IMG/VR virus record: IMGVR_UViG_3300017791_000207
Location: 51,288 to 115,287 of that record
Reading direction: 5' to 3' (one strand)
Source: a virus
Lineage: Duplodnaviria > Caudoviricetes
DNA: 64,000 bases
Shown: in pieces, positions 1 to 64,000 of the stretch
How the letters are laid out: the number at the start of each line of letters is the position of its first letter
Position numbering within the stretch: the stretch's first letter is position 1
Program-made: the position numbers and the translations under genes
The notes under the pieces: generated by a model
Databases searched by the model: none
Told to the model about the DNA's origin: nothing
Seen by the model: only the letters and a program-made list of their open reading frames with translations

Positions 1-211
1 CTTCAAATGCTTTCTTGGCTTTTACCACTTGATTTTGATTACGAGCTAATTTTAGTTTGGCTTTTTGAAGATCACCTGTTTCTACATTTGCTAGTTCTAA
101 CTGAGCATCAATCAAAGCCTCCTGAGCAAATTGTTCGATTTTCTCTTTTTGAATTTGTTTCTCGTCTTTGTTTACAGTTTTAAGCACTGCTGCTACGAAT
201 TTGTTTGTCAT
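1..211 (-). CDS. Hypothetical helical/coiled-coil protein, truncated by the window edge (MTNKFVAAVLKTVNKDEKQ...)
   Basis: ATG at 211 overlaps the TGA stop of the upstream gene (ATGA); frame stays open to base 1. Confidence 0.7.
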   Translation of the reverse strand, partial: MTNKFVAAVLKTVNKDEKQIQKEKIEQFAQEALIDAQLELANVETGDLQKAKLKLARNQNQVVKAKKAFE

Positions 212-963
212 TTTGATGTGTTTTTTAATTTAATTGTTTGAAATGGTTTTGATTCTTGTTTGTTATTAGGAATAAATACTTCTAATTTTTTACGTTTGTT
301 TTTTGATAATGTTGGATAACACTCTTTCGGAGTCAAAGGTACTATAAAATGTTCTTCTATTGTTGGTATGGATTGTAAATCTTTGTTAATGTCTTTCTTA
401 GGAATTTCCTGTGGTAAAGCTTTTACCCATCTTCCTATTAGACTTTTTGGTTTATTAAATTCCTTCACATTAAATGGTTTGCCGATTCTTTCATACTCTT
501 CTATTTCTTCTTTTGAAGCTTTTCGAAATTTAAGTTTGGATTCATATTTTGAATCACCATTCCAACCATTGTTTCTAAGACTCTTATCTACATGCACATT
601 AAAACCTCTTGCATCTTCATAAGAATCTCTTGATAGTTTATAACAGTAATTTATGGGTATTGAATCCTGCCAAGTGTCCTTACCGTTGCATCCTGCCAAA
701 AGAACTATATAACTATCTTTTGGATATTGACAAACTTCTTCTACTATTTCTGCCCATTTTTTAGTATCATAAAGAAGTGGAGTAATATCTTCCTTTTCTT
801 TAACTCCTACAATTATATCACCGCCACTTGTCCAAAAACGGGGTTCACTATCTACTGTATAAATATCAGTAATTGTTGGGGTATGAGCAGGTTTAAACTT
901 AGCACCAATTGGATACCTTCGTTTTGCCTCTTCTAATAAGGCTTCTTGTGAGTTGTTTTCCAT
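208..963 (-). CDS. Hypothetical phage protein (LLEEAKRRYPIG-type N-terminus)
   Basis: 251-aa ORF, tightly packed in the minus-strand operon. Confidence 0.7.
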   Translation of the reverse strand: MENNSQEALLEEAKRRYPIGAKFKPAHTPTITDIYTVDSEPRFWTSGGDIIVGVKEKEDITPLLYDTKKWAEIVEEVCQYPKDSYIVLLAGCNGKDTWQDSIPINYCYKLSRDSYEDARGFNVHVDKSLRNNGWNGDSKYESKLKFRKASKEEIEEYERIGKPFNVKEFNKPKSLIGRWVKALPQEIPKKDINKDLQSIPTIEEHFIVPLTPKECYPTLSKNKRKKLEVFIPNNKQESKPFQTIKLKNTSK

Positions 964-967
964 AAGT

Positions 968-1825
968 TTATTTTATTGTTTTCCACGCTTTTAAACCAAG
1001 TGATTTTATTTCGTATAGTTCTACCTTCTTAAGAGGTTCATTTTGTAAAGGTAAATTATTATTTCCTTTCAAAAAGTTAAAATTACACATGAATGAATAA
1101 TCATTTCCTACTTTAATTCGATATATACCTACTTTCTTTACATGGTATGTGTCAATAAGGTTTTTAGAACTGTCAATTTTAGTCCATGTATAAGTGTCAG
1201 GATTTTGCACGTATGGATCATCTGAAGAATACATAATTTCTACTTCTTTGAAATTTACAGGATCAACTTTCCAATCCAAGAAATCATAACCAATTTCATA
1301 AAATAGAATACTAAAACCAAGAGGTATATTTGAGCAATCTAATACATAGATTCTGTTAGAAGCATTACCTGATAATTGGATCGTGTCACCTACCTGATAT
1401 TGAATACCATTATAAAAGAATAGTGCTGAATCAGAAAGGGTTACAGTATTAAAAGAACCTTGATTAGAATTATTACTTGTCGTACTGAAAAGATGTGTTT
1501 CGCCACCTTGTACATAAAGATGTCCATTACCTGTGAAATTTACCTGATTAAGAGTAGTATAACCATTTGTATAGATGTTTCCACCATAGGGTAAATTGAT
1601 TGTTTGATAATTCAATACATTGTTAAATGTCCAATTATAAATATTATTCCAATTTACACTTGTACTGATTGTCATTGGTCCTTGGAAGCACTGATCACCA
1701 TTGAAACTTTGGTTTGTCAAGTAAGAGCCTGTTACAGGATTATTACATGGTGGTGTAAAGTTACATTGAGCCTGACTTATATAGGAAATACCTGAGAGTA
1801 GGCTGATTAAGATTGTCTTTTTCAT
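968..1825 (-). CDS. Secreted beta-rich protein with Sec signal peptide, resembling Bacteroidota T9SS cargo
   Basis: MKKTILISLLSGISYISQA|Q signal peptide; C-terminal PLGFSILF...LDW...EVEIMYSSDD...WTKI...YRIKV resembles the Ig-like pre-CTD domain of T9SS substrates. Confidence 0.55.
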   Translation of the reverse strand: MKKTILISLLSGISYISQAQCNFTPPCNNPVTGSYLTNQSFNGDQCFQGPMTISTSVNWNNIYNWTFNNVLNYQTINLPYGGNIYTNGYTTLNQVNFTGNGHLYVQGGETHLFSTTSNNSNQGSFNTVTLSDSALFFYNGIQYQVGDTIQLSGNASNRIYVLDCSNIPLGFSILFYEIGYDFLDWKVDPVNFKEVEIMYSSDDPYVQNPDTYTWTKIDSSKNLIDTYHVKKVGIYRIKVGNDYSFMCNFNFLKGNNNLPLQNEPLKKVELYEIKSLGLKAWKTIK

Positions 1826-1827
1826 TT

Positions 1828-2235
1828 TTAGCAAAATTTTTGTTTTATTTCTTGATAAAATTCTTTACCTTCTTCTGAAAGGTCATTTTTAAACCACCAT
1901 TTATCATTATCATGTAGACAAGATAGCTCAATTAAAAATTCTTCTCCTAATTCTTGAATATCTTCGGGCAGCATATTCCATATTCTACTAATCCCTGCTT
2001 CTCCAAATACTTTATCAATTACTTTGCGTAGAGATTTAGGGAGCAATCTACCCACAGCATCTCCATCTGTTTCTACCATAAGGCTTTCTCCACTATACAT
2101 GACTTGTCCCCAATATCTATTTGTAAAGCCTCTGTAGTCTTCTTCCTCTTTCCATCCTATGCAGCGAGGATGTTCTTTGTAATATTGGACTGTATCATCC
2201 AATATCTGTCTTCTACGATTTTTAATTGGTTTCAT
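1828..2235 (-). CDS. Hypothetical protein, paralogue of 12290-12709
   Basis: Shared pattern LD...YY...RC...(D/C)(A/M)(V/I)GR...LP...EF...LHDN...W...L...G. Confidence 0.7.
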   Translation of the reverse strand: MKPIKNRRRQILDDTVQYYKEHPRCIGWKEEEDYRGFTNRYWGQVMYSGESLMVETDGDAVGRLLPKSLRKVIDKVFGEAGISRIWNMLPEDIQELGEEFLIELSCLHDNDKWWFKNDLSEEGKEFYQEIKQKFC

Positions 2236-5053
2236 TGTATAAATTTTTTACATAATAATTCCATCCACTCCATTCCATATAAACGCGCGGTTCTCTTGGT
2301 ACGATAGGGTTGTAAGGAAGATTTTTGAAATCTCTAATATTTTTTACTTTATTCACTAATAGATATTTAATAAAATCTTCGTAATTTAATTTAACATATC
2401 TTATTTTACTTGGAAAGAAATCCTCTTTATTATATTCTTTATAAAATCTATTAGGGTAAAGAGGTAAAATATTTTTTGGAAATTCTATGTTTAATGAACC
2501 TTCTTTCCACTTTCTATATTGTCTAATACTTGATATAATTCCATTATGCTTCTTATTTACTTCAATTATAGTTTTCTTAGCATCTTCATAAGAAATATAT
2601 TTTAATTCTTGTAACTTTTTCCAATTCCATTTACCTTTATAAACCGAATAAGGGTTTTGTGGAATATAAGGAGGATAATTGTCCTTTCTTTTTTCATGAG
2701 TGTTACAATCTAAAATTTCATTTCTTACAAACCATTTAATAGCTTCTTCAAATGATAAAAATCCTTCTTTATAGTTTAAAAATTCGTGCCATCTAAATTT
2801 AACACCATACCTTTTTTCAGGATCTTTTGGAAGATTTGGGGGAAAATCATTTTTTAAAGTCCATTTTTTATATTGTCTAAATGTTTTAATGTTTGAATGA
2901 TTCTCTAAAATATATTTTTTAGCTACTGGATAACTATAAATCTCAGGTTTGAAAATGTTTTTCCAACCAGGCCAATCTCTATAATATTCTCGTGGATATC
3001 GAGGACAACGATAATTTTTTATTTTTAAATATTCTTTCTCTGTATAAATCTGTTCTCTTTTTAAGTATGTTTTTAGTTCTTCTAATGTATAAAACTTACT
3101 TCCTTTTATGAAACTAAATTTAAACACTTCTTTAAAATCAAAAACTTTTAATTTATTACCAGAATATTCCAAAAACTCAATATTTCCCTTAAAAGTACTA
3201 TTATTAGGCTTGGCCTTAAAAGAGGTTATTCTTCCATCTTGTGTTTCTAATGCATTCAGTACTTCGATTAACTTTTCATAATCTTCTGATTCTGAGGGAA
3301 TTATTACATATCCTCGTTTTTTATTAGGATACTTACGAATGCATCTGCCCACTGATTGTACAATATCAATTTTACTTTTCTTGGGATAACCATATAAAAC
3401 AGCATCCGTATTCCTTACATCCATTCCTTCCTGAAAGCAATTTACCGAGGATATAACTGCCTTTTCAGCGTTTACAAAATTACCATATTGATTTTCATAT
3501 AAAAATTCTGTTTGTTTAGAATTAATAGTAGAAGTATTGTAATCTAAACCATGAATCTTTTGAAATTTGTCATAGACTTCTATAAATAACTCGGCTTCAT
3601 GAATAGTGGGATGATAAGTTATTATCTTTTTGATACCATATTTCTGTATTGATTTAATGAGTGCCAACGCAGAAACTAAAATTCGAGTCTTAATACCTAA
3701 CTTAATATTTTTATCAAGGAAAAATTCTTCATTTATTTCCAATATATTCCTTACTTCTTCAGATTTAAAACCTATACTAAGTATTTTATAATCTAAGACT
3801 ATTTTGTTTTGAATCATTTCGGGTAATGAAATATTGGATATAGTTTCTCCAAATTTTTCATTATTCATCCCTATACCCTCATTAAGAAAGATTTTTTCAG
3901 TAGCTGTTAAAAATAGGGCTTTCTCATATTTAGTAGAAGTAACTGCCGAAAGATACTTCTTATTTTCAGGTCCTGCTATTCTATGAGCTTCATCAAAAAT
4001 TGCTAATTGAAAATCAGGAAATTTATTAATGATGGATTCAAAACTTTTTAGAGTTGTAAATACTACAATATTAGCAGTCTTACTTATTCCTTGTATAGCT
4101 TCCATTTGCTTTTCTACAGAAGATGCAAGTAATGCAATTTTATTACTTTTAAGAGGTTTTTGAAATAATGAACCAAAGGCATAAAACCTGTGGTTAGGTA
4201 AAGAGTTCTTGAAAGCTTTTATTTGTTGATATAATAACATTCGGGAAGGGATAACTACTATCAGCCTTTTAATATCTAATTTCTTGACTATTTCAATAGC
4301 TGTATAGGTTTTACCTGATCCACATGGATGTATTACCTTACCTCTGTTATTATCCTTAAAAAATTCTACTGCTTTATTTATGGTGCATGTTTGATGTTCC
4401 CACTCTTTAAATTTAGTAGTTGTCTGTTGATCTTTTGTTGGAATGACTTCCAATTTCCTTACAAGAGGTTTTTCATTTATAAGAGTTGGAATAATAGAAC
4501 TAAAAGCATTTTCGATGTTATTTTTACTTAATTTAGTATCATCTTGAATGGTTTTTAGACAAATTTTCCCCTTTTGTAGAAGTGTGTAAACACCAATTAA
4601 GTTTTGAAGTGCTTTTTTGTCTTTCCCTTGGAGGTTAGTACCTTTATCAAAGGAGTAAGATTCACCACAGTTATTACAGTCATATCTTTTACCGCGCTGT
4701 ATTACATTGGTGCTACTACATTTAATACAAGTTTTGTTATCTCCCCATATAATTTTCTCAAAATAATCATATACAAAGCTTTCAGTAGATGAAATACTCT
4801 CAATATCTTTTCCTTCAAGAGGTCTTTCAAACTTATCATAGGAATTTCTATCTTGAATATCATAAACCTTAAAATAAGATTTATATTTCTTTTTGAGTAC
4901 TTCTAATATTTCCTCTTCTGTAAATTCTTTATCTTGTTCAGCTAAAAATAAATACAAATCAGAAATAAGATCATCTTTTTCAAAGAAGTTACTCTCAAAA
5001 GCACCATTTCTGAATTGTTTATCTATTATTTCGGATATTGTATTATATTCCAT
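2222..5053 (-). CDS. SF2 DEAH-box helicase with N-terminal IS1595-like zinc ribbon and C-terminal P-x-x-P-x-x-x-Y...W repeats
   Basis: Walker A HPCGSGKT, Walker B FDEAH, motif III LTAT, EGMDV, QSVGRCIR; CIKC...YDCNNC; about 5 C-terminal repeats. Confidence 0.85.
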   Translation of the reverse strand: MEYNTISEIIDKQFRNGAFESNFFEKDDLISDLYLFLAEQDKEFTEEEILEVLKKKYKSYFKVYDIQDRNSYDKFERPLEGKDIESISSTESFVYDYFEKIIWGDNKTCIKCSSTNVIQRGKRYDCNNCGESYSFDKGTNLQGKDKKALQNLIGVYTLLQKGKICLKTIQDDTKLSKNNIENAFSSIIPTLINEKPLVRKLEVIPTKDQQTTTKFKEWEHQTCTINKAVEFFKDNNRGKVIHPCGSGKTYTAIEIVKKLDIKRLIVVIPSRMLLYQQIKAFKNSLPNHRFYAFGSLFQKPLKSNKIALLASSVEKQMEAIQGISKTANIVVFTTLKSFESIINKFPDFQLAIFDEAHRIAGPENKKYLSAVTSTKYEKALFLTATEKIFLNEGIGMNNEKFGETISNISLPEMIQNKIVLDYKILSIGFKSEEVRNILEINEEFFLDKNIKLGIKTRILVSALALIKSIQKYGIKKIITYHPTIHEAELFIEVYDKFQKIHGLDYNTSTINSKQTEFLYENQYGNFVNAEKAVISSVNCFQEGMDVRNTDAVLYGYPKKSKIDIVQSVGRCIRKYPNKKRGYVIIPSESEDYEKLIEVLNALETQDGRITSFKAKPNNSTFKGNIEFLEYSGNKLKVFDFKEVFKFSFIKGSKFYTLEELKTYLKREQIYTEKEYLKIKNYRCPRYPREYYRDWPGWKNIFKPEIYSYPVAKKYILENHSNIKTFRQYKKWTLKNDFPPNLPKDPEKRYGVKFRWHEFLNYKEGFLSFEEAIKWFVRNEILDCNTHEKRKDNYPPYIPQNPYSVYKGKWNWKKLQELKYISYEDAKKTIIEVNKKHNGIISSIRQYRKWKEGSLNIEFPKNILPLYPNRFYKEYNKEDFFPSKIRYVKLNYEDFIKYLLVNKVKNIRDFKNLPYNPIVPREPRVYMEWSGWNYYVKNLYNETN

Positions 5054-5232
5054 TATATTCTAAATATTGTTTTGATTAAATTTTTAGTTGCCAAATCAGA
5101 AATAGTTTTAACTACGCCTGATTGTTGTCTTTCTAAATTTTGAGTATATCTTTTCTTATACTCTTCTCGAACTTGTTCAGATTTTTTTAATGACCATTTT
5201 CCATGAACAAGATATTTGTCTATTGTATTCAT
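5053..5232 (-). CDS. 59-aa basic protein between RT and helicase (MNTIDKYLVHGKWSLKKSEQVREEYKK...), absent from the ORF track
   Basis: Start overlaps the RT stop (ATGA); stop overlaps the helicase start (TAATG). Confidence 0.7.
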   Translation of the reverse strand: MNTIDKYLVHGKWSLKKSEQVREEYKKRYTQNLERQQSGVVKTISDLATKNLIKTIFRI

Positions 5233-6170
5233 TGTATTAAAAGTTTAGCTTCAAGATTCCTCGCGTTGGCATGACCAGTCCAACCAAGATAGGAAGCGAT
5301 TGATGTTAATTTGTGCCTGTTTCTTCGGAAATTTTCTTTGATATATTTTCTTACTTTTACTTTATCCTGATCAATTACATAACCAAGGAAGTCCAAAGGT
5401 CTTTTATTGATAGGAAATACTTGTTTATTCGAGAGTTTCAATCTTAATTTTTTATCAAGGTAATCTTCAATCTCATTTTTCAAGTAATATAAATACTCTT
5501 TACTCTCATGAAATATTACAATGTCATCGCAGTAGATAGCAAGATATTTTATTTTTATGACTTCTTTAAGGTAATGTGAGAATTCGTTAAGATAAACATT
5601 TCCAAACCACTGCGAGGTAAAATTACCAAGTACGCAGCCATGCTCGATAGAATCAATAATCAAATCTAACAACCACAATAAATCAGGATCTTTAAACTTA
5701 CGTCTCAGAAAGCCTTTCAAAAGGTCGTGAGATAGTGATGGGTAAAATTTCTGAATATCCATCTTCAAAACATACTTAGTTCCTTTCCTATCTTTAAGAT
5801 GTTTCTTAATGTCTTTCAAGCACTTATGGACTCCGCGCGATTTAAGGCAAGAATAGGTCTGAGAAATAAAACTATCTTTTAAAATATCTCCAATGACAAG
5901 TATTATCGCCCATTGAACAACACGATCTTTAAATGGAAGCTTTGAAATAATTCTTTCTTTAGGCTCATAAATCTTGAATACGAAATACTCCGATAACTTA
6001 TAGGTTCTTGTTAATAATTCTTGCTGTAAGAGTCTCAAATTTTCACTTAAATTACTGTTCCATATCCTAACATCCTTCTTCTTTCTTTTGCCTTTCTGCG
6101 CCTTCTGAGAAGCCTTTATGAGGTTCTCCATACTCACTATCTTATAGAATAAATTTCCTTTTCTTTTCAT
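5229..6170 (-). CDS. DGR reverse transcriptase
   Basis: MKRxGNL N-terminus, EPKER, FKDRVVQ, KMDIQKFYPS, DGR signature LGNFTSQ, catalytic YCDD, DFLGY; adjacent TR/VR pair. Confidence 0.96.
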   Translation of the reverse strand: MKRKGNLFYKIVSMENLIKASQKAQKGKRKKKDVRIWNSNLSENLRLLQQELLTRTYKLSEYFVFKIYEPKERIISKLPFKDRVVQWAIILVIGDILKDSFISQTYSCLKSRGVHKCLKDIKKHLKDRKGTKYVLKMDIQKFYPSLSHDLLKGFLRRKFKDPDLLWLLDLIIDSIEHGCVLGNFTSQWFGNVYLNEFSHYLKEVIKIKYLAIYCDDIVIFHESKEYLYYLKNEIEDYLDKKLRLKLSNKQVFPINKRPLDFLGYVIDQDKVKVRKYIKENFRRNRHKLTSIASYLGWTGHANARNLEAKLLIQ

Positions 6171-6330
6171 TCTTTTATTTTATCACTCAACATCCCTGAG
6201 TGCTTATTACTAAGTCTCTTTCTACAATGATACTAAAGCCCGTTCAACTCATCTGTTTTTTACCACGGCTAGAAATGAGAAATATATTCTAACTTTATAG
6301 GTAGGGTCTAATTGTCTTTCTTTTTTATAA
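6171..6330 (-). ncRNA. DGR spacer RNA between TR and RT
   Basis: 160 nt non-coding segment directly 3' of TR and 5' of RT on the minus strand. Confidence 0.7.
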
Positions 6331-6406
6331 TAAACATACGTCTGAAGGAATCATCGTGTTGTTGTTCCAATTGTTGTTGTAGTTGACAACTCAGTCGTGA
6401 TCAGAC
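6331..6406 (-). repeat. DGR template repeat (TR)
   Basis: Non-coding, AAC-rich (GTC AAC TAC AAC AAC AAT TGG AAC AAC AAC); gap-free 76-nt match to 6543-6618 with 18 mismatches, all at TR adenines. Confidence 0.96.
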
Positions 6407-6464
6407 TTTGACTAAGGGGGTAGAATGTAGACACATTCAATTAGACCTTTTACTTGCTTTTATA

Positions 6465-7016
6465 CTACTCGTTTATCATTGAATAGTCATCATATATTTC
6501 AGGGAACATTTCATATGCTTTTAAAGCTAATTTTGAAGATTTAAAACACACGCCCGAAGGAAGCAACGCGCCGTTGCTCCAATCGTAGCTGCAGTAGACA
6601 ACCCAGCCGAGATCAGACGAATAATACTTGTATGGAAAATATTTACCCATACTTGTATCTTTCCAAGTAAGCTCAGTTCCTCCATTCATTACTTCCGAAA
6701 TAATCATCATCTTTTCAGATGCATTGATACTTTTTTGACGTGGGGTGAGTTTATTACCTTGGTAAGGAAGAACCAATTTATCTAGTCTTTCTTGAATGAC
6801 AGACTTATCGATATCTCCTGGTTCTTTAAGGTATTTCTTCAGAGTTTTAGTTTGTTCTTCGTTGGCAGCTTCAAACATTTCAGATACTTGTGCTTGTGTA
6901 AGTTCTGTATCTTCAAATAGAGAAGTCATTTTCTTGATTTTACTCTTCCAATCTTGACAAGCGATATCAAAAATGGCTTTCATACCTTCGTAAGGTACTT
7001 TTTGTGTGTTACTCAT
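6465..7016 (-). CDS. DGR target protein (~183 aa; VR near C-terminus followed by CFKS...YDDY tail; possibly minimal C-type-lectin-like fold)
   Basis: Contains VR; likely start MSNTQKV at 7016 after an A-rich leader; fold is inference. Confidence 0.9.
   Translation of the reverse strand: MSNTQKVPYEGMKAIFDIACQDWKSKIKKMTSLFEDTELTQAQVSEMFEAANEEQTKTLKKYLKEPGDIDKSVIQERLDKLVLPYQGNKLTPRQKSINASEKMMIISEVMNGGTELTWKDTSMGKYFPYKYYSSDLGWVVYCSYDWSNGALLPSGVCFKSSKLALKAYEMFPEIYDDYSMINE
6543..6618 (-). repeat. DGR variable repeat (VR) within the target gene
   Basis: Encodes SDLGWVVYCSYDWSNGALLPSGVCF; differs from TR only at adenines. Confidence 0.96.
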
Positions 7017-7026
7017 GTGTTTTGTT

Positions 7027-7281
7027 TTACTGTTTATAAATATATAGATAATTGTTGATAACTTTATATACAAATCCTTTATAAAAAACAGACTTAGCAT
7101 CAATTTCACTTATCCTATAAAGAAACTCTAACCAAGCATCTTCTTCCTCTCCAAAATTAGCATCATCATAATCAGATAAACTAGGATGATCTAAAATTTC
7201 GGAGGCTCCTTCAGATAAGGTAAAGGAATTATACACCTCGTCTAAATTTTTAGCTTTTAATATTAACCTGTCTTCTATCAT
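7027..7281 (-). CDS. Small acidic hypothetical protein
   Basis: 84-aa ORF immediately upstream of the DGR target. Confidence 0.6.
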   Translation of the reverse strand: MIEDRLILKAKNLDEVYNSFTLSEGASEILDHPSLSDYDDANFGEEEDAWLEFLYRISEIDAKSVFYKGFVYKVINNYLYIYKQ

Positions 7282-7589
7282 TCAAAATTTATTTAGGTCA
7301 TTAATTGGAAAGTTAGTAAGGTGATCTTCAGGTATCTCAATTCGGTTGATACCTTGTGGTTGAGCGGGAATATTGGTTTTGATTGGCTCACCATAGAATA
7401 AGAAGTTCATTATTTTGCGTATCATCAGTTTTTAGATTGAGACGATTATTAGTATTAATATTAACCAAATAAATATGTTGAGTAGTTTCAAGTAGAGTGC
7501 AAAGTTAAGTTGATTATGTGAATATTAGTTGTTAAAAATTCGATAATTAAAAATTATGGTATTATAAAAACAAATATATGATAAAATTG

Positions 7590-7620
7590 ATTGGAATGTG
7601 GAAAATTTACCATAACTTTG
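7590..7620 (+). promoter_or_regulatory. Bacteroidota-type promoter
   Basis: TTG-N19-TAACTTTG. Confidence 0.55.
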
Positions 7621-8003
7621 CGTATCTGAAGCACAGCATTCGGGCTAAAGTCATTCCATCGCTACTTTACAGAGAGCTTGCAGATGAAATCCTCCTCATC
7701 TTTGGAGAGGGTACAGTTATACTTTTTTGGGAGAACCTTTATTAGTTTTTCTATACCATTGACTATTAGGAGTACGAAGTACAGAACACCCACAAGTCAA
7801 GAAGGAGTACGAAAGGAAACCTGTAAGTATAGAGTGCTAGACTAAAAGTGCGAAGCACAAAGGTTTAAACCATTAACTATACAACTAGAAACCAAAATAG
7901 TACTCAAATAGAGAATCAAGAGTGGAAATGTAAAATAGAGGAAACGATCAAGAATAAGTACGAAATATGAGGCGTTTTCTTGACATTTATCAAGATTATA
8001 ATT

Positions 8004-8534
8004 ATGAATAAATTGAAATATAAATCATACAGTAGCATTAAACCTTCTTTTGCAGAGGTTCAAATCATCCAACAATTAAAAGATAGAAATATCTTCTATG
8101 TTAGAGAAGTGTATTTTTATGGTTGTACAAATCCTAAAACAGGTTGTGAGTTAAGGTTTGACTTTTATATTCCAAATAAAAATCTCATAATTGAGTATGA
8201 TGGTAAGGATTTTCATGAAGATAATGATGTGCAATACAGAGATTCGGTTAAGAATAAGTTTGCTAAACTCAACAAGATAAAAGTTGTGAGAATCGAAGGT
8301 ATTCAGAATATTACTAAAGTATTAAACCAATATTTCAATTCTAAGAGCAAGCCTAAGTTCAAAAGTAAAAATACCAAAGCACAATCTTATGGTTTATCAA
8401 ACAATCAAAAGAAACGTCTAACTGAACTTTTACAGCTTCAAAAAGATAGTCCTTTAGAATTTTATGATATGCTGATGGATATTAGAAAAACAGAGAAAAG
8501 AGTGTATGCCGAATTAAAGAGACAATTCCCTTAA
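8004..8534 (+). CDS. PD-(D/E)XK (DUF559/Vsr-like) endonuclease, probably a free-standing mobile nuclease
   Basis: LRFDFYIP...IIEYDGKDFH...RDSVKNKF...VVRI; opposite strand to neighbours, own promoter. Confidence 0.8.
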   Translation: MNKLKYKSYSSIKPSFAEVQIIQQLKDRNIFYVREVYFYGCTNPKTGCELRFDFYIPNKNLIIEYDGKDFHEDNDVQYRDSVKNKFAKLNKIKVVRIEGIQNITKVLNQYFNSKSKPKFKSKNTKAQSYGLSNNQKKRLTELLQLQKDSPLEFYDMLMDIRKTEKRVYAELKRQFP

Positions 8535-8563
8535 ATAAGAAGGAAGGGTGAAAATCTTATTAA

Positions 8564-9211
8564 TCATAAATTATCCTCAATCCATTCATTGACCATTTTC
8601 TCAAAATGTGGTAATGCATACTCATCAATTCCGCAAGCATTCATGACATGTTGATCCCAACTTTGACAATCAGTTAATACCTTGGTAATTAATCCTTCTA
8701 CTTCCTCCCTACTAAAGGTATCTTTCTGATACTTGATATTGATAAAATTATTTATTACTTGAAGGTCGACTGGGTTTGAGCACCAAATTTCTTTATCTTT
8801 ATCGTACCAACCATCGCTGTTAGAAGACCACTCCACCATTACATCTGTAATAGGTTTCTGCTCATTATAAGCCTTAATAAAGGTCTTGATAAACTCTTCG
8901 GGTATCAAAGGCAAGCCGAGGGTAGAATCTGTAGTAGCGATGATTTTTTTGAAATTAAGTGAATGACCTAATCCCATTCCACTTAAATCCACATGCTTAC
9001 ACACATTCATATAATCATCGGTGATATAGTCACCTTCTTTAATAGGTTCACTTGATAAAATGTAAAGGTGCTGTTGCGAAAATCCGTTAGAATGAGGCAC
9101 TCTCCTAACTGTAGGATATAGCTGTAATTGATCAATATTTCCCTCTTTAAGTAATACTAAGTTACTTTCCCTTTGGGTAGGTAACAAAACTACCTGACAT
9201 TTCTTATACAT
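8564..9211 (-). CDS. Hypothetical phage protein (HLYILS...KIIATTD motifs)
   Basis: 215-aa ORF in early operon. Confidence 0.75.
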   Translation of the reverse strand: MYKKCQVVLLPTQRESNLVLLKEGNIDQLQLYPTVRRVPHSNGFSQQHLYILSSEPIKEGDYITDDYMNVCKHVDLSGMGLGHSLNFKKIIATTDSTLGLPLIPEEFIKTFIKAYNEQKPITDVMVEWSSNSDGWYDKDKEIWCSNPVDLQVINNFINIKYQKDTFSREEVEGLITKVLTDCQSWDQHVMNACGIDEYALPHFEKMVNEWIEDNL

Positions 9212-9213
9212 AA

Positions 9214-9438
9214 TTAATGTTTGAATGATAAGTAAATGGTGTTATTGTTAACTGAATCACAAACCAAGGTATCACCTTTTTCGATGGCTTGATATTCTTC
9301 GGGTAAACAGAGAAATATATTTCTCCCTGAAATGCATTTTACTTTAGGTAAATCAACTTTAATCTTACTTTTCTCTTTAATCAGTAGAGATGTAAGCAAG
9401 CCTACAATAAGGCATAAAATTAAGGCAAAGGTTTTCAT
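9214..9438 (-). CDS. Small membrane-anchored protein
   Basis: Hydrophobic N-terminal helix. Confidence 0.65.
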   Translation of the reverse strand: MKTFALILCLIVGLLTSLLIKEKSKIKVDLPKVKCISGRNIFLCLPEEYQAIEKGDTLVCDSVNNNTIYLSFKH

Positions 9439-9439
9439 A

Positions 9440-9826
9440 TCAATACCAAATTAATTGATCAGATACTATTTCGTTTCCATACTCTGAAATGAAGTATTTA
9501 GCACCTTTGGGAATATACATAATCACTATTTTTCTATTGTTAAATTGCGTCATAGATAAAGCTCTTCTTTTTGTGAGGCAAGCATGTAGACCTCTACTAA
9601 TCTCTAATTCGATATAGTTAGACCAACGTTTTTTCATTCTAATATTAAAGGCTCTACCTGTCTGATAATAATGTTGCCCCTTTTCGAATTCAAAATACAT
9701 AAATGGACTTTGATTACGCTTAGTTAATACTTTATACACCTTTATATCTTTGTTGGCTATAAGAGGGTTATTTTTAGCGTGTAATGCCTCTTTATTTGTT
9801 GGGTAAGCTAAGGTGGTTAAACACAT
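9440..9826 (-). CDS. Hypothetical phage protein (KVYKVL...GLHA...IPKG...IVSDQL)
   Basis: 128-aa ORF, tight packing. Confidence 0.7.
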   Translation of the reverse strand: MCLTTLAYPTNKEALHAKNNPLIANKDIKVYKVLTKRNQSPFMYFEFEKGQHYYQTGRAFNIRMKKRWSNYIELEISRGLHACLTKRRALSMTQFNNRKIVIMYIPKGAKYFISEYGNEIVSDQLIWY

Positions 9827-9962
9827 AGTAATTAGTTTAAAAAGATAAAGAATGATTTATGACAAATCCAAATACTACCAGGTTTATGAATTAAACCATT
9901 GATAAGAGGACATTTAAGAATTGTTTGTACTATCGGAAAGGATAGCAGTATGTTTTGGTGTT

Positions 9963-10364
9963 TCATTGTTCAAAAACATTTTCAGGATTTTCGCGGATAT
10001 ACTTTGCAATTTCAGGCCATGTAACCCCATCATCATTCATGGAAGCAAGGGAATTGTGAATTTTTCCATTTATTAATACTTCAGTGCCGAGACTACCAAC
10101 ATTAGATTTTAACCCAAAAAGGGAAGAGGAGTGTGTTAAGGTTCCTGTCCAAAATTTGTTATCCTCAATAAGACCTGAATTATTGAATAATTTGGATATC
10201 GGTTTATTTTCAATCTCGTAACTACATAACAACAATTGCCCAAGGCAACAAGCTGTATATTTTTCAGGTGATCCGCTGCCAAGGACATCTTTTCCTTGTC
10301 GTTCAGGATGCTTTTCTAAGGTATCTAACCAAAGAAGCTGTAATGGTGTGAATTGATAGCACAT
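9963..10364 (-). CDS. Hypothetical protein of CCLG...SLASxND family, paralogue of 13624-14046
   Basis: Shared CCLG and SLAS(M/L)ND...T..EI motifs. Confidence 0.75.
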   Translation of the reverse strand: MCYQFTPLQLLWLDTLEKHPERQGKDVLGSGSPEKYTACCLGQLLLCSYEIENKPISKLFNNSGLIEDNKFWTGTLTHSSSLFGLKSNVGSLGTEVLINGKIHNSLASMNDDGVTWPEIAKYIRENPENVFEQ

Positions 10365-10368
10365 AGTT

Positions 10369-10590
10369 TTATTTTTTAATGGTTAAATCAATAATATCCG
10401 TACCTTCTACTTCAAGGAATGAGATATATGTTTGTGTTTCCGTTTCAGTAATGTGAATTTTCGGGAAATAACGTTTCAAACCTTCGATATAAGCAGGAAT
10501 CATCAACGGATCAATAGGTAAAAGATCTTGTGCTACTTTACGTTTCTCTGTTTCAGTTATGTAACTGATTTGTATTTGATTGAGTGCCAT
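10369..10590 (-). CDS. Hypothetical early protein
   Basis: ORF in operon. Confidence 0.6.
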   Translation of the reverse strand: MALNQIQISYITETEKRKVAQDLLPIDPLMIPAYIEGLKRYFPKIHITETETQTYISFLEVEGTDIIDLTIKK

Positions 10591-10623
10591 AATGAAAAAT
10601 GTATTTTTCTGATACTTGGAGTT

Positions 10624-10935
10624 TTAAAATTGTTCGTCTTCGCTCATTGCATAACCTTGGAACATCATAGACGCTTCATTATACGCATATTCAGCCATAT
10701 AACTATGTTTGTTATATTTGTGCAAAGACCTTAAGATATCTATTATTTGTCGACATTTCTGAACTTCTTTATCATGCTCATAACCATGCGTTTCTTCGCA
10801 ATCTGACCCCATGTTTTGAAGTAAGACATATATCATAGTGTATTCGGGCATGTCAAAGTATTCCGACACTTGATGATAAACCTTATTGAAGTCTCTTAAA
10901 TCCCTCTTGAATTGCTTTAGTGTTATAGGTTGCAT
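10624..10935 (-). CDS. Hypothetical early protein
   Basis: ORF in operon. Confidence 0.65.
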   Translation of the reverse strand: MQPITLKQFKRDLRDFNKVYHQVSEYFDMPEYTMIYVLLQNMGSDCEETHGYEHDKEVQKCRQIIDILRSLHKYNKHSYMAEYAYNEASMMFQGYAMSEDEQF

Positions 10936-10937
10936 GA

Positions 10938-11306
10938 TTATTTGTTTTGAGTGTTATACCATTTGATAAACTCTACTACTGCATTGTAAGTAACTTGTAT
11001 TTTAGAATCGCCATTTGCAGGTATATCCACAATTTGTACCCATTTTACAGGATCTTTCTTCATTATAGAGACCTCTTCTTCAAATATAACCACTTGAAAG
11101 GCATTTCCACACTCCATATATGGTAAGTTCTCTATCTTTTCAACTACAGGCATTAACCAATCCCATGAATTGTGATAGAGTTTGTAATTAGCATCAATGT
11201 AGACATCATTTCTATGCCCTATTGCATATAAATCATCCTTCGCGCTGAAAACAATTGCTTCGTAATCATCGCCCATAAATTCAGCAATCAGTTTATTATC
11301 TTCCAT
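10938..11306 (-). CDS. Hypothetical phage protein (NKLIAEFMG...YHNSWDWLMPVVEKIE type)
   Basis: Motif recalled as common in Bacteroidota phages; not searched. Confidence 0.75.
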   Translation of the reverse strand: MEDNKLIAEFMGDDYEAIVFSAKDDLYAIGHRNDVYIDANYKLYHNSWDWLMPVVEKIENLPYMECGNAFQVVIFEEEVSIMKKDPVKWVQIVDIPANGDSKIQVTYNAVVEFIKWYNTQNK

Positions 11307-11310
11307 CTTA

Positions 11311-11622
11311 TTAAGGTTTTACAGGTTTAGAAATATCAATTAAAGAACCTTCCCACACATTACCATTAAGGTACCAAACACCCTTTCTTTGGCTAATAGA
11401 TAAACCAGGAATCCCGTTTAATCGTTCTTTGGTAGTATTACTTTCCCAACCTGCATTTGTTATGGAAATGATATTTTCGGGATCATTGTATTTATAGTCA
11501 ATCTCATTACCATGCAAGGACATTACTGTTACATTTGGTAGTACTTTAACCTCTGTATTAGAAGATTTAAAGTTTTGGCCTTGTATAAAGGCATTGACAG
11601 CATTTTGTGTTATCTTTATCAT
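11311..11622 (-). CDS. Hypothetical phage protein (GWxSNTTKERLN type)
   Basis: 103-aa ORF in operon. Confidence 0.7.
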   Translation of the reverse strand: MIKITQNAVNAFIQGQNFKSSNTEVKVLPNVTVMSLHGNEIDYKYNDPENIISITNAGWESNTTKERLNGIPGLSISQRKGVWYLNGNVWEGSLIDISKPVKP

Positions 11623-11726
11623 GATATGTTATATTTAGTTCTTTTAACTCTTGAAGAAATTGTTCTTTCATGACCTTTTATTTTAAGGATAAAATATTGG
11701 CAATTAGTTGTTAAAAATGCCAATTA

Positions 11727-12200
11727 TTAGTTGGTGCGATATAGGTAATAATCACATGCATTTACAGTTTGTTCAATTTCAATACCATCATAAGTGGCTA
11801 ATTGAGAACCGCGACCATCATAACTACAATCTTTTGCAAATGCCTCTCTATCAAAGTAATTATGGTATTGGTCAGGTATTCCAGATAAAATACAAGCGTC
11901 AATAAATGAATCTATTGATTCTTCCCATGCGTTTTCGGCCTCTGATTCGTCTAAAATCAAGTATCTTTCATTACCATAGGTATATAAATCATCAGTTACT
12001 TCTACTTCATTCTCAAAATCAATATAACCGTCTTGCTCAACAATCCACTCACTTACATCTAATGGTGTAACATCTTCGTTTAAATCTACATAAACATCGT
12101 AATCGGCCTGAGTAGCACCAAAATACAAAGTCTCATTATCATCCTCAATATAAGGAATGTCTAAATGTTGTGCTAATGCTAAAAGTTTATTCGTTTCCAT
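11727..12200 (-). CDS. Highly acidic protein, ArdA-like antirestriction/DNA-mimic candidate
   Basis: D/E-rich; IPDQYHNYFDREAFAKD resembles the ArdA YFDYEAFARD motif. Confidence 0.5.
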   Translation of the reverse strand: METNKLLALAQHLDIPYIEDDNETLYFGATQADYDVYVDLNEDVTPLDVSEWIVEQDGYIDFENEVEVTDDLYTYGNERYLILDESEAENAWEESIDSFIDACILSGIPDQYHNYFDREAFAKDCSYDGRGSQLATYDGIEIEQTVNACDYYLYRTN

Positions 12201-12289
12201 AATAGTATGTTTTTGTAAAGGGAGAAATATATTTCTCTGAGATGGTGTAAAGATAATAAGGTGATTAATACAGTTGAGTTATTGAAATG

Positions 12290-12709
12290 TTAAAGGTATT
12301 TTTCAAATTGTGCCTTATCGAGGGAATACGCATTAATTATATCCCTTAGTCTATTATATCCACATATAGTTAACCCCGTATAATCCCAATTATCATAATT
12401 ATCATGTAATTTCTGACAATCTCTAATAAATTCAGATTCAAAAAGCTTTAGCCAGTCAGGTAATAAGTCTGAATAATTTTTTAGGATGAGGGATACATCC
12501 GCACCATATGGATTTATAGCATCAGCCATCATCTGATTTTCAGGTGTCATATGGCGACCTATCATGCAACCTTCCGATATACCCTCCTTTGTTGCATTTA
12601 CAGGTGAATATTTACAAAGACCCTTGTTAACACAAAGTCTATTTGTATCAGTAGTATAATAATCAAGTGCATCTAATAAGAATGCCTCCTTAGTCTCAAA
12701 TGTTTTCAT
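12290..12709 (-). CDS. Hypothetical protein, paralogue of 1828-2235
   Basis: CKY...GCMIGR...CQKLHDN; likely start MKTFETK. Confidence 0.7.
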   Translation of the reverse strand: MKTFETKEAFLLDALDYYTTDTNRLCVNKGLCKYSPVNATKEGISEGCMIGRHMTPENQMMADAINPYGADVSLILKNYSDLLPDWLKLFESEFIRDCQKLHDNYDNWDYTGLTICGYNRLRDIINAYSLDKAQFEKYL

Positions 12710-12710
12710 T

Positions 12711-13034
12711 TTATTTAGATTTAATGGTGAAATGTCTATGATGTTGATTAATAGTAATTTTGAAAGCGTCAATCAAAGCAATAGGTATATCGTAATAATG
12801 ACCTATCCAATAAGCTTTCCTAATTACCACGGTATTTTTACCCTCTCTTTTAACTTTACGACGAAGTTTTTGCAAGGAATAAACACGGATCATATCCTTA
12901 TTTCTGTTTAGGGATGTGTAATAATTACCTTTATTGGAGAAAGTATACATATGACCTCTTGAAATAATAGTCAAAAGAGATGAATTTGTAGGGGCTGTAA
13001 CCTTGGTAGGTTTGATATTTAGTCGGAATTGCAT
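12711..13034 (-). CDS. Basic hypothetical protein
   Basis: ORF in operon. Confidence 0.6.
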   Translation of the reverse strand: MQFRLNIKPTKVTAPTNSSLLTIISRGHMYTFSNKGNYYTSLNRNKDMIRVYSLQKLRRKVKREGKNTVVIRKAYWIGHYYDIPIALIDAFKITINQHHRHFTIKSK

Positions 13035-13037
13035 TAT

Positions 13038-13451
13038 TTATAGATTTAGACTTTTAGTAAGGATTCGATAATAGAATGTATTCCTTTTAAAGGATTTATT
13101 CCAATCACCAAAGGATAAAGCTTTAATTGTAAACTCTTTGGCTTTATGAGAAGGGATTAATAACTTATATTTATAGGAATCCCGAATAATACCCATACAA
13201 TCGTATATGGTAATGCCTTTATCAAAGGTTACACCAAAATGTGTAGCTGATCCTGCATTATCCGATTTGCCTTCGACAAAAGCTTTATTATTCAAGTATT
13301 CCTCTTTACGGTCTGATTTTGACAATTGTACAATATCACAACCAAATAAATGGTGAAGATACCAAGCAGCACACAAACAGCCACCTTGATTAAGGTTTGG
13401 TATAAAATTAAGTAGGAATGAAACAATACGGAATTTAATTGGCATAATCAT
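13038..13451 (-). CDS. Hypothetical protein with GGC...H...D, possible papain-like Cys-His-Asp triad
   Basis: NQGGCLCAA...THFGV...YD. Confidence 0.45.
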   Translation of the reverse strand: MIMPIKFRIVSFLLNFIPNLNQGGCLCAAWYLHHLFGCDIVQLSKSDRKEEYLNNKAFVEGKSDNAGSATHFGVTFDKGITIYDCMGIIRDSYKYKLLIPSHKAKEFTIKALSFGDWNKSFKRNTFYYRILTKSLNL

Positions 13452-13623
13452 AGATATTTACACCTATTAAGAGCATCTAAATACTCGTCATAAGTACCAA
13501 TGAAGTAATATTTGTCACGTCTAGTTAGTAATTGAGTACGTATAGCAGCACATATCCCAAATACAGGTAATAAGTAGTTGTATTGTTCCTTAGTTAAGGA
13601 ATAGGAATTATCTCTCATAATAC

Positions 13624-14046
13624 TTAATTTAAAGGGTAATCTGATAAGGGTTTAAATGGTGTATCTTCACCGCCTTCAATCCACCCTCTATTTAAGATTA
13701 ATTGTCCTATTTCTTGTGTGGTTAATTTAGTTGAATCATTTAAAGAAGCTAGTGAATCAGTTTCTTTTGGTGTTTTTACAAGAGGTACTCCACAATTATC
13801 ATAAAGGCCTAACAGATCCATTAATTCACGCGGTGCAACGGCTGAACTCCTTACTCCGTAGTAAACAGTATCATCTTCTACAATTCTATTAATACCAAAT
13901 ATATTACATCCATGCCCTAAACAGCATCTTTCATTAGGGTTGTGTGGATTTTCTAAGTGGCCTATGAACTTTATTCTATGTGGTTCTAATAAACCATTGG
14001 CAAATTTTAACCTGTTTTCTTTGATTTGTTGACGTGTGAAATTCAT
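13624..14046 (-). CDS. Hypothetical protein of CCLG family, paralogue of 9963-10364
   Basis: RCCLGH...SLASLND. Confidence 0.75.
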   Translation of the reverse strand: MNFTRQQIKENRLKFANGLLEPHRIKFIGHLENPHNPNERCCLGHGCNIFGINRIVEDDTVYYGVRSSAVAPRELMDLLGLYDNCGVPLVKTPKETDSLASLNDSTKLTTQEIGQLILNRGWIEGGEDTPFKPLSDYPLN

Positions 14047-14107
14047 AATATAATAGTTTTAAAAGATAAATTGTAATGGTTTAAAGAGAAACTAAATGGT
14101 AGAATAC

Positions 14108-14365
14108 TTATTTTAGAGGTACATAAACATGCCAATTATACCTTTCTAACCTATCAAAGAGGAATTTAACAGCATCTACCATTGCTTCTTTATCCGTATA
14201 ATCTGCACCATAACTATGGTGCGCCTGTTCCTCATACCCTTTCATCTTGGCAAATAAGGTTCGGTTTTCAGATAGCCTAAAAGTAAATAAGGCGTTTACT
14301 ATCGCTTCTTTGGAATCACCTGCAACAAAATCATTGTTTGAAAAGTCTATAGCTACTATTTTCAT
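14108..14365 (-). CDS. Hypothetical early protein
   Basis: ORF in operon. Confidence 0.6.
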   Translation of the reverse strand: MKIVAIDFSNNDFVAGDSKEAIVNALFTFRLSENRTLFAKMKGYEEQAHHSYGADYTDKEAMVDAVKFLFDRLERYNWHVYVPLK

Positions 14366-14369
14366 TATA

Positions 14370-14753
14370 CTATGGTATTAAAAGGTGTGTATAATCAGGT
14401 AATAAAGGTTGAAAGTAATAGAAACAATCATAATAAGCATCTAATATTTCACCCTTATGAAAGGTATTACCAAGCGTTTCATCAATTGTTATAGTAATAG
14501 TTAGATAATTAGGTTCTAACTGATCAACCATGAAATACTCATAAGAACTTATATCGCAGGAACAACTAACTTTAAAACCTCTGTATTCCCGTCGATAATC
14601 GGAAATAAGATTTTGGCAAGTATTCCATGCCTCTATACTATCAGCACCCCAATTAATATTGGTATAAAAATCAAAGAACGAATCATTTTCACCATGCACA
14701 ATATCACAATCAACTTTCTTTTGTAGTCTATCTACTAGTTCTCTAAGGTTCAT
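14370..14753 (-). CDS. Acidic hypothetical early protein
   Basis: ORF in operon. Confidence 0.6.
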   Translation of the reverse strand: MNLRELVDRLQKKVDCDIVHGENDSFFDFYTNINWGADSIEAWNTCQNLISDYRREYRGFKVSCSCDISSYEYFMVDQLEPNYLTITITIDETLGNTFHKGEILDAYYDCFYYFQPLLPDYTHLLIP

Positions 14754-14821
14754 AACGGAAAATGTTTAATTAAAGGATGTAAATAAAAATCTTACTAAGG
14801 GAGTATATGTAACCTAAAAAG

Positions 14822-15028
14822 TTACAGGTTAGTAACAACTTGTAAACAATCACCAAATAGACCACATATATCACAACGTCTAAAGTCAACAGGTTCATCT
14901 ACAATGGTAATATAACCCTTATCGGCTTTCCATTCATCTAAGGTTATAACCTCGTCATCCTCCAAAGCTGAATAATCATCGTTAATCAAAGCACATGCAT
15001 AGTGCTGATCTATATAGTAGAAGTTCAT
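14822..15028 (-). CDS. Small acidic protein with CDICG motif
   Basis: ALINDDYSAL...RCDICG...DC. Confidence 0.65.
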   Translation of the reverse strand: MNFYYIDQHYACALINDDYSALEDDEVITLDEWKADKGYITIVDEPVDFRRCDICGLFGDCLQVVTNL

Positions 15029-15231
15029 AAGTGTATGTTTTTATAATGTCACAAATAGCCTTTTGAGGGTTAAATACGACAGGTTATGCGATACCTTGCC
15101 GCCAAAAGCTCTTTTTCACCTCTTTTTGAAGGGTAAATTACCTTATTGAGGGCTAATAGTCCTTTTATTTAAGTCTCCCTAAATAAATTTTTAGATTAGT
15201 CTAAATCTATAATTGATTAATTATCAAAGAT

Positions 15232-15423
15232 TTAGTTCAATATTTCACCCTCAATAAAGTCCTCACCAATCATCTTACTAAATTTATTCTCACTTACCCG
15301 TAATATATCTCTTAACCTGTTGTTAGGATGATCTGTTAGAGCTTGTTTGATAGCTACTATACTTGTTTCAGCCATGATATTTAAGGTTAAACCTGATTTG
15401 AATACTATTGAAAACTTTTTCAT
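15232..15423 (-). CDS. Hypothetical early protein
   Basis: 63-aa ORF with A-rich leader. Confidence 0.55.
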   Translation of the reverse strand: MKKFSIVFKSGLTLNIMAETSIVAIKQALTDHPNNRLRDILRVSENKFSKMIGEDFIEGEILN

Positions 15424-15899
15424 ACCTTATTGATTTATTGTTTGTTATACCATTTACTTAACCTTATTTAAGGCTTTTATTCTTACTTATCCAGTAATCT
15501 ATTAATGTTTGTAACTCCTTAACCTTATCAAGGTATTTCTTTGGTATTCTGTTTGACCTTATGGTGTCAGGATTACCTGTTAACATTTCGCTGATTACTC
15601 GAAAATTAATGATGTCCTTGCTACTTTTCATATTGTTTTGGTGTTTGATAACCTAATATATTAGGTCTGAATCTCCGTAAATGTGGGAGAAAATAACGTT
15701 TTTTCCGCTATCTAAACCCGTAAATACGGTAAAGTGCAAATATACACCTACTATTTCAATCCACCAAATTAAATACTAATCAACTTATCACCATTATACC
15801 ACATTAAGACCTGTAATAAGGTAAATAATAGTATGGTTATAATTGTTACACCTGCGAATATTAGATCATTCTTTTTCATTTGTAGTCGTTTGTTGTCGG

Positions 15900-16148
15900 T
15901 TAATATTCAATACAATGTTCACATAATAACTCTAGGAATGAATCAATTGTACAAAATAGTTGCCCCTCGTCATTAAGTTCCTGCTCTAGGTCTTCACTAT
16001 AATCTACAGCCCCACAAGTAACTACAAACCCGCCATTAAAGGGAATACAATCTACCATAACATAATCCTTTTTAGTTCTAGTAACCTTTAATAAGGTATC
16101 TTTATCAATGCTTTCGAGTATTTCGGGTAAATTAGATGATGTAATCAT
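15900..16148 (-). CDS. Acidic hypothetical early protein
   Basis: Likely start MITSSNL at 16148. Confidence 0.6.
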   Translation of the reverse strand: MITSSNLPEILESIDKDTLLKVTRTKKDYVMVDCIPFNGGFVVTCGAVDYSEDLEQELNDEGQLFCTIDSFLELLCEHCIEY

Positions 16149-17003
16149 GATATGATATTTTAATTGGTACCTTCCCTCAATAAGGTAATATAAAACCTTA
16201 CTAAGGGAAACGCACCAGGTGAAATGCATTTCACTAACTAAGCCTAAACCCTTTTTAAATGTTGCTTAGTCAACGTAATATGTATATCTACCTCTTTTAA
16301 GGGTAATATAACCAAGTTCTTTATATAGTTTGGTATTTCTTACTTTGTTACCTTCGATAATTATATTCTCAGATATATAAAACTCCTTAATAAGATTTAA
16401 TAGGTTTTCGATTGAACCTGATGAACATATCTTCATAACTTATTGGTTTTGTTTTTATTACGATGTTTATTTAACTTACCTTTAAATCTAAGGCTTTCAC
16501 CTACTATTAAGGTAACGACTAATATTACTATGAGAATTATATACATGATAATAAGTTTTTAGTTCCCTGTTCCTATCGAAAGGACAAACGCAATACTAGG
16601 TAATTATACTTTTGGTATCCTTGTAAGGCTTTGCAGGGAAAATATTGTGGTTTGTATTAGTTCTCCGATTCTAAGTGATTTACAGTTTCTTACCCTCACC
16701 TAACTAAAGGTGTCGATCTTTCAATCTTATTTACAAGGTTTCAAACTCTAATACAATTTCTACTATTTAACCATATAGTAATGGTTTCTTTTTCACCTCG
16801 TCCATATTAATTAGGTCTTTAAGGTGTGGCTATTACAGTTATCTATTTAAGAGGTACAATTCCCTCACTGTAAGGCTGAAACTTTAGAGGCTCAACCAAC
16901 CCCAAATATTGTTTTCAAATACATCTACTACGTTAGGACAATACACCACTTTAGTAGGGAAAAGCTGTTGAGATATATAGATATCTTGGCTGCTTTGTTA
17001 GAA

Positions 17004-17036
17004 CAAATATACAATTATTAGTACACTAAAACCAAA
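17004..17036 (-). promoter_or_regulatory. Bacteroidota-type promoter driving the leftward early arm
   Basis: TTTG-N21-TATATTTG on minus strand. Confidence 0.7.
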
Positions 17037-17135
17037 TTTATTTCGTTAAAAAAGTGTTATTAACAATTGATACTAAAGAACTTACAAAGGAAATAGTCTG
17101 TAGTAAATAGTTACTCTTTAACTCCTTTGCTGATA

Positions 17136-17168
17136 CAAATATAGCACATTTAACAGAGACAATCCAAA
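17136..17168 (-). promoter_or_regulatory. Second tandem leftward Bacteroidota-type promoter
   Basis: TTTG-N21-TATATTTG on minus strand. Confidence 0.7.
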
Positions 17169-17573
17169 TTTATTTTAGAATTAAGTTGATGTATATCAAT
17201 AGATTATGTTAAAAATAACAAAAAAGGTGTACAGTATTTTACCAAATAATATCTATGAATTTTGAACCATGCACATAGGTATTTTATCAACCATTACAAA
17301 AACTTACTTTCCAAAGACTATCTATAGAAAGATCATTTTATTACATGGCTAATCAAATCTTTAAAAATAAGAATGACTTTTTATTTTGGCTGAATTGGCC
17401 TGTAATAGGAAAATTGGCTTTGATCCTTTTGGCGGGATATACAGGCATGTGGAGTCTTGCCGTGGGCGGGTTGAATAGACCTATACTAACTTATCTTACA
17501 TATACTAATTTTTAGAGTTATATTGTTGATAGGGGGATATAAGACTGATGTCCAAAATAAATGTGGGGTATTA

Positions 17574-17605
17574 TTTGTTTATTTCAAATTTTTATTCTAC
17601 CTTTG
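17574..17605 (+). promoter_or_regulatory. Bacteroidota-type promoter
   Basis: TTTG-N20-TACCTTTG. Confidence 0.65.
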
Positions 17606-17627
17606 TAAGAAATTAAAAAATAATAAA

Positions 17628-18569
17628 ATGGCTAGAGATTACAAAAGAAACAAATTTTCAGGTATTTATCTTATACGTAATAATAACAATGGTAAATGTT
17701 ATGTTGGATCATCCGTACATATTCTTTATAGAATACAACTTCACCAGAGTAAGCTTCGCAATAATAAAAATAATCATCATCCATACCTACAAAAAGAATA
17801 TAACGAATTTAATGGTGAAAATTTTGAATTTATCATCTTAGAATCTTTTATCGAAGGTATTAGTCTCGAAGAACTAAGAGAAAAAGAGTGGAGTTACATG
17901 GAAGGGTACGAAACATTTAATCCTGATAAAGGTTATAATCAAACTCATCCTGTGACTCGTGAACATTTTTATAAGTTACCAACTACTAGAACTTGTCGTT
18001 ATAATCCTATAATATGTATTAGCGTAGATTCTATAATTGAATTTAGTAACTCACAAGAGGCTTCTGAAAAATTAGGGTTGATTAAAAAGAAGATAGAAGA
18101 TTGCTGCTCTTATTGGAATAATTTAGATTCCAGAAAAAGATACCTCAAGAAAAGTCATAAAGGTTATATTTTCGTTAAAAAGTCAATATACAATCCAGAA
18201 TTTGATTATTTAAATTATAAAAAAGATCCTGTAAGAACTGCTCCTCCACGCCCTAAAAAAGAAAGAGTTTATGAAAAAATAGAAAGAACCTATAGATTAT
18301 CTCCTAATGCTAAACCAATAAGATTAGAAAAAGATAGTGAATTTTTATACTTCTCCTCAATTAAGGAATGTGTAAGAGTGATGGGTATGTTAGATTCTAA
18401 AATAAGACATGCTCTTAAACAGGAGTATAAGCAACGCTCACACCATGGTTATTGGTTTAAGTCTATTACAATAGAAGAGTATTTAGAACATAGATGTTTT
18501 GATGATATAGTTTTACCTGAGAAATCAAAACATCTTAGGAATGTGACATCAGATACATTCCTCCCATAA
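17628..18569 (+). CDS. GIY-YIG homing endonuclease with NUMOD1-like HTH repeats
   Basis: SGIYLIRN...YVGSS...R...H...E...GYN; FSNSQEASEKLG and FSSIKECVRVMG repeats. Confidence 0.9.
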   Translation: MARDYKRNKFSGIYLIRNNNNGKCYVGSSVHILYRIQLHQSKLRNNKNNHHPYLQKEYNEFNGENFEFIILESFIEGISLEELREKEWSYMEGYETFNPDKGYNQTHPVTREHFYKLPTTRTCRYNPIICISVDSIIEFSNSQEASEKLGLIKKKIEDCCSYWNNLDSRKRYLKKSHKGYIFVKKSIYNPEFDYLNYKKDPVRTAPPRPKKERVYEKIERTYRLSPNAKPIRLEKDSEFLYFSSIKECVRVMGMLDSKIRHALKQEYKQRSHHGYWFKSITIEEYLEHRCFDDIVLPEKSKHLRNVTSDTFLP

Positions 18570-18682
18570 GGCAATTTAATACCTCTGATAAGATAGGGGG
18601 GACATTTTTATAATAATCTAATTGGGATAGGGCTTTTTATATACCTATCTATAGGTATTTTTAGAAGATATATTAGTTAGTT

Positions 18683-18714
18683 CTTGGTAGTTTAAAATAT
18701 TTACCATATATTTG
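18683..18714 (+). promoter_or_regulatory. Bacteroidota-type promoter, probably giving a leaderless mRNA
   Basis: CTTG-N20-TATATTTG ending 4 nt before ATG 18719. Confidence 0.6.
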
Positions 18715-18718
18715 CAGT

Positions 18719-19963
18719 ATGGACATTCTACAAAATCAATTATTTACAGGAGGTATTCTCCTTGGAGGTATAACTACTTTATTATATTCACTTAAACACC
18801 TCGGTGAAAAGGTACTTGTCAAACTTAAGGATAGGTTTATATTCAGGGTTGTTATTTATGACTATGATGAATTGTTTTATGTATTGGAAGATTATATTCT
18901 GAGTAATCACCCGAAAAAGTATAAGAATCTCGAAGTAAGCTATGAGAAAACAAGAAGGTGGACAAGAGGTATTGATGATGAAGAAACTGTATCAAAGTAT
19001 AGAAAACTATTCTATAAACAAGAACCTAATATATTCACTATTAAATACAAAGGTAAGAGACTCTTCTTTTCCAAGGATAAAAAGGAACTAGAACATGCCA
19101 CTGATTTTAGGAGTATGTTAAACTTTCACTATTCTATTTCTGCATGGAGAGGTCAGAAGATTATCAAGGAATTGATGGAGGATTTAACTACATCTTACAA
19201 TAAGACCTTAAATGAAGGTAAGATTAATGTTTATACTACCATTCAGGATGATTGGAGGATTTCCAATAAAAAGTACGTCAAGACTATTGACAAGGTAATT
19301 TTAAATGGTGATACCAAAAACTTTATTGTCAAGGATCTGAATCAGTTCAAGGAAGATAAAGCATGGTACAAGAATGTCAATATTACCTATAAAAGGTCTT
19401 ATTTACTTTATGGACCGCCAGGCACAGGTAAAACGACATTAGCTCAGGCAATTGCTTCCTACTGCGAAAGGGATATTTGTTGCTTGAATCTTAATAGCAT
19501 TCAGAGTGATACGATGTTGATTAGTTTATTTTCAAAGATACCTGATAATACAGTTTTGGTTATTGAAGATATTGATTGTGTATTTAAGAAGAGAATTCCT
19601 ACATCCAAGGATATTAAGATAACTTTCTCATGTCTTCTTAATTGTCTTGATGGTATTATATCCAAAGACAATATAATAACTATTGTTACCACTAATCATA
19701 TAGAGAATTTAGATGAAGCTTTAATTAGAGCAGGTAGAATGGATGTTCAATTAGAAATACCATTGGCTCAAACACAAGAAGTAAACGAATATCTGACTTT
19801 ATTTTACTCTGAAAAAATAGAAATAGATACTGACATACTCCTCAATATGAGCAAAGTTCAAGAGATATGTATTCAGAATAAAGAAAATAGTTTCCAAGCA
19901 ATAAATGATATTCTACTAAATAATAAGTTACAAGAAGTTCATTCTAATATCTGCCTCAGTTAA
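18719..19963 (+). CDS. BCS1-like membrane-anchored AAA+ ATPase
   Basis: N-terminal TM segment; YKRSYLLYGPPGTGKT, VIEDID, TFSCLLNCLDG, TTNHIENLDEALIRAGRMD. Confidence 0.85.
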   Translation: MDILQNQLFTGGILLGGITTLLYSLKHLGEKVLVKLKDRFIFRVVIYDYDELFYVLEDYILSNHPKKYKNLEVSYEKTRRWTRGIDDEETVSKYRKLFYKQEPNIFTIKYKGKRLFFSKDKKELEHATDFRSMLNFHYSISAWRGQKIIKELMEDLTTSYNKTLNEGKINVYTTIQDDWRISNKKYVKTIDKVILNGDTKNFIVKDLNQFKEDKAWYKNVNITYKRSYLLYGPPGTGKTTLAQAIASYCERDICCLNLNSIQSDTMLISLFSKIPDNTVLVIEDIDCVFKKRIPTSKDIKITFSCLLNCLDGIISKDNIITIVTTNHIENLDEALIRAGRMDVQLEIPLAQTQEVNEYLTLFYSEKIEIDTDILLNMSKVQEICIQNKENSFQAINDILLNNKLQEVHSNICLS

Positions 19964-20047
19964 GGTAGTAACTAATAAAGTTTATAGCTCTCCGTCAGAA
20001 ATGATTGAGGGTTTTCTTTTTCTATTTACAAAATAATTAACAAAATA

Positions 20048-20079
20048 TTTGGTTAATTCAATTATTTAACATACCTTTG
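20048..20079 (+). promoter_or_regulatory. Bacteroidota-type promoter
   Basis: TTTG-N20-TACCTTTG. Confidence 0.65.
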
Positions 20080-20096
20080 TATCAATAAAAGTAAAA

Positions 20097-20225
20097 ATGC
20101 AATACTTAATAGAAATAACAATGGGAGAAGTGAAAGCTTCTTATTGGGTAGATGATCCTCCTGATATCTTAGATTTGGAGAGTAAATACCCTAATGCCAA
20201 AGTTGTAATAACACCTCAGGAATGA
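20097..20225 (+). CDS. 42-aa hypothetical protein, absent from the ORF track
   Basis: MQYLIEITMGEV...; follows promoter; ATGA overlap with next gene. Confidence 0.55.
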   Translation: MQYLIEITMGEVKASYWVDDPPDILDLESKYPNAKVVITPQE

Positions 20226-20461
20226 CAAAGAAAGAATTTTTAAAGGATTGTGATCCTAATATTTTAAAATACTCAATTACAACAGTTCAAGAAAAAGACG
20301 GTAGTTTAGTAGAAGGTATTCTTTTAAGAATAGGTAAAACTCAAAAACAAATTCAAAAAGAGGTTTGTGAACATGATAATAAGTGTTCTTTAACATTTCA
20401 AGAATTTGAAATTTTACTTACAGAAAAAGAATTAGAACACTTATTAAAACAAGTTCAGTAA
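20222..20461 (+). CDS. Hypothetical protein
   Basis: Coupled ORF. Confidence 0.6.
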   Translation: MTKKEFLKDCDPNILKYSITTVQEKDGSLVEGILLRIGKTQKQIQKEVCEHDNKCSLTFQEFEILLTEKELEHLLKQVQ

Positions 20462-20646
20462 TGAAACATAATTTATATATGCTCAAAGGTAATCTTCCAA
20501 ATGGAGAACCTATTGAAGAGATTTTAAGGTCTAAGACCAATCGTACAGGTAAAGTAGTATCACAGGTAGAATCTGCCCTCCATCATAAGTATGGTATCGT
20601 ACTACAAGAATTAACTGATGTAACCATAAGCAAAATTATAAGATGA
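20461..20646 (+). CDS. Hypothetical protein
   Basis: TAATG and ATGA coupling. Confidence 0.6.
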   Translation: MKHNLYMLKGNLPNGEPIEEILRSKTNRTGKVVSQVESALHHKYGIVLQELTDVTISKIIR

Positions 20647-20906
20647 AAACAGTAGGTAATAAAATAGTAGTTAAACAAATCAAGAATGAATCTAAGACCG
20701 AAGGTGGTATCATTATTCCTGATGAAGTAGATAATACTTCGCAAAGAGGTGTAGTAATCCTGACAGGTCCAGGTAATCACAATCAAGATTTAATCGTTAA
20801 AACAGGCGATAATATCATTTATCGTAAGGGTTGTGGTTCACCAATCAAGGTAGATGATGAAGACCTGTTAGTAATGGTTGAAACTGATATCCTTGTAATT
20901 CTATAA
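20643..20906 (+). CDS. groES: Co-chaperonin GroES (Cpn10)
   Basis: KTEGGIIIPD mobile loop, RGVVILTGPG, VKTGDNI, ETDIL. Confidence 0.9.
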   Translation: MKTVGNKIVVKQIKNESKTEGGIIIPDEVDNTSQRGVVILTGPGNHNQDLIVKTGDNIIYRKGCGSPIKVDDEDLLVMVETDILVIL

Positions 20907-20924
20907 TAAAATATATTCTATCTA

Positions 20925-21317
20925 ATGAGTAACTTATATATTAAAATACCAATTCACACCTATAAAGGTTCCGAACTGAATAATTTCGAAAAGAACGAAA
21001 TGGAAGGTGATGATGAAATAAAAAGACTTCAGAAACGTGGCGCATACTATGAACCTGAAAATCCTGAAATTAAGCCTGTTATTACATGGATGAGAATCCC
21101 ATACGATGATTTTAATGGTGTTGTATATGATTCTACATCAGCCATCGAAAATACCGAAGAAGAGTTTGAAACAGGTTATTTTACTTCCTCAATGCTAATG
21201 TTCCGTGATGGATTCTCTGTTACTTGTGCTTGGACAGTCGAAGAATTAGAGGATGTTCTGATTCAATATGGTGTAGTTTCTCCTCTTGTAAGGAATCAGA
21301 AAGAAACACTTAAATAA
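20925..21317 (+). CDS. Acidic hypothetical protein
   Basis: 130-aa ORF. Confidence 0.65.
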   Translation: MSNLYIKIPIHTYKGSELNNFEKNEMEGDDEIKRLQKRGAYYEPENPEIKPVITWMRIPYDDFNGVVYDSTSAIENTEEEFETGYFTSSMLMFRDGFSVTCAWTVEELEDVLIQYGVVSPLVRNQKETLK

Positions 21318-21391
21318 CTAAACTATCCAAATTTAAATAGTAAAAAAGTGCTATTTATCATAAAATAGTTTACTTTTGTAATATTAACAAG

Positions 21392-21766
21392 ATGTTAGAT
21401 ATAAAATTACATAAAAAATATGAGGATATATATGAATTGTACCTGAGATTCTTCTCAATACTCATGACCATGAATAATATTCATCTGACTAAATCAGAAC
21501 TGAATCTTATCTCATTCATTGCAGTACATGACAATATATCCAATATTAAAACAAGGAAGGATTACATCACCAAGTATGAGACTACCCGTCATACCCTCAA
21601 CAATAATATTTCTGACCTAAGTAAGAAAGGTTACCTTACCAAGGATGCTGATAAGAAGGTTAGACTGATACCCTCGCTTAGGATTGGTAAAGATGAAGCT
21701 CTCAAGATGCATATTACCCTTCAAACAAACAATTATAATGAGGAAGATAGAAAAGGATCTGAGTGA
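21392..21766 (+). CDS. Winged-HTH DNA-binding protein
   Basis: LTKSELNLI...TTRHTLNNNISDLSKKGYL. Confidence 0.65.
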   Translation: MLDIKLHKKYEDIYELYLRFFSILMTMNNIHLTKSELNLISFIAVHDNISNIKTRKDYITKYETTRHTLNNNISDLSKKGYLTKDADKKVRLIPSLRIGKDEALKMHITLQTNNYNEEDRKGSE

Positions 21767-22046
21767 GGAGTTTGGACTTACCAAAGAGGAAATTAAAACT
21801 ATTGTTATGTTCTCCTATGCTGAGTTAGGCCGACAACTTTATTCTGATGGATTAGAATATGAAATATCAGGTCTTGGTGTCCTTTCTGTCAAGGGTAATA
21901 AGGTTATGGAACAGGCACTCAAACAAAAGATGAATCCTCTATATCCTGAAAATGCCAAATCAGATATTGCTTTATCACTCCGACTTAAGATTGACCGCCT
22001 AAAAGAAATACATAATTCCAAACCAAATATAAAATATAATGAGTAA
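21738..22046 (+). CDS. HU/IHF-like protein
   Basis: LSEEFGLTKEEIKTIV...EISGLGVLSVK. Confidence 0.55.
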   Translation: MRKIEKDLSEEFGLTKEEIKTIVMFSYAELGRQLYSDGLEYEISGLGVLSVKGNKVMEQALKQKMNPLYPENAKSDIALSLRLKIDRLKEIHNSKPNIKYNE

Positions 22047-22401
22047 TATTTTCATGAATGATAATGATTTTGAAATAGAAATGAGAGAATCATGGATTCA
22101 TTATAAAAATGGAACTCCTAAATTGGAAGATTCAGAACCTGTGATGTTTGATGACTATCATACAGAAAAAGGATTTGTCTATCCTGAAATAGATTTACCA
22201 TTTAATTTTAGGGAAGAGTTGGTTATGTATTTTAATTCAGCAGTAATCTTTGGTGGAGGAAGTTTAGAACTATATGAGACAAGAGAAGCAGCCTTAAATA
22301 AGGAAGGATTTAAATCTCATGAGAGAAAATTCAAAACTTTAGGTGAAGCTAAAAGAGATGCTGGTCAATACAAAAAATTAGTTTTAATTGATTGTGTATA
22401 A
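22039..22401 (+). CDS. Hypothetical protein
   Basis: 120-aa ORF. Confidence 0.6.
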   Translation: MSNIFMNDNDFEIEMRESWIHYKNGTPKLEDSEPVMFDDYHTEKGFVYPEIDLPFNFREELVMYFNSAVIFGGGSLELYETREAALNKEGFKSHERKFKTLGEAKRDAGQYKKLVLIDCV

Positions 22402-22410
22402 ATAATAGAT

Positions 22411-22650
22411 ATGTTTAAAATTATAAAAGGAATTCTAAATCACCTATTTGGTAGAAATAAAAGACTTTCGGAAAAGAGATTACAGATTTGCAAAGGATGT
22501 GATTACTACGATAAGAATGGTGAATCTGAATTAGCTGTATTTCCCAATACCCCTGCTTGCTCATTGTGTGGCTGTGTACTAAAATGGAAAACTTCTATAC
22601 CTTCTGAAAAGTGCACGATGGCAGAGTTTAACCAAGAACCTAAATGGTAA
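22411..22650 (+). CDS. Small Cys-rich zinc-binding protein
   Basis: RLQICKGC...CSLCGC...KT...C...KW. Confidence 0.7.
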   Translation: MFKIIKGILNHLFGRNKRLSEKRLQICKGCDYYDKNGESELAVFPNTPACSLCGCVLKWKTSIPSEKCTMAEFNQEPKW

Positions 22651-22733
22651 CTATAAGTATATTATAATAGACATTTTTGGTTGAAATACTCATTTTGCAT
22701 ATTATAATAGACTCTTAGACAAAAAGTAAAATT

Positions 22734-23018
22734 ATGAAAAGTAACAAGACAGATAAAGACTATATCAAGGAGATATTAGATGACCTTAAGGAATTGGGTA
22801 AGGAATTTCCGCATGAACCACTTACAAGACATTTAGGTTTGGCAACAGCAGCTTATTCACATATTGAACAAGTACCATCCAACAAAGAACTTGCATATCT
22901 ACTTAACCAATATTACCAAGGTAAGAAATTAGAATTAGATTCTCAGTTGATTACTTTTGATAAAGAGATTACAGATTTCAATACAGATGACTTTGATGAT
23001 TTGGATGATGACTACTAA
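22734..23018 (+). CDS. Hypothetical protein with acidic tail
   Basis: 94-aa ORF. Confidence 0.6.
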   Translation: MKSNKTDKDYIKEILDDLKELGKEFPHEPLTRHLGLATAAYSHIEQVPSNKELAYLLNQYYQGKKLELDSQLITFDKEITDFNTDDFDDLDDDY

Positions 23019-23061
23019 GTGTTCAATAAATTAAGTCCGTTCATTAAAAACAAATACAACG

Positions 23062-23352
23062 ATGGCTAAGAATTCCTTTATAGATCAGGATATTGAATGG
23101 TGTGAAAAAAGACTCCAAGAGTGGCAAAAATTTGTTGAGGATAATCCTGTAAATGAATTAAAAACACAAATAGAAGTAGTAAATGGAAAAGAAATGGTTG
23201 TAGCAACTATACAAGCCCAAGGTAAGTTCATACAAGAAACTATGAAGAACATAATTGCTATGACTGAAGCCTTAGATAAACTTCGTGAAAAAGAAGCTGC
23301 TAAAATAGAAGCAAGAGGTGGAGGAGATATTCCTTTTAGAATGCGTAAATAA
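23062..23352 (+). CDS. Small helical protein coupled to terL (terminase small subunit candidate)
   Basis: TAATG overlap with terL; assignment from position only. Confidence 0.45.
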   Translation: MAKNSFIDQDIEWCEKRLQEWQKFVEDNPVNELKTQIEVVNGKEMVVATIQAQGKFIQETMKNIIAMTEALDKLREKEAAKIEARGGGDIPFRMRK

Positions 23353-26300
23353 TGGAAATAAAGACTACAGAGTTTTTTAAAAATATAAAAAAACTTCCTC
23401 CTATAGGTTCAAAGGAATTTGAAGACCTTGTTAAATGGGAGGAGGAGAAGTGTTTAGGTGGTGTTACTGTTAATGGATATCCTATTTCAGGATTTCTATA
23501 TTGGTATCTAAATCACTGGAATATACGTATTGATTTACCTCCTGATGAGAATGGAAATATTCCAAGGATAAAATCCTTACCTCATCTAAGAGACAATGAA
23601 ATAGTTGTATGCGAAGGTCTCGAAACTGGACGCAGAGAGCAAAAAGGTTACCTGCAAATAGGTGGACGCCAGCTGGGGAAGTCCGAAATTGAGGCTGCCT
23701 ATTGTGGTATGTCTGCAACTCTATACGAAAATAGTCAGAATATTATCGTAGCAGGTAATGATGCCGATTTAGCCTTGATGAGGGATAAGGTAGATTTTGG
23801 ACTAAAGAATCTTTGGGAAGGATTAAAAATTCCTCGTCTTGATAAGACATGGAAAGATAATATGGTTCGCCTTGGTTTTAAACATAAAGATGGTGAAGAT
23901 GATATTTGGTCTTATTTAGTTATTCGTAATGCTAAAGACGGTCATAACACCGAAACTGCCGCAGGTACAACTGCAAAGTCTTTTATTCTTGATGAAGCTT
24001 TAGAAGAAAATGAATTACTTTACCAAACAACAGGTGAGATAAAAATAAAAGATGTTAAGATAGGAGATAAAATATTTGATGATAAAGGCAATCTTACAAA
24101 AGTAATAGATAAAGTTGATGTTGGAATTGTTGACTTATGGGAATTTACTTTTAAGGACGGTAGAAAAATAACTTCTTCAGGAGATCATATTTGGTCTTTA
24201 TATAATAACCATCTTAATAGATATATTGAAATTACAACTAAAGACCTTGTAGATAAAGGTTTTTATTATGATAAATTTGATAGTCGTTATAATAAACATG
24301 CTCGCTGTTTTACTTATTCTGTAAAGAATGCAAATGCAGTTGATTATCAACCAAAAGATTTAGAAGTAGATCCTTACTATCTTGGCTGTTGGTTGGGTGA
24401 TGGAACATCTTCAAAACCAACAGAAGTTTGTTCAATAGATGATTACATAATAGAGTATTGCGAAAAAATAGGAAAACATTTTAATCTAAAACCAAGAATA
24501 ACTACAGATAAAAGTAAGAATGAAAAATTCAGAAATATAAATTTAGCTAAACAAGGTGGGTATAAAAATATACTTACTACTCTGTTTGAGGAAATGAATT
24601 TGGTTAATAATAAACATATTCCATATAAATATTTATATGGTTCCTATGCTGATAGATTAGCCTTATTACAAGGTTTGATGGACACCGATGGGAGTATGTC
24701 TGAAACAGGTATGATAGAGTTTAGCTCATCTTTTCCTAAATTAGCTGATGACTTTGAAAAATTATGTAGAAGTTTAGGTATTAGTATTAGAAGGTCAATA
24801 AAGGAAACTTATTATATTTATAAAGGAGAAAGAAAAAGAGGTAAGGATACACATAGATTTAAACTTTATACAGGTATAAGAGTTTTCAGATTACAAAGAA
24901 AAATAGAAAGATATAATTTATCAAGAAGAAATAACAATAGTAAAAAACAAAAAGCTTATAAAGAACGATGTCCTTTAATTAATATTGAATATAAAGGTAA
25001 GGGTCAAGCTTACTGTATAAAAGTAGATAACGAAAGTAAACTATTTCTTACAACAGGTTATACTATAACTCATAACTGTGGTAAATTTCCTTTTGCACAG
25101 GCATTTGAAGCTGCTAAACCTGCGTTTAATTCAGCTTATGGATGGAGGGCAGTGCCAATTTTAATGGGTACTGGGGGTGCCTTTGAAAAGGGAGCAGATG
25201 CTGAAAGATTCTTCTATAACCCAGAAGCTAATAATCTTGTTTCCTATCTTGATGAGAAGTCAGGCATTAGTACAGGATTATTCTTATCGGGATTATACAG
25301 ACAAGACTGTAAAGATGTAACAAATCTTGCTGACTATCTTACAAGGGTAAAAGGCATGGTTTTAGAAGATACTTCAGAACTCGAAAAAATAGAAATAAGA
25401 GTTACCAATGAAGAAAAGGCTCTTGCCAAGATATTAGAAGAAAGAGAAGAAAAGAAAAAAGATCCTGATCAAACAGAATACCTCAAACAAATCATGTACT
25501 ATCCTCTCACAGTTGAGGAATGTTTCATGACTGTGAATGGTAACTTATATAATGCAGAGGCTGCTCGTGCAAGAATCAAAAAGATTAACTCAGAAGGGAT
25601 TACAGGACAATATGTAGAGGTTTACCATGATGGTACTAAATTAACACATAAGCACTCTCATAAATTACCTGTTTCAACATACCCTGCCAAAAAGACTGAG
25701 AATAAAGATGCTCCTGTAATAATGTGGGAAGCTCCTATGGAAAATCCACCATTTGGTCTATATGTCTTTGGTGCAGATCCATATAGAACTGACCAATCAG
25801 AATGGTCTGAATCATTAGGTTCTATCTACATTTATAAAAGAGTTCACTCAATTGCAGGAGAAGACTTTCAGGATATGTTTGTGGCTTCTTATTGTGCAAG
25901 ACCTAAAACAGTAGAAGAATGGTGTCAGAACGCCATGAATTTAATTGAATACTATAACGCCTATGGTTTAGTTGAGAATGATGACATGGGATTTATCAAT
26001 TGGATTATTCGTAATGGAAAAGAACATCATCTCGCAGCTTCTTTTGATTTCTTGAAATCATATAAACTTGAATCAAAAACATCAAGAACATATGGTATTC
26101 ATCGATCTAATCCTCGTATAGTAACCATTCTTAGAAATAATTTAAAGACATATTTAAATGAAAAGATTGGTGAATTTGTAGATGATAAAGGTGAAAAAAC
26201 AGGAGATATACTTGGTGTGAATAGAATATTTGATACAATGCTCCTTGAAGAAGTATCTAAATTTAATGGTATATTAAATGCGGATAGAGAAGTTGCAGCA

Positions 26301-26462
26301 AGTTTAGCAGTCACTATTGCAAATTATCTTGACCCTGTTATAGGAGTTGTAGGACAAACTAATCAAGATCCAAGATTCAAGGCCATATATTCAAGGAATA
26401 AACTTCCTAAACAAACATTTTCAAATCTAAGAACTCCAACGTTCTCCAAAAGAAAAAGATAA
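23352..26462 (+). CDS. terL: Terminase large subunit, intein-containing
   Basis: GGRQLGKS Walker A, FILDE Walker B, MGTGG, nuclease GADPY; directly upstream of portal. Confidence 0.92.
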   Translation: MEIKTTEFFKNIKKLPPIGSKEFEDLVKWEEEKCLGGVTVNGYPISGFLYWYLNHWNIRIDLPPDENGNIPRIKSLPHLRDNEIVVCEGLETGRREQKGYLQIGGRQLGKSEIEAAYCGMSATLYENSQNIIVAGNDADLALMRDKVDFGLKNLWEGLKIPRLDKTWKDNMVRLGFKHKDGEDDIWSYLVIRNAKDGHNTETAAGTTAKSFILDEALEENELLYQTTGEIKIKDVKIGDKIFDDKGNLTKVIDKVDVGIVDLWEFTFKDGRKITSSGDHIWSLYNNHLNRYIEITTKDLVDKGFYYDKFDSRYNKHARCFTYSVKNANAVDYQPKDLEVDPYYLGCWLGDGTSSKPTEVCSIDDYIIEYCEKIGKHFNLKPRITTDKSKNEKFRNINLAKQGGYKNILTTLFEEMNLVNNKHIPYKYLYGSYADRLALLQGLMDTDGSMSETGMIEFSSSFPKLADDFEKLCRSLGISIRRSIKETYYIYKGERKRGKDTHRFKLYTGIRVFRLQRKIERYNLSRRNNNSKKQKAYKERCPLINIEYKGKGQAYCIKVDNESKLFLTTGYTITHNCGKFPFAQAFEAAKPAFNSAYGWRAVPILMGTGGAFEKGADAERFFYNPEANNLVSYLDEKSGISTGLFLSGLYRQDCKDVTNLADYLTRVKGMVLEDTSELEKIEIRVTNEEKALAKILEEREEKKKDPDQTEYLKQIMYYPLTVEECFMTVNGNLYNAEAARARIKKINSEGITGQYVEVYHDGTKLTHKHSHKLPVSTYPAKKTENKDAPVIMWEAPMENPPFGLYVFGADPYRTDQSEWSESLGSIYIYKRVHSIAGEDFQDMFVASYCARPKTVEEWCQNAMNLIEYYNAYGLVENDDMGFINWIIRNGKEHHLAASFDFLKSYKLESKTSRTYGIHRSNPRIVTILRNNLKTYLNEKIGEFVDDKGEKTGDILGVNRIFDTMLLEEVSKFNGILNADREVAASLAVTIANYLDPVIGVVGQTNQDPRFKAIYSRNKLPKQTFSNLRTPTFSKRKR
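23997..25076 (+). mobile_element. 360-aa class 3 intein with LAGLIDADG endonuclease in TerL
   Basis: Starts Ala (DE|ALEEN), ends ITHN|C; DHIW, AYCIKV, THN form the W-C-T triplet; YLGCWLGDG and LQGLMDTDG. Confidence 0.9.
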
Positions 26463-26471
26463 TACCCTACC

Positions 26472-29081
26472 GTGGCAATTATACAATATACAAAAAATCA
26501 ACCTATTGAAGGACAAACTATTGGCTTGTATCCTGATATGTTCGTAACTGATAAAAAGAAAGTTACGGATGATTACGTCAAGACCATCATGGATTATTTC
26601 TATGATGAGGCTATTCGTCAGTTTGTTACCAATACAGATGTCTTTGCTCATAATTATCAGTTTGTAAAAGGCAAACTTCGTCCTCAGGATTTCTATGAGA
26701 ATGATTCCGTGACAGAATTTACCTTGGACTTATTAGAGGATGCTAAATTGCCTGACCATGTTCAGCAATACTCTATCTTCAATCAACCATTAAATACAAT
26801 GTGTGGTGAGGCTTCTACCCGACCTGATAATTCAAGAGTGAAAGCATTTGATGAGGATTCTCAGGCAGAAGAATTACAATACAAGACTGATTTACTTAAC
26901 CAATATATAATTCAGACTGTTCAACAAAAGATTGTTCAGAAAGCCCAACAACAAGGTGTAGATATTAGTACTGAGGAAGGCCAACAGATGATTCAAAAAC
27001 TATCTGAGGAAGAGCTTGCCGATAAACTAACTTCCTATACATCCCAAGCAGAAAAATGGGGTAATAGAATGTTGGAGAATCTTAAGATGCAGTTCAATAC
27101 CAAGGAAGAATTTGAGATGGGTTTCCGTGACCTTCTTATAGCAGGTAGAGAATATTACCATATTTATGAGGATAGGTCTAAGTTTGGATTCAGATTTGAA
27201 TCTGTAAATCCTCGCAATATTTGGAAGAAGATGTCCCCTAACAAAAAGTATTCTCGTGATGCATATGCCGCAGGTATAATTGACATCATGGAAATATCTG
27301 AAATCATTGAAAAATTCTCACTTACCAAAAAAGAAATTGACCATCTCCGTGATTTAACCAATGAAAACTATCTATTAAGAGGTAAAGAATCAACTTTATT
27401 TAATGGTAAAGTTGGTATAGATTCCATTGCTTACAATACCTACTACTCAGGCAAAAGAGAAGCCCTACTTGAGAATGAACCTGTACTATTCAATAATCCA
27501 CTCGAATTGAATATGCAGAAACTATCTTCTCTTGGAATGATAGGTCAATCTTTTGTAGTTCTCCGTTCTTATTGGTTATCTAAAAAGAAAGTTGGTAAGT
27601 TAACTTACATTGATGAGGAAGGTGAAGAACAGATTACCTTGGTTGATGAGAATTATACATCAGGTGCTCATCCTGGACAAGTAGAAGGTGGCCTTGAGTG
27701 GGGTTGGGAAAATCAATGGTGGACAGGTTATAAAATCGGACCTGATATTTACTATACCGAACCATTAAAGATTCTTGATTATTGTCCTATCATAGGTGTT
27801 GATTTTGAGAATCGTAACTCAGATATTAAATCCCTGATTGACCTATTAAAGCCTTATCAAATCCTATTCAATATAATGATGAATCAGGTATTTGAGATTG
27901 CTCAGAAGGATCTAGGTATGCAATATCTGATGAATTGGCGTAAAATTCCAGGAGCAAAAGATGGTGAGTTAGAAGATGCCTTGGATAACCTAGTATTTAC
28001 AGCCAAGGAACTTGGTATTACTTTCGAGGATGATTCTCCTGAAAATATGAAGGCTCCTACGGCAAATCAATCTCAAACAAGGGTATTAGACCTTTCAAGA
28101 GTCAATGAGATGCAAGGTAGATTAAATATGTGTCTTCAGATTCAACAGTTTGCCAATAGTTTAGTTGGTATGAATAATGAACGCCTTGGTGGTATTGCAG
28201 CTACACAGACTTTAGGTGGTACACAAGCAGCTCTTGCAGCTTCTTATTCACAAACTCAGAATTGGTTTGTACAACATGAGTATATACAAAACCAAGTTTA
28301 TCAAGCACTCTTAGATGCTGCTCAATTTACAGAATCACAAAAACCAACTTCTACCATATCCTTTGTATCAGGTACAGGAGAACACGCATTCATACAAGTA
28401 AATGGTTCAGATTTAAAACTTCCTGACCTAAGAGTATTTGTAACCTCTCGTGAGAAAGACCAAAAAATCTTTAATGATATGAAGCAATTCTTACAACCCT
28501 TCCTTCAAAACGGAGGTAGTATGTATGATGCTGCTCAATTTCTTATTAATGATTCAGTTCGTGATATGCAGGAAACGCTTAAGAAACAGAAAATTCGCAA
28601 GGAACAGCTGGAAGATCAACAACTACAAAATCAACAAGCACAGATTCAATCTCAACAACAGATTGCTCAAGCACAATTAGAAGCTCAACAAAGAAGAGAA
28701 GAAGCTGATCGTCAATTGAAAATTTATCTACAACAACTTGAAAATGAATCTCGTGAAAAAGTAGCTGCTATCAATACTTATTCTCGTCAGGATAATGCTG
28801 CAGATAATAACCAAAATGGTACTCCTGATGTATTAGAGTTACTTCAAGATCAAAGAGAATCCTTAGCATTAGGTCAGAACTATCAGATGCAACAAGCAAA
28901 ACTTGCAAATGAAGCTCAGAAAAATCAACAGAAATCTGCAACTGATGCTAAACGACTTGAACTCGACAATAAAAAAGTCAATCAAGACTATGAATTGAAG
29001 AAAGAAGAACTTGCAGTTAAACAAAAACAGATTGATGCCCAAGTTAAAATAGCAAAAACTAACAGAAATTCTTATGATTAA
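26472..29081 (+). CDS. Portal protein (crAss-like)
   Basis: 869 aa after terL; FRDLLIAGREYY, SLIDLLKPYQILFNI, long Q-rich coiled-coil C-terminus. Confidence 0.85.
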   Translation: MAIIQYTKNQPIEGQTIGLYPDMFVTDKKKVTDDYVKTIMDYFYDEAIRQFVTNTDVFAHNYQFVKGKLRPQDFYENDSVTEFTLDLLEDAKLPDHVQQYSIFNQPLNTMCGEASTRPDNSRVKAFDEDSQAEELQYKTDLLNQYIIQTVQQKIVQKAQQQGVDISTEEGQQMIQKLSEEELADKLTSYTSQAEKWGNRMLENLKMQFNTKEEFEMGFRDLLIAGREYYHIYEDRSKFGFRFESVNPRNIWKKMSPNKKYSRDAYAAGIIDIMEISEIIEKFSLTKKEIDHLRDLTNENYLLRGKESTLFNGKVGIDSIAYNTYYSGKREALLENEPVLFNNPLELNMQKLSSLGMIGQSFVVLRSYWLSKKKVGKLTYIDEEGEEQITLVDENYTSGAHPGQVEGGLEWGWENQWWTGYKIGPDIYYTEPLKILDYCPIIGVDFENRNSDIKSLIDLLKPYQILFNIMMNQVFEIAQKDLGMQYLMNWRKIPGAKDGELEDALDNLVFTAKELGITFEDDSPENMKAPTANQSQTRVLDLSRVNEMQGRLNMCLQIQQFANSLVGMNNERLGGIAATQTLGGTQAALAASYSQTQNWFVQHEYIQNQVYQALLDAAQFTESQKPTSTISFVSGTGEHAFIQVNGSDLKLPDLRVFVTSREKDQKIFNDMKQFLQPFLQNGGSMYDAAQFLINDSVRDMQETLKKQKIRKEQLEDQQLQNQQAQIQSQQQIAQAQLEAQQRREEADRQLKIYLQQLENESREKVAAINTYSRQDNAADNNQNGTPDVLELLQDQRESLALGQNYQMQQAKLANEAQKNQQKSATDAKRLELDNKKVNQDYELKKEELAVKQKQIDAQVKIAKTNRNSYD

Positions 29082-29143
29082 TAATTTTTCAAGCGGATTT
29101 GAATCCTATTATGCTATATATCTGCGGAAAACTTTCTTAAAAC

Positions 29144-29174
29144 TTTGTTAATCAATTTACTTAACATATCTTTG
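29144..29174 (+). promoter_or_regulatory. Bacteroidota-type promoter for capsid genes
   Basis: TTTG-N19-TATCTTTG. Confidence 0.65.
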
Positions 29175-29223
29175 CATTACAATTTCGAGGTTTAAACTAC
29201 CTTAAAATCAATCAACTACAATA

Positions 29224-30399
29224 ATGGAATTTAATAATGAAGAAAACAGCTTTGGTATTCAAAGCGTAGAATCTATCGGTACTCCACAACTCTTTAGTTC
29301 ATCTCCCGATGATGTGGAACCAATCACAGAAGAGGGTACAACTATCCCTAAAGCAGAAGAAGGGTTTGACCTTGGTACAGGTACTCCACAATTATTTGCT
29401 GAGGCAGAAGTGGAAGAACCAAAAACGACTCCTGCTGCTCCAACACAAGAGACCACAGAGCAATCTTCGACCGAAACAACTGAAGAGAATCCTGAGGAAA
29501 CTAATACAGAAGAAGTTGTTGAAACAAATAATATACCAATCTTCTATAAGACACTCTTAGAACAAGGTTTAGTATCTGAATTGGCAGATGGAGAAGTTGA
29601 ACCTGAGAATCCTGAGGATTTACTAAGAAAGTTTCAGGAACAAGGTCAGTTGATTGCCAATGATACCATTAATACTATCTTAGGTAAATTTGGTCAGGAT
29701 AGAATTGATTTCTTCAATGCTGTATTTGTTAATGGTGTTAATCCTAAAGATTACTTTACAGTAGAACAACAATTAAATTCCGTTAAGGGTATTGATTTAG
29801 GAACAGTTGAAAATCAAGAACAGGTTATTGCACAATATTATAAAGGTATTGGTTGGTCCAATGAAAAGATCAAAAAACACCTTAAAAGACTTGATGAAGA
29901 TGGTGATACAGAATCAGAAGCCACAGATGCATACAATAACCTTGTACAAGTAGAAGAAGAAAAACTTCGTCAGGTAGTTGCTCAACAAGCACAACAAGCC
30001 CATCTAAAACAACAGGAAGAAGCCTTCTACCGTCAACAAATAGGTAATATCCTAACAGATAAACTAAAAAATAAAGAGTTCGATGGTATTCCAGTTACAG
30101 ATAAAGTAGCTCGTCAAACAAATGAATTCCTCACAGTTTATAAATGGCAGTTACCTTCGGGTGAACAACTTACAGATTTTGATAAATGGTTGATGGATCT
30201 TAAACGTCCTGAAAACTATGAAGAAAGAGCGAAGGTTGCACTTATGAAAGGTATTGGTTGGGACTTTGAAAAGATTAAAAAGAAAGCAATTTCTAAAGAA
30301 TCCAACAAACTTTTCGAAGGTCTTGTACAAAAAGAAAAAACGACAAATAACAGGTCTAATACACAAACACAGCCTAACTTCACAGGCTTTAAACTCTAA
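29224..30399 (+). CDS. Scaffold-like protein upstream of the major capsid gene
   Basis: Acidic disordered N-terminus plus helical C-terminus; between portal and MCP. Confidence 0.6.
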   Translation: MEFNNEENSFGIQSVESIGTPQLFSSSPDDVEPITEEGTTIPKAEEGFDLGTGTPQLFAEAEVEEPKTTPAAPTQETTEQSSTETTEENPEETNTEEVVETNNIPIFYKTLLEQGLVSELADGEVEPENPEDLLRKFQEQGQLIANDTINTILGKFGQDRIDFFNAVFVNGVNPKDYFTVEQQLNSVKGIDLGTVENQEQVIAQYYKGIGWSNEKIKKHLKRLDEDGDTESEATDAYNNLVQVEEEKLRQVVAQQAQQAHLKQQEEAFYRQQIGNILTDKLKNKEFDGIPVTDKVARQTNEFLTVYKWQLPSGEQLTDFDKWLMDLKRPENYEERAKVALMKGIGWDFEKIKKKAISKESNKLFEGLVQKEKTTNNRSNTQTQPNFTGFKL

Positions 30400-30411
30400 T
30401 CTTAAATTAAA

Positions 30412-31971
30412 ATGGCATTAACAAAAGTTCCTGGTCAAGTAGGCTATAAAGCGTATAAGTTCTCCTCTATGGATGGTCGAGCTAAAGGCAAACTGACCGA
30501 TGCAAACCACATGCACGCACTCACCGACCAAGGTGGCCCTACTAACTACGACCGTGGGATTATTGATATCTATACACAGACTTCTCAGGTAGCTGATGAT
30601 TTCACACAGATGATCAATAAATCAACACCATTTGAAATTGTTGGTAATGACTTTCAATGGGAGATTCGTGCTCCGTATGAATTCGTCCAATGTATCGAAA
30701 TTCCAGATGCAACATTAAATAATCCTACACCAGGTATTGATGGTACTACTTTTGAAATTGCATTTGATCGTGCATATTTCCAAAAGAATGACATTATCAC
30801 TGCTGATATGGATTACGGTGATAAGTTGTATGTAACTGAAGACCCAACTCCTTATAATAAGGGTTACCTATACACAGTTAAATTAGTTGGTGTATATGTA
30901 AACAAGAATTCTTCTGCAAACTTCCGTTGGTTAGCTCCAGGTGTTCAGTATGATAAAGTTGATAATAATATTGGTGAATTTGACCAAGATTTATCAGGTT
31001 TGGATAATGAACCAAGCACCATTAAAATGTTTGATTCAGTGTCAGCAGGTTTTGGTGTTGAACATACAATCACAGGATGGGCTGATGATTTGACTCCAAT
31101 GGATACTACTCGTGATAGCTATGGTAATGTAGAAGACCTTATGTTATATGAGAAATATGAACGTAATGCTCAAGGTACTTGGGTTTATGCAGGTACTCGT
31201 TGGGAACCAATCATCGAACGTAAGATGAAATTGGAGATGCTGAAAATTCGTAAGAATCGTATGCTTTGGGGTGCAGGTGGCGAGATCAATACACAAGGTC
31301 AAAAACACCAACCTAAAAAAGTTACAGAAGGTATCGTAAGTAAAATGCGTAACAACGGTAACTACTTCCAATATCAACGCGGTGATTTTAATTTTAACTT
31401 CCTTCGTGAAATCTTTGGTGATTTATTCTATCGTCGTGTAGACATGGCTAATCGTCGTGTTAAATTATACACCAATGAAGCAGGTATGCGTATTTTCCGT
31501 AATGCTGCCAAAGAAGATTTGATGAATTCAGGTATTACCATTATTGGTGATGAACGCTTCATCCAAGGTACAGGTCAAAATATGACTGTTAACTATGGTT
31601 TTGATTCTATCGTTACCATGGAAACAGGTCGTATTGAAGTATCTCACTTGAAAGAATTGGATTTACCACAATTGAATTCTCAGTTTGGTCAAAATAAAAT
31701 GTCAACACCTAAATTCATGGTATTTGATGTTTCTAATTCTGAGGGTGGTTTGATTAACAACATTCGTGAAGTTCGTCAGAAAAACCGTCCGAATAACATG
31801 ACTTGGGGTTATATTGATGGCCGTCGTCATCACCTTGGTGCCTTTGCTTCACAAGGCCATACAGCATCAAGTAAAGTAGATGGTTACACTATATTCATGG
31901 AAGATAAATCAGACATCTTTATCGAAGATTTGTCTCGTACAGTTCTTATTGAAGAAGTACCATTATACTAA
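30412..31971 (+). CDS. Major capsid protein (crAss-like HK97 fold)
   Basis: 519 aa; biased codon use (cgt, ggt); LTDANH, LYTNEAG, SHLKELD; gene order. Confidence 0.85.
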   Translation: MALTKVPGQVGYKAYKFSSMDGRAKGKLTDANHMHALTDQGGPTNYDRGIIDIYTQTSQVADDFTQMINKSTPFEIVGNDFQWEIRAPYEFVQCIEIPDATLNNPTPGIDGTTFEIAFDRAYFQKNDIITADMDYGDKLYVTEDPTPYNKGYLYTVKLVGVYVNKNSSANFRWLAPGVQYDKVDNNIGEFDQDLSGLDNEPSTIKMFDSVSAGFGVEHTITGWADDLTPMDTTRDSYGNVEDLMLYEKYERNAQGTWVYAGTRWEPIIERKMKLEMLKIRKNRMLWGAGGEINTQGQKHQPKKVTEGIVSKMRNNGNYFQYQRGDFNFNFLREIFGDLFYRRVDMANRRVKLYTNEAGMRIFRNAAKEDLMNSGITIIGDERFIQGTGQNMTVNYGFDSIVTMETGRIEVSHLKELDLPQLNSQFGQNKMSTPKFMVFDVSNSEGGLINNIREVRQKNRPNNMTWGYIDGRRHHLGAFASQGHTASSKVDGYTIFMEDKSDIFIEDLSRTVLIEEVPLY

Positions 31972-31986
31972 TACAAAGTAAATAAA

Positions 31987-32014
31987 AAGGAGGGAGAGTA
32001 AAATCTCCTTCCTT
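31987..32014 (+). terminator. Stem-loop after MCP (terminator or processing site; weak U-tract)
   Basis: AAGGAGGGAGA-gtaaaa-TCTCCTTCCTT. Confidence 0.5.
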
Positions 32015-32018
32015 AAAT

Positions 32019-32119
32019 ATAGGAGTGGTGAAATTGGTAGCCATGCTCTGAAATAATGAGTAAATAGGAATAAGCGCGGAAATACTATTTAACTACAGGT
32101 TCGAGTCCTGTCTTCTATA
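32019..32119 (+). ncRNA. Aberrant tRNA-like RNA (no canonical anticodon loop; ~33-nt variable region)
   Basis: Acceptor ATAGGAG/CTTCTAT, D-arm TGGTGAAATTGGTAG, T-arm ACAGG-TTCGAGT-CCTGT. Confidence 0.7.
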
Positions 32120-32149
32120 CTGATTTAAATAAACAATACAACTACAAAT

Positions 32150-33112
32150 ATGGATACCAAAATAGGTAAAATCTCCTCTGTAAGAAGAGTAGTAGATTCA
32201 AGTATTCCCTCATTGGCAAAAAGTCTTTCTGATCGTGGACTTAACCGACAAGAAGGAACCTTTAGATTAATCGGACCTTATAAAGAAAAAGGTGGATTAT
32301 ATAGAACAGGACTTGATGAAAATGCAGTTTATATCAGGGAAATGGAATTAACAAATCCCGAAGAAGCCAAACAAGAAAGAATATTGGTCAAGAGTTTTAA
32401 AGAAAAAGCTCAAAGAATGCTTGCAAATGTAAGTCTTGAACCTGATTCTAAGTTTTATTCTGATATGACTAAGCGTTGGGGACATGATGATGTCTGTCAA
32501 TTTGCTAAGATGCGTGATGGAGATAACCTGTATATGTTGGAAGATCCATATCAATTAGTAGTATATGCTTATTTAAGAGTGCATCCTAAGATTGCTCCAT
32601 CAGGTGAAGCCTTAGGTTCAGGTAAATATACTGATGCCGAATATTATGTAAACGATGGTGATATTGAAACCAAACGTGCATTCAACAAGAAAAACCAAAT
32701 ATTTAAGGCAATTGCTGTATTGGATGGTATGTCCGATGATAAAAAATTAGTAGTTGCCCGTCAATGTGGTTTACCTGTTAAAGAACATTCATCCAAAGAA
32801 GAAGTATTTAACCTGTTGGCAGATTATATTGATGCAAGTAAAATTGCTAAGACTCAGGATAATGTTGTTACATTCATGAAGTTTGCCGATATGAAAGAAG
32901 ATTTACTTGATATCCGTAACACAGTAGACCTTGCAATTTCACACAATGTAATCCGTAAAAGCAAAGAAGGTTATTATAACGGTGATCAATCAATAGGTCG
33001 TACAAAACCTGATGTTATCAACTATTATACAGATATTAATAACCAAGGTGATTTACTCGCCATCAAAGAAAGTATCAAATTAAAAAAGATTGCAAAATCG
33101 CGTGTAGCATAA
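32150..33112 (+). CDS. Conserved crAss-like capsid-module protein
   Basis: YRTGLDE...LEPDSKFY...HPKIAPS; follows MCP. Confidence 0.6.
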   Translation: MDTKIGKISSVRRVVDSSIPSLAKSLSDRGLNRQEGTFRLIGPYKEKGGLYRTGLDENAVYIREMELTNPEEAKQERILVKSFKEKAQRMLANVSLEPDSKFYSDMTKRWGHDDVCQFAKMRDGDNLYMLEDPYQLVVYAYLRVHPKIAPSGEALGSGKYTDAEYYVNDGDIETKRAFNKKNQIFKAIAVLDGMSDDKKLVVARQCGLPVKEHSSKEEVFNLLADYIDASKIAKTQDNVVTFMKFADMKEDLLDIRNTVDLAISHNVIRKSKEGYYNGDQSIGRTKPDVINYYTDINNQGDLLAIKESIKLKKIAKSRVA

Positions 33113-33116
33113 ACCT

Positions 33117-33827
33117 ATGATCCCAATTACGAAGTTACTATATCAAATAGATTTAAACTTAAATAAGGTAGCTTCTGATCAGAATCAGTTTATCGCAGAT
33201 GAGGATAAAATCTTGGCCTTAAATAGATCTCAATTAAAGCTTATCAAAAGTAAGATTGAGGGAAATAAAATAGGTCTTGGATTTGATGCATTCCGTACCC
33301 GATACGAAGAACTACAAGATTTAATTGTCCAATACGAAGAAGTATCTCCTACTAAAACCAGTGAGGTACTTCCTTCATATCAAATAGACTTGAATAGCCT
33401 GAAGAATAAGTATTATCAACCTGTGGATATTATAGCCCTTGCTGATAAAGGTAATTGTAAAAATCGTCAGATATTTGTTACACGAATAGTAAAACATTCG
33501 GATCTTACAACACTGATGAATAACTCAAATTACAATCCAAACTTCATATACCAGGAAAGTCTTGCTGTTATATCAAGTAATAAATTGATTGTTTATTCAG
33601 GAGATTTCACCATTAATAAGATTCTGTTATCCTATTTGAGATTTCCTAAAGAGATGGATATCGAAGGCTACATTCACTTAGATGGGACAGAATCTACAAA
33701 TCAGGATTGTGAACTTACTGAAGAATTAGAAGACGAATTACTCAACCTGACAATTATAGAATTGGGTTTTGATATTTCAGATAATAATACAGCACAAGCT
33801 GCACAAGTAAAACAAAATTTACCTTAA
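33117..33827 (+). CDS. Head-tail ring/adaptor protein
   Basis: LNKVAS...ALNRSQ...GFD...EELQDLI...YLRFP...CEL. Confidence 0.6.
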   Translation: MIPITKLLYQIDLNLNKVASDQNQFIADEDKILALNRSQLKLIKSKIEGNKIGLGFDAFRTRYEELQDLIVQYEEVSPTKTSEVLPSYQIDLNSLKNKYYQPVDIIALADKGNCKNRQIFVTRIVKHSDLTTLMNNSNYNPNFIYQESLAVISSNKLIVYSGDFTINKILLSYLRFPKEMDIEGYIHLDGTESTNQDCELTEELEDELLNLTIIELGFDISDNNTAQAAQVKQNLP

Positions 33828-33909
33828 ATAATTAAATTTTTCACTAACAAGAAAGCTGTTATGCTTTGGTAACACGCCTGAAATAAGGTCTCATACAAAG
33901 TTTTAAACC

Positions 33910-35028
33910 ATGGATTTTTCAATTCCTTTAGTAATCATTGCACCTGACAACAATGTCACACCAACAACAGGTACAACCGCAACATTGACTCCAAGTCAAG
34001 TAGGTGTATTCTTACCATCAGGCGCACCCGCTACAGCAGGTAACGCCGCTGCTGCGAGATATATTTTCTTAGCACAAGGTCAACCAAACAATGAAATTTC
34101 TTTGAAATCAGATAAGATTTTTAAAGATAAAATCATTCGCATGACTAAAATCGTAGCTGAAGATACAGCAGCTACCGAAGTTTGGCAAAGTTCTATTTTC
34201 TCTGTACATTGTGGAGAGCATATAAATGTATCATTCCGTCTTTTCTCAAATTACATCAACACCTCTTATTACAATGGATTAACAGCTACAGTTTGGGCTG
34301 ATGCACCTTGTTGTGATTGTGATGCTGATCCTTGCGCTTTAATTTCTGCTGCCGATACTCAGGCTTTGGTTGATGCATTAGTAGCCAAAATTAACGATCC
34401 AAAAGCTAAATGGTTTAACTTCTTGAGTGCAGTTCGTTTTGGCACAGGTGCTAACTCTCGTATTCAAATTGGTACAAAACCTATTACTCAACAAGGTAAT
34501 TCATGTGATCTTCGCGCAAATCCTTACGAGTATGATATGGTTCGTATTCAAAATCTTTGGGCTTACAAAAATGTACCAACCACACAAGATCATCAATTAT
34601 ATGGTGAACAAGATTGCGAGGTAGTTGCAACCTTTGCCAAAACTCAGAATGCAACTTTTGAAAGAGGTTCTTGGCAACAAGTTCAACAAGTTGAAAAGGA
34701 AAACATCTCTTATCGCGAATCTAATTTCAACACACTTTATTGCAATCCTAACTTTAATGGTTGGTTTACATCAGAAGTAGTAGTTGGTTTGTACTATGAT
34801 GAATACTTGATTAAATTCTATTGTTCTGATGTTCAAACTCATGCTTCATATGTTAAGCAAGATGAAACAGTAAGAATCTTTATTCCTACTGGTGATGGTG
34901 CGACATTTGAGACTATCATGGAGACTTTCGCAGGCATTCCTTTTGATGAAGTTGGTTCTACAAATATTTCTACAACATCCAGTTCAAGCACTAGTACAAC
35001 TACCAGTACATCGACTACAACGCCTTAG
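33910..35028 (+). CDS. Auxiliary/minor capsid protein with Cys cluster and Ser/Thr tail
   Basis: Highly expressed codon bias, strong terminator after; PCCDCDADPC; C-terminal STTSSSSTSTTTSTSTTTP. Confidence 0.55.
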   Translation: MDFSIPLVIIAPDNNVTPTTGTTATLTPSQVGVFLPSGAPATAGNAAAARYIFLAQGQPNNEISLKSDKIFKDKIIRMTKIVAEDTAATEVWQSSIFSVHCGEHINVSFRLFSNYINTSYYNGLTATVWADAPCCDCDADPCALISAADTQALVDALVAKINDPKAKWFNFLSAVRFGTGANSRIQIGTKPITQQGNSCDLRANPYEYDMVRIQNLWAYKNVPTTQDHQLYGEQDCEVVATFAKTQNATFERGSWQQVQQVEKENISYRESNFNTLYCNPNFNGWFTSEVVVGLYYDEYLIKFYCSDVQTHASYVKQDETVRIFIPTGDGATFETIMETFAGIPFDEVGSTNISTTSSSSTSTTTSTSTTTP

Positions 35029-35054
35029 TAATCAATTAGTTATATAACCTTAGT

Positions 35055-35086
35055 AAGGGATTGGGAGTAATCTCAGTCCCTTTTTT
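35055..35086 (+). terminator. Rho-independent terminator
   Basis: AAGGGATTGGGA-gtaa-TCTCAGTCCC followed by T6. Confidence 0.85.
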
Positions 35087-35107
35087 ATTACCATTAAAAT
35101 TAAAGTT

Positions 35108-35692
35108 ATGGAATTACCTGAAGTAATAATCCGAAACAGAATAGATTACACCAAATCTAAAATAAAGTTTACAGATAAACAGAGAGAAGGTGTTGAAGAC
35201 CTTGTATGGGAGGCTGTTAGACAAGGTATAACGATTAAGGAGCAGATTGCTTACATTTTGGCTACTGCTTGGCATGAAACGGCTCAAACCATGCAACCTA
35301 TTTCTGAGTATGGTTCAGACAAGTATCTATCTAAATATGATACAGGTAAGCTAGCTAAAGACCTTGGTAATAGTCCTGGTGCAGATGGAGACGGTATCCT
35401 TTACAAGGGAAGAGGCTATGTCATGATTACGGGGAAATCTAACTATGATAAGTTTAGTAAGATACTTGATATAGACCTTGTAAAGAATCCAGAAAAAGCA
35501 AAAGAGCCACAGATAGCAGCTCAAATTGCAGTTTATGGAATGATTCATGGATCTTTCACCACCAAGAAATTATCTGATTACATAACCTCAACTAAGGTAG
35601 ATTATCTTAATGCAAGGCGCGTGATTAATGGTCAGGATAAAGCTGTAACCATTCAAGGTTATGCACAAGAGTTTAATAAAATTCTATTGTAA
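35108..35692 (+). CDS. Endolysin, GH19 chitinase/lysozyme-like
   Basis: AYILATAWHET...EYG...YKGRGYVMITGKSNY...ARRVING. Confidence 0.85.
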   Translation: MELPEVIIRNRIDYTKSKIKFTDKQREGVEDLVWEAVRQGITIKEQIAYILATAWHETAQTMQPISEYGSDKYLSKYDTGKLAKDLGNSPGADGDGILYKGRGYVMITGKSNYDKFSKILDIDLVKNPEKAKEPQIAAQIAVYGMIHGSFTTKKLSDYITSTKVDYLNARRVINGQDKAVTIQGYAQEFNKILL

Positions 35693-35893
35693 TTTTACAG
35701 TAACCTTGAAGTCGTCATAATCAAATGAGAAATTAGGATTGTTGATAATTAATTTTTTGTTTACAATCTTACCTAATGCCTGAATTATATTTTTAATAAC
35801 TTCACCATAGGTTTCAGGATTTTCTATTAATTCTTGCAGATGATCATCATTAAATATATCTACAGGTAATACTACTTTCTGTTCTTGTTGCAT
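35684..35893 (-). CDS. Small hypothetical protein on the opposite strand
   Basis: 69-aa ORF; TACTTTTG element upstream at 35912-35919. Confidence 0.5.
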   Translation of the reverse strand: MQQEQKVVLPVDIFNDDHLQELIENPETYGEVIKNIIQALGKIVNKKLIINNPNFSFDYDDFKVTVKLQ

Positions 35894-35961
35894 ATTCTAT
35901 TATTTATATTACAAAAGTAAGCAGATATTCCAAAATAAAAAAGTTAAATCTTTGAATTAAA

Positions 35962-35993
35962 TTTGGTAGATTCATTTTTTCAACTTATCTTTG
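35962..35993 (+). promoter_or_regulatory. Bacteroidota-type promoter
   Basis: TTTG-N20-TATCTTTG. Confidence 0.65.
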
Positions 35994-36119
35994 CATTAAC
36001 ATCTTAAAATCCAAGTATATGGATGAAGAATTGACTGAAGAACAAGTGGAAGAGAAAGTAAGATATTATAAATGGTTACTTTTTCATGATAATATAATTA
36101 AAGAACTAGAATTAGGAAA

Positions 36120-36974
36120 TTGAATCTAACAGCACAGGAGAAATACAAATTGTTGAGTTGGGCTTACCTCGTAAAAGGGGCAAGGTCTAATTCTGTATTG
36201 TATTTTAATGAAAGTCCTGAGTTGTTTATCAAACGTAATGGTTTAACCATTTCTAATGCTACATTCCGTAAATACCTTAATATAGCTAAATCACTTGGTT
36301 TAGTTAATAGTTATGGTAAACACCTTCAATTAAAAGGTTGGGAATTCTTTATTGAAGTTCTCGGTCTTGAAACAATTAAATATTTTAATCAGATTATTAA
36401 TCGTCAGGATATAACCAAAATCAAATCTTTTAAAGAAATGACTGATTGGGTTATTTTGGCTTATGTAGTATCTGGTAAACTTTGGAAGCAAGATGCAACC
36501 ATTGTAAAGAAAGCAGGATTTAGAAAAGTTGCCAAAAGTATTATTGGTAGCGACAACAACAAAAGCTATTGCAATTCCACCGATATTAGAAGATTTATGA
36601 AAACAAATCCTCAGTACGGTTTAATTTCAACAGATACATACGCACGAAACGTGTTGTCGGACAAGAATTATAATTCTAATATTGTAACAGGTTCTCATTC
36701 CCTTGCTGAATTTACAGGTCTATCACAAAAAACCTGTAATAACCTTTTGAATAAAGCTGTTAAGAAAGGTCTTATACTTAGGAGTATAGTAAGAAAATAC
36801 CATTCTTTTGGTGTTGATGCATACTCTACATTCGATGCTTTAAAAGCAGGGGGTAATTTGGTTTATGCTTCTTCTAAATCTAAGAACTTTGTTCAAGTTT
36901 TAGGTTCTGAAATAGTGCTAAGTAGCAAATTAACTCTTAGAGGTTCTAATGTATTTTGGACAGTGATAAAGTAA
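36120..36974 (+). CDS. Basic protein with two wHTH-like motifs (Rep-like or regulator)
   Basis: ISNATFRKYLNIAKSLGLV and LAEFTGLSQKTCNNLLNKAVKKGLI. Confidence 0.55.
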   Translation: MNLTAQEKYKLLSWAYLVKGARSNSVLYFNESPELFIKRNGLTISNATFRKYLNIAKSLGLVNSYGKHLQLKGWEFFIEVLGLETIKYFNQIINRQDITKIKSFKEMTDWVILAYVVSGKLWKQDATIVKKAGFRKVAKSIIGSDNNKSYCNSTDIRRFMKTNPQYGLISTDTYARNVLSDKNYNSNIVTGSHSLAEFTGLSQKTCNNLLNKAVKKGLILRSIVRKYHSFGVDAYSTFDALKAGGNLVYASSKSKNFVQVLGSEIVLSSKLTLRGSNVFWTVIK

Positions 36975-37055
36975 AGAGCTATATGCAATAGTATGAGCTT
37001 AATTTAAAATTAACTCCATAAAAAATCACAACCTCCCAATAAGAGGTTTTTCGTT

Positions 37056-37547
37056 ATGCCTATAAACAACCTAAACATATCTCCAACTGAATCTTATCAA
37101 TTAACGCTTATGGCTTTGGTTGATGAATCTGATTATAATGGAACGGTAATTAACAATGTTTCACTTGAGATAACTCCTCCTGCTTTCCCCAAGAAGAATA
37201 TACCATTTACTCCTAATTCAGTAAATGTATTTACCTCTGAGGATTTAGGTCTTGGTTGTGGCGAAGATAATATTTTACCCGATGGTATTTATACTGTCAA
37301 ATATACAGTGAATTATAACACTTTTATTGAGAAACAATTCATTCGTATATCTAATACTCAATTCAAACTTCAAGAATTACTTTTAGCTTCTCTGTCAGGT
37401 TCATGCGATGGTATGGAGCAATATAAAAATGGTAAAGTCTTTTTGGAAGGTGCAGTTGCAGCAGCTAATCATTGTCAGATAGGTCTTGCGAACTCACTTC
37501 TACAAAAAGCAAATAAATTAATTTCAACACCTTGTAATTGTAATTAA
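37056..37547 (+). CDS. Virion structural protein (tail hub/fibre attachment candidate)
   Basis: LPDGIYTVKY; first gene of the Cys-rich fibre cluster. Confidence 0.5.
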   Translation: MPINNLNISPTESYQLTLMALVDESDYNGTVINNVSLEITPPAFPKKNIPFTPNSVNVFTSEDLGLGCGEDNILPDGIYTVKYTVNYNTFIEKQFIRISNTQFKLQELLLASLSGSCDGMEQYKNGKVFLEGAVAAANHCQIGLANSLLQKANKLISTPCNCN

Positions 37548-37548
37548 A

Positions 37549-37638
37549 ATGGGATGTCAAGCAACAACATGTGTTAACTGTGGTACAGTAAAACCAAAAT
37601 GCCAACTAATAGACGGTAAATGCATAAATTGTAGATAA
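37549..37638 (+). CDS. 29-aa six-Cys mini-protein MGCQATTCVNCGTVKPKCQLIDGKCINCR, absent from the ORF track
   Basis: Fills the gap exactly; TAATG overlap with next gene. Confidence 0.65.
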   Translation: MGCQATTCVNCGTVKPKCQLIDGKCINCR

Positions 37639-37895
37639 TGCTAACACTTATAACCAATAAGGTAACTACTGACTATACTAAAAAAATAGATAGTAAGATT
37701 GCAACTATTTCCAGAATGGCTTTAGAGAATATGACACTTGGATTTACCAACAAGGTAGATTATAATATGGTGGATATTCTTTCAGATTTAAGAGATATTT
37801 ACATAGCCAAAGGGTACGGTGCCGATCATCTATGTTCAATAGATATGTCTACGGTTAAATTCTATATTGATAAACTAACAAATAATAAATGCTAA
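37638..37895 (+). CDS. Hypothetical structural protein
   Basis: Coupled ORF. Confidence 0.55.
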   Translation: MLTLITNKVTTDYTKKIDSKIATISRMALENMTLGFTNKVDYNMVDILSDLRDIYIAKGYGADHLCSIDMSTVKFYIDKLTNNKC

Positions 37896-37898
37896 TAC

Positions 37899-39032
37899 AT
37901 GGGTAGTGGCTGCATAGGTAACACAAGTGGTTCTAAAGCTTGTGTCGAAAAAATAAGTGCTGAATGTGTTCTCTATGTGGGAGAAAGCATTCCTTCATTA
38001 GGTGTATGTCAAAATGATACTATTAATGAGACTACTGCTCTAATACTTAGTAAATTACAAACCTTAGCCACAGGTGAAGGAATTACTTTGTCTGATATTA
38101 CTGCTAACTGTGCTTTTGTAACACAATCCCTTGCAAATAAGGATAAAAACCTCAGTACTCTTCTCCAAATACTCTTTGATAATGATTGTGCCTTAAATCA
38201 ACTTATTGTAGATTTACAGAATAATATTGATGCTCCTTATTCATTTGATTTAAAGTGCCTTTCAGTAGCGAATCCTACAAGAGATAATATTACTCAGGAA
38301 CTGATTACACAACTATGTTCTTTACAAACTACTGTAAACAATATTGTAAATCAATTAGCCAATCCTGAAACAGATGATAACACAGCATTAATTGCAGCTC
38401 TGACAGATATAGCAGGTAATTTACTTGGTACAAACATTAGTTCTTGTCCGACATCATCTATTCAAAAAACAGGACAAGGAGCGAATACCATGCTTAAAAT
38501 GGTTGGATTTGTACCTATCGGAGGAGTAATTGAATATAATGGTTCATTAGGTAATTTCGATCAAACAGGTAAAGGTCTCGCTTCTGCTTGCATGGATAAT
38601 TGGGCTTTATGTAATGGACAGAATGGCACTAAGAATAAATTAGGACTTGTAACAGCCATGGCTACTAATATTCAAGGTGCATCACCATTAGCATCAGCTA
38701 TAATTGCAGGAGATAATGACACCCTTACAAATGTAGGCAATATCAAAGGTACACCTAAAGTAACTCTTACATCAGTAAATCAAATTCCTGATCACTTCCA
38801 TGTTTTAAATATTAATCCTCACTCTCATAATATTACAACCAAAATATCAGGTAATGGTGGTGGTGGATCTAATGCAGCATGGAATAATTCATTTGGTAGT
38901 TCTCAAACAATTACAACAGATTCAGTAACAGTTTCAGGTAGTGTTGGTTCGATTGTTAATAGAACTGCATCACAAGCCATAGAAAACAGACAGCCTACTT
39001 ACTATGGTATTTTCATTCAAAGAATATCTTAA
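37899..39032 (+). CDS. Cys-rich fibre protein with tail-collar-like C-terminal domain
   Basis: VPIGGVIEYNG...WALCNGQNGT...PDHFH...HSH...ENRQPTYYGIFIQRI. Confidence 0.7.
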   Translation: MGSGCIGNTSGSKACVEKISAECVLYVGESIPSLGVCQNDTINETTALILSKLQTLATGEGITLSDITANCAFVTQSLANKDKNLSTLLQILFDNDCALNQLIVDLQNNIDAPYSFDLKCLSVANPTRDNITQELITQLCSLQTTVNNIVNQLANPETDDNTALIAALTDIAGNLLGTNISSCPTSSIQKTGQGANTMLKMVGFVPIGGVIEYNGSLGNFDQTGKGLASACMDNWALCNGQNGTKNKLGLVTAMATNIQGASPLASAIIAGDNDTLTNVGNIKGTPKVTLTSVNQIPDHFHVLNINPHSHNITTKISGNGGGGSNAAWNNSFGSSQTITTDSVTVSGSVGSIVNRTASQAIENRQPTYYGIFIQRIS

Positions 39033-39046
39033 TTTAACTCATTTAT

Positions 39047-40777
39047 ATGGCAGGAAATTGCGGTGATCCTTGTGGAAATAATCCCATACATTATAATTCA
39101 CCATTTAAGCCTACTTCAGGTAATTGTGGATGTACAGATGCTTCCAATATCATTTATACTGGTGTGGCACTTCCATGTTCAAGTATTCAACCAAATACTA
39201 ACCTAGAGGATGTAATTAAAGCTTTGGATGCCAAAGTATGTCAAGCAGCAGGAGATTATTCCACTTATAATACACACTGTCTTGCAGGATTATATACTAT
39301 TAATACTGAAGCTCAATTTGTATCTGCAATTACTGACTATGCGTGTAATTTAAGTACTTCTTTTACTACTTTTACAGATACAATATTTCCTGCCTCTAAT
39401 ACCAACTTACAAAATCAGATTAATGCCCTTGTAAACCCAAATCTAACTCTTTGCACTTATTCAGGAGTAATTTCAAGTGATACACAAAATGGTATCAATA
39501 CTAAGTTTGCCAATAAACTTTGTGACTTAAATTCAAGGTTAGACATCTCTTCTGTAGATTGGAATAATTGTTACACAGTAGTAACACCACCAACTACAAT
39601 ACCTGCTGCATTTCAATTACTTGCTGACCAAGTTTGTCAGGCGGCTACAACAGGTGCATCAGCAGCATTACCTACCTTTAATAACCAAGGTTCATGTCTT
39701 CCTGCACCACTGGGGACAGCAGATACTTTGGTTAACACCATAAACAAGATTAAGACAAGGCTTTGTCAATCTCCTGTTTATGATATTAATACTTCTCCTT
39801 GGGGTTGTATTGCAAATCCTGCCGCAGGAACAGGTCCAAATATTCAAGCTGCATTTGATGCTACACTACCGATATTGAATAATCTTTATGGTAATAGGTA
39901 CACTTTTGATGGAGACCAATTTATCCTAACACAAACTACAACAGGTAATGCTTGTTCAGGGTTTACAGTTTCGCTTGATCCAAGTGTAGGTATCACAGAT
40001 AACAAAGTTGCTGTTACAAATTCAGATACTAATCCTTCCTATCTACAAGATAAATTAGAAGAAGGTACTAACATTAATTTTGACTATAGTAATCCAGAAA
40101 AAGTAGTTATAAACTCTACTTTTACAGATGAACATATTAAAACTACATCAGATGATCCTTCGGCAGGATATCTTCAAGATAAGATAATAGCAGGTTCAGA
40201 TTCAAATGGTGTTTCAATTGGTGTATCAACAGTATCAAACCAATTAGTAATTGCACCAACCGTAGATACAAATACACTTGCAACAAGTATCATGCAAGCT
40301 ATTCAAAATGATATTAATCTATATAACCAATTTTGTGAATTATCTTGTGGATGTGCTCCTTGTTCAAGTACCACAACTACATCTGTACCAACTTCTACAT
40401 TAAGATTCTACTTACAAAATGATGACACTGCAAATTATGGAGAAATTCAAGTAATTGCTACACAGAATAATCCAACAGTAAGTCTTGAAAATATTGGTTA
40501 TAACATTGCAGCAAATGGTTCTCAAATAGCAGGATTCCATTTCTTGACAAGTACCATATTACCAAGAACTATTTCTTTGAATCTCATAAATCCTGGTAGA
40601 CAAAGATACGATATCCAAGTTGCAGTAGGATTAGGTGGATCATTTACACCTATTGCAGGCACTACAACATATTCAACTACTAATTTCAGTTCTTATAATA
40701 ATCTATCTTTTAATATAGGTTCTTTATCAGGAGATATAGTTATCAGGATAATAATAAACAATGTAGAACCAATATAA
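39047..40777 (+). CDS. Cys-rich fibre/structural protein
   Basis: Many Cys; tandem D-x-K-V...D...YLQDK repeats. Confidence 0.65.
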   Translation: MAGNCGDPCGNNPIHYNSPFKPTSGNCGCTDASNIIYTGVALPCSSIQPNTNLEDVIKALDAKVCQAAGDYSTYNTHCLAGLYTINTEAQFVSAITDYACNLSTSFTTFTDTIFPASNTNLQNQINALVNPNLTLCTYSGVISSDTQNGINTKFANKLCDLNSRLDISSVDWNNCYTVVTPPTTIPAAFQLLADQVCQAATTGASAALPTFNNQGSCLPAPLGTADTLVNTINKIKTRLCQSPVYDINTSPWGCIANPAAGTGPNIQAAFDATLPILNNLYGNRYTFDGDQFILTQTTTGNACSGFTVSLDPSVGITDNKVAVTNSDTNPSYLQDKLEEGTNINFDYSNPEKVVINSTFTDEHIKTTSDDPSAGYLQDKIIAGSDSNGVSIGVSTVSNQLVIAPTVDTNTLATSIMQAIQNDINLYNQFCELSCGCAPCSSTTTTSVPTSTLRFYLQNDDTANYGEIQVIATQNNPTVSLENIGYNIAANGSQIAGFHFLTSTILPRTISLNLINPGRQRYDIQVAVGLGGSFTPIAGTTTYSTTNFSSYNNLSFNIGSLSGDIVIRIIINNVEPI

Positions 40778-40778
40778 T

Positions 40779-41570
40779 ATGTCAAAATATAATTGTTCAT
40801 GTACAACTGATAAAACAAAAGTAAGCTCCGATAATGTCTATTATGCAGGAGCTTATCTTTCTACATTGAATATCAATCCTAATGAATATCTTACTTCTAT
40901 ACTTCAAAAGATAAATGACTATAATTTTAATGCTACATCTTGTGTAAGTTGTGATAATGGAATTCCTGTATTCACGGGCATTAAAAACTCTTTTGCGCTA
41001 TCTACTGATGCAAATGGTAAAGTTATCACAGCAACTAATGTTTATAATAAGACTGAAGTAAATAATCTTATATTAGCAGGAAATACCAATATAAGTAATA
41101 CAGATTTAACTTTAACAGGAAATAGGGTATTAAGTGGTAATGATACAAGAAATTTATCTATAATTCATATAAACAATATTGTCTTTGGTGCAAATTCGTT
41201 TTCATTTCAAAATACTTTAAATAACACTTTTAGTTATCAAGGACAAAATGGAAACGTATACACGATAAATTCTGATAACACTACATCAGATGTTGATTAT
41301 CAATTACCTGATGATTCTGGGACAATAGCTTTAGAAAGTTATGTAGATGACGAGATAGATGACAATAGAAATAAACCTCTATTAACTGATAATTCAGGAA
41401 ATATAGTTGATTCTTATCTTGTAAATAAAGACTTGAGAGTTTTGATAGGCGCAACTTTTACTTTTGAAAACGGGGTTCATTTTAATAAAGTTTTGAATTC
41501 AAACACTCTTACAATGATATCTCCTAATACACTTTTGCCTAATTATAATTATACACCTATATACAATTAA
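40779..41570 (+). CDS. Fibre-associated structural protein
   Basis: N-terminus like neighbouring fibres; C-terminal domain shared with next gene. Confidence 0.55.
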   Translation: MSKYNCSCTTDKTKVSSDNVYYAGAYLSTLNINPNEYLTSILQKINDYNFNATSCVSCDNGIPVFTGIKNSFALSTDANGKVITATNVYNKTEVNNLILAGNTNISNTDLTLTGNRVLSGNDTRNLSIIHINNIVFGANSFSFQNTLNNTFSYQGQNGNVYTINSDNTTSDVDYQLPDDSGTIALESYVDDEIDDNRNKPLLTDNSGNIVDSYLVNKDLRVLIGATFTFENGVHFNKVLNSNTLTMISPNTLLPNYNYTPIYN

Positions 41571-41980
41571 TGTCAACAATTAAAATTAAACAAGTACTTT
41601 TTCCTTTAATAGATACTTCTCAACCAAGGCCACAATTTCCAGATCCCTATGCTAATGTACTTTTTGGTGGTGATTCAACAGGAAATCTAACAATATGGAG
41701 AGATTCTACTCAAACATGGGATGTACCAACACAAGAGGAAATAAATGAAAATGTTCCAAGATATATAACTAATACCAATGGAACTTTTATATCTAAAACA
41801 GATTCAAATGGTAATTTGATAGATTATAGGTTTTTAAAACAAAATGTGTCTAAGATAAGTTTAAACAACATATATTTTTCTGAAATAGAAAGTTTTACCA
41901 AAGAATATAATTCTGACACAATATTAATGATTTTACCAAACACACTTTTACCTAATACAGAATATTTAATTACGAAATAA
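41570..41980 (+). CDS. Fibre-associated protein
   Basis: TAATG coupling; TD..GN..D...PNTLLPN shared with upstream gene. Confidence 0.55.
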   Translation: MSTIKIKQVLFPLIDTSQPRPQFPDPYANVLFGGDSTGNLTIWRDSTQTWDVPTQEEINENVPRYITNTNGTFISKTDSNGNLIDYRFLKQNVSKISLNNIYFSEIESFTKEYNSDTILMILPNTLLPNTEYLITK

Positions 41981-43620
41981 TGTCCACACCGATAGCCATA
42001 GCTAAACAAGGAGATTCAAGATATGAAGTAGATCAGCAATCTCAAAATATATTCACTAATGAGTTTGCTCTAACACCAAATGACTCAACTGCTGCTCCAA
42101 CTCCTGTTGATTTAACACTTAATGGAAAATTCATTAGGATAAGATCCAACGGTGACTTGGTTACATATAATGGAACAGATTGGATTGTTATAAATAAAGA
42201 TAATATTATAACAGATGCGAACGCTTATACAGATACACAAGATGTACAAGTTTTATCTAATGCAGAAGTATTTGCCACCAATGCTGACACAACAGTTTTA
42301 AATTCAGCAAATACTTATACAAATTCACAAGTATCCACCAAAATAAATATTACTGATGCGGTAGATAAAACATCAGTACAAACTATCACAGGTGTTAAAA
42401 ATCTTCCAAATGGATTTCAGATAAATGGTGGATTTACGCCACCCTATAAATCTTTTAGTTATATAGCCCCCGCAGTGCAGAATAATCCCACATTGAATGT
42501 ACAAGGGCAGTATATTCAACTTAGAATGTCAGGAGATTTAGGTGCATTTGTAAATGATGCAGCAGCATCTGAAATAAGATTATCTGGTGTTACAAATACA
42601 GGAACAGGGCAAAGTGCACAAGAAAATTCTGTTGTAATTTCGGGAGGAGTTAATAATATTAATTTGGTATGTGGTACACTTAGCAATGTGCATACCGAAA
42701 ATAGTCCTACTGGTTCATGTACTACTACATGGGTAAATGCGGCAACACAAGTTCCTACACAAGCAGGGTTTACATACGGAACAATAGTAAGCGGTTATTT
42801 TGCATCACAAATAGCAGGTACAAATAATTATACATTATACGCTGATGGGGGTAACTCAGTAATCCCCACAATAGTTCCAAAGGATGTTACTACAGCAGGA
42901 TTAATCGTAAAGGGACTACCAAGTCAATCTGCCGCATTATTTGCAATAACAAATTCATCCGGGTCAACAGGGTTGAACATGCAGGCCAATCTTACTGGTG
43001 GAATGGGTGGTCTTATTGCAGGTTCCAACTTTTGGGTAAATAATAACACTACCTCTGCTAGTACTGTTAACCTTACGCTTAAGGCTATAATTTCTCAAAC
43101 AGCTCCATATTTAAATTTGACTACATCAACAAATGCAGTTGTAGGGTTTATTGCGGCTGATGGGGGTATAAAATCGGGGGGAACAACGCGAGATGCATCG
43201 GCCATTGCAGATATAGAAAGTACAACAAAAGGACTACTCATACCTCGTATGAGTACTACACAAAAGAATGCTATTTCTTCTCCTGCAACAGGTCTCACAG
43301 TTACAGATACTACCTTAAATAGAAATCAATATTATGATGGAACATCATGGCAAACAGTACCAATAAAAATAGAAGTAACAACTACTATCGATTTTGGAAG
43401 TATTGCTGCTAATTCACAATTAGATGCCCCCTCTCCAATAACTTTTGCAGGAGCAGCCATAGGAGATCAGATATTTGTTACTCCTGTTACAGATATTTCA
43501 GGATTAATGTTCAAAGGTAAATGTACCACAGCAGGACAAGTGATTCCAATCGGTATAAATTTCACCACATCAGCAATTGATCCAACATCTCAATCTTTTA
43601 AGATATCAATAATTAAATAA
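41980..43620 (+). CDS. Tail fibre / receptor-binding protein
   Basis: ANAYTD repeats, QTITGVK, STTKGLLIPRMSTTQKNAISSPATGL...YYDGTSW. Confidence 0.75.
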   Translation: MSTPIAIAKQGDSRYEVDQQSQNIFTNEFALTPNDSTAAPTPVDLTLNGKFIRIRSNGDLVTYNGTDWIVINKDNIITDANAYTDTQDVQVLSNAEVFATNADTTVLNSANTYTNSQVSTKINITDAVDKTSVQTITGVKNLPNGFQINGGFTPPYKSFSYIAPAVQNNPTLNVQGQYIQLRMSGDLGAFVNDAAASEIRLSGVTNTGTGQSAQENSVVISGGVNNINLVCGTLSNVHTENSPTGSCTTTWVNAATQVPTQAGFTYGTIVSGYFASQIAGTNNYTLYADGGNSVIPTIVPKDVTTAGLIVKGLPSQSAALFAITNSSGSTGLNMQANLTGGMGGLIAGSNFWVNNNTTSASTVNLTLKAIISQTAPYLNLTTSTNAVVGFIAADGGIKSGGTTRDASAIADIESTTKGLLIPRMSTTQKNAISSPATGLTVTDTTLNRNQYYDGTSWQTVPIKIEVTTTIDFGSIAANSQLDAPSPITFAGAAIGDQIFVTPVTDISGLMFKGKCTTAGQVIPIGINFTTSAIDPTSQSFKISIIK

Positions 43621-44132
43621 TGAAAAATTTGAATAGAGCAACAACCACTACAATTATAGCCTTAAGTGTTATAGGATTATCATTCTTAATATTAATACTT
43701 ACTATTTTGGGAATTGTTCATTCACAAGAATCAATGCAAACTCAAATAATTCAATTAATATCAAACCTTTTGGTTTATATCCTTGGATTTTACTTTGGTT
43801 CAACACATCAATCTAATCAAATCACAAATACAGAAACAACAAAACCACCTACAAAAATGCCAAACCCTCAAATCTTTTGGGATATTACCCCAAATGGAGA
43901 CACAAAAATCACAAGTATCAATTCAACATCAATCGACTTTAGTTATTGGGATCAATTCTTATTTGACAATCCTGACTTCTCAATCATTAAAGACAGTACC
44001 GACCAAGATGTCCTGGCAGTTCAGACAAGCAGCACAATGACACTAGGTTATTCAACACCTTCGGGAAGTTTTACATCTAATTCTGTAATTGCAAACTTTA
44101 CGGGTGGCAGGCCCGATCGCATCCCAAAATAA
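43620..44132 (+). CDS. Holin-like membrane protein with soluble C-terminal extension
   Basis: Two TM helices ending in ILGFYFGS. Confidence 0.55.
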   Translation: MKNLNRATTTTIIALSVIGLSFLILILTILGIVHSQESMQTQIIQLISNLLVYILGFYFGSTHQSNQITNTETTKPPTKMPNPQIFWDITPNGDTKITSINSTSIDFSYWDQFLFDNPDFSIIKDSTDQDVLAVQTSSTMTLGYSTPSGSFTSNSVIANFTGGRPDRIPK

Positions 44133-44143
44133 AAACAAATTAA

Positions 44144-44476
44144 ATGAATACAATCTTAGCTATACTACTTACCTTGGTAAACACACTAAGGTACAACTTA
44201 CCAAATTCCATACATAACATATCAGTCTTTGATGTTTTAAGTCTTGTAGCTTTAGGATTAACATTAATTATATCCCTTGGTAAAGATAAAAATGTCCTTA
44301 CCAAGGGACTTTTAGTTTTTAATCTGATTGGTTGTGCTGACTCAATAATCGATGAACTATGGTCTGATCCTACTTTTGTAGGTATATCTGACTTAAAAGT
44401 ACTATTTGCCACTGTAATAATAACTATAATCTACATGGTTTATCGGGTGAAAATCAAAGATGAGCCGTTACTATAA
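44144..44476 (+). CDS. Multi-pass membrane protein
   Basis: Several hydrophobic segments. Confidence 0.6.
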   Translation: MNTILAILLTLVNTLRYNLPNSIHNISVFDVLSLVALGLTLIISLGKDKNVLTKGLLVFNLIGCADSIIDELWSDPTFVGISDLKVLFATVIITIIYMVYRVKIKDEPLL

Positions 44477-44488
44477 CCACCCTCACCG

Positions 44489-44749
44489 ATGGAACCCACT
44501 ACTTCTGCAATAAAATATCTCACCAAAGAACGTCTTCAATTAATAGAAAAATTCATAGTTTACATACTCCTTATCTACTTTATATATGAGAACAAACAAA
44601 GCGAGATAGAGAAAACAAAAATTCTTCAACAACAAATAGATGTACTTTCCAAGAATAAGGATTCTGAGAATCAACAACTTCAAATAATAAATAAGTTAGT
44701 CAATGCGAAACCTAATAGTAATGATGACACTAAGCCTGTTTCCGATTAA
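44489..44749 (+). CDS. Membrane-anchored coiled-coil protein (lysis accessory candidate)
   Basis: FIVYILLIYFIY followed by coiled coil. Confidence 0.5.
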   Translation: MEPTTSAIKYLTKERLQLIEKFIVYILLIYFIYENKQSEIEKTKILQQQIDVLSKNKDSENQQLQIINKLVNAKPNSNDDTKPVSD

Positions 44750-44897
44750 GTCAGGAAGTAGCAATGGTAGTTATACTGAATCGCCAAATAGCATCAAATA
44801 TTACAACCTCATACAACAGGTAGACTCCATACATGTGCAGAAGAAAGCATCCTTAGATTTACTTGAATATCGCCTCAATAAGACAAATCTCCAATAA
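44703..44897 (+). CDS. Small hypothetical protein with hydrophobic N-terminus
   Basis: Overlaps upstream gene in another frame. Confidence 0.4.
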   Translation: MRNLIVMMTLSLFPIKSGSSNGSYTESPNSIKYYNLIQQVDSIHVQKKASLDLLEYRLNKTNLQ

Positions 44898-44920
44898 AAT
44901 ACAAACTTTAACAGATTTTA

Positions 44921-44952
44921 TTTGGTATTTCCAAAGTTTTTACATACTTTTG
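44921..44952 (+). promoter_or_regulatory. Bacteroidota-type promoter
   Basis: TTTG-N20-TACTTTTG. Confidence 0.65.
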
Positions 44953-44972
44953 TACTAATCAATAACTAAATA

Positions 44973-46187
44973 ATGGAGTTGGATTTAGCCCAAGTAGAAA
45001 AATACTTGTTATGGAGAAAAGGTAAAAGCTACATAGCTAATAAGTTAGGCGTTACCTTACAAGAAGTAGAAGAAGCTATTGCAGAGTTAAAGGGTAAAGA
45101 GGAGAAAGAAGAACTTAATATAGACTCTGAGAGTCATCAGTATAATTTTGAAAAAGGAACCTATAAATTTGAGGCATATTATGATCATCCACCAACAGCA
45201 GATGAAATAATTTCGGACCATCAGATTGATCTTAAAAAATATACCTTGAGTGCCTTCTATTCTAAGGCTAAATCAAAAGGTTGGTTCGTTACTGCACTTT
45301 TTAAATCAGTTCCTCAACAAGAAAAAGAATTAAGTGGATTTCAAGATTTTCTAAAGAATTATAAATCTGAGCATGTTCCTTCAAAAGGAATTACCTTGAA
45401 TCCTAAATTTGAATCTGAGAGTTGCTTAGTTTTATCTTTGTGTGATTTCCATCTCGGTAAATTAGATCGTAATATTGTACCACTTGAAACAAGATTACAT
45501 CAATATAGAGAAACAATAGACAACCTTTTATATAAGGCATATCACTCTCATAATTTAGAAGAAATTGTTTTTGTAGTTGGTAATGACCTATTTCAAACAG
45601 ACACAGTTCTTGGTACTACTGTTAAGTTTACAAAAGTCGGAGAAAGTGAAAGATGGGATAATATTTACGAGGTAGGATTTGATTTAATGGTTGAAACAAT
45701 TACTAAATTAAAAACCTTCTGTAAAAGATTAAAAATAATTTTGGTAGGTGGTAATCACTCAGAAAGTAAAGAATATTATCTTACTCATGCGTTAGAGGTA
45801 TATTTTAGTAAAGATTCAAATATATCATTTAATAGAAGTTCTGATAAATACAAATGTCATGTTTATGGTCAAACAGTCCTATACTTTTCACATGGTGATA
45901 CAATAAATGAAAAATTACCTTTGATGTTTGCACAAAGTTTTTCCAAGGAATGGGGTCAAACTAAATATAGAGAAATAATTTTAGGTGATAAACACCATAA
46001 TTCAGAGAAACGTTTTCATTCCTCCCAGGGTGAAGCACAAGGAGTTAGAATGCGTATATTAAGTAGCCTTACCAATGAGGATCAATGGCACTACGATAAT
46101 TTATTTACTAACTCAATTCAAGCAGGTATAGCTTTAATTTATGATAAAGAAAAAGGAAAATGTTCAGAATTTGAACACAGAATTTAA
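44973..46187 (+). CDS. Calcineurin-like metallophosphoesterase with N-terminal HTH
   Basis: DFHLG, GNDLF, GNHS, SHGD, GDKHH; IANKLGVTLQEV. Confidence 0.85.
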   Translation: MELDLAQVEKYLLWRKGKSYIANKLGVTLQEVEEAIAELKGKEEKEELNIDSESHQYNFEKGTYKFEAYYDHPPTADEIISDHQIDLKKYTLSAFYSKAKSKGWFVTALFKSVPQQEKELSGFQDFLKNYKSEHVPSKGITLNPKFESESCLVLSLCDFHLGKLDRNIVPLETRLHQYRETIDNLLYKAYHSHNLEEIVFVVGNDLFQTDTVLGTTVKFTKVGESERWDNIYEVGFDLMVETITKLKTFCKRLKIILVGGNHSESKEYYLTHALEVYFSKDSNISFNRSSDKYKCHVYGQTVLYFSHGDTINEKLPLMFAQSFSKEWGQTKYREIILGDKHHNSEKRFHSSQGEAQGVRMRILSSLTNEDQWHYDNLFTNSIQAGIALIYDKEKGKCSEFEHRI

Positions 46188-46188
46188 T

Positions 46189-46410
46189 ATGGAAACACAT
46201 AATCAGATAAATTACAAAGAAAATTTAAGCACTATATATGAAATGTTTTGTGGTCTTAGTTATATAGATTATGATGTAGAAGAAATGATCAGACGGATTA
46301 AAGCAAATATTATTTCCAATTTTTGTGAAGTGGTTATTAATGATTGTAAAACAACACAGTCCTCTTTTGAGGAATTAAAAAATTATTTAAAAGAACAAAT
46401 TATATATTAA
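46189..46410 (+). CDS. Hypothetical protein
   Basis: Likely start METHNQ. Confidence 0.5.
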   Translation: METHNQINYKENLSTIYEMFCGLSYIDYDVEEMIRRIKANIISNFCEVVINDCKTTQSSFEELKNYLKEQIIY

Positions 46411-46411
46411 A

Positions 46412-46609
46412 TTGGTATTAGAAAAGAATTTAGCAAACGAACTGTTTATAGACATGTATTCTGATATTGCAGGTCTTGAAATTACCAGATCTGGTAAACA
46501 AAGAGCACAAATTATTAAATTAATGGCTCAAAGATTGTTTAAAGAAACAGGTAAAGATGAATATAATTATGTAATCATGAAATGCAATGAAAAGATTGAT
46601 TTAGGCTAA
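46412..46609 (+). CDS. Hypothetical protein
   Basis: ORF in operon. Confidence 0.45.
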   Translation: MVLEKNLANELFIDMYSDIAGLEITRSGKQRAQIIKLMAQRLFKETGKDEYNYVIMKCNEKIDLG

Positions 46610-46623
46610 AAAATAAATAAGCA

Positions 46624-46824
46624 ATGAACACTCCAATACATACAATGCAAGTTAAGATGTTACCCAAAGGATTTACACCAACAGGTATCACTCCAAATAG
46701 AAGTCAACGTCGTTCTAAGGATTATGCAAATTACTTAGTTAAGATTCAGCAAGCAATTTTATCAAAAGAAGAATTAGATAAAGAAATTCAAGAAAAGCTT
46801 TATAGTAAATTAGAAAATAAGTAA
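46624..46824 (+). CDS. Hypothetical protein (PNRSQRR motif)
   Basis: ORF with A-rich leader. Confidence 0.55.
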   Translation: MNTPIHTMQVKMLPKGFTPTGITPNRSQRRSKDYANYLVKIQQAILSKEELDKEIQEKLYSKLENK

Positions 46825-46932
46825 TTAAAGATTTTGAAGGTAGTGCTCGAATAAACTACTTTGAATTGTTACACATTTGGATTTAAATTAAAAACCTGTA
46901 TAAGTCATTCTTGATTAGAATACAGGTAAAAT

Positions 46933-47005
46933 AACAGGATAGTGTAATTGGTTAACACAACAGATTTTGATTCTGTTATTGATGGTTCGAGTCCATCTCT
47001 TGTTT
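46933..47005 (+). tRNA. trnQ: tRNA-Gln (TTG)
   Basis: AACAGGA/TCTTGTT acceptor, GTG/CAC D-stem, ACAGA-TTTTGAT-TCTGT anticodon arm, GATGG-TTCGAGT-CCATC T-arm. Confidence 0.92.
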
Positions 47006-47015
47006 CAACAAAGTC

Positions 47016-47136
47016 CCCAAGTCAAGATTATATAGAAGAAGCTCAAAAAGCTTTAAGGATTTTCGGATCATGAAGTTCGCGACGTTGTAGTTCTATAGAA
47101 TAACTTCACTATAGCTTTATAAGCCTTGGCTTTGGG
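47016..47136 (+). ncRNA. Candidate structured RNA downstream of tRNA-Gln
   Basis: Closing stem CCCAAGTCAAG/CTTGGCTTTGGG enclosing three hairpins, one with a UUCG loop. Confidence 0.4.
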
Positions 47137-47149
47137 CAAATATTTAAAT

Positions 47150-47821
47150 ATGAATTTACTAACAGATAATGGAAAATATTATCTATACAGACACATTCGT
47201 CTTGATACTAATGAAGTATTTTATGTAGGCATAGGTAAAAAGCCAAAAGATTATACCACTATTAAATCAGAATACAAAAGAGCATTTAATGGATATGACA
47301 GAAAAGCTTTATGGAAAAATATAATAAATAAAACAGATTATGAAGTAGAAATTGTGTTTGAGTCTGATGACTATGATTTTATTAAACAAAAAGAAATAGA
47401 GTTTATTGCTTTGTATGGACGTAGAGACAAAGGGTTAGGAAACCTTGTCAATCATACGGATGGTGGAGAGGGTACAGTAGGATATATTAGGACTGAAGAA
47501 CAAAGAAAAAGGCATAGTGAGTTCATGAAAGGAAAAACTATGGCGCAATCAACTAAAGATAAAATAGGAAAGGCTAGTAAAGGTAGAAAACCTCCTCCTC
47601 CAACAGAGGCACAGTTAGCACAAGTAAGGGAGATTTGGAAATACAGTATATTAAAAACTAGTAGAAAAATAATAGACATTGAAACAGGAGAAATATTTAA
47701 TTCCATAAAAGAGTTGTGCAAAATAAAAAATATTTTGTATCAAACATTGATGAAAAAATTAAGAGGTACGAGAACTAATAATACTCCATATAGATACTAT
47801 GACGAACAGGGACATAATTAG
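47150..47821 (+). CDS. GIY-YIG-like homing endonuclease with NUMOD3-type motifs
   Basis: YLYRH...FYVGIG...R...E...LVNHTDGGEG; RTEEQRKRHSE. Confidence 0.85.
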   Translation: MNLLTDNGKYYLYRHIRLDTNEVFYVGIGKKPKDYTTIKSEYKRAFNGYDRKALWKNIINKTDYEVEIVFESDDYDFIKQKEIEFIALYGRRDKGLGNLVNHTDGGEGTVGYIRTEEQRKRHSEFMKGKTMAQSTKDKIGKASKGRKPPPPTEAQLAQVREIWKYSILKTSRKIIDIETGEIFNSIKELCKIKNILYQTLMKKLRGTRTNNTPYRYYDEQGHN

Positions 47822-48473
47822 TAGAATAAGATCGAATTTCAAATGGCTCTCCTCCGATAACTCAATTTCGGATAGGGCTATTTTAGCTGAATTAAGGTCA
47901 ACTGCTTCCTTACTTATCAAGAGGGAAACAGATCGTCGTAAGTTACTTCAAACAGATACGTTATACACTACTGTACCATGTGTAGAAATGATAGAAGTAA
48001 GTTTAGCTGAATGTTGTTCATATACTTCACCATGTAGTATTCGACGTTCCAAATATAAAATTCCTAAAGTGGGAGAAGGTATTTGGGGTAATCTTATACA
48101 AGGTGTATATTCAGTAGACGGGAAGGCAACATTTATGCAGTCCGACCCTAATAGATTTGCAAATTCCTTAAAGTTAGGTCTTAAAACAAAACCTAAATTC
48201 TATTGGATTCAGAATAATTATCTTTATATTTCTGATTCATTTATTGAATTGGTGATGATTAAAGCTTATTTTGAAGAAGATATCAATCCTGAATTATTTG
48301 CTTGCTCTGCCGATCCTGAAATTACTGAATGCACCAACCCACTTGATACAGAATTTAAGTGTCCTACATACCTTGTAGAGAATGTAATTACAGTAGTATC
48401 TCAGAAATACAATGCTACATATCGTACTGCGGTGCCTGATATTACTTCAGATGATTTAGATCAGTCTAAATAA
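47799..48473 (+). CDS. Tail ring protein (crAss-like)
   Basis: SDNSISDRAIL...LLIKRE...QNNYLYI...AYFEE; gene order. Confidence 0.6.
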   Translation: MTNRDIISRIRSNFKWLSSDNSISDRAILAELRSTASLLIKRETDRRKLLQTDTLYTTVPCVEMIEVSLAECCSYTSPCSIRRSKYKIPKVGEGIWGNLIQGVYSVDGKATFMQSDPNRFANSLKLGLKTKPKFYWIQNNYLYISDSFIELVMIKAYFEEDINPELFACSADPEITECTNPLDTEFKCPTYLVENVITVVSQKYNATYRTAVPDITSDDLDQSK

Positions 48474-48502
48474 GATTCCTTTTTAAAATAGATTTTATCA
48501 TA

Positions 48503-49021
48503 ATGCCCAAACCTGATAGAGACTTTAGAACAGCTTCAAGAGAATCATGGAAACTTTTTAAGAAAGCTCATCCACAATTAGCCAAGAAGATAAATAGTAC
48601 CAAATACATCAAGATAGTCAAAGGATTCAACGAAAGATTGATTAATTATGCGTTAGACACAGGAAATCAAATATTCCTACCTTATCATTTTGGTGTTATT
48701 TGTGTTCATCGTTGGGAGGGAATTAATTTCAAATATAAAGAAGATGGTACTGCTCAAAATATCATGGCTATCAATTGGCCTGAAACAAACAGGTTAGGTA
48801 AAAGAGTATTTCTCTTAAATAATCATACAGAAGGTTTTAGATACAGGTTTTTATGGAGAACAACTAAAAGATTACCAATGCAGGATATTTGGTGTTTTCA
48901 TGCAACAAGAGTAGCATCAAGAGAACTTGCCCGAAGACTCAAAGAAGAAACCGAAAAATATAAATATATGTATCATGATTGGAGAAAAGCTAAAAATCAG
49001 GTACGACATGACAATAGATAA
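48503..49021 (+). CDS. IHF/HU-like protein of the crAss-like tail module
   Basis: IFLPYHFG...INWPET...NNHTEGFRYRFLW...RELARRLK; between ring and tube genes. Confidence 0.65.
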   Translation: MPKPDRDFRTASRESWKLFKKAHPQLAKKINSTKYIKIVKGFNERLINYALDTGNQIFLPYHFGVICVHRWEGINFKYKEDGTAQNIMAINWPETNRLGKRVFLLNNHTEGFRYRFLWRTTKRLPMQDIWCFHATRVASRELARRLKEETEKYKYMYHDWRKAKNQVRHDNR

Positions 49022-49876
49022 ATGAAAACATTCACTTCCCCCACACCATATATTGCTCAGGTAAAAGAAGAATTAAAATCTTACTTTGCTACGGGAGCTG
49101 TTGATGATTTATTGTTTCCTATTTGGATCAATGATGCACTTGGTAAGTTGCGTAAAAGTGCTTATCCAATATATGAAACCTTGGTTGAAATAGAGAATTT
49201 CATGGGCGAATTACCATGTGATTTCAATTCAGTAAAGGCAGTTTGGAATACTTGCAATATTACTACTAACCCCATCCTAAACCAAGGTTCTTTCTATGAA
49301 CAAGTTGATTGTCGTCTTGCACACTTTGATGATAGATGTCATGAATGTTTTGAAAGCGATGAGTGTACTACCTTAAATCCTGATTATGCAGTTGTAATTA
49401 AACATACGGGAGTTACTTGGTTTACATATAAATTCAATCATTTACTCAGACCTGCTACAACTCATACAATCAGAAAATGTGGAGAACATTGTGATAATAT
49501 GCATTCTGAATGTGATGATACTTTTGATATTCGTGATAATAAGATTTCAGTAAGTTTCAGACATGGTAAAGTACATCTGATGTATTACTCTAACCAACTT
49601 AATGATGAGGGAGAGCAATTAGTTCCTGATGATTCATTTACCAAAAACTATATCATTGATTTCCTGAAATATAAGGTTTTTCAATCTCTCTATAATACCA
49701 CAACAGATGAATCAGTAAATATCATTGAAAGGAAATTAGCTAAGGCAGAAGCAGATATGTATCAATCTTTGATTATTGCACAAACCGAATTTAAGAAACT
49801 TACTCAAGGTCAAATGGTTGATAAAGCAAATCAAAGAAAAAGAAGATTTACTAATTACAAACGTACACTAAGATAA
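49022..49876 (+). CDS. Tail tubular protein (P22 gp4-like ring)
   Basis: WINDALGKL...GELPCDF...GKVHLMY...LVPD; precedes muzzle gene. Confidence 0.65.
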   Translation: MKTFTSPTPYIAQVKEELKSYFATGAVDDLLFPIWINDALGKLRKSAYPIYETLVEIENFMGELPCDFNSVKAVWNTCNITTNPILNQGSFYEQVDCRLAHFDDRCHECFESDECTTLNPDYAVVIKHTGVTWFTYKFNHLLRPATTHTIRKCGEHCDNMHSECDDTFDIRDNKISVSFRHGKVHLMYYSNQLNDEGEQLVPDDSFTKNYIIDFLKYKVFQSLYNTTTDESVNIIERKLAKAEADMYQSLIIAQTEFKKLTQGQMVDKANQRKRRFTNYKRTLR

Positions 49877-49881
49877 AATAG

Positions 49882-52800
49882 ATGGGATATACTCCACTAC
49901 AAGCAACAGCAGGAATGAATACAGATAACCTTGATGGTAATATACCTCAGGGTTTTTTGACATTTGCTAATAATGCAGTAATCACTTCTTTTGATAGGTC
50001 TTATGTATCATACTCTACCGAACAAGGTAATGATTTTTGTGTTAAACCACCCGAAGGTTATAATGTAATTGGTAAATATAATATAACAGAGCAGAATAGG
50101 GTTATTCTTTTCTTGGTTAATCCTACAACAAATACTTCTCAAATAGGTCAATTAAAGAATTGCACTTACTCTCCCATCATAACTGCTGAATGTTTAGGAT
50201 TTAATATTGACTACCCTATTCATCAGATTGTCATTAAAACAACCAATTGTTCTACCGAATTGTATTGGACTGATAACCTTAGTAATATGAGGTATATCAA
50301 TCTTGATGACCTTCCATTCAGGGAAGTACCTGATCCAAATAATGATTACAAAAAGATTAAGATAGATGGTGAAGTAGATTGTAATAAAATGCTTATTCAG
50401 TCTAATTTTTCTATTCCGCAAACTAATATTATATCCACTGAACAAGGGGGCGTATTAAAAGAAGGAGCGTATCAATTTGGTGTTGCATATTCCAACGAAT
50501 TAGGTGAAACTTATTCTCCATTCTTCAATGTTACCAATATCATCTCCATCAAAGAGATAGATAGGGCTACACAGAATTTTGATACACAAACCGATCAAGC
50601 TATCCGTGTAAAAGTAGAGAACCTTGATACATCAGGTGTATTTGATTATTTTGTTTTGATTGTGGCCGAAACTATTAATGCAATTACCACTTTTAAAAGA
50701 GTTGGTGTATATCCTATTGCCAATGAAAGCTATGACACTTTATATACAGGTGATTCAGATACAGCAATACAAATTACGGCAGAACAACTATTCCAACAAT
50801 TCCAATACTATGACCTTGCACAAGGTGTAACTCAATCAGATGAAAGAGTTATTTTCTATGGTGTAAAAGAAAAACAAAAAATTAATTATCAACCTATTTG
50901 GTCCAAGGTTATCCTTAATTGGGAAACTCATAAATTACCATATACACAAACAGAAGCTTATATTAATCCAATTAATACCCTTGAATTAAAGGGTTATATG
51001 CGAGATGAAGTGTATCCTTTCGAAGGTGCTTTCATACTTACAAATGGTAAAACTACTGAATCTTTTCATATTCCAGGAAGATTACCTATAGATACTGATT
51101 TGATAGATGTTCCATTAGACAACCTTGATAGTAATGTAACTGAAACAAATTGTGAAACTCCGACATCCAAGAAATATTGGCAGGTTTATAATACAGGTAC
51201 AGTAACAGGTTTTTCTGATGAATTTCAAGGTAATGAGACTGACCTTTGTTATAAAGGTTCTTATCAGTACGGTGAATTTTCTTATTGGGAAAGTGGGGAA
51301 ACATATCCTAATAATGAAAGTATTTGGGGAAGTTTAGCTAATAAACCTATACGTCATCATAAGTTTCCTGATGAATTAGTTACAAAAAGATTTACAACAG
51401 ACGGTGATACATCATTTGTATATCCTATTGGCGTGAAGATTAATATAGGTTCACTAAGAGCAGCTATTGAAAACTCTGATTTAACTCAAGAACAAAAAGA
51501 TGAAATAGTAGGATTTAAGATTATCCGAGGTAAGAGAGAAGCAGGTAATCAATCCATCAAGGCAAAAGGTTATATGACAAATGTTGGTTCTTATGAATAT
51601 GAGGATCAGAAATACTATTTTCCCAACTATCCATATAATTCACTTGATATTGATCCTTTATATGCAGATAATACCAAGATAAAACAAGGTACGGGGTTTA
51701 ACTTTGATAAAGTACGTAAACCATATCAAGATAATCAAGGTAAGGATCAATTCACTTTTCATTCTCCTGATACTCATTTTGGCCGTCAGGCAGCTATTGA
51801 CCAAGGATACCTTAAGATTGAGGCTATTGACTATGGTACAGGAAAAGGTCATTTTGTTCCTATTAAAAACAATGCAGAATATAAATTCTTGACGCAAGAT
51901 GCTATTAAAGCATCAGTTGTTCTTGCATCAGGCGTAGCATTTGACTTTGATAAAGGAGGACATCCTCAATTTAATGGTACGGATGCAGTTTCAGTTTATT
52001 CGAACACACAAGCACTCTTTGAGAAACTAATAGCCTATCAGAACTTCGGCTATATGATTGATTCTCAGGCAACTTTTAATCAATCATTTGCTGTACCTAA
52101 CGAAGGTAATAAAATAAGAGGAATAGAATATGGTAAATACCTTAGAGGTGGTGGAGTAGAATCAATTGAAAATGGTCTACCTCTTAATAATTACCTCAGA
52201 GAGAGTTCAGTTTACCTCAAAACAAATGCTGAATTATTATATGCAACAGAGTATTCTTCAATAATTCCTGATGATAATTCACGTATCATAGCTACTATTG
52301 ATTCTAATATAGAAATTACCCCTGAAGAGTTTTTCAATACCTTAAAAAATGAGATGACTGTTGCAACAATGACAGCACTTATTTTAGGTATGCGAACAGC
52401 AGCCAAAGAAATACTACCTGATAATGAGAATTCGACTACTATATTAACACAAATGATAGGATTGATTCTTGACCCAATTATATCAGGACAACCTTTCTCT
52501 GTACTTCAAGCTCTTTCTAATCAGTCAAATAATTGTAATGACGTAGCAGGAATATATCCAACATATAATATTAATTATTCAGCCTCTAATACAGCTCTAA
52601 ACACACCATATACACAAGTTCCAACACCTCAAAATATAGATGTATATGCAAGTTCAGGTGAACTACTAAGCGGAGGAAATCCTGCGCCAACATTTACTAT
52701 AAATAATAATGTTCCAACTATAACTTCAAATCAACAGTTTACCATTAATTATATGGTAGACACTTTAAATTTAACTTTAGACCAAGAAGCTCAAATTACA

Positions 52801-55218
52801 GCAACTGATCCTGCCGTAAGGTCTATTATTGCAGCAGGATTATTTGGAACAACAACAGCCAATATTTGCGGAGGAAGACTTTTGGAAGCTGCGTATAATG
52901 CAGTTGTTTATGGAGCACAGGCTTACAAAACTACTCAACCTGAAGCTACTAAAAAGACACTTTCTAACTTTCGTGAATTTGATGTAAATGCTTACTATAC
53001 ATCTCTAAAATCTTATCTTCCTTCACAATGGGGAAGAATGTATTCCTATACAACGGTTGATACAGGATATTACCAAAACTTTGGTGATGAACCTAAGACA
53101 ATATTTGGTGGTGATACATTTATTAATAAGTTTACATTAAAGACTAAGTTATCAGTATTTAATAAAACAACAATTGGATTACCTGACGGAGCTGATATTG
53201 CCTTAAATGAAGAAGGTAATCTTGGTGATCCGATGTTCTATATTTCTACCAAACCTATTACTTATAATTATCAACTTGATGATGCAGCTCTAAATGAAGC
53301 TTTCCAAGGAATAGGATTAATAGATAAGAATGCCTTATATGGTAATCTTGCCCAACAAATTGGAGCAGGCATCCTTGCTGCGGGATTAGGTATTACTGCC
53401 ACAGGAGCACTTGCTATTCCAGGACTCATTGTTACGGCTGTGGGTGGAATTGTTTATATCATTGGATCAATTTTGAAAAATATAGGTAATAAAATAACCA
53501 AAGCAATCATTAAGCTTTATAGAGATTTATTCCAACAGTTGATGGATACCATCGGAGTTAAGAATATTAATCTTGATATGGCTACCCAAACAGGAATAGC
53601 ACACCAAGGTATTTTCTATCAATATGTATTTGGATTACCTACATTCTTTGTGGAGAGTCAGGTTAATGTGGATTATCGTCAAGCCACCAATGATAACGAA
53701 GGTAATTTCTATCCTCGTGTAGGAGAAGGTGTACCTGATGATTGGCTCCAACCACAAAGAGTGCCATTAGAATATGATAATTCATATGTTTATAATAAAA
53801 GTTATTCTAAACAAAATGAAGAGAGTTTTTTCTCTCATCTAAGAGAGGATTTTGATCCAAGTAAATTATGTTTCTCTGAATTTCCTAATCGTGCAATTTG
53901 GTCAGAGAAAACAAATCTTAGTGAGACACTTAATAATTGGTTGATATTTAAACCTATTAGCAGGTTTGATTTTCCTAAATCGTATGGTAAGTTAACCTCA
54001 TTGGATGGTATTTCTAATGGTGTAGTAATGGCACGATTTGAAAACAAAACTCAATTATACAATGCACTTACTACTGTAAACACTTCTACATTCCAAGCAT
54101 ACCTTGGTAATGATACTTTATTTCAAGCAAAACCATTAGACTTTTCCGAGACTGATGGAGGATCACTAGGTTCTCAACATAAGTTTTTACTTCGTACCGA
54201 GAATGGTAATATTTTTGTGGATTCTCTAAGAGGTCAAGTAGTCCTTTATAGAGGTGAACAACCACAGATAATTTCTGATTTAGGAATGAATAGATGGTTT
54301 TCAGAAAATCTTCCATTCAATATAAGTAAAAGTTTTCCTGATGTAAATACAGATAATAACTTTAAGGCCATCGGGATACATGGTGTCTATGACCAAGAAT
54401 ATAATAGAGTAATTCTAACCAAATTAGATTATCAACCTATTGCAGAAGGTATTCAATTTAACAATAATAAATTCTATTCAGATGGTAAGGAAATTCAACT
54501 TACGGACAGTAAATACTTTTGTAATAAGTCATGGACAATGTCCTTCAGTTTTCTTTCAAATTCATGGATCAGTTATCACTCATACCTACCGAATTATTAT
54601 ATAGGATACCCAAACACCTTCCAATCAGGTAATTCAACAGGTATATACACCCATAATACCAATTATACAACTTTTCATACTTATTATGGAAAAGCAGAAC
54701 CATATATACTTGAATATCCATTAACTTATAGTACACCTCAGGATCAGGTAATTCAATCAATCAGAGATTATTCAACAGCTCTTATCTATCAGAGTAAGGA
54801 TATTTCATATGAACCAACTGATATATTATACTTTGATAAGGCAGAATTATTCAATAAGAATCAACACACAGGTACAAGAAATTTAATACCTAAACCAAAG
54901 AATGATCTTTCGGCTCTTAGAAAATATCCAAAGTATAATTCTGATTCAATAGATATTCTTGTGGATAAAAGGGATTCATGGATTAGCTTTAATTCACTTT
55001 GGGATATAGTCCAAGATGCCAACAAACCTATCATGGATATTTCATGTTCATCAAACCTTATGGAGGCTGATCAAACTAATTTGGATTATACTCGAAGACC
55101 ATACAAAAATATTCTACTGAGAAGTAAAAATGCACGAATCAGACTTACACTCAACAAAAATAATTTCAAACTAACAAGCAGGTTGGTACTTGCACAATCC
55201 ACCGAAAGCAATGCCTAA
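49882..55218 (+). CDS. Tail stabilisation/muzzle protein (P22 gp10-like)
   Basis: 1778 aa; GMNTD, YWTDN, GYMRDEVY, IRHHKFPD, FHSPD, FGGDTFI, SWISYHSYLP. Confidence 0.8.
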   Translation: MGYTPLQATAGMNTDNLDGNIPQGFLTFANNAVITSFDRSYVSYSTEQGNDFCVKPPEGYNVIGKYNITEQNRVILFLVNPTTNTSQIGQLKNCTYSPIITAECLGFNIDYPIHQIVIKTTNCSTELYWTDNLSNMRYINLDDLPFREVPDPNNDYKKIKIDGEVDCNKMLIQSNFSIPQTNIISTEQGGVLKEGAYQFGVAYSNELGETYSPFFNVTNIISIKEIDRATQNFDTQTDQAIRVKVENLDTSGVFDYFVLIVAETINAITTFKRVGVYPIANESYDTLYTGDSDTAIQITAEQLFQQFQYYDLAQGVTQSDERVIFYGVKEKQKINYQPIWSKVILNWETHKLPYTQTEAYINPINTLELKGYMRDEVYPFEGAFILTNGKTTESFHIPGRLPIDTDLIDVPLDNLDSNVTETNCETPTSKKYWQVYNTGTVTGFSDEFQGNETDLCYKGSYQYGEFSYWESGETYPNNESIWGSLANKPIRHHKFPDELVTKRFTTDGDTSFVYPIGVKINIGSLRAAIENSDLTQEQKDEIVGFKIIRGKREAGNQSIKAKGYMTNVGSYEYEDQKYYFPNYPYNSLDIDPLYADNTKIKQGTGFNFDKVRKPYQDNQGKDQFTFHSPDTHFGRQAAIDQGYLKIEAIDYGTGKGHFVPIKNNAEYKFLTQDAIKASVVLASGVAFDFDKGGHPQFNGTDAVSVYSNTQALFEKLIAYQNFGYMIDSQATFNQSFAVPNEGNKIRGIEYGKYLRGGGVESIENGLPLNNYLRESSVYLKTNAELLYATEYSSIIPDDNSRIIATIDSNIEITPEEFFNTLKNEMTVATMTALILGMRTAAKEILPDNENSTTILTQMIGLILDPIISGQPFSVLQALSNQSNNCNDVAGIYPTYNINYSASNTALNTPYTQVPTPQNIDVYASSGELLSGGNPAPTFTINNNVPTITSNQQFTINYMVDTLNLTLDQEAQITATDPAVRSIIAAGLFGTTTANICGGRLLEAAYNAVVYGAQAYKTTQPEATKKTLSNFREFDVNAYYTSLKSYLPSQWGRMYSYTTVDTGYYQNFGDEPKTIFGGDTFINKFTLKTKLSVFNKTTIGLPDGADIALNEEGNLGDPMFYISTKPITYNYQLDDAALNEAFQGIGLIDKNALYGNLAQQIGAGILAAGLGITATGALAIPGLIVTAVGGIVYIIGSILKNIGNKITKAIIKLYRDLFQQLMDTIGVKNINLDMATQTGIAHQGIFYQYVFGLPTFFVESQVNVDYRQATNDNEGNFYPRVGEGVPDDWLQPQRVPLEYDNSYVYNKSYSKQNEESFFSHLREDFDPSKLCFSEFPNRAIWSEKTNLSETLNNWLIFKPISRFDFPKSYGKLTSLDGISNGVVMARFENKTQLYNALTTVNTSTFQAYLGNDTLFQAKPLDFSETDGGSLGSQHKFLLRTENGNIFVDSLRGQVVLYRGEQPQIISDLGMNRWFSENLPFNISKSFPDVNTDNNFKAIGIHGVYDQEYNRVILTKLDYQPIAEGIQFNNNKFYSDGKEIQLTDSKYFCNKSWTMSFSFLSNSWISYHSYLPNYYIGYPNTFQSGNSTGIYTHNTNYTTFHTYYGKAEPYILEYPLTYSTPQDQVIQSIRDYSTALIYQSKDISYEPTDILYFDKAELFNKNQHTGTRNLIPKPKNDLSALRKYPKYNSDSIDILVDKRDSWISFNSLWDIVQDANKPIMDISCSSNLMEADQTNLDYTRRPYKNILLRSKNARIRLTLNKNNFKLTSRLVLAQSTESNA

Positions 55219-56485
55219 TAAAAAACAAACTAAACCCAAAGCTCAGAACGGATACGTAATTCCTGAACAACAGGTCTATGCTCAACAAATGTATCCCAAT
55301 AACTATCCTATGGGTATGCAACAACCATATCTCTTACCTATTAATGAGAATATGCAAGGGCAACAAATTCCACAAAGTCAATTTCCCACTTATCAATCAG
55401 CTGATAGTACAGGATATGTTGACCCCAATAAAAAGAATAAACAAATAAACTCAATATCTAATGGAATTGGTGAAGGAGCAAAAGCTATTGGTGGAGTATT
55501 AGATACCATTGGAGATATCAGACGTGGAATTATTACGGGAGGTTCAGCACTTTTAAATGCCTTAATTCCTGATAATCAAACTCCAAGACCAAAAGCTATC
55601 CAATACACAAATTCCCAAGATCCATATGGTAACCAAACATATAATAACATGTATGAGAATGGTGGGAGTATTAATATTAAACCTGAAAATCGTGGAAAGT
55701 TCAGTGCCTCTGCTCAAAATGCAGGAATGGGGGTGCAACAGTTTGCATCTCATGTATTAGCTAATAAAGATGATTATTCAACTCTTCAAGTCCAAAGAGC
55801 TAATTTCGCTAGAAACTTTGGAGGAAATCACCATGCAGCAAATGGTGCAACAGTTACTAATTATGGCTTCGGTGAGGATATTCCAAATTTAACACCAATT
55901 CAAAGAGCTATATTATATGGTAATGCCGCACCAACTTCTGTACAAGATGTAACACCAATTAATCAACCTGTACCACTCCCAATAAATAATTCAGGTTCTC
56001 AATATGGTTATTATGACCAAGGACAAAACGGACAATTCGCAATCAATATACCAAGAGCATTACAAGACAGAACTGCATTATCAGGTAATATAGGCGATCC
56101 ATACGCATTCTCTACTAATAGAAGTTTTGGTTATGAAAATCAATATGGTAATAGGGATTATACCCCACAACAATATCAAACATCTGACTATTATAGTAGA
56201 GTCTTTCAAAATGGTGGAATAGTAAATAATTCAGGATATACAGATGGCTCACAAACAGCTAACAATCCTGTTAATATAATTCCTACAAATTTTATCACAA
56301 CCCAAAACATGAGCCAGCCTATAATGGCTAATGGATTTCAATTGCAACCAAACACAGGCAACTATTTATTTCCTACTCAAAGTGTAGTTGAATCTCAAAT
56401 TTATACCGCAGGTAAGACTTACGATATGTCCGAAGAAGATGCAAACCACCTTAAAAGTTTAGGGTATGATATTGAAATAAAATAA
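55211..56485 (+). CDS. Internal virion cargo protein
   Basis: Q/N/P-rich; YENGG, FQNGG; IKPENRGKF...RANFARNF domain. Confidence 0.6.
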   Translation: MPNKKQTKPKAQNGYVIPEQQVYAQQMYPNNYPMGMQQPYLLPINENMQGQQIPQSQFPTYQSADSTGYVDPNKKNKQINSISNGIGEGAKAIGGVLDTIGDIRRGIITGGSALLNALIPDNQTPRPKAIQYTNSQDPYGNQTYNNMYENGGSINIKPENRGKFSASAQNAGMGVQQFASHVLANKDDYSTLQVQRANFARNFGGNHHAANGATVTNYGFGEDIPNLTPIQRAILYGNAAPTSVQDVTPINQPVPLPINNSGSQYGYYDQGQNGQFAINIPRALQDRTALSGNIGDPYAFSTNRSFGYENQYGNRDYTPQQYQTSDYYSRVFQNGGIVNNSGYTDGSQTANNPVNIIPTNFITTQNMSQPIMANGFQLQPNTGNYLFPTQSVVESQIYTAGKTYDMSEEDANHLKSLGYDIEIK

Positions 56486-56496
56486 AAACATTACAC

Positions 56497-58548
56497 ATGC
56501 CTAAAGTAACAATAAAATCACTTCCTCCACAAGTTAATAGTGGAATCACTGTTGAGGATAACGCAGTAAAACAAATTTCTCCAAGTTTTCAACAAATAGG
56601 CGGAAAACCACATTCTCAAGGAGGAACTGATGTTCAATATGCAGGACAAACTGTAGAGATGCAAAATTCAGAACCTATAAGCCTTGATCAAAATAATAAC
56701 CTTGTAGCCTTCGGAAAATTACGCATACCTTCAACAAACATGACCTTTGAAACAGGTGCCAAGAAATTAGCCGAAGTCGAAAATAAAAATGTTAAACAAG
56801 CAGATAAAGCAGTTAATCTAATTAACAGTTCTGATCCATACGATAAGTTTGAGTCATTAGCTTTTAATAGCGGTGTTGTATTAGGTAATGCAGCTCAGAT
56901 AAAACAAAAAGAAGTGCTTCAAACTAAACAAGCATTAGGTGAATTACAACAAGATATTTTAGACAGAGCTAATCAACTTGGTATTGCTCCTGAAAAGTTA
57001 CAAAAAATGAAAAACGGTGGCACCATGAAAGTAAAGATTAAATCAGTTCCACAATACAAAAATGGAGGAGTTATACCTATGTATCAAGCAGGAGGAACTA
57101 TTAATGACCCACAGCAAGATTATCTTAATTGGTTATATAATTCTCCTGATGTTTATGGTAATACAGGTTTTATTCCTGCTGAACAAAGAGCTATCGTCGC
57201 ACCTAATGCACAAGGTTCTTTGGCACAACGTAATAATAACCCAGGTAATCTGAGATTCGCAGGACAAAAAGGAGCTACTAAAGGTGATGGAGGATTTGCT
57301 AAGTTTCCATCCTATGATTTAGGTTACGCTGCTCTTGTCAATGATATTAAAGCTAAACAATCAGGTAAAACTAAGACCAAACTTGGACCTAATTCTAATC
57401 TATTGGATCTAATGAATGTTTATTCTCCTGCGGCAGATAGTAATGATCCACAGAGATTAGCTACAACATTAGCACAAGGATTAGGAGTCGGTGTAGATAC
57501 TAAAATAGGTGATTTAGATACCAATAAATTAGCAGATTTAATTGCACGTAATGAAGATGCTGCATATGCCTCTCAACAAGATAATCAAGGAACTAACTTT
57601 ACTCCACAATCACAAGTTCAACCTGAACCCTTAGTAAGACCTGATGTACGTCCTATATACAACGATACATTACCTGACCAAACTGTTAATTACAATACTC
57701 GTAACCTTATACCAGGATATCAAGATCAATTGAATCCCACTCAGGCAAGTATCTTAGCTGACCAATTGGATTATAGACAACCTAACATTCCTTCATCAAT
57801 TCCTCAGGCTCAACCAATTGCTCAAAAGCCGATAAGAAGTAATTTTAACTATCTTTCTATCTTACCAGAGGTTGCAGCAATCCTTGACCGTCCTGATTAT
57901 GTCCAAGGTCAACAATATACACCTACTTTGTATGAGCCATATCGTGTGTCATATCAAGATCAGATTAACAACAATACCGCAAACTTTAATCAGGTTGCTC
58001 AATTAGCTAATAATAATCCTGGGGCATTAAGTACCTTGGTAGGGCAATTATACCAACAAAACCAAGGAGTACTTGCAAATGAATTCCGTCAAAATCAACA
58101 GGTTCAAAACCAAGTAGCTAATCAGAATACTGAATTAATGAATCAAGCACAACTCCAAAATCTTCAATTAGCTGACCAACAATATACACGTCAAGAACAA
58201 GCAAGAGCGAATACAGAAGCCGCGAGACAAGCTGCATTAACGAGCATCTCCCAAAAAGTGCAACAAAACCAATTGCTTAATAATCAATTAGCTCAACAAC
58301 AATATCAAAATAGATTGGTTGAAAACTTCTCAGGGTACAGAGATATTGGGAATGGTCAATTAGCTTATCAAGGACCAAATGCTCAGTTTAATTATGGTAA
58401 TATCCCTCAGGCTAATCCTATACAGAATATGACACCTGAACAATTGAAGGTATATCGTCAACAGTTAGCTGCACAACAGCAACAACAAAAACTTCAACAA
58501 ACACAAGCTAAGACTAATCAAATTACCCAATTTTTAAAGGGGCTATAA
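56497..58548 (+). CDS. Internal virion cargo protein with lysozyme-like domain
   Basis: GKPHSQGG; MKNGG/YKNGG/YQAGG; RNNNPGNLRF...GFAKF...YSPAADSND. Confidence 0.65.
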   Translation: MPKVTIKSLPPQVNSGITVEDNAVKQISPSFQQIGGKPHSQGGTDVQYAGQTVEMQNSEPISLDQNNNLVAFGKLRIPSTNMTFETGAKKLAEVENKNVKQADKAVNLINSSDPYDKFESLAFNSGVVLGNAAQIKQKEVLQTKQALGELQQDILDRANQLGIAPEKLQKMKNGGTMKVKIKSVPQYKNGGVIPMYQAGGTINDPQQDYLNWLYNSPDVYGNTGFIPAEQRAIVAPNAQGSLAQRNNNPGNLRFAGQKGATKGDGGFAKFPSYDLGYAALVNDIKAKQSGKTKTKLGPNSNLLDLMNVYSPAADSNDPQRLATTLAQGLGVGVDTKIGDLDTNKLADLIARNEDAAYASQQDNQGTNFTPQSQVQPEPLVRPDVRPIYNDTLPDQTVNYNTRNLIPGYQDQLNPTQASILADQLDYRQPNIPSSIPQAQPIAQKPIRSNFNYLSILPEVAAILDRPDYVQGQQYTPTLYEPYRVSYQDQINNNTANFNQVAQLANNNPGALSTLVGQLYQQNQGVLANEFRQNQQVQNQVANQNTELMNQAQLQNLQLADQQYTRQEQARANTEAARQAALTSISQKVQQNQLLNNQLAQQQYQNRLVENFSGYRDIGNGQLAYQGPNAQFNYGNIPQANPIQNMTPEQLKVYRQQLAAQQQQQKLQQTQAKTNQITQFLKGL

Positions 58549-58579
58549 TTGGTTTTATAACTAATTTAGATTACCTTTG
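58548..58579 (+). promoter_or_regulatory. Bacteroidota-type promoter
   Basis: ATTG-N20-TACCTTTG. Confidence 0.55.
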
Positions 58580-58604
58580 CAAATAGTAATAACTAACTTA
58601 CCTA

Positions 58605-61166
58605 ATGAGTTCATTTCTCCCTCCTAATTACGTTCCTCAGTTTGGAAATTACATACCATCAATAGATTCAAATTCCTATGCTCAAACACAGGAAGTATAT
58701 AGACATGCAATATTACAGAAAGCACAGGATTACCAAAGCGGAATCTCCAAAGTCCAAGGTGCATATGACACTGTAGCAGGTTTAAAGATGGGAAGAGAAG
58801 TAGATACCCAATACTTAAATCAGAAAATACAAGGTATTCAATCTAATCTTCAAAAATTAGTTGGAGCAGACTTTTCTCAGGCAAATGTTGTAAATCAAGC
58901 AGCGGGATATGCAGCTCAGATTTATTCTGATCCACGTATTCAAAATGCAGCAATGTCAGCTCAAAATGCAGCAGATGCATCAGCACAAATTCAACAAGCT
59001 CATAAAGATGGTAAAGGTGCAGCTTCGAATGATAATCTTATTCTCCGTAATGTAAATGCATGGCAGAACGGTGATGAGAATGCAACACTAGGTAAACAAA
59101 CATATAATCCATATTATAACTACAATAAAGCATGGCAAGACTTTATTTCTAAGGTTCATCCAAATGTAGTTATCGAAGAAACACCTAATGGTGCAAAAAG
59201 TCCTTATGGAGTAGCATATACCTTAAACCAAGGTAAGAAAGAATATTTGACAGCGGGACAAATGCAACAGAATTTCAATACATTTCTTGCAACAGATAAT
59301 CAGGCTGCTCAACAGGTTCAAACAGACGCTTTATATTATTCAGATAGGACTCCAAATGAAGTAGCTATTCAAAATATCAATGCTAACTACAGAAACCAAG
59401 CAAATCAATTAGAAATTGCCGCTAAGAGAGCAGAAGAAAATAAAGCAATCTTCACATCTTCGGCTGATGTAGCAAGACTTGAAGAACAAAGACAAAATTA
59501 TCTTAGTCAGAGAGATTTAATTAATATGAATCTTGATAGGGGAGTTTATGCACAAGACTTTCTAAAAAATCCTGAGCAAGGTAAGATGAGTTTATTTCAG
59601 AGTAACTTATCGCAAGGAATTGCTAATGTTTATGCATATGATATTACTGAAAATAAGACAGTCAAAAATCCTGAGTTTGATGCTTTAATTGACCAAGACA
59701 GATTAAGTATTGCAAAGAATGATGCACTTTTACGTCAAGCTGAATTTGGACTTAGACAACAAGAGTTTGGTTTAAAACAACAGGAATTTCAATACAAACA
59801 AACCTCCGAAGGTAGGGATGCATCAGGACAGTTAACACCAACTTTTACTCCTGTCTCAGCTCCACCAACACCTGATCAATTTATTGCAGATAATGCCCAA
59901 GTAGGGGAGAAAGTAACACAAAATCAGTTGAAAGCTCTTTATGATACAGGCAATATGGACAGTCTCGTAAGAGTAGGTACTGATGCAAATGGTAATGCTA
60001 GATACTTTCTACAAAACGGTCGTACTGACCAAGACTTTCATAATACATGGGATAATATAAAACAAACATATGCAACTAATCCCAATACAGCCAAGGCTTC
60101 AATAAAAGCTTATTTTAGCAATCCCGATGATGCTTCTTCAGGTATAGGACTACAAAATATTTACTTCTCAACTCAGGCAGCCATTGATAACACAGAAAAA
60201 AGTCTTCAAGAAAGATTTGCCAATGATCCTGACTATACAAGGTATGTAAATTCTTTGAAGAATCTCGATGTGAATAGAGTTGTATTTTCAGCAAATGGTG
60301 TAAATCTTACGAGAGGTGATATTATTAAATACTCTGATAATATTAATTCAGGTAATAATAAAACATCAGGATTACCTCCTGAAAAAGTAGCTCTTATCCA
60401 ACAAGCAGAAAAATCATCACGACCTTCGGGAGGAAGTATTTATGAAATAAGTTCATCTCAACAAAATAATCCTTTTGCCTCTGTTCGTCAGGAATTAATA
60501 AGAGCTAACGATCTTGTCACAAATAAAAATAAATATAAGGAAGCTCGTACAGCAGCATATCAACCAAGATTAGCAGGACTTCAATCAACTGTAAGTTCAT
60601 CTGAATCTACAGCAGGTGCAAATGGTAAAGCTGTTCAAGATGATTTGGCAAGATTGCAATCAATTGTAGCAACTGGAAGAGATTCTGAAAAAGCTGCTTT
60701 AGATGGAGTGTTAGCTGATTCAGGACCTAAGACAAGAACATATACAAGAAATGCAGATGGAAGTTTCACTGCAACAATATCATCAGGTAAGAATACAGCA
60801 ACAGTAATATTAAGTCCTTATCAAGTACCTCAAGGTACAGGGTTGTTAAGACCAAATCCCAATGCAGTAATTGAAACTGATTTAAGAAATTCTCGTCAAG
60901 GAGGCAATGGTGCAAGTTCAACAACTTCTAATTATTATTATCCACAAACAAATAATCTACAGAATTATCAAATACAAGCAAAGTATAAAGATAATGGACA
61001 AGGGCAAGTTACCCCAATAATTCAATATCATGTAGTTGGTTCAAACACTTGGACACCACTTCCTGATAATATTTATTTCCCTTCAATAGACCAAGCTAAA
61101 GCTTATTTTAATGAGATTGCAGCTAAGGGTGACGATTACTTTGCGAAAACATTCTTAACAAGATAA
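58605..61166 (+). CDS. Internal virion/ejection protein
   Basis: 853 aa, helical, Q/N-rich; precedes the giant gene. Confidence 0.6.
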   Translation: MSSFLPPNYVPQFGNYIPSIDSNSYAQTQEVYRHAILQKAQDYQSGISKVQGAYDTVAGLKMGREVDTQYLNQKIQGIQSNLQKLVGADFSQANVVNQAAGYAAQIYSDPRIQNAAMSAQNAADASAQIQQAHKDGKGAASNDNLILRNVNAWQNGDENATLGKQTYNPYYNYNKAWQDFISKVHPNVVIEETPNGAKSPYGVAYTLNQGKKEYLTAGQMQQNFNTFLATDNQAAQQVQTDALYYSDRTPNEVAIQNINANYRNQANQLEIAAKRAEENKAIFTSSADVARLEEQRQNYLSQRDLINMNLDRGVYAQDFLKNPEQGKMSLFQSNLSQGIANVYAYDITENKTVKNPEFDALIDQDRLSIAKNDALLRQAEFGLRQQEFGLKQQEFQYKQTSEGRDASGQLTPTFTPVSAPPTPDQFIADNAQVGEKVTQNQLKALYDTGNMDSLVRVGTDANGNARYFLQNGRTDQDFHNTWDNIKQTYATNPNTAKASIKAYFSNPDDASSGIGLQNIYFSTQAAIDNTEKSLQERFANDPDYTRYVNSLKNLDVNRVVFSANGVNLTRGDIIKYSDNINSGNNKTSGLPPEKVALIQQAEKSSRPSGGSIYEISSSQQNNPFASVRQELIRANDLVTNKNKYKEARTAAYQPRLAGLQSTVSSSESTAGANGKAVQDDLARLQSIVATGRDSEKAALDGVLADSGPKTRTYTRNADGSFTATISSGKNTATVILSPYQVPQGTGLLRPNPNAVIETDLRNSRQGGNGASSTTSNYYYPQTNNLQNYQIQAKYKDNGQGQVTPIIQYHVVGSNTWTPLPDNIYFPSIDQAKAYFNEIAAKGDDYFAKTFLTR

Positions 61167-61169
61167 TAA

Positions 61170-64000
61170 ATGCCTGATTACTCAGAAATTAACAGATTAC
61201 AGCAGCAGGTGTTACAAACAAACGTAGCACCTACTCCTTTTAATGTCGCTCCAACTGTATCTTATCAAGAAGCAGGTTCAGGCCGTTATCCTAATTTTTA
61301 TATAGGATTGGATAATGAAGATATATATGGACAAAACCAAGGTACTTTAGATAAGTGGAAGAATGCAGCAGGTAAATTTGCAGCAACAACAGCTTCTACT
61401 TTTGTGCAAGGAACGGCGGGGTTAGTTAATGGTTTATATAATTGGGTACAAGATGGCAAGTTCTCTTCATTCTATGATAATGACCTCAATAAAGGTTTAG
61501 ACTCCTGGACACAAGGTTTAGAAAATTCTCTTCCCAACTATTATACAAAAGCTGAATCAACTGCTGCATGGTATTCTCCTAAGACATGGGGAACAGCAAA
61601 CTTTTGGGCTGACTCTGTGTTTAAAAATGCAGGATTTGCACTAGGAGCTTATCTTTCAGGTGCAGCATGGTCTAAACTTGCAGGAGGAACAGTAAGTGCA
61701 ATTTCCAAAGCCTTTGCGGAAGGTGAAGCAGCAACAGTAAATGCAAGTATCGAAGGAGCAAAAGACCTTACTGATATTTCAACAAGACTTACTCAAACAG
61801 CTAATAGAAGTAACCAGTTCGCCAAAGTTATTGATTTTGGTAAAAATGCAAGTAGAGCAGGTATTGCGACATTTGGTGAAGCCTCTATTGAAGCACTTAA
61901 TGCCAAGGATCAGTATAAGAAAGAACTTATAACACAATACCAAAATGCTCATGGTTACGAACCTACCACAGAAGATTTAGCTTATATTGAAGATTTATCA
62001 GATACTCTAGGTAATGGTACATTTGCAGCCAATATTGCATTATTATCAGTTACGAATTATATTCAATTTCCTAAATTAGCGGGTCTTTTATGGAAAGATG
62101 CTCGTCAAACAGTAGCTTCTCAAGGATTAAATGCAATTGAAAAAGTTGGAGATAGTGTATTAAATGAAACCTTACAAACAGCAGAAAAAACCACATCTAA
62201 ACTAGGAAGAATACTATCAACTTCCAAAGGTTTTGCACGTGCTTTCTTCTCTCCATCAGAAGCTTTCGAAGAAGGTGCTCAGTATGCTATTCCAATTACT
62301 ATTAAAGATTATATTAATAAAGGAGAGAGTAAAGAACCAAGAGATATTTTTACCTCCTTAGGTGAAGGAATTAAACGTACACTCACTGATCGTGAAGGAC
62401 AGCTTTCAATCCTTATCGGAGGTCTTTCGGGAGGAGTTATGGAAACTTTAGGAAGAATAAAAAGAGGTGAAGGGCTTATCGAAGGAGCACATGAAGCGAA
62501 AGTAAGAGATATTAATACAAAGAACTTTGTAGATCAAGCTAATAAATTTACATCAGATTCATACATAAGACAAGGTGTTGAATCGATGAATCGTACTCAA
62601 ACATCTTTAGAAGATACACAACAAGCAGTATTAGATAATAATAGATTGACATTTGAAGATAATAAAACAGACGGTATTTTATCTTATCTGATTCCTCGTG
62701 TACAGAATGGAAGATTTGATTTAGTACAAGATGATATCGAAGGTTATAGAGAATTAGCAAGAACAGCAGATGGATGGCAACAATTAATTTCCAATGGTAT
62801 AGTTACACAAGAAACTAATAAAGAAGATTTTTTTCAAAACCTTGATAGGCTTCAACAAACATCACAAAATCTAAATACCCAATTCGAATATCTTAAGACT
62901 AAATATCCGACATACAATCCACAAACCATTGGTTATATGGCTTATGCAGGAGCCAAGATTGATGATTATAACAAGAGGTTAGGTCAACTTATCCCTAATA
63001 TGGGAACTATTGATATTCAATCTTATATTGACAAGGTTAATAATAAAACTATTACAGAAGACGATTTTATAAACCTCAATCAACAAATTGAAGATTCTAC
63101 CAAAAATCAAAGCCCTGAAATAACTGACCAAGTACGTGAATCAGCAAGAGACATTTTAGAATTGACTGCCCGTCGCAATCTTAAAATAGAAGAGTATCAA
63201 CAAATTAAAACTAATCCTGAGGAATATACCCCTGCTCAAAAAGATGTCATAACAAACGAACCTTTATCAGAGGATAATCAAGTTCAACCAACAGATGAAC
63301 CTTATCAAGGTGATTTAACTGACCAAGAGTATAATGATTTCGTAGATAATAATGAAATATCAGCTAAAGTCTTAGAAGGTATTGCAGATAAAGTGCGTCA
63401 AAATTTACCACTTACCGAAAAAGAAACAGCAGTATTTAATGGTAGAACATCAGATATTAATAATATTCTCGAACAGCAATATCAACAAGTAGCTAAAGAT
63501 AATCTTCAACAAATAAGAGATTATCATACAGAAGCAATTCAACGTCAAGAAGAAGTTCAATCTCAAATAAATAATAGGAAAGAACAACTTCAAAACATTC
63601 AGGATGAATTAAAAATAGAGCAATGGAATGCCGAAGAAGCAGTTGCTCGTAAGAAAGGTTGGTTTCCCAAGTTTGTAAACAGTATTCAGGCTCTTACTGA
63701 ACTTCGAGATGAAGAACAAACTCATTTAGATAATCTTAATCAGGAAAATGAACAATTAACAGGATATATTCAAGAGTTACAAAACATCTTGGATAATCCT
63801 CCAACAAATCTAATTAAGCTTCAAGATGATATTAAGAACCAACAGACAGAATTAGAAAATCTAATATTAGACAATGGTAATTCTATCAACACTCTTTCAG
63901 GGATTATAAAATCTACCCAAGACCTTATTAACAGGTTAAAAAGTATCATTCAAGATAAATTAAGACTTTTCTCTAACAGGAACATAAATCCTTTGGTAGA
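61170..64000 (+). CDS. Giant virion protein, 5' part (vRNAP-associated locus of crAss-like phages); runs off the window
   Basis: ATG 61170 MPDYSEINRL...QNQGTLDKWKNAAGKF...LPNYYT...EAFEEGAQY; absent from the ORF track, consistent with no stop in the window; no RNAP catalytic motif seen here. Confidence 0.7.
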   Translation, partial: MPDYSEINRLQQQVLQTNVAPTPFNVAPTVSYQEAGSGRYPNFYIGLDNEDIYGQNQGTLDKWKNAAGKFAATTASTFVQGTAGLVNGLYNWVQDGKFSSFYDNDLNKGLDSWTQGLENSLPNYYTKAESTAAWYSPKTWGTANFWADSVFKNAGFALGAYLSGAAWSKLAGGTVSAISKAFAEGEAATVNASIEGAKDLTDISTRLTQTANRSNQFAKVIDFGKNASRAGIATFGEASIEALNAKDQYKKELITQYQNAHGYEPTTEDLAYIEDLSDTLGNGTFAANIALLSVTNYIQFPKLAGLLWKDARQTVASQGLNAIEKVGDSVLNETLQTAEKTTSKLGRILSTSKGFARAFFSPSEAFEEGAQYAIPITIKDYINKGESKEPRDIFTSLGEGIKRTLTDREGQLSILIGGLSGGVMETLGRIKRGEGLIEGAHEAKVRDINTKNFVDQANKFTSDSYIRQGVESMNRTQTSLEDTQQAVLDNNRLTFEDNKTDGILSYLIPRVQNGRFDLVQDDIEGYRELARTADGWQQLISNGIVTQETNKEDFFQNLDRLQQTSQNLNTQFEYLKTKYPTYNPQTIGYMAYAGAKIDDYNKRLGQLIPNMGTIDIQSYIDKVNNKTITEDDFINLNQQIEDSTKNQSPEITDQVRESARDILELTARRNLKIEEYQQIKTNPEEYTPAQKDVITNEPLSEDNQVQPTDEPYQGDLTDQEYNDFVDNNEISAKVLEGIADKVRQNLPLTEKETAVFNGRTSDINNILEQQYQQVAKDNLQQIRDYHTEAIQRQEEVQSQINNRKEQLQNIQDELKIEQWNAEEAVARKKGWFPKFVNSIQALTELRDEEQTHLDNLNQENEQLTGYIQELQNILDNPPTNLIKLQDDIKNQQTELENLILDNGNSINTLSGIIKSTQDLINRLKSIIQDKLRLFSNRNINPLV

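Follow-up and report, generated by a model that had tools for sequence, protein, structure and literature searches.

The window that we analysed, a 64,000-nucleotide stretch of a 115,287-bp phage genome, carries a compact DGR in which target gene, TR and reverse transcriptase (RT) follow one another, all on the minus strand. The target gene (6465..7016, with its ATG at 7016) encodes a 183-aa member of phrog_11581, whose start was set by homologues beginning with MSNTQKVPYEG. Within it lies the VR (6543..6618), which corresponds to target residues 134-158, the end of a beta-hairpin and the loop that follows, and which is succeeded by 25 further target codons, very close to the number that had been estimated in the first-pass annotation. 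The non-coding TR (6331..6406) contains 26 adenines; read in the frame of the VR it gives N-Y-N-N-N-W-N-N-N, with runs of AAC/AAT codons. A TR-RT spacer of 160 nt (6171..6330), comparable in length with that of relatives (101-177 nt in most), leads to the gene of the 313-aa DGR reverse transcriptase (5229..6170) with its GxxxSQ (LGNFTSQ) and YxDD (YCDD) motifs. The RT stop overlaps (ATGA) a basic ORF of 59 aa (5053..5232), which maybe lies outside the element and which abuts the start of the next gene downstream, encoding an SF2/ResIII helicase with a zinc ribbon (2222..5053) that is given for context only. We also considered this small ORF as a homologue of the ~98-aa gene (phrog_19665) that is conserved behind the RT of relatives, and rejected it as the homology was unsupported.

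Aligned on the coding (minus) strand, TR (6406 to 6331) and VR (6618 to 6543) match without gaps over 76 nt. All 18 mismatches fall on TR adenines (18/26), leaving 0/50 differences at the other positions, and the probability that all 18 land on A sites by chance is 1.2e-11 (hypergeometric), which confirms the repeat pair and the adenine-only differences described earlier. A chance resemblance or ordinary duplication beside an unrelated RT, for which the small repeat size speaks and nothing more, has virtually no probability left: it is refuted by this A-only pattern (P ~1e-11) together with the recurrence of the same layout at 56 related loci. In the family alignment the VR falls in the hypervariable block, and the truly variable core spans approximately residues 141-152, where conservation among close homologues is 18%, compared with 70% elsewhere in the protein. 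At the last four adenine differences (TCA/TCG, GAC/GGC, GTA/GTG and TTA/TTT) the encoded residues are kept in homologues, those at the VR 3' end reaching 85% identity compared with 18% in the centre. These four are better read as fixed differences between IMH and IMH* than as fresh mutagenesis, and the same fixed 3' A-to-G/T differences recur in all VR copies of relatives. The TR has an in-frame TGA at the codon of the conserved Trp138, so that many retrohoming events would yield null alleles. Scanning the whole 115,287-bp genome with the TR pattern (N at every A, three mismatches allowed), the check proposed for remote VRs, returned the TR and the VR only, with no further copy and none in tail genes; the genes annotated as fibre genes therefore carry no VR.

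The RT proved intact, in line with its annotation: the ORF matches Pfam RVT_1 at 1.7e-15 and phrog_1423 at 2.9e-107, and it can be aligned over its full length with 71 DGR RTs, the majority of them accompanied by a TR/VR pair of their own. The description of the element as compact and Avd-less held as well, with no match to Avd (PF05635) at E<=1 in the whole genome and no ORF between target and RT. Avd, an accessory protein that many but not all DGRs possess, is likewise absent from five records of the wider class described below (PF05635 search), including one that is 100% complete. [quoted passage not shown]

At its 3' end the VR carries an IMH-like element (CCTTCGGGCGTGTGTTTT, 6543..6560), which is G-richer than its TR counterpart and encodes the conserved PSGVCF, and the TR ends in an IMH*-like element (CCTTCAGACGTATGTTTA, 6331..6348), recognised from the TR/VR alignment and by analogy with BPP-1; following the BPP-1 paradigm (PMC3240598), the two ends probably act as IMH and IMH*. 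The TR is bracketed by a perfect 10-bp duplex between a 5' arm (GGTCTAATTG, 6438..6447) and a 3' arm (CAATTAGACC, 6305..6314) located in the spacer, 17-26 nt past the TR end. This duplex is present in both the MFE and the centroid folds and corresponds to the duplex described as 'cPRT Stop' in DGR RNAs (bioRxiv 10.1101/2023.10.23.563531). Most of 41 relatives have an equivalent stem of other sequence at the same position, which in 17 of the 41 beats 95% of shuffles. The whole intergenic RNA fold is no more stable than shuffles (z = -0.29), and the support for RNA structure is limited to the bracketing duplex and derives from the comparison with relatives. Since only 16 nt separate the TR from the 3' arm, there is no room for a BPP-1-type Avd-binding stem-loop; from BPP-1 work, the spacer is presumed to be the RT-binding and priming RNA. 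Rfam gave no match in 4800-7600, and a scan for sigma-70 promoters and terminators performed no better than on shuffles.

In the mechanism that we propose, the transcript across TR and spacer would fold such that the 10-bp duplex closes the TR into a loop. In copying the TR into cDNA, the RT would misincorporate at random opposite adenines; the cDNA would then replace the VR, whose G-rich 3' IMH would set the direction. The process would run without Avd and rewrite some 11-12 codons of the C-terminal domain, at the end of the beta-hairpin and in the loop after it, with the 183-aa soluble phrog_11581 protein as its sole target.

In this protein, a duplicated beta-alpha-alpha unit forms the N-terminal domain (residues 1-65), and the C-terminal domain (66-183) bears the VR. 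Sequence analysis found no transmembrane segment or signal peptide, in agreement with what had been annotated for a target of ~183 aa. Hydrophobic segments are absent as well, the highest Kyte-Doolittle mean over 19 residues being 0.72, and the pI is 5.2. A profile search with the target retrieved ~988 family clusters (50% identity); the target matches phrog_11581 at 3.1e-5, and 40 of 61 family members match it too. Other, longer phage proteins also end in the N-terminal domain. Neither the target nor 61 relatives nor ten of these longer proteins matched Pfam, and a sequence-profile search of the PDB with the target yielded no match below E = 0.03. Predicting the target fold, as had been suggested, yielded a confident AF2 model (pLDDT 92) but no match to a PDB fold: for the models (pLDDT 92 and 91) the best Z was 4.7 with the whole protein and 3.6 with the VR domain, the best Foldseek E was 0.55, and a lectin chain was absent among the matches listed. 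ESM Atlas matches were to unnamed viral clusters only. The predicted topology comprises four helices and one hairpin, and the C-terminal domain finishes with two further helices. An hhalign comparison of the target with Mtd-like targets gave a probability of 5%. Benler et al. nonetheless term a long-VR homologue a lectin (PMC8008677).

Genes of the phage are arranged in opposed strand blocks, and its genome carries a DTR of 141 bp. Its portal is 29.5% identical to the top match, from a Leptolyngbya phage, and 23-24% identical to portals of crAss-like (cr*) phages; Cellulophaga, Flavobacterium and Azobacteroides phages were also matched, and a large virion protein of the genome matches phrog_37948 (PHROGs). 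We class it as a putative Crassvirales-type genome, a distant crAss-like phage of ~115 kb, and the closest target homologues (P0003-P0006) sit on contigs of 98-117 kb. Neither blastn nor tblastn with the locus and the target as queries found a match in the phage GenBank collection, and no close relatives were found in IMG/VR and JGI metagenomes with protein patterns and the TR pattern (N at each A). Relatives at 90-93% occurred in four sequencing runs only, in small shares, three of these runs being labelled soil metagenome. Some of their contigs end or switch at VR and TR, contigs cannot reveal minor variants, and the contigs from the four runs are silent either way on VR activity and on habitat.

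The cassette belongs to a class of widespread phage cassettes, ordered target(s)-TR-RT, which serve the phrog_11581 family, usually as their only detected targets. In IMG/VR, 56 of 80 family loci have a DGR RT directly downstream of the target, and the cassettes of the class have 1-3 tandem targets, one TR of 62-92 nt, and each VR 21-37 codons before the stop. Small tandem targets were reportedly listed by Wu et al. in 2018, perhaps as CLec3, which we mention as a lead. With ~988 clusters in the family, an RT at most of the 80 loci and Avd-less layouts being common, the claim of a new or unusual system was not borne out.

Diversification is ongoing in this class. Five near-identical class phages show 18-22 differences per 3,100 positions, and all but one of these lie in two VRs, there exclusively at TR-A sites; variation that is almost confined to such sites demonstrates that the class is active in these other members. 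The present genome could still hold a relic, its VR differences recording past activity and its target no longer being diversified. Close kin of other class members have lost TR and RT while keeping the targets, a second family paralogue in the same genome has a decayed VR, and the conserved ~98-aa gene that follows the RT in many relatives (phrog_19665) is missing, with no copy elsewhere in the genome. Against these points stand the full-length RT with its intact catalytic motifs, the perfect flanking RNA duplex and the 0/50 non-A differences, which imply no drift since the last homing event, and we consider a relic unlikely.

The target gene is part of the replication-side strand block, ~30 kb away from a structural block that is encoded on the opposite strand. 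The label of 'fibre genes' that the first-pass annotation gave to 37.9-43.6 kb is unconfirmed, because PHROGs gave no match for three of those ORFs. In 17-19 diverse relatives, the immediate neighbours of the cassette are DNA-metabolism genes (recombination, replication, methylase); neighbours across the class include SbcC-like, RecT-like, hydrolase, helicase, primase, methyltransferase and Mu transposase A/B genes, and at one locus a terminase large subunit is encoded immediately upstream. This recurrent placement among recombination, replication and methylase genes makes a non-structural role of the target plausible, and the class cassettes may occupy early recombination, replication or counter-defence modules, although the position of a gene says little about what its product does and when it is made. 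On balance, we lean towards a canonical DGR whose phrog_11581 target acts as an early cytoplasmic variable binder and not as a virion receptor-binding protein. Such a protein would be made early, stay in the cytoplasm and, as a variable binder, take part in the conflict between phage and host, for instance against host defence proteins.

The target might instead act outside the cytoplasm, either as a virion accessory adhesin docked by its N-terminal domain or as a lectin-like receptor masker released upon lysis, which would mask receptors on debris or infected cells; in both cases the DGR would still serve receptor recognition. All DGR targets of known function are surface or ligand-binding proteins, and the N-terminal domain ends longer phage proteins too, as a docking module might. 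Two cultured Bacteroides phages, Versailles and BI-TP1, carry a family member as the distal second VR, in the same gene context. A single TR in Versailles diversifies a tail protein along with the family member. This connects the family with receptor-binding chemistry and leaves room for an extracellular role; together with the remote VR of BI-TP1 it points to a displayed peptide of the receptor-binding type. Opposed to this are the DNA-metabolism genes that immediately adjoin the cassette in all 17-19 loci (the terminase locus included), the ~30 kb and the change of strand between target and structural block, and the judgement of Benler et al., who read a homologous distal target as non-structural (PMC8008677). 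We hold an extracellular role to be the less probable reading. Starting again from the early cytoplasmic binder, one may tentatively go further and see in phrog_11581 a second, non-lectin DGR scaffold. Inside the infected cell, its variants would evolve, much as antibodies do, to inhibit host defence or targets of host takeover, which would amount to DGR-driven adaptive counter-defence, with a dedicated cassette here; this extension we regard as less likely than not.

DGRs are understood through surface-exposed lectin-fold binders. The very large family described here, of small cytoplasmic-looking DGR targets in an early or counter-defence setting and with a predicted fold unlike solved structures, suggests another use of DGRs, namely targeted hypermutation in an intracellular arms race. 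DGR targets of this kind have already been described as non-structural and defence-linked by Benler et al. in 2021 (PMC8008677) and in Nature in 2025 (PMC12629997); the novelty initially attached to a non-structural target was thus not sustained, and the idea of an intracellular arms race is itself in print as a hypothesis in these same two papers. Our analysis adds a clean case of a DGR serving only such a target and extends the class to an environmental, putatively crAss-like phage. Taken together with Versailles and BI-TP1, cultured phages that carry homologues, it shows where bench work could address function.

Compared with BPP-1 (mtd-avd-TR-brt), the present DGR has in common the order of target-VR, TR and RT, the A-specific mutagenesis and the G-rich IMH-like VR end opposite an IMH*-like TR end. 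It differs by the lack of Avd, by a target without Mtd-like resemblance in hhalign, by the position of the VR, which lies 25 codons ahead of the stop and not at the C-terminus, and by a TR of 76 nt instead of 134 nt. Published crAss-like DGRs (PMC7290462; Epsilon, PMC11054128; Zeta, PMC12386605) sit in Crassvirales-type genomes, a type to which ours is putatively assigned, and the Zeta cassettes are, like ours, mostly Avd-less with a GxxxSQ RT (PMC12386605). Those DGRs belong to the structural block, and the proteins that they diversify are tail fibres or receptor-binding proteins whose C-terminal domain is a lectin domain (PMC7290462; PMC11054128; PMC12386605), whereas the present cassette lies outside that block and has no VR in a tail gene. 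The nearest RT relatives in IMG/VR (L004-L072) have RTs that are 35-46% identical and the same compact layout, with no gene between VR and TR, but their targets are 350-1,500 aa long, with the VR 0-15 codons from the end, a TR of 95-120 nt and C-termini that match Mtd (1e-10) and TaqVP. Only the closest RT relative, L003 (48%), has the small target family in common. The Hankyphage target was considered as a relative and rejected, being a lectin protein of 2,225 aa.

In Quimbyvirus/LoVEphage-type Bacteroides phages, the distal target is called a C-type lectin by the authors (PMC8008677; PMC12629997) and has a VR of the lectin type that measures 107-113 nt, compared with 76 nt here; unlike these phages, the present one has a putatively crAss-like genome of 115 kb and apparently does not come from the gut. 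The closest parallels are the 193-aa protein of Versailles, encoded at 10181-10762 of ON453897, and gp84 of BI-TP1, accession PQ571265, which match the family profile at 1e-14 and 1e-18, respectively. Both are true VRs of a DGR TR and sit among methylase, recombination or tRNA-ligase genes, as described (PMC8008677; PMC12629997). The BI-TP1 protein is a remote VR of the TR that lies beside its RT. In Versailles, the small protein is 44 kb away from the TR and the cassette lies beside the tail protein with which it shares that TR, whereas in the present phage the cassette adjoins its target and serves the family protein alone.

The diversity-generating retroelement (DGR) is encoded entirely on the minus strand, with the ORF of its 183-aa target (7016 to 6465) first in reading order, followed by the template repeat (TR, 6406 to 6331) and, after a spacer of 160 nt, by a reverse transcriptase (RT) ORF of 313 aa (6170 to 5229). 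The variable repeat (VR, 6618 to 6543) lies in the 3' part of the target ORF, 136 nt from the TR; it encodes residues 134-158 (SDLGWVVYCSYDWSNGALLPSGVCF) and leaves 25 codons to the end of the target. Re-alignment bore out every figure of the first-pass annotation: the ungapped TR/VR alignment spans 76 nt, with 18 differences that all fall among the 26 TR adenines and 0 at the 50 other positions (probability of this A-only placement, 1.2e-11). Its statement that the presumed fibre genes hold no VR copy also held, as a scan of the whole 115,287-bp genome with each TR adenine set to N and three mismatches tolerated returned TR and VR alone. The RT, which bears LGNFTSQ and YCDD motifs, has matches to RVT_1 and to phage RT family phrog_1423 (2.9e-107), and its whole length aligns with 71 IMG/VR RTs, most of which have an A-biased TR/VR pair of their own; a search of the genome for the accessory protein Avd (PF05635) found none. 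Read in the VR frame, the TR gives S-D-H-D-stop-V-V-N-Y-N-N-N-W-N-N-N-T-M-I-P-S-D-V-C-L, in which the stop is a TGA (6391-6393, minus strand) whose VR counterpart, TGG, encodes the conserved Trp138. Of the TR/VR pairs in the wider class of phage cassettes with the order target(s)-TR-RT, 22 of 87 likewise have a TR stop in frame where the target has a conserved Trp or Phe codon. Faithful copying of the TGA adenine would truncate the target, so that a template copied without mutation would yield a null allele.

The virus record (115,287 bp, G+C ~32%) has direct terminal repeats and is rated complete, and we confirmed an exact terminal repeat of 141 bp. Plus-strand blocks encode the terminase, portal, major head protein and a 1,778-aa virion protein, and the DGR lies within a long minus-strand block (genome 14.6-67.5 kb, ~80 ORFs), where the gene following the RT is an SF2 helicase and most other neighbours are small ORFs that had no match. 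The portal is 23-24% identical to those of crAss-like (cr*) phages and also matches Cellulophaga, Flavobacterium and Azobacteroides phages, the best match being a Leptolyngbya phage (29.5%); these matches suggest a distant crAss-like phage. Homing-endonuclease-like genes with HNH and GIY-YIG type PHROG matches were observed at 7980-8534 (+) and 17523-18569 (+), the former being the sole plus-strand ORF within the minus-strand block, ~1 kb upstream of the DGR target. The terminase large-subunit ORF (23352-26462, +) is unusually long at 1,036 aa; TerL families match its successive stretches ~213-579 and 576-1025, the first ~200 residues are without match, and it could represent an insertion, intein or fusion.

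A word-indexed search retrieved eight relatives of the target (45-73% identity, four on contigs of 98-117 kb), whose alignment is conserved outside the VR block. Identity of the target to its five closest homologues (P0002-P0006) is 18% at the central TR-adenine codons (141-152), 85% at the four 3' TR-adenine codons and 70% elsewhere. By exhaustive profile search the family, which corresponds to phrog_11581, comprises 988 representative clusters (50% identity level, E<=0.001), mostly of 120-195 aa; in the ESM Atlas its nearest clusters are unnamed and mainly viral. In GTDB, members were found in Dyadobacter, Chitinophagaceae, Sphingobacterium, Bacteroides, Phocaeicola and Clostridia MAGs (Christensenella, Borkfalkiaceae; L155-L164), presumably as prophages, which gives the class hosts in both Bacteroidota and Bacillota. 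The window's own genome holds a second paralogue outside the window (G000:C1:42160-42618, minus strand; 3161-3619 of fetched locus L154), 15 kb further downstream within the minus-strand block of the DGR, of about 144 aa and C-domain type (profile E = 1.8e-30). Its VR-like stretch has 13 non-A differences and a 3-nt gap relative to the TR, and it is not a current target of this TR.

Scanning a family sub-alignment against IMG/VR yielded 284 relatives, for which 80 loci were fetched, and in 56 of these a DGR RT lies directly downstream of the family member. Nearly all 56 have a single TR of 62-92 nt immediately upstream of the RT, preceded by one to three tandem paralogues, typically a two-domain protein first and then copies of the C-terminal domain alone, with each VR 21-37 codons before the stop. 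The nearest RT relatives (35-46% identity) are likewise compact in layout, but serve targets of 350-1,500 aa whose VR sits at the very C-terminal end and whose C-termini match Mtd (1.5e-10) and TaqVP, with a TR of about 95-120 nt; only the closest RT (L003, 48%) has the small target family in common. Avd was absent from the five class records examined, one of them complete, and most Zeta crAss-like DGRs also do without it (PMC12386605). Given this layout and the Avd-free class records, being compact and Avd-less is thus ordinary in this RT lineage. In many class cassettes a conserved ~98-aa gene (phrog_19665) overlaps the RT stop (L082:8003-8299, L076:8020-8316, L085:8413-8715 and others; 8 of 133 neighbour ORFs tallied) and may be an accessory factor in place of Avd. 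The window's genome lacks this gene and has, in the post-RT position, a basic 59-aa ORF (5053-5232) without convincing similarity to it.

A perfect 10-bp inverted repeat (6438-6447 and 6305-6314) brackets the TR and is present in both MFE and centroid folds. Among 41 non-redundant relatives, a search of the 66 nt around the 5' TR boundary against the 66 nt around the 3' boundary gave a longest helix of median 10 bp, which usually lay 5-20 nt before and 5-25 nt after the TR, varied in sequence by locus, and exceeded 95% of shuffles in 17 of the 41 loci. The repeat corresponds to the 'cPRT Stop' duplex of the BPP-1 RT-Avd-RNA structure, which is predicted for 207 other DGRs (bioRxiv 10.1101/2023.10.23.563531). 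Whereas BPP-1 has an Avd-binding stem-loop between TR and duplex, only 16 nt separate the two in the window, as would suit a DGR that lacks Avd.

Contigs of five near-identical phages, recovered from different samples (L093, L103, L104, L131, L145) differ pairwise at 18-22 of 3,100 aligned positions; all differences but one fall in two VRs, every VR difference is on a TR adenine, and judged by these comparisons the class is active. In these contigs all VR copies share the same base in place of each of the 3'-most TR adenines, as would be expected of the directional 3'-end signals IMH (VR) and IMH* (TR). By analogy, the last four TR/VR differences of the window (TR CCTTCAGACGTATG, VR CCTTCGGGCGTGTG) are probably directional signals and not recent mutagenesis. 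Compared with class member L093, four close kin with flanks 95-99% identical (L112, L115, L124, L136) show a clean 1.65-kb deletion (L093:6542-8189), which takes out a 110-aa ORF, TR and RT and keeps both target genes, and is a presence/absence polymorphism of the diversifier. IMG/VR and JGI contigs contained no further copy, and 90-93% relatives were found in only four sequencing runs, in small shares and as contigs only, three being labelled soil metagenome. Within window 6260-6660, contigs of these relatives from runs labelled soil metagenome (X1-X3) either stop inside the VR (X2 at 6571) or have replaced sequence across VR (6561-6656) and across TR (6260-6474). Assemblies often break at hypervariable loci, and these breaks are uninformative by themselves. 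That the window copy is no longer active we consider quite improbable, an estimate independent of what the target binds.

An AlphaFold2 model of the target (61 relatives as alignment, pLDDT 92.2) has a duplicated strand-helix-helix unit at residues 1-65 and a C-terminal domain of helix, long helix, beta-hairpin, loop and two helices, the VR forming the second hairpin strand and the loop. Neither Foldseek (best E 1.2) nor exhaustive alignment to 48,161 PDB representatives (best Z 4.7) gave a convincing match for the whole model, nor did the same comparison for the C-terminal domain alone (pLDDT 90.8; best Z 3.6, best E 0.55), and no lectin-fold chain was among the listed matches of either. BFVD matches were uncharacterised proteins alone, from crAss-like and other phages, and profile-profile comparison with the Mtd-like targets of the RT relatives gave a probability of 5%. 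Structure and profile comparisons thus contain no positive sign of a C-type lectin fold; we do not assert that the target is non-lectin, because long-VR homologues have been called lectins (Benler et al. 2021, PMC8008677).

Across 17-19 diverse loci, cassette neighbours include an SbcC-like nuclease, RecT-like protein, metal-dependent hydrolase, helicases, primase, replication initiator, DNA methyltransferase, Mu-type transposase A and B and HNH endonucleases; in L076 the terminase large subunit is directly upstream, the cassette there apparently lying at a module border. The unvarying setting among early or counter-defence genes in unrelated phage types, the lack of export signals in the target and the fact that the window DGR serves no tail gene at all argue for an intracellular binder, to which we give about an even chance. 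An extracellular or virion binder is rather unlikely in our estimate; it draws support from the external ligands bound by every characterised DGR target, and from the cultured Bacteroides phage Versailles, where a family member and a tail protein are diversified from a common template. The remaining probability belongs to some function that is neither. Versailles was found, together with BI-TP1, PV4-TP1 and LoVEphage genomes, when GenBank phages were searched by tblastn with a family member. Its family gene lies between SbcC/RecT/hydrolase/NinB genes and a replisome organiser, and that of BI-TP1 among methyltransferases, with a tRNA ligase near. The family profile matches each protein both before and after its VR, and both genes are genuine remote VRs (14/22 and 15/26 A changes, 0 other changes), the TR adjoining the RT. 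In Versailles (ON453897) one TR (53832-53938) is the template both for the C-terminus of a protein annotated as a tail protein (VR1, 53630-53736) and, at a distance of 44 kb, for the small family member (VR2, within 10181-10762), whose own annotation as 'tail protein' is probably due to the VR segment alone.

The first-pass annotation had proposed an intracellular binder and a candidate new system. A DGR without a tail-gene target, in a neighbourhood that is early or counter-defence across the 17-19 loci, supports the former in part; the novelty did not stand, given the 988 family clusters, the downstream RT in 56/80 loci and the publication of the situation in 2021 for Quimbyvirus. Roux et al. 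2021 classed viral DGR targets as structural or unknown only and held VR domains to be lectin folds. The remote-VR arrangement of Versailles and BI-TP1 is the situation described for Quimbyvirus by Benler et al. 2021 (PMC8008677). The diversification mechanism is the known one, and the window DGR adds one more clean variant to a class already noted and widespread; it is set apart by its dedicated cassette, single target, short VR and crAss-like environmental host phage genome.

Follow-up and report, generated by a model that had tools for sequence, protein, structure and literature searches.

The phage DGR described here carries, in its non-coding template repeat (TR), an in-frame TGA stop codon opposite Trp138 of the protein that it diversifies. 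Our analysis suggests that this TGA is probably a nonsense-capable codon at the edge of the mutagenised tract, tolerated as a by-product of A/G drift and not designed as a filter or a switch. The stretch of DNA that we analysed, referred to here as the window, comprises 64,000 nucleotides and corresponds to bases 51,288-115,287 of a 115,287-bp virus record; the phage genome has direct terminal repeats and is AT-rich, with a GC content of ~32%.

According to the mechanism that we propose, the codon for a scaffold Trp would lie at the edge of the tract, and its template copy would drift between G and A in AT-rich phages. When the reverse transcriptase (RT) copies the TR RNA into cDNA, with adenines randomised, the products at this codon would be TGA (a stop, with 46 aa lost), TGG (Trp) or TGY (Cys). 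Only genomes with a sense codon, nearly always TGG, would persist, and homing events with a 5' junction on the 3' side of the codon would leave the resident TGG in place. The template stop would lower the yield of viable variants; presumably it is tolerated because the edge is the part least often transferred and failed homing products are cheap. What the sequences themselves show is the anatomy, the adenine specificity, stops that recur at the homologous codon and are confined to the tract edges, and VRs free of stop alleles; we infer the drift origin, the low cost and the partial transfer at the 5' edge.

Anatomy of the element and its template stop

The element lies on the minus strand in the order target, VR, TR and RT. 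The target gene (7016-6465) is a translated ORF (P0001) of 183 aa plus stop. Inside it, VR (6618-6544) covers residues ~133-157 and forms a gap-free repeat of the TR (6406-6332), a non-coding stretch of 75 nt with 25 adenines across which no ORF of at least 40 aa runs. The reverse transcriptase (6170-5229), of 313 aa and ending in TGA, matches RVT_1 with an E-value of 1.7e-15 and contains the motif LGNFTSQ, which fits the [ILV]GxxxSQ pattern of the DGR clade; searches with it retrieved hundreds of DGR RT relatives, and TR/VR pairs are present in relatives found in this way. VR and TR differ at 17 of the 25 TR adenines and at none of the 50 non-adenine positions. The end of VR is separated from the target stop by 77 nt, the target from the TR by 58 nt and the TR from the RT by 161 nt, and whole-genome scans allowing adenine mismatches found one VR in the entire 115-kb genome. 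The element has an RT of the DGR clade, an adenine-specific TR/VR pair and a VR at the 3' end of its target; it is a genuine DGR that has been active recently.

Pfam searches gave no Avd-like match in the neighbouring 84-aa and 59-aa ORFs, and not all DGRs have Avd. A perfect 10-bp inverted repeat, with arms at 6305-6314 and 6438-6447 (no strand assigned), brackets the TR, and its arms pair as a stem in the MFE fold of 6464-6171 as well as in the centroid fold; as a whole, this RNA fold is no stabler than shuffled sequence (z = -0.29), and the stem may not be significant. The RT stop overlaps the start of the 59-aa ORF (ATGA; window 5053-5232), which in turn abuts a 943-aa protein (2222-5053) with a zinc ribbon and SF2 helicase domains (ResIII/DEAD/Helicase_C). 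Among species-representative genomes, the closest RT relatives (L252, L253, L260 and L261) lie on contigs binned with Bacteroidota, specifically with Pedobacter, Cyclobacteriaceae, Dysgonomonas and Prolixibacteraceae, and these bins hint at Bacteroidota as the host phylum of the phage group.

Read in the frame of the target, the TR gives TCT GAT CAC GAC TGA GTT and VR gives TCT GAT CTC GGC TGG GTT. Re-reading the sequence confirmed exactly where the preliminary description had placed the template TGA (6393-6391, minus strand; the fifth TR codon when read in the VR frame) and its counterpart in VR, the TGG codon of Trp138 (6605-6603, minus strand). The TR translates in this frame as S-D-H-D-stop-V-V-N-Y-N-N-N-W and onwards. 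The predicted outcomes at the codon also hold: an unmutated A leaves a stop at codon 138 that would delete the last 46 residues of the target, a change from A to G gives Trp, and a change from A to C or T gives Cys. The 69% of adenines said to differ corresponds to 18 of 26 when an extra base (6331/6543) is included, as compared with 17 of 25 over the 75-nt repeat.

Substituted adenines are found on both sides of the codon, two on its 5' side (CAC>CTC and GAC>GGC) and many on its 3' side. Because the two adenines 5' of it are substituted, the TGA codon lies inside the transferred tract, and at least one homing event must therefore have spanned it; this rules out the proposal that cDNA integration never reaches the codon. 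Within the tract, defined as the span between the first and the last substituted adenine, the TGA occupies relative position 0.10.

In this phage of 115 kb, TGA does act as a stop, as had been assumed from the ends of several ORFs, and ORF coverage, tRNA content, TGA context and the end of the RT agree on this point. Under code 11, 86% of the 115,287-bp genome is covered by ORFs of at least 80 aa, of which 20 terminate at TGA. Counted over the whole genome, a single TGA, 12 TAA and 3 TAG are flanked on either side by an open frame of 70 codons or more, and the TGA of the RT coincides with the end point of its homologues. The sole tRNA in the genome is tRNA-Gln(ttg), and a search of the genome for a suppressor tRNA found none. 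We therefore rejected a reading of TGA as Trp, given the tRNA content, the 20 long ORFs ended by TGA and the single flanked TGA.

The target has eight homologues in a collection of 5.8 billion proteins, with identities of 45-73%, all from Logan or ENA assemblies (the closest, P0003-P0007, are 62-73% identical and come from Logan assemblies of 98-117 kb), and a profile search at E<=1e-3 retrieved 988 representatives of its family (50% clustering), mostly of 150-195 aa. Searches of INPHARED (DNA and protein), IMG/VR, JGI metagenomes and GTDB genomes returned no close relatives of the target; distant members in IMG/VR, JGI metagenomes and GTDB were reached through HMM-derived sub-alignments of the target family and the RT. 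In an AF2 model (pLDDT 81.7), VR lies on a beta-hairpin formed by strands 125-133 and 137-145 and followed by two helices, with Trp138 opening the second strand. The best PDB matches, none of them convincing, reached a Foldseek E-value of 0.46 and a VIA-align Z of 4.5, values that do not imply a difference in fold, and the nearest predicted structures, in BFVD, belong to uncharacterised proteins from crAss-like phages and other uncultured phages. The family is large and consists of small phage proteins without a Pfam domain and without a detectable C-type-lectin match; it may constitute a distinct scaffold for DGR diversification. Some of its representatives (P0071, P0105, P0078, P0013 and P0075) end inside or just past VR and lack the two C-terminal helices. 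Natural truncation of the allele, a frameshift or the end of a contig could each explain them.

The homologous codon in related elements

In related DGRs, we identified the homologous codon as the TR position that follows the S-G-G motif and matches Trp138. The window has TGA in the TR and TGG in VR at this position. The TR codon is TAG in L085/L161 (VR TGG), in L164 (VR GGG) and in L074/L075 (VR TGG), where one TR has TAG opposite TGG at two Trp codons, and it is TAA in L171 (VR TTG). The TRs of L169 and L129 have TGG, as do their VRs. Opposite the template stops, these VRs thus encode Trp, Leu or Gly, and never a stop. A heavily mutated template of L171 (TR1) was found with a DGR-aware scoring scheme and had been missed by an ungapped repeat search. 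The targets of L002 were set aside as uninformative on this codon, being weakly similar (27% over 82 aa) and without a Trp at the position.

In a maximum-likelihood RT tree, the window groups with L171, L085, L164 and L169 in a supported clade (95/98), and L074 falls near that clade on a long branch; the window RT is 53% identical to that of L171 and 44% identical to that of L074, and the targets of L074 and L085 are 36% identical. The preliminary description had proposed that TGG in related TRs would speak against its interpretation, and on this point the relatives are divided, with TGG in two lineages (L169 and L129) and a stop in four (L085, L164, L171 and L074). Since all three stops and TGG occur in the RT clade, the codon has switched between A and G at each of its two purine positions, and the presence of TAG, TAA or TGG in homologous TRs indicates that this variation is old and recurrent in the clade. 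Counting L074 and L129, five of the seven Trp-position lineages have a stop at the codon, a concentration at one codon that we read as drift but that could equally reflect selection.

Some of the relatives call for caution. In L164, whose VR and TR were compared at 2088-2160 and 2248-2320, the GGG opposite TAG can arise only with a T>G change outside the adenines, in a pair that otherwise differs at adenines alone. The RT of L085 (4137-5111) contains an in-frame TGA at 4692-4694, at the residue right after the SQ motif, where homologues have Trp, Tyr or Phe; either this RT is a fresh pseudogene or the phage reads TGA as Trp, and both TR/VR pairs of L085 are still adenine-only in their differences. 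Because of these two features, L164 and L085 may be decaying elements rather than working ones, which weakens their value as support for drift in active DGRs.

The relatives also differ in layout. An arrangement with two templates (target1-TR1-RT-target2-TR2), in which each small target of 145-195 aa is followed by its own TR within ~20-60 nt, recurs in L074 (3507-5810), L085, L164, L171, L162 and L169. Other family members have two or three tandem paralogous targets on one common TR, for example L076, L079 and L093.

The variation at the codon could also be adaptive, with T-R-R template codons kept as a route to Trp at a variable position, an explanation that we consider unlikely. Trp has a single codon, which mutagenesis of AAY can never give, and, AGG aside, TGA, TAG and TAA are the sole adenine-bearing codons capable of yielding it, at the price of a nonsense share; the other residues that they offer (Cys, Leu, Ser, Phe and Tyr) are only partly reachable from AAY. 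The residue-138 column contains Trp in seven of the eight close homologues. In keeping with a variable position, Trp accounts for 31 of 50 entries in the wider family, with Phe (4), Leu (3), Cys and Tyr among the other residues; Leu occurs besides Trp opposite TR stops (L171 and L248), and stops are present at the codon throughout a clade whose RTs are ~45-55% identical. However, the codons that replace template stops give Trp in eight of the nine alleles of the L222 group, discussed below, and in four of six small-target-clade codons. Outcomes are overwhelmingly Trp, and the position therefore behaves as constrained, not diversified. Most of the family has Phe or Leu there, templated by adenine-free codons (TTY and CTG) that are protected from mutagenesis, and AGG, which the TR2 of L074 uses, gives Trp without a stop.

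Quite improbable, in our judgement, is a private G>A change in the TR that followed the last homing event, or an assembly error, either of which would leave the TGA without a functional history. Such an origin would fit the TGG of VR, the Trp of the close homologues (7/8) and the fact that the genome is known from a single contig and a single protein-cluster member. It is difficult to reconcile with the stops found at the same codon in the TRs of L085, L164, L171 and L074, and the complete agreement of TR and VR outside adenines suggests that few mutations have accumulated after the last homing. Thus, the recent drift from G to A that had been offered as the simpler alternative is not the best fit when understood as private to this genome, given the TAG, TAA or TGG of homologous TRs; the A/G drift that we favour is a recurrent process shared with the relatives of this phage.

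Distribution and fate of template stops

A DGR-aware scan of all fetched loci yielded 333 TR/VR pairs and 198 non-nested TRs; the sample is limited to loci related to a single RT clade and a single target family, and its statistics ignore shared ancestry. An internal in-frame stop flanked by substituted adenines is present in 13 of the 198 TRs, representing about nine lineages (five of the 13 form the L222 group, a single lineage), and a further 15 have a stop only at the edge, giving 28 of 198 with any in-frame stop. Most VR Trp codons are templated by TGG (174 of 191), and 14 are templated by a stop, TAG in 12 cases and TGA in two, the window and L179.

Template stops are confined to the ends of the tract: every one lies at relative position 0-0.24 or 0.83-1.0, in lineages that are not independent, and the central tract holds 86 of the 138 TR TGG codons and not a single template stop. 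Most of the template stops face a Trp. As evidence for drift at the edge, this pattern is tempered by shared ancestry, the five TRs of the L222 group being one lineage. All stop-templated Trp codons occur in loci with GC <=0.38, a trend that is weak because the lineages are not independent. An earlier round of the survey counted five AAA codons in TRs.

Many of the stops at the 3' edge were rejected as transferred codons, and we read them as fixed differences at the TR/VR boundary. They comprise TGA/TGC in at least nine C-type-lectin DGRs, and TAA/TTY and TGA/TTC in small-target DGRs. In L214, L224, L229, L231, L236, L239, L246, L251 and L322, the last TR codon within the homologous stretch is TGA and every VR has an invariant TGC.

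Template stops might alternatively be a selected general feature, with edge T-R-R codons opposite scaffold Trp serving as quality control or as a generator of knock-outs, which we regard as very unlikely. If they are selected, full-length homing products must be mutated at the edge codon, or the null variant must be useful in some hosts, and the nonsense-avoidance rule for templates would be overturned in roughly 7-14% of DGRs in the RT clade.

The alleles found opposite template stops indicate what becomes of the stops. In the L222 group, which has 715-aa targets and one TR with TAG, nine distinct VR alleles on nine contigs comprise eight TGG, one TTG and no stop. No VR stop behind a long open frame was found in 280 TR/VR pairs, and no stop allele at the ~18 VR codons templated by transferable TR stops; both counts come from consensus contigs, which can hide minority stop alleles, a limit that applies equally to the drift reading. 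An apparent VR stop in L064 proved to be a frame artefact or the consequence of an upstream frameshift, and not a copied template stop. Given that about 33-45% of adenines are retained in VRs, it is very unlikely that all 14 single-adenine cases would be free of stops if selection did not act. The best reading is that selection on the target removes stop products and restores sense codons.

These results bear directly on the two functions suggested in the preliminary description, an ON/OFF switch that produces knock-out variants and a fidelity filter that removes faithful or under-mutated cDNAs, which together we now consider highly unlikely. The TGA codon does lie inside the transferred tract, a third to 45% of the events that cover it should install a stop, judging from the adenines retained, and some proteins of the family end inside or just past VR. 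Yet a switch would be expected to leave stop alleles, which are missing from the stop-templated codons and from the 280 pairs alike. A filter that selects for heavily mutated cDNAs is not reflected in the data either, as the median fraction of substituted adenines is 0.675 in VRs with a stop-bearing TR (n=14) vs 0.67 in the others (n=211; p=0.45), and the window, at 0.68, lies at the median. With independent miscopying at each site, selection on one adenine cannot enrich heavily mutated cDNAs; a filter would need errors correlated along the cDNA, of which none are evident here, and the copying of all 25 adenines without error is in any case exceedingly rare.

Significance and comparison with known systems

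TR codon composition is said to prevent nonsense codons (PMC10907252 / bioRxiv 10.1101/2023.09.22.558884; PMC4372165; PMC4159848; bioRxiv 10.1101/2024.11.15.621889). Codon usage that bars nonsense is a commonly stated property of DGRs rather than a strict criterion, and the window TR departs from it. Full-text searches of open-access papers and bioRxiv, a scope outside which most subscription journals lie, returned no paper on template stops opposite Trp, and our analysis adds a pattern of such stops at the level of the clade and of the position. An apparently active phage DGR and a measurable share of its relatives thus break the nonsense-avoidance rule for templates. This has practical consequences: diversity estimates for DGRs should subtract the nonsense share, and pipelines that drop DGRs because of "premature stops" may miss genuine ones. 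The pattern also bears on the strength of selection on the non-coding template and offers an indirect read-out of the extent of cDNA transfer along the tract, which could be tested in reconstituted DGR systems.

Among known systems, the DGRs of Treponema denticola provide a precedent for relaxed stop avoidance. The Lys codons (AAA/AAG) in their TRs weaken the nonsense-avoidance explanation (PMC4891356), and stop avoidance was accordingly already known not to be absolute. Like the TGA of the window, these codons can yield stops after adenine mutagenesis. They differ in that an unmutated AAA or AAG encodes an amino acid and becomes a stop only through particular substitutions, whereas the TGA is a stop when unmutated, so that its nonsense share is far higher.

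Recoded phages, which read TGA as Trp or TAG as Gln and include crAss-like phages (PMC12386605), resemble the present case in that an AT-rich phage has TGA where Trp is expected; the matches of the target to crAss-like phage proteins are a further shared trait. In contrast to recoded phages, the window genome has no signs of recoding and its TR is untranslated. A TGA at a conserved Trp/Tyr/Phe position of the RT occurs only in the relative L085.

Compared with the canonical DGRs, namely those of Bordetella phage BPP-1 (mtd-avd-TR-brt), Treponema TvpA, Legionella LdtA and Bacteroides and gut phages, the window likewise has a DGR-clade RT with the SQ motif, a non-coding TR adjoining the RT and a VR at the 3' end of its target. 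Its TR/VR differences are also confined strictly to adenines, and the central TR codons are mainly AAY. Unlike in the canonical elements, the transferred tract of the window TR includes an in-frame stop, Pfam revealed no Avd-like gene, and the 183-aa target is without a detectable C-type-lectin match.

Related elements identified here are the small-target DGRs (L074/L075, L085/L161, L164, L171, L169 and L162), with homologous RTs (44-53% identity) and homologous target families (28-36% identity). They share with it the order target-TR-RT and a stop or Trp at the same TR position. The window differs from them in having one target and one TR, and TGA rather than TAG or TAA; its RT is followed by the 59-aa ORF and the helicase, where the small-target DGRs have a second target.
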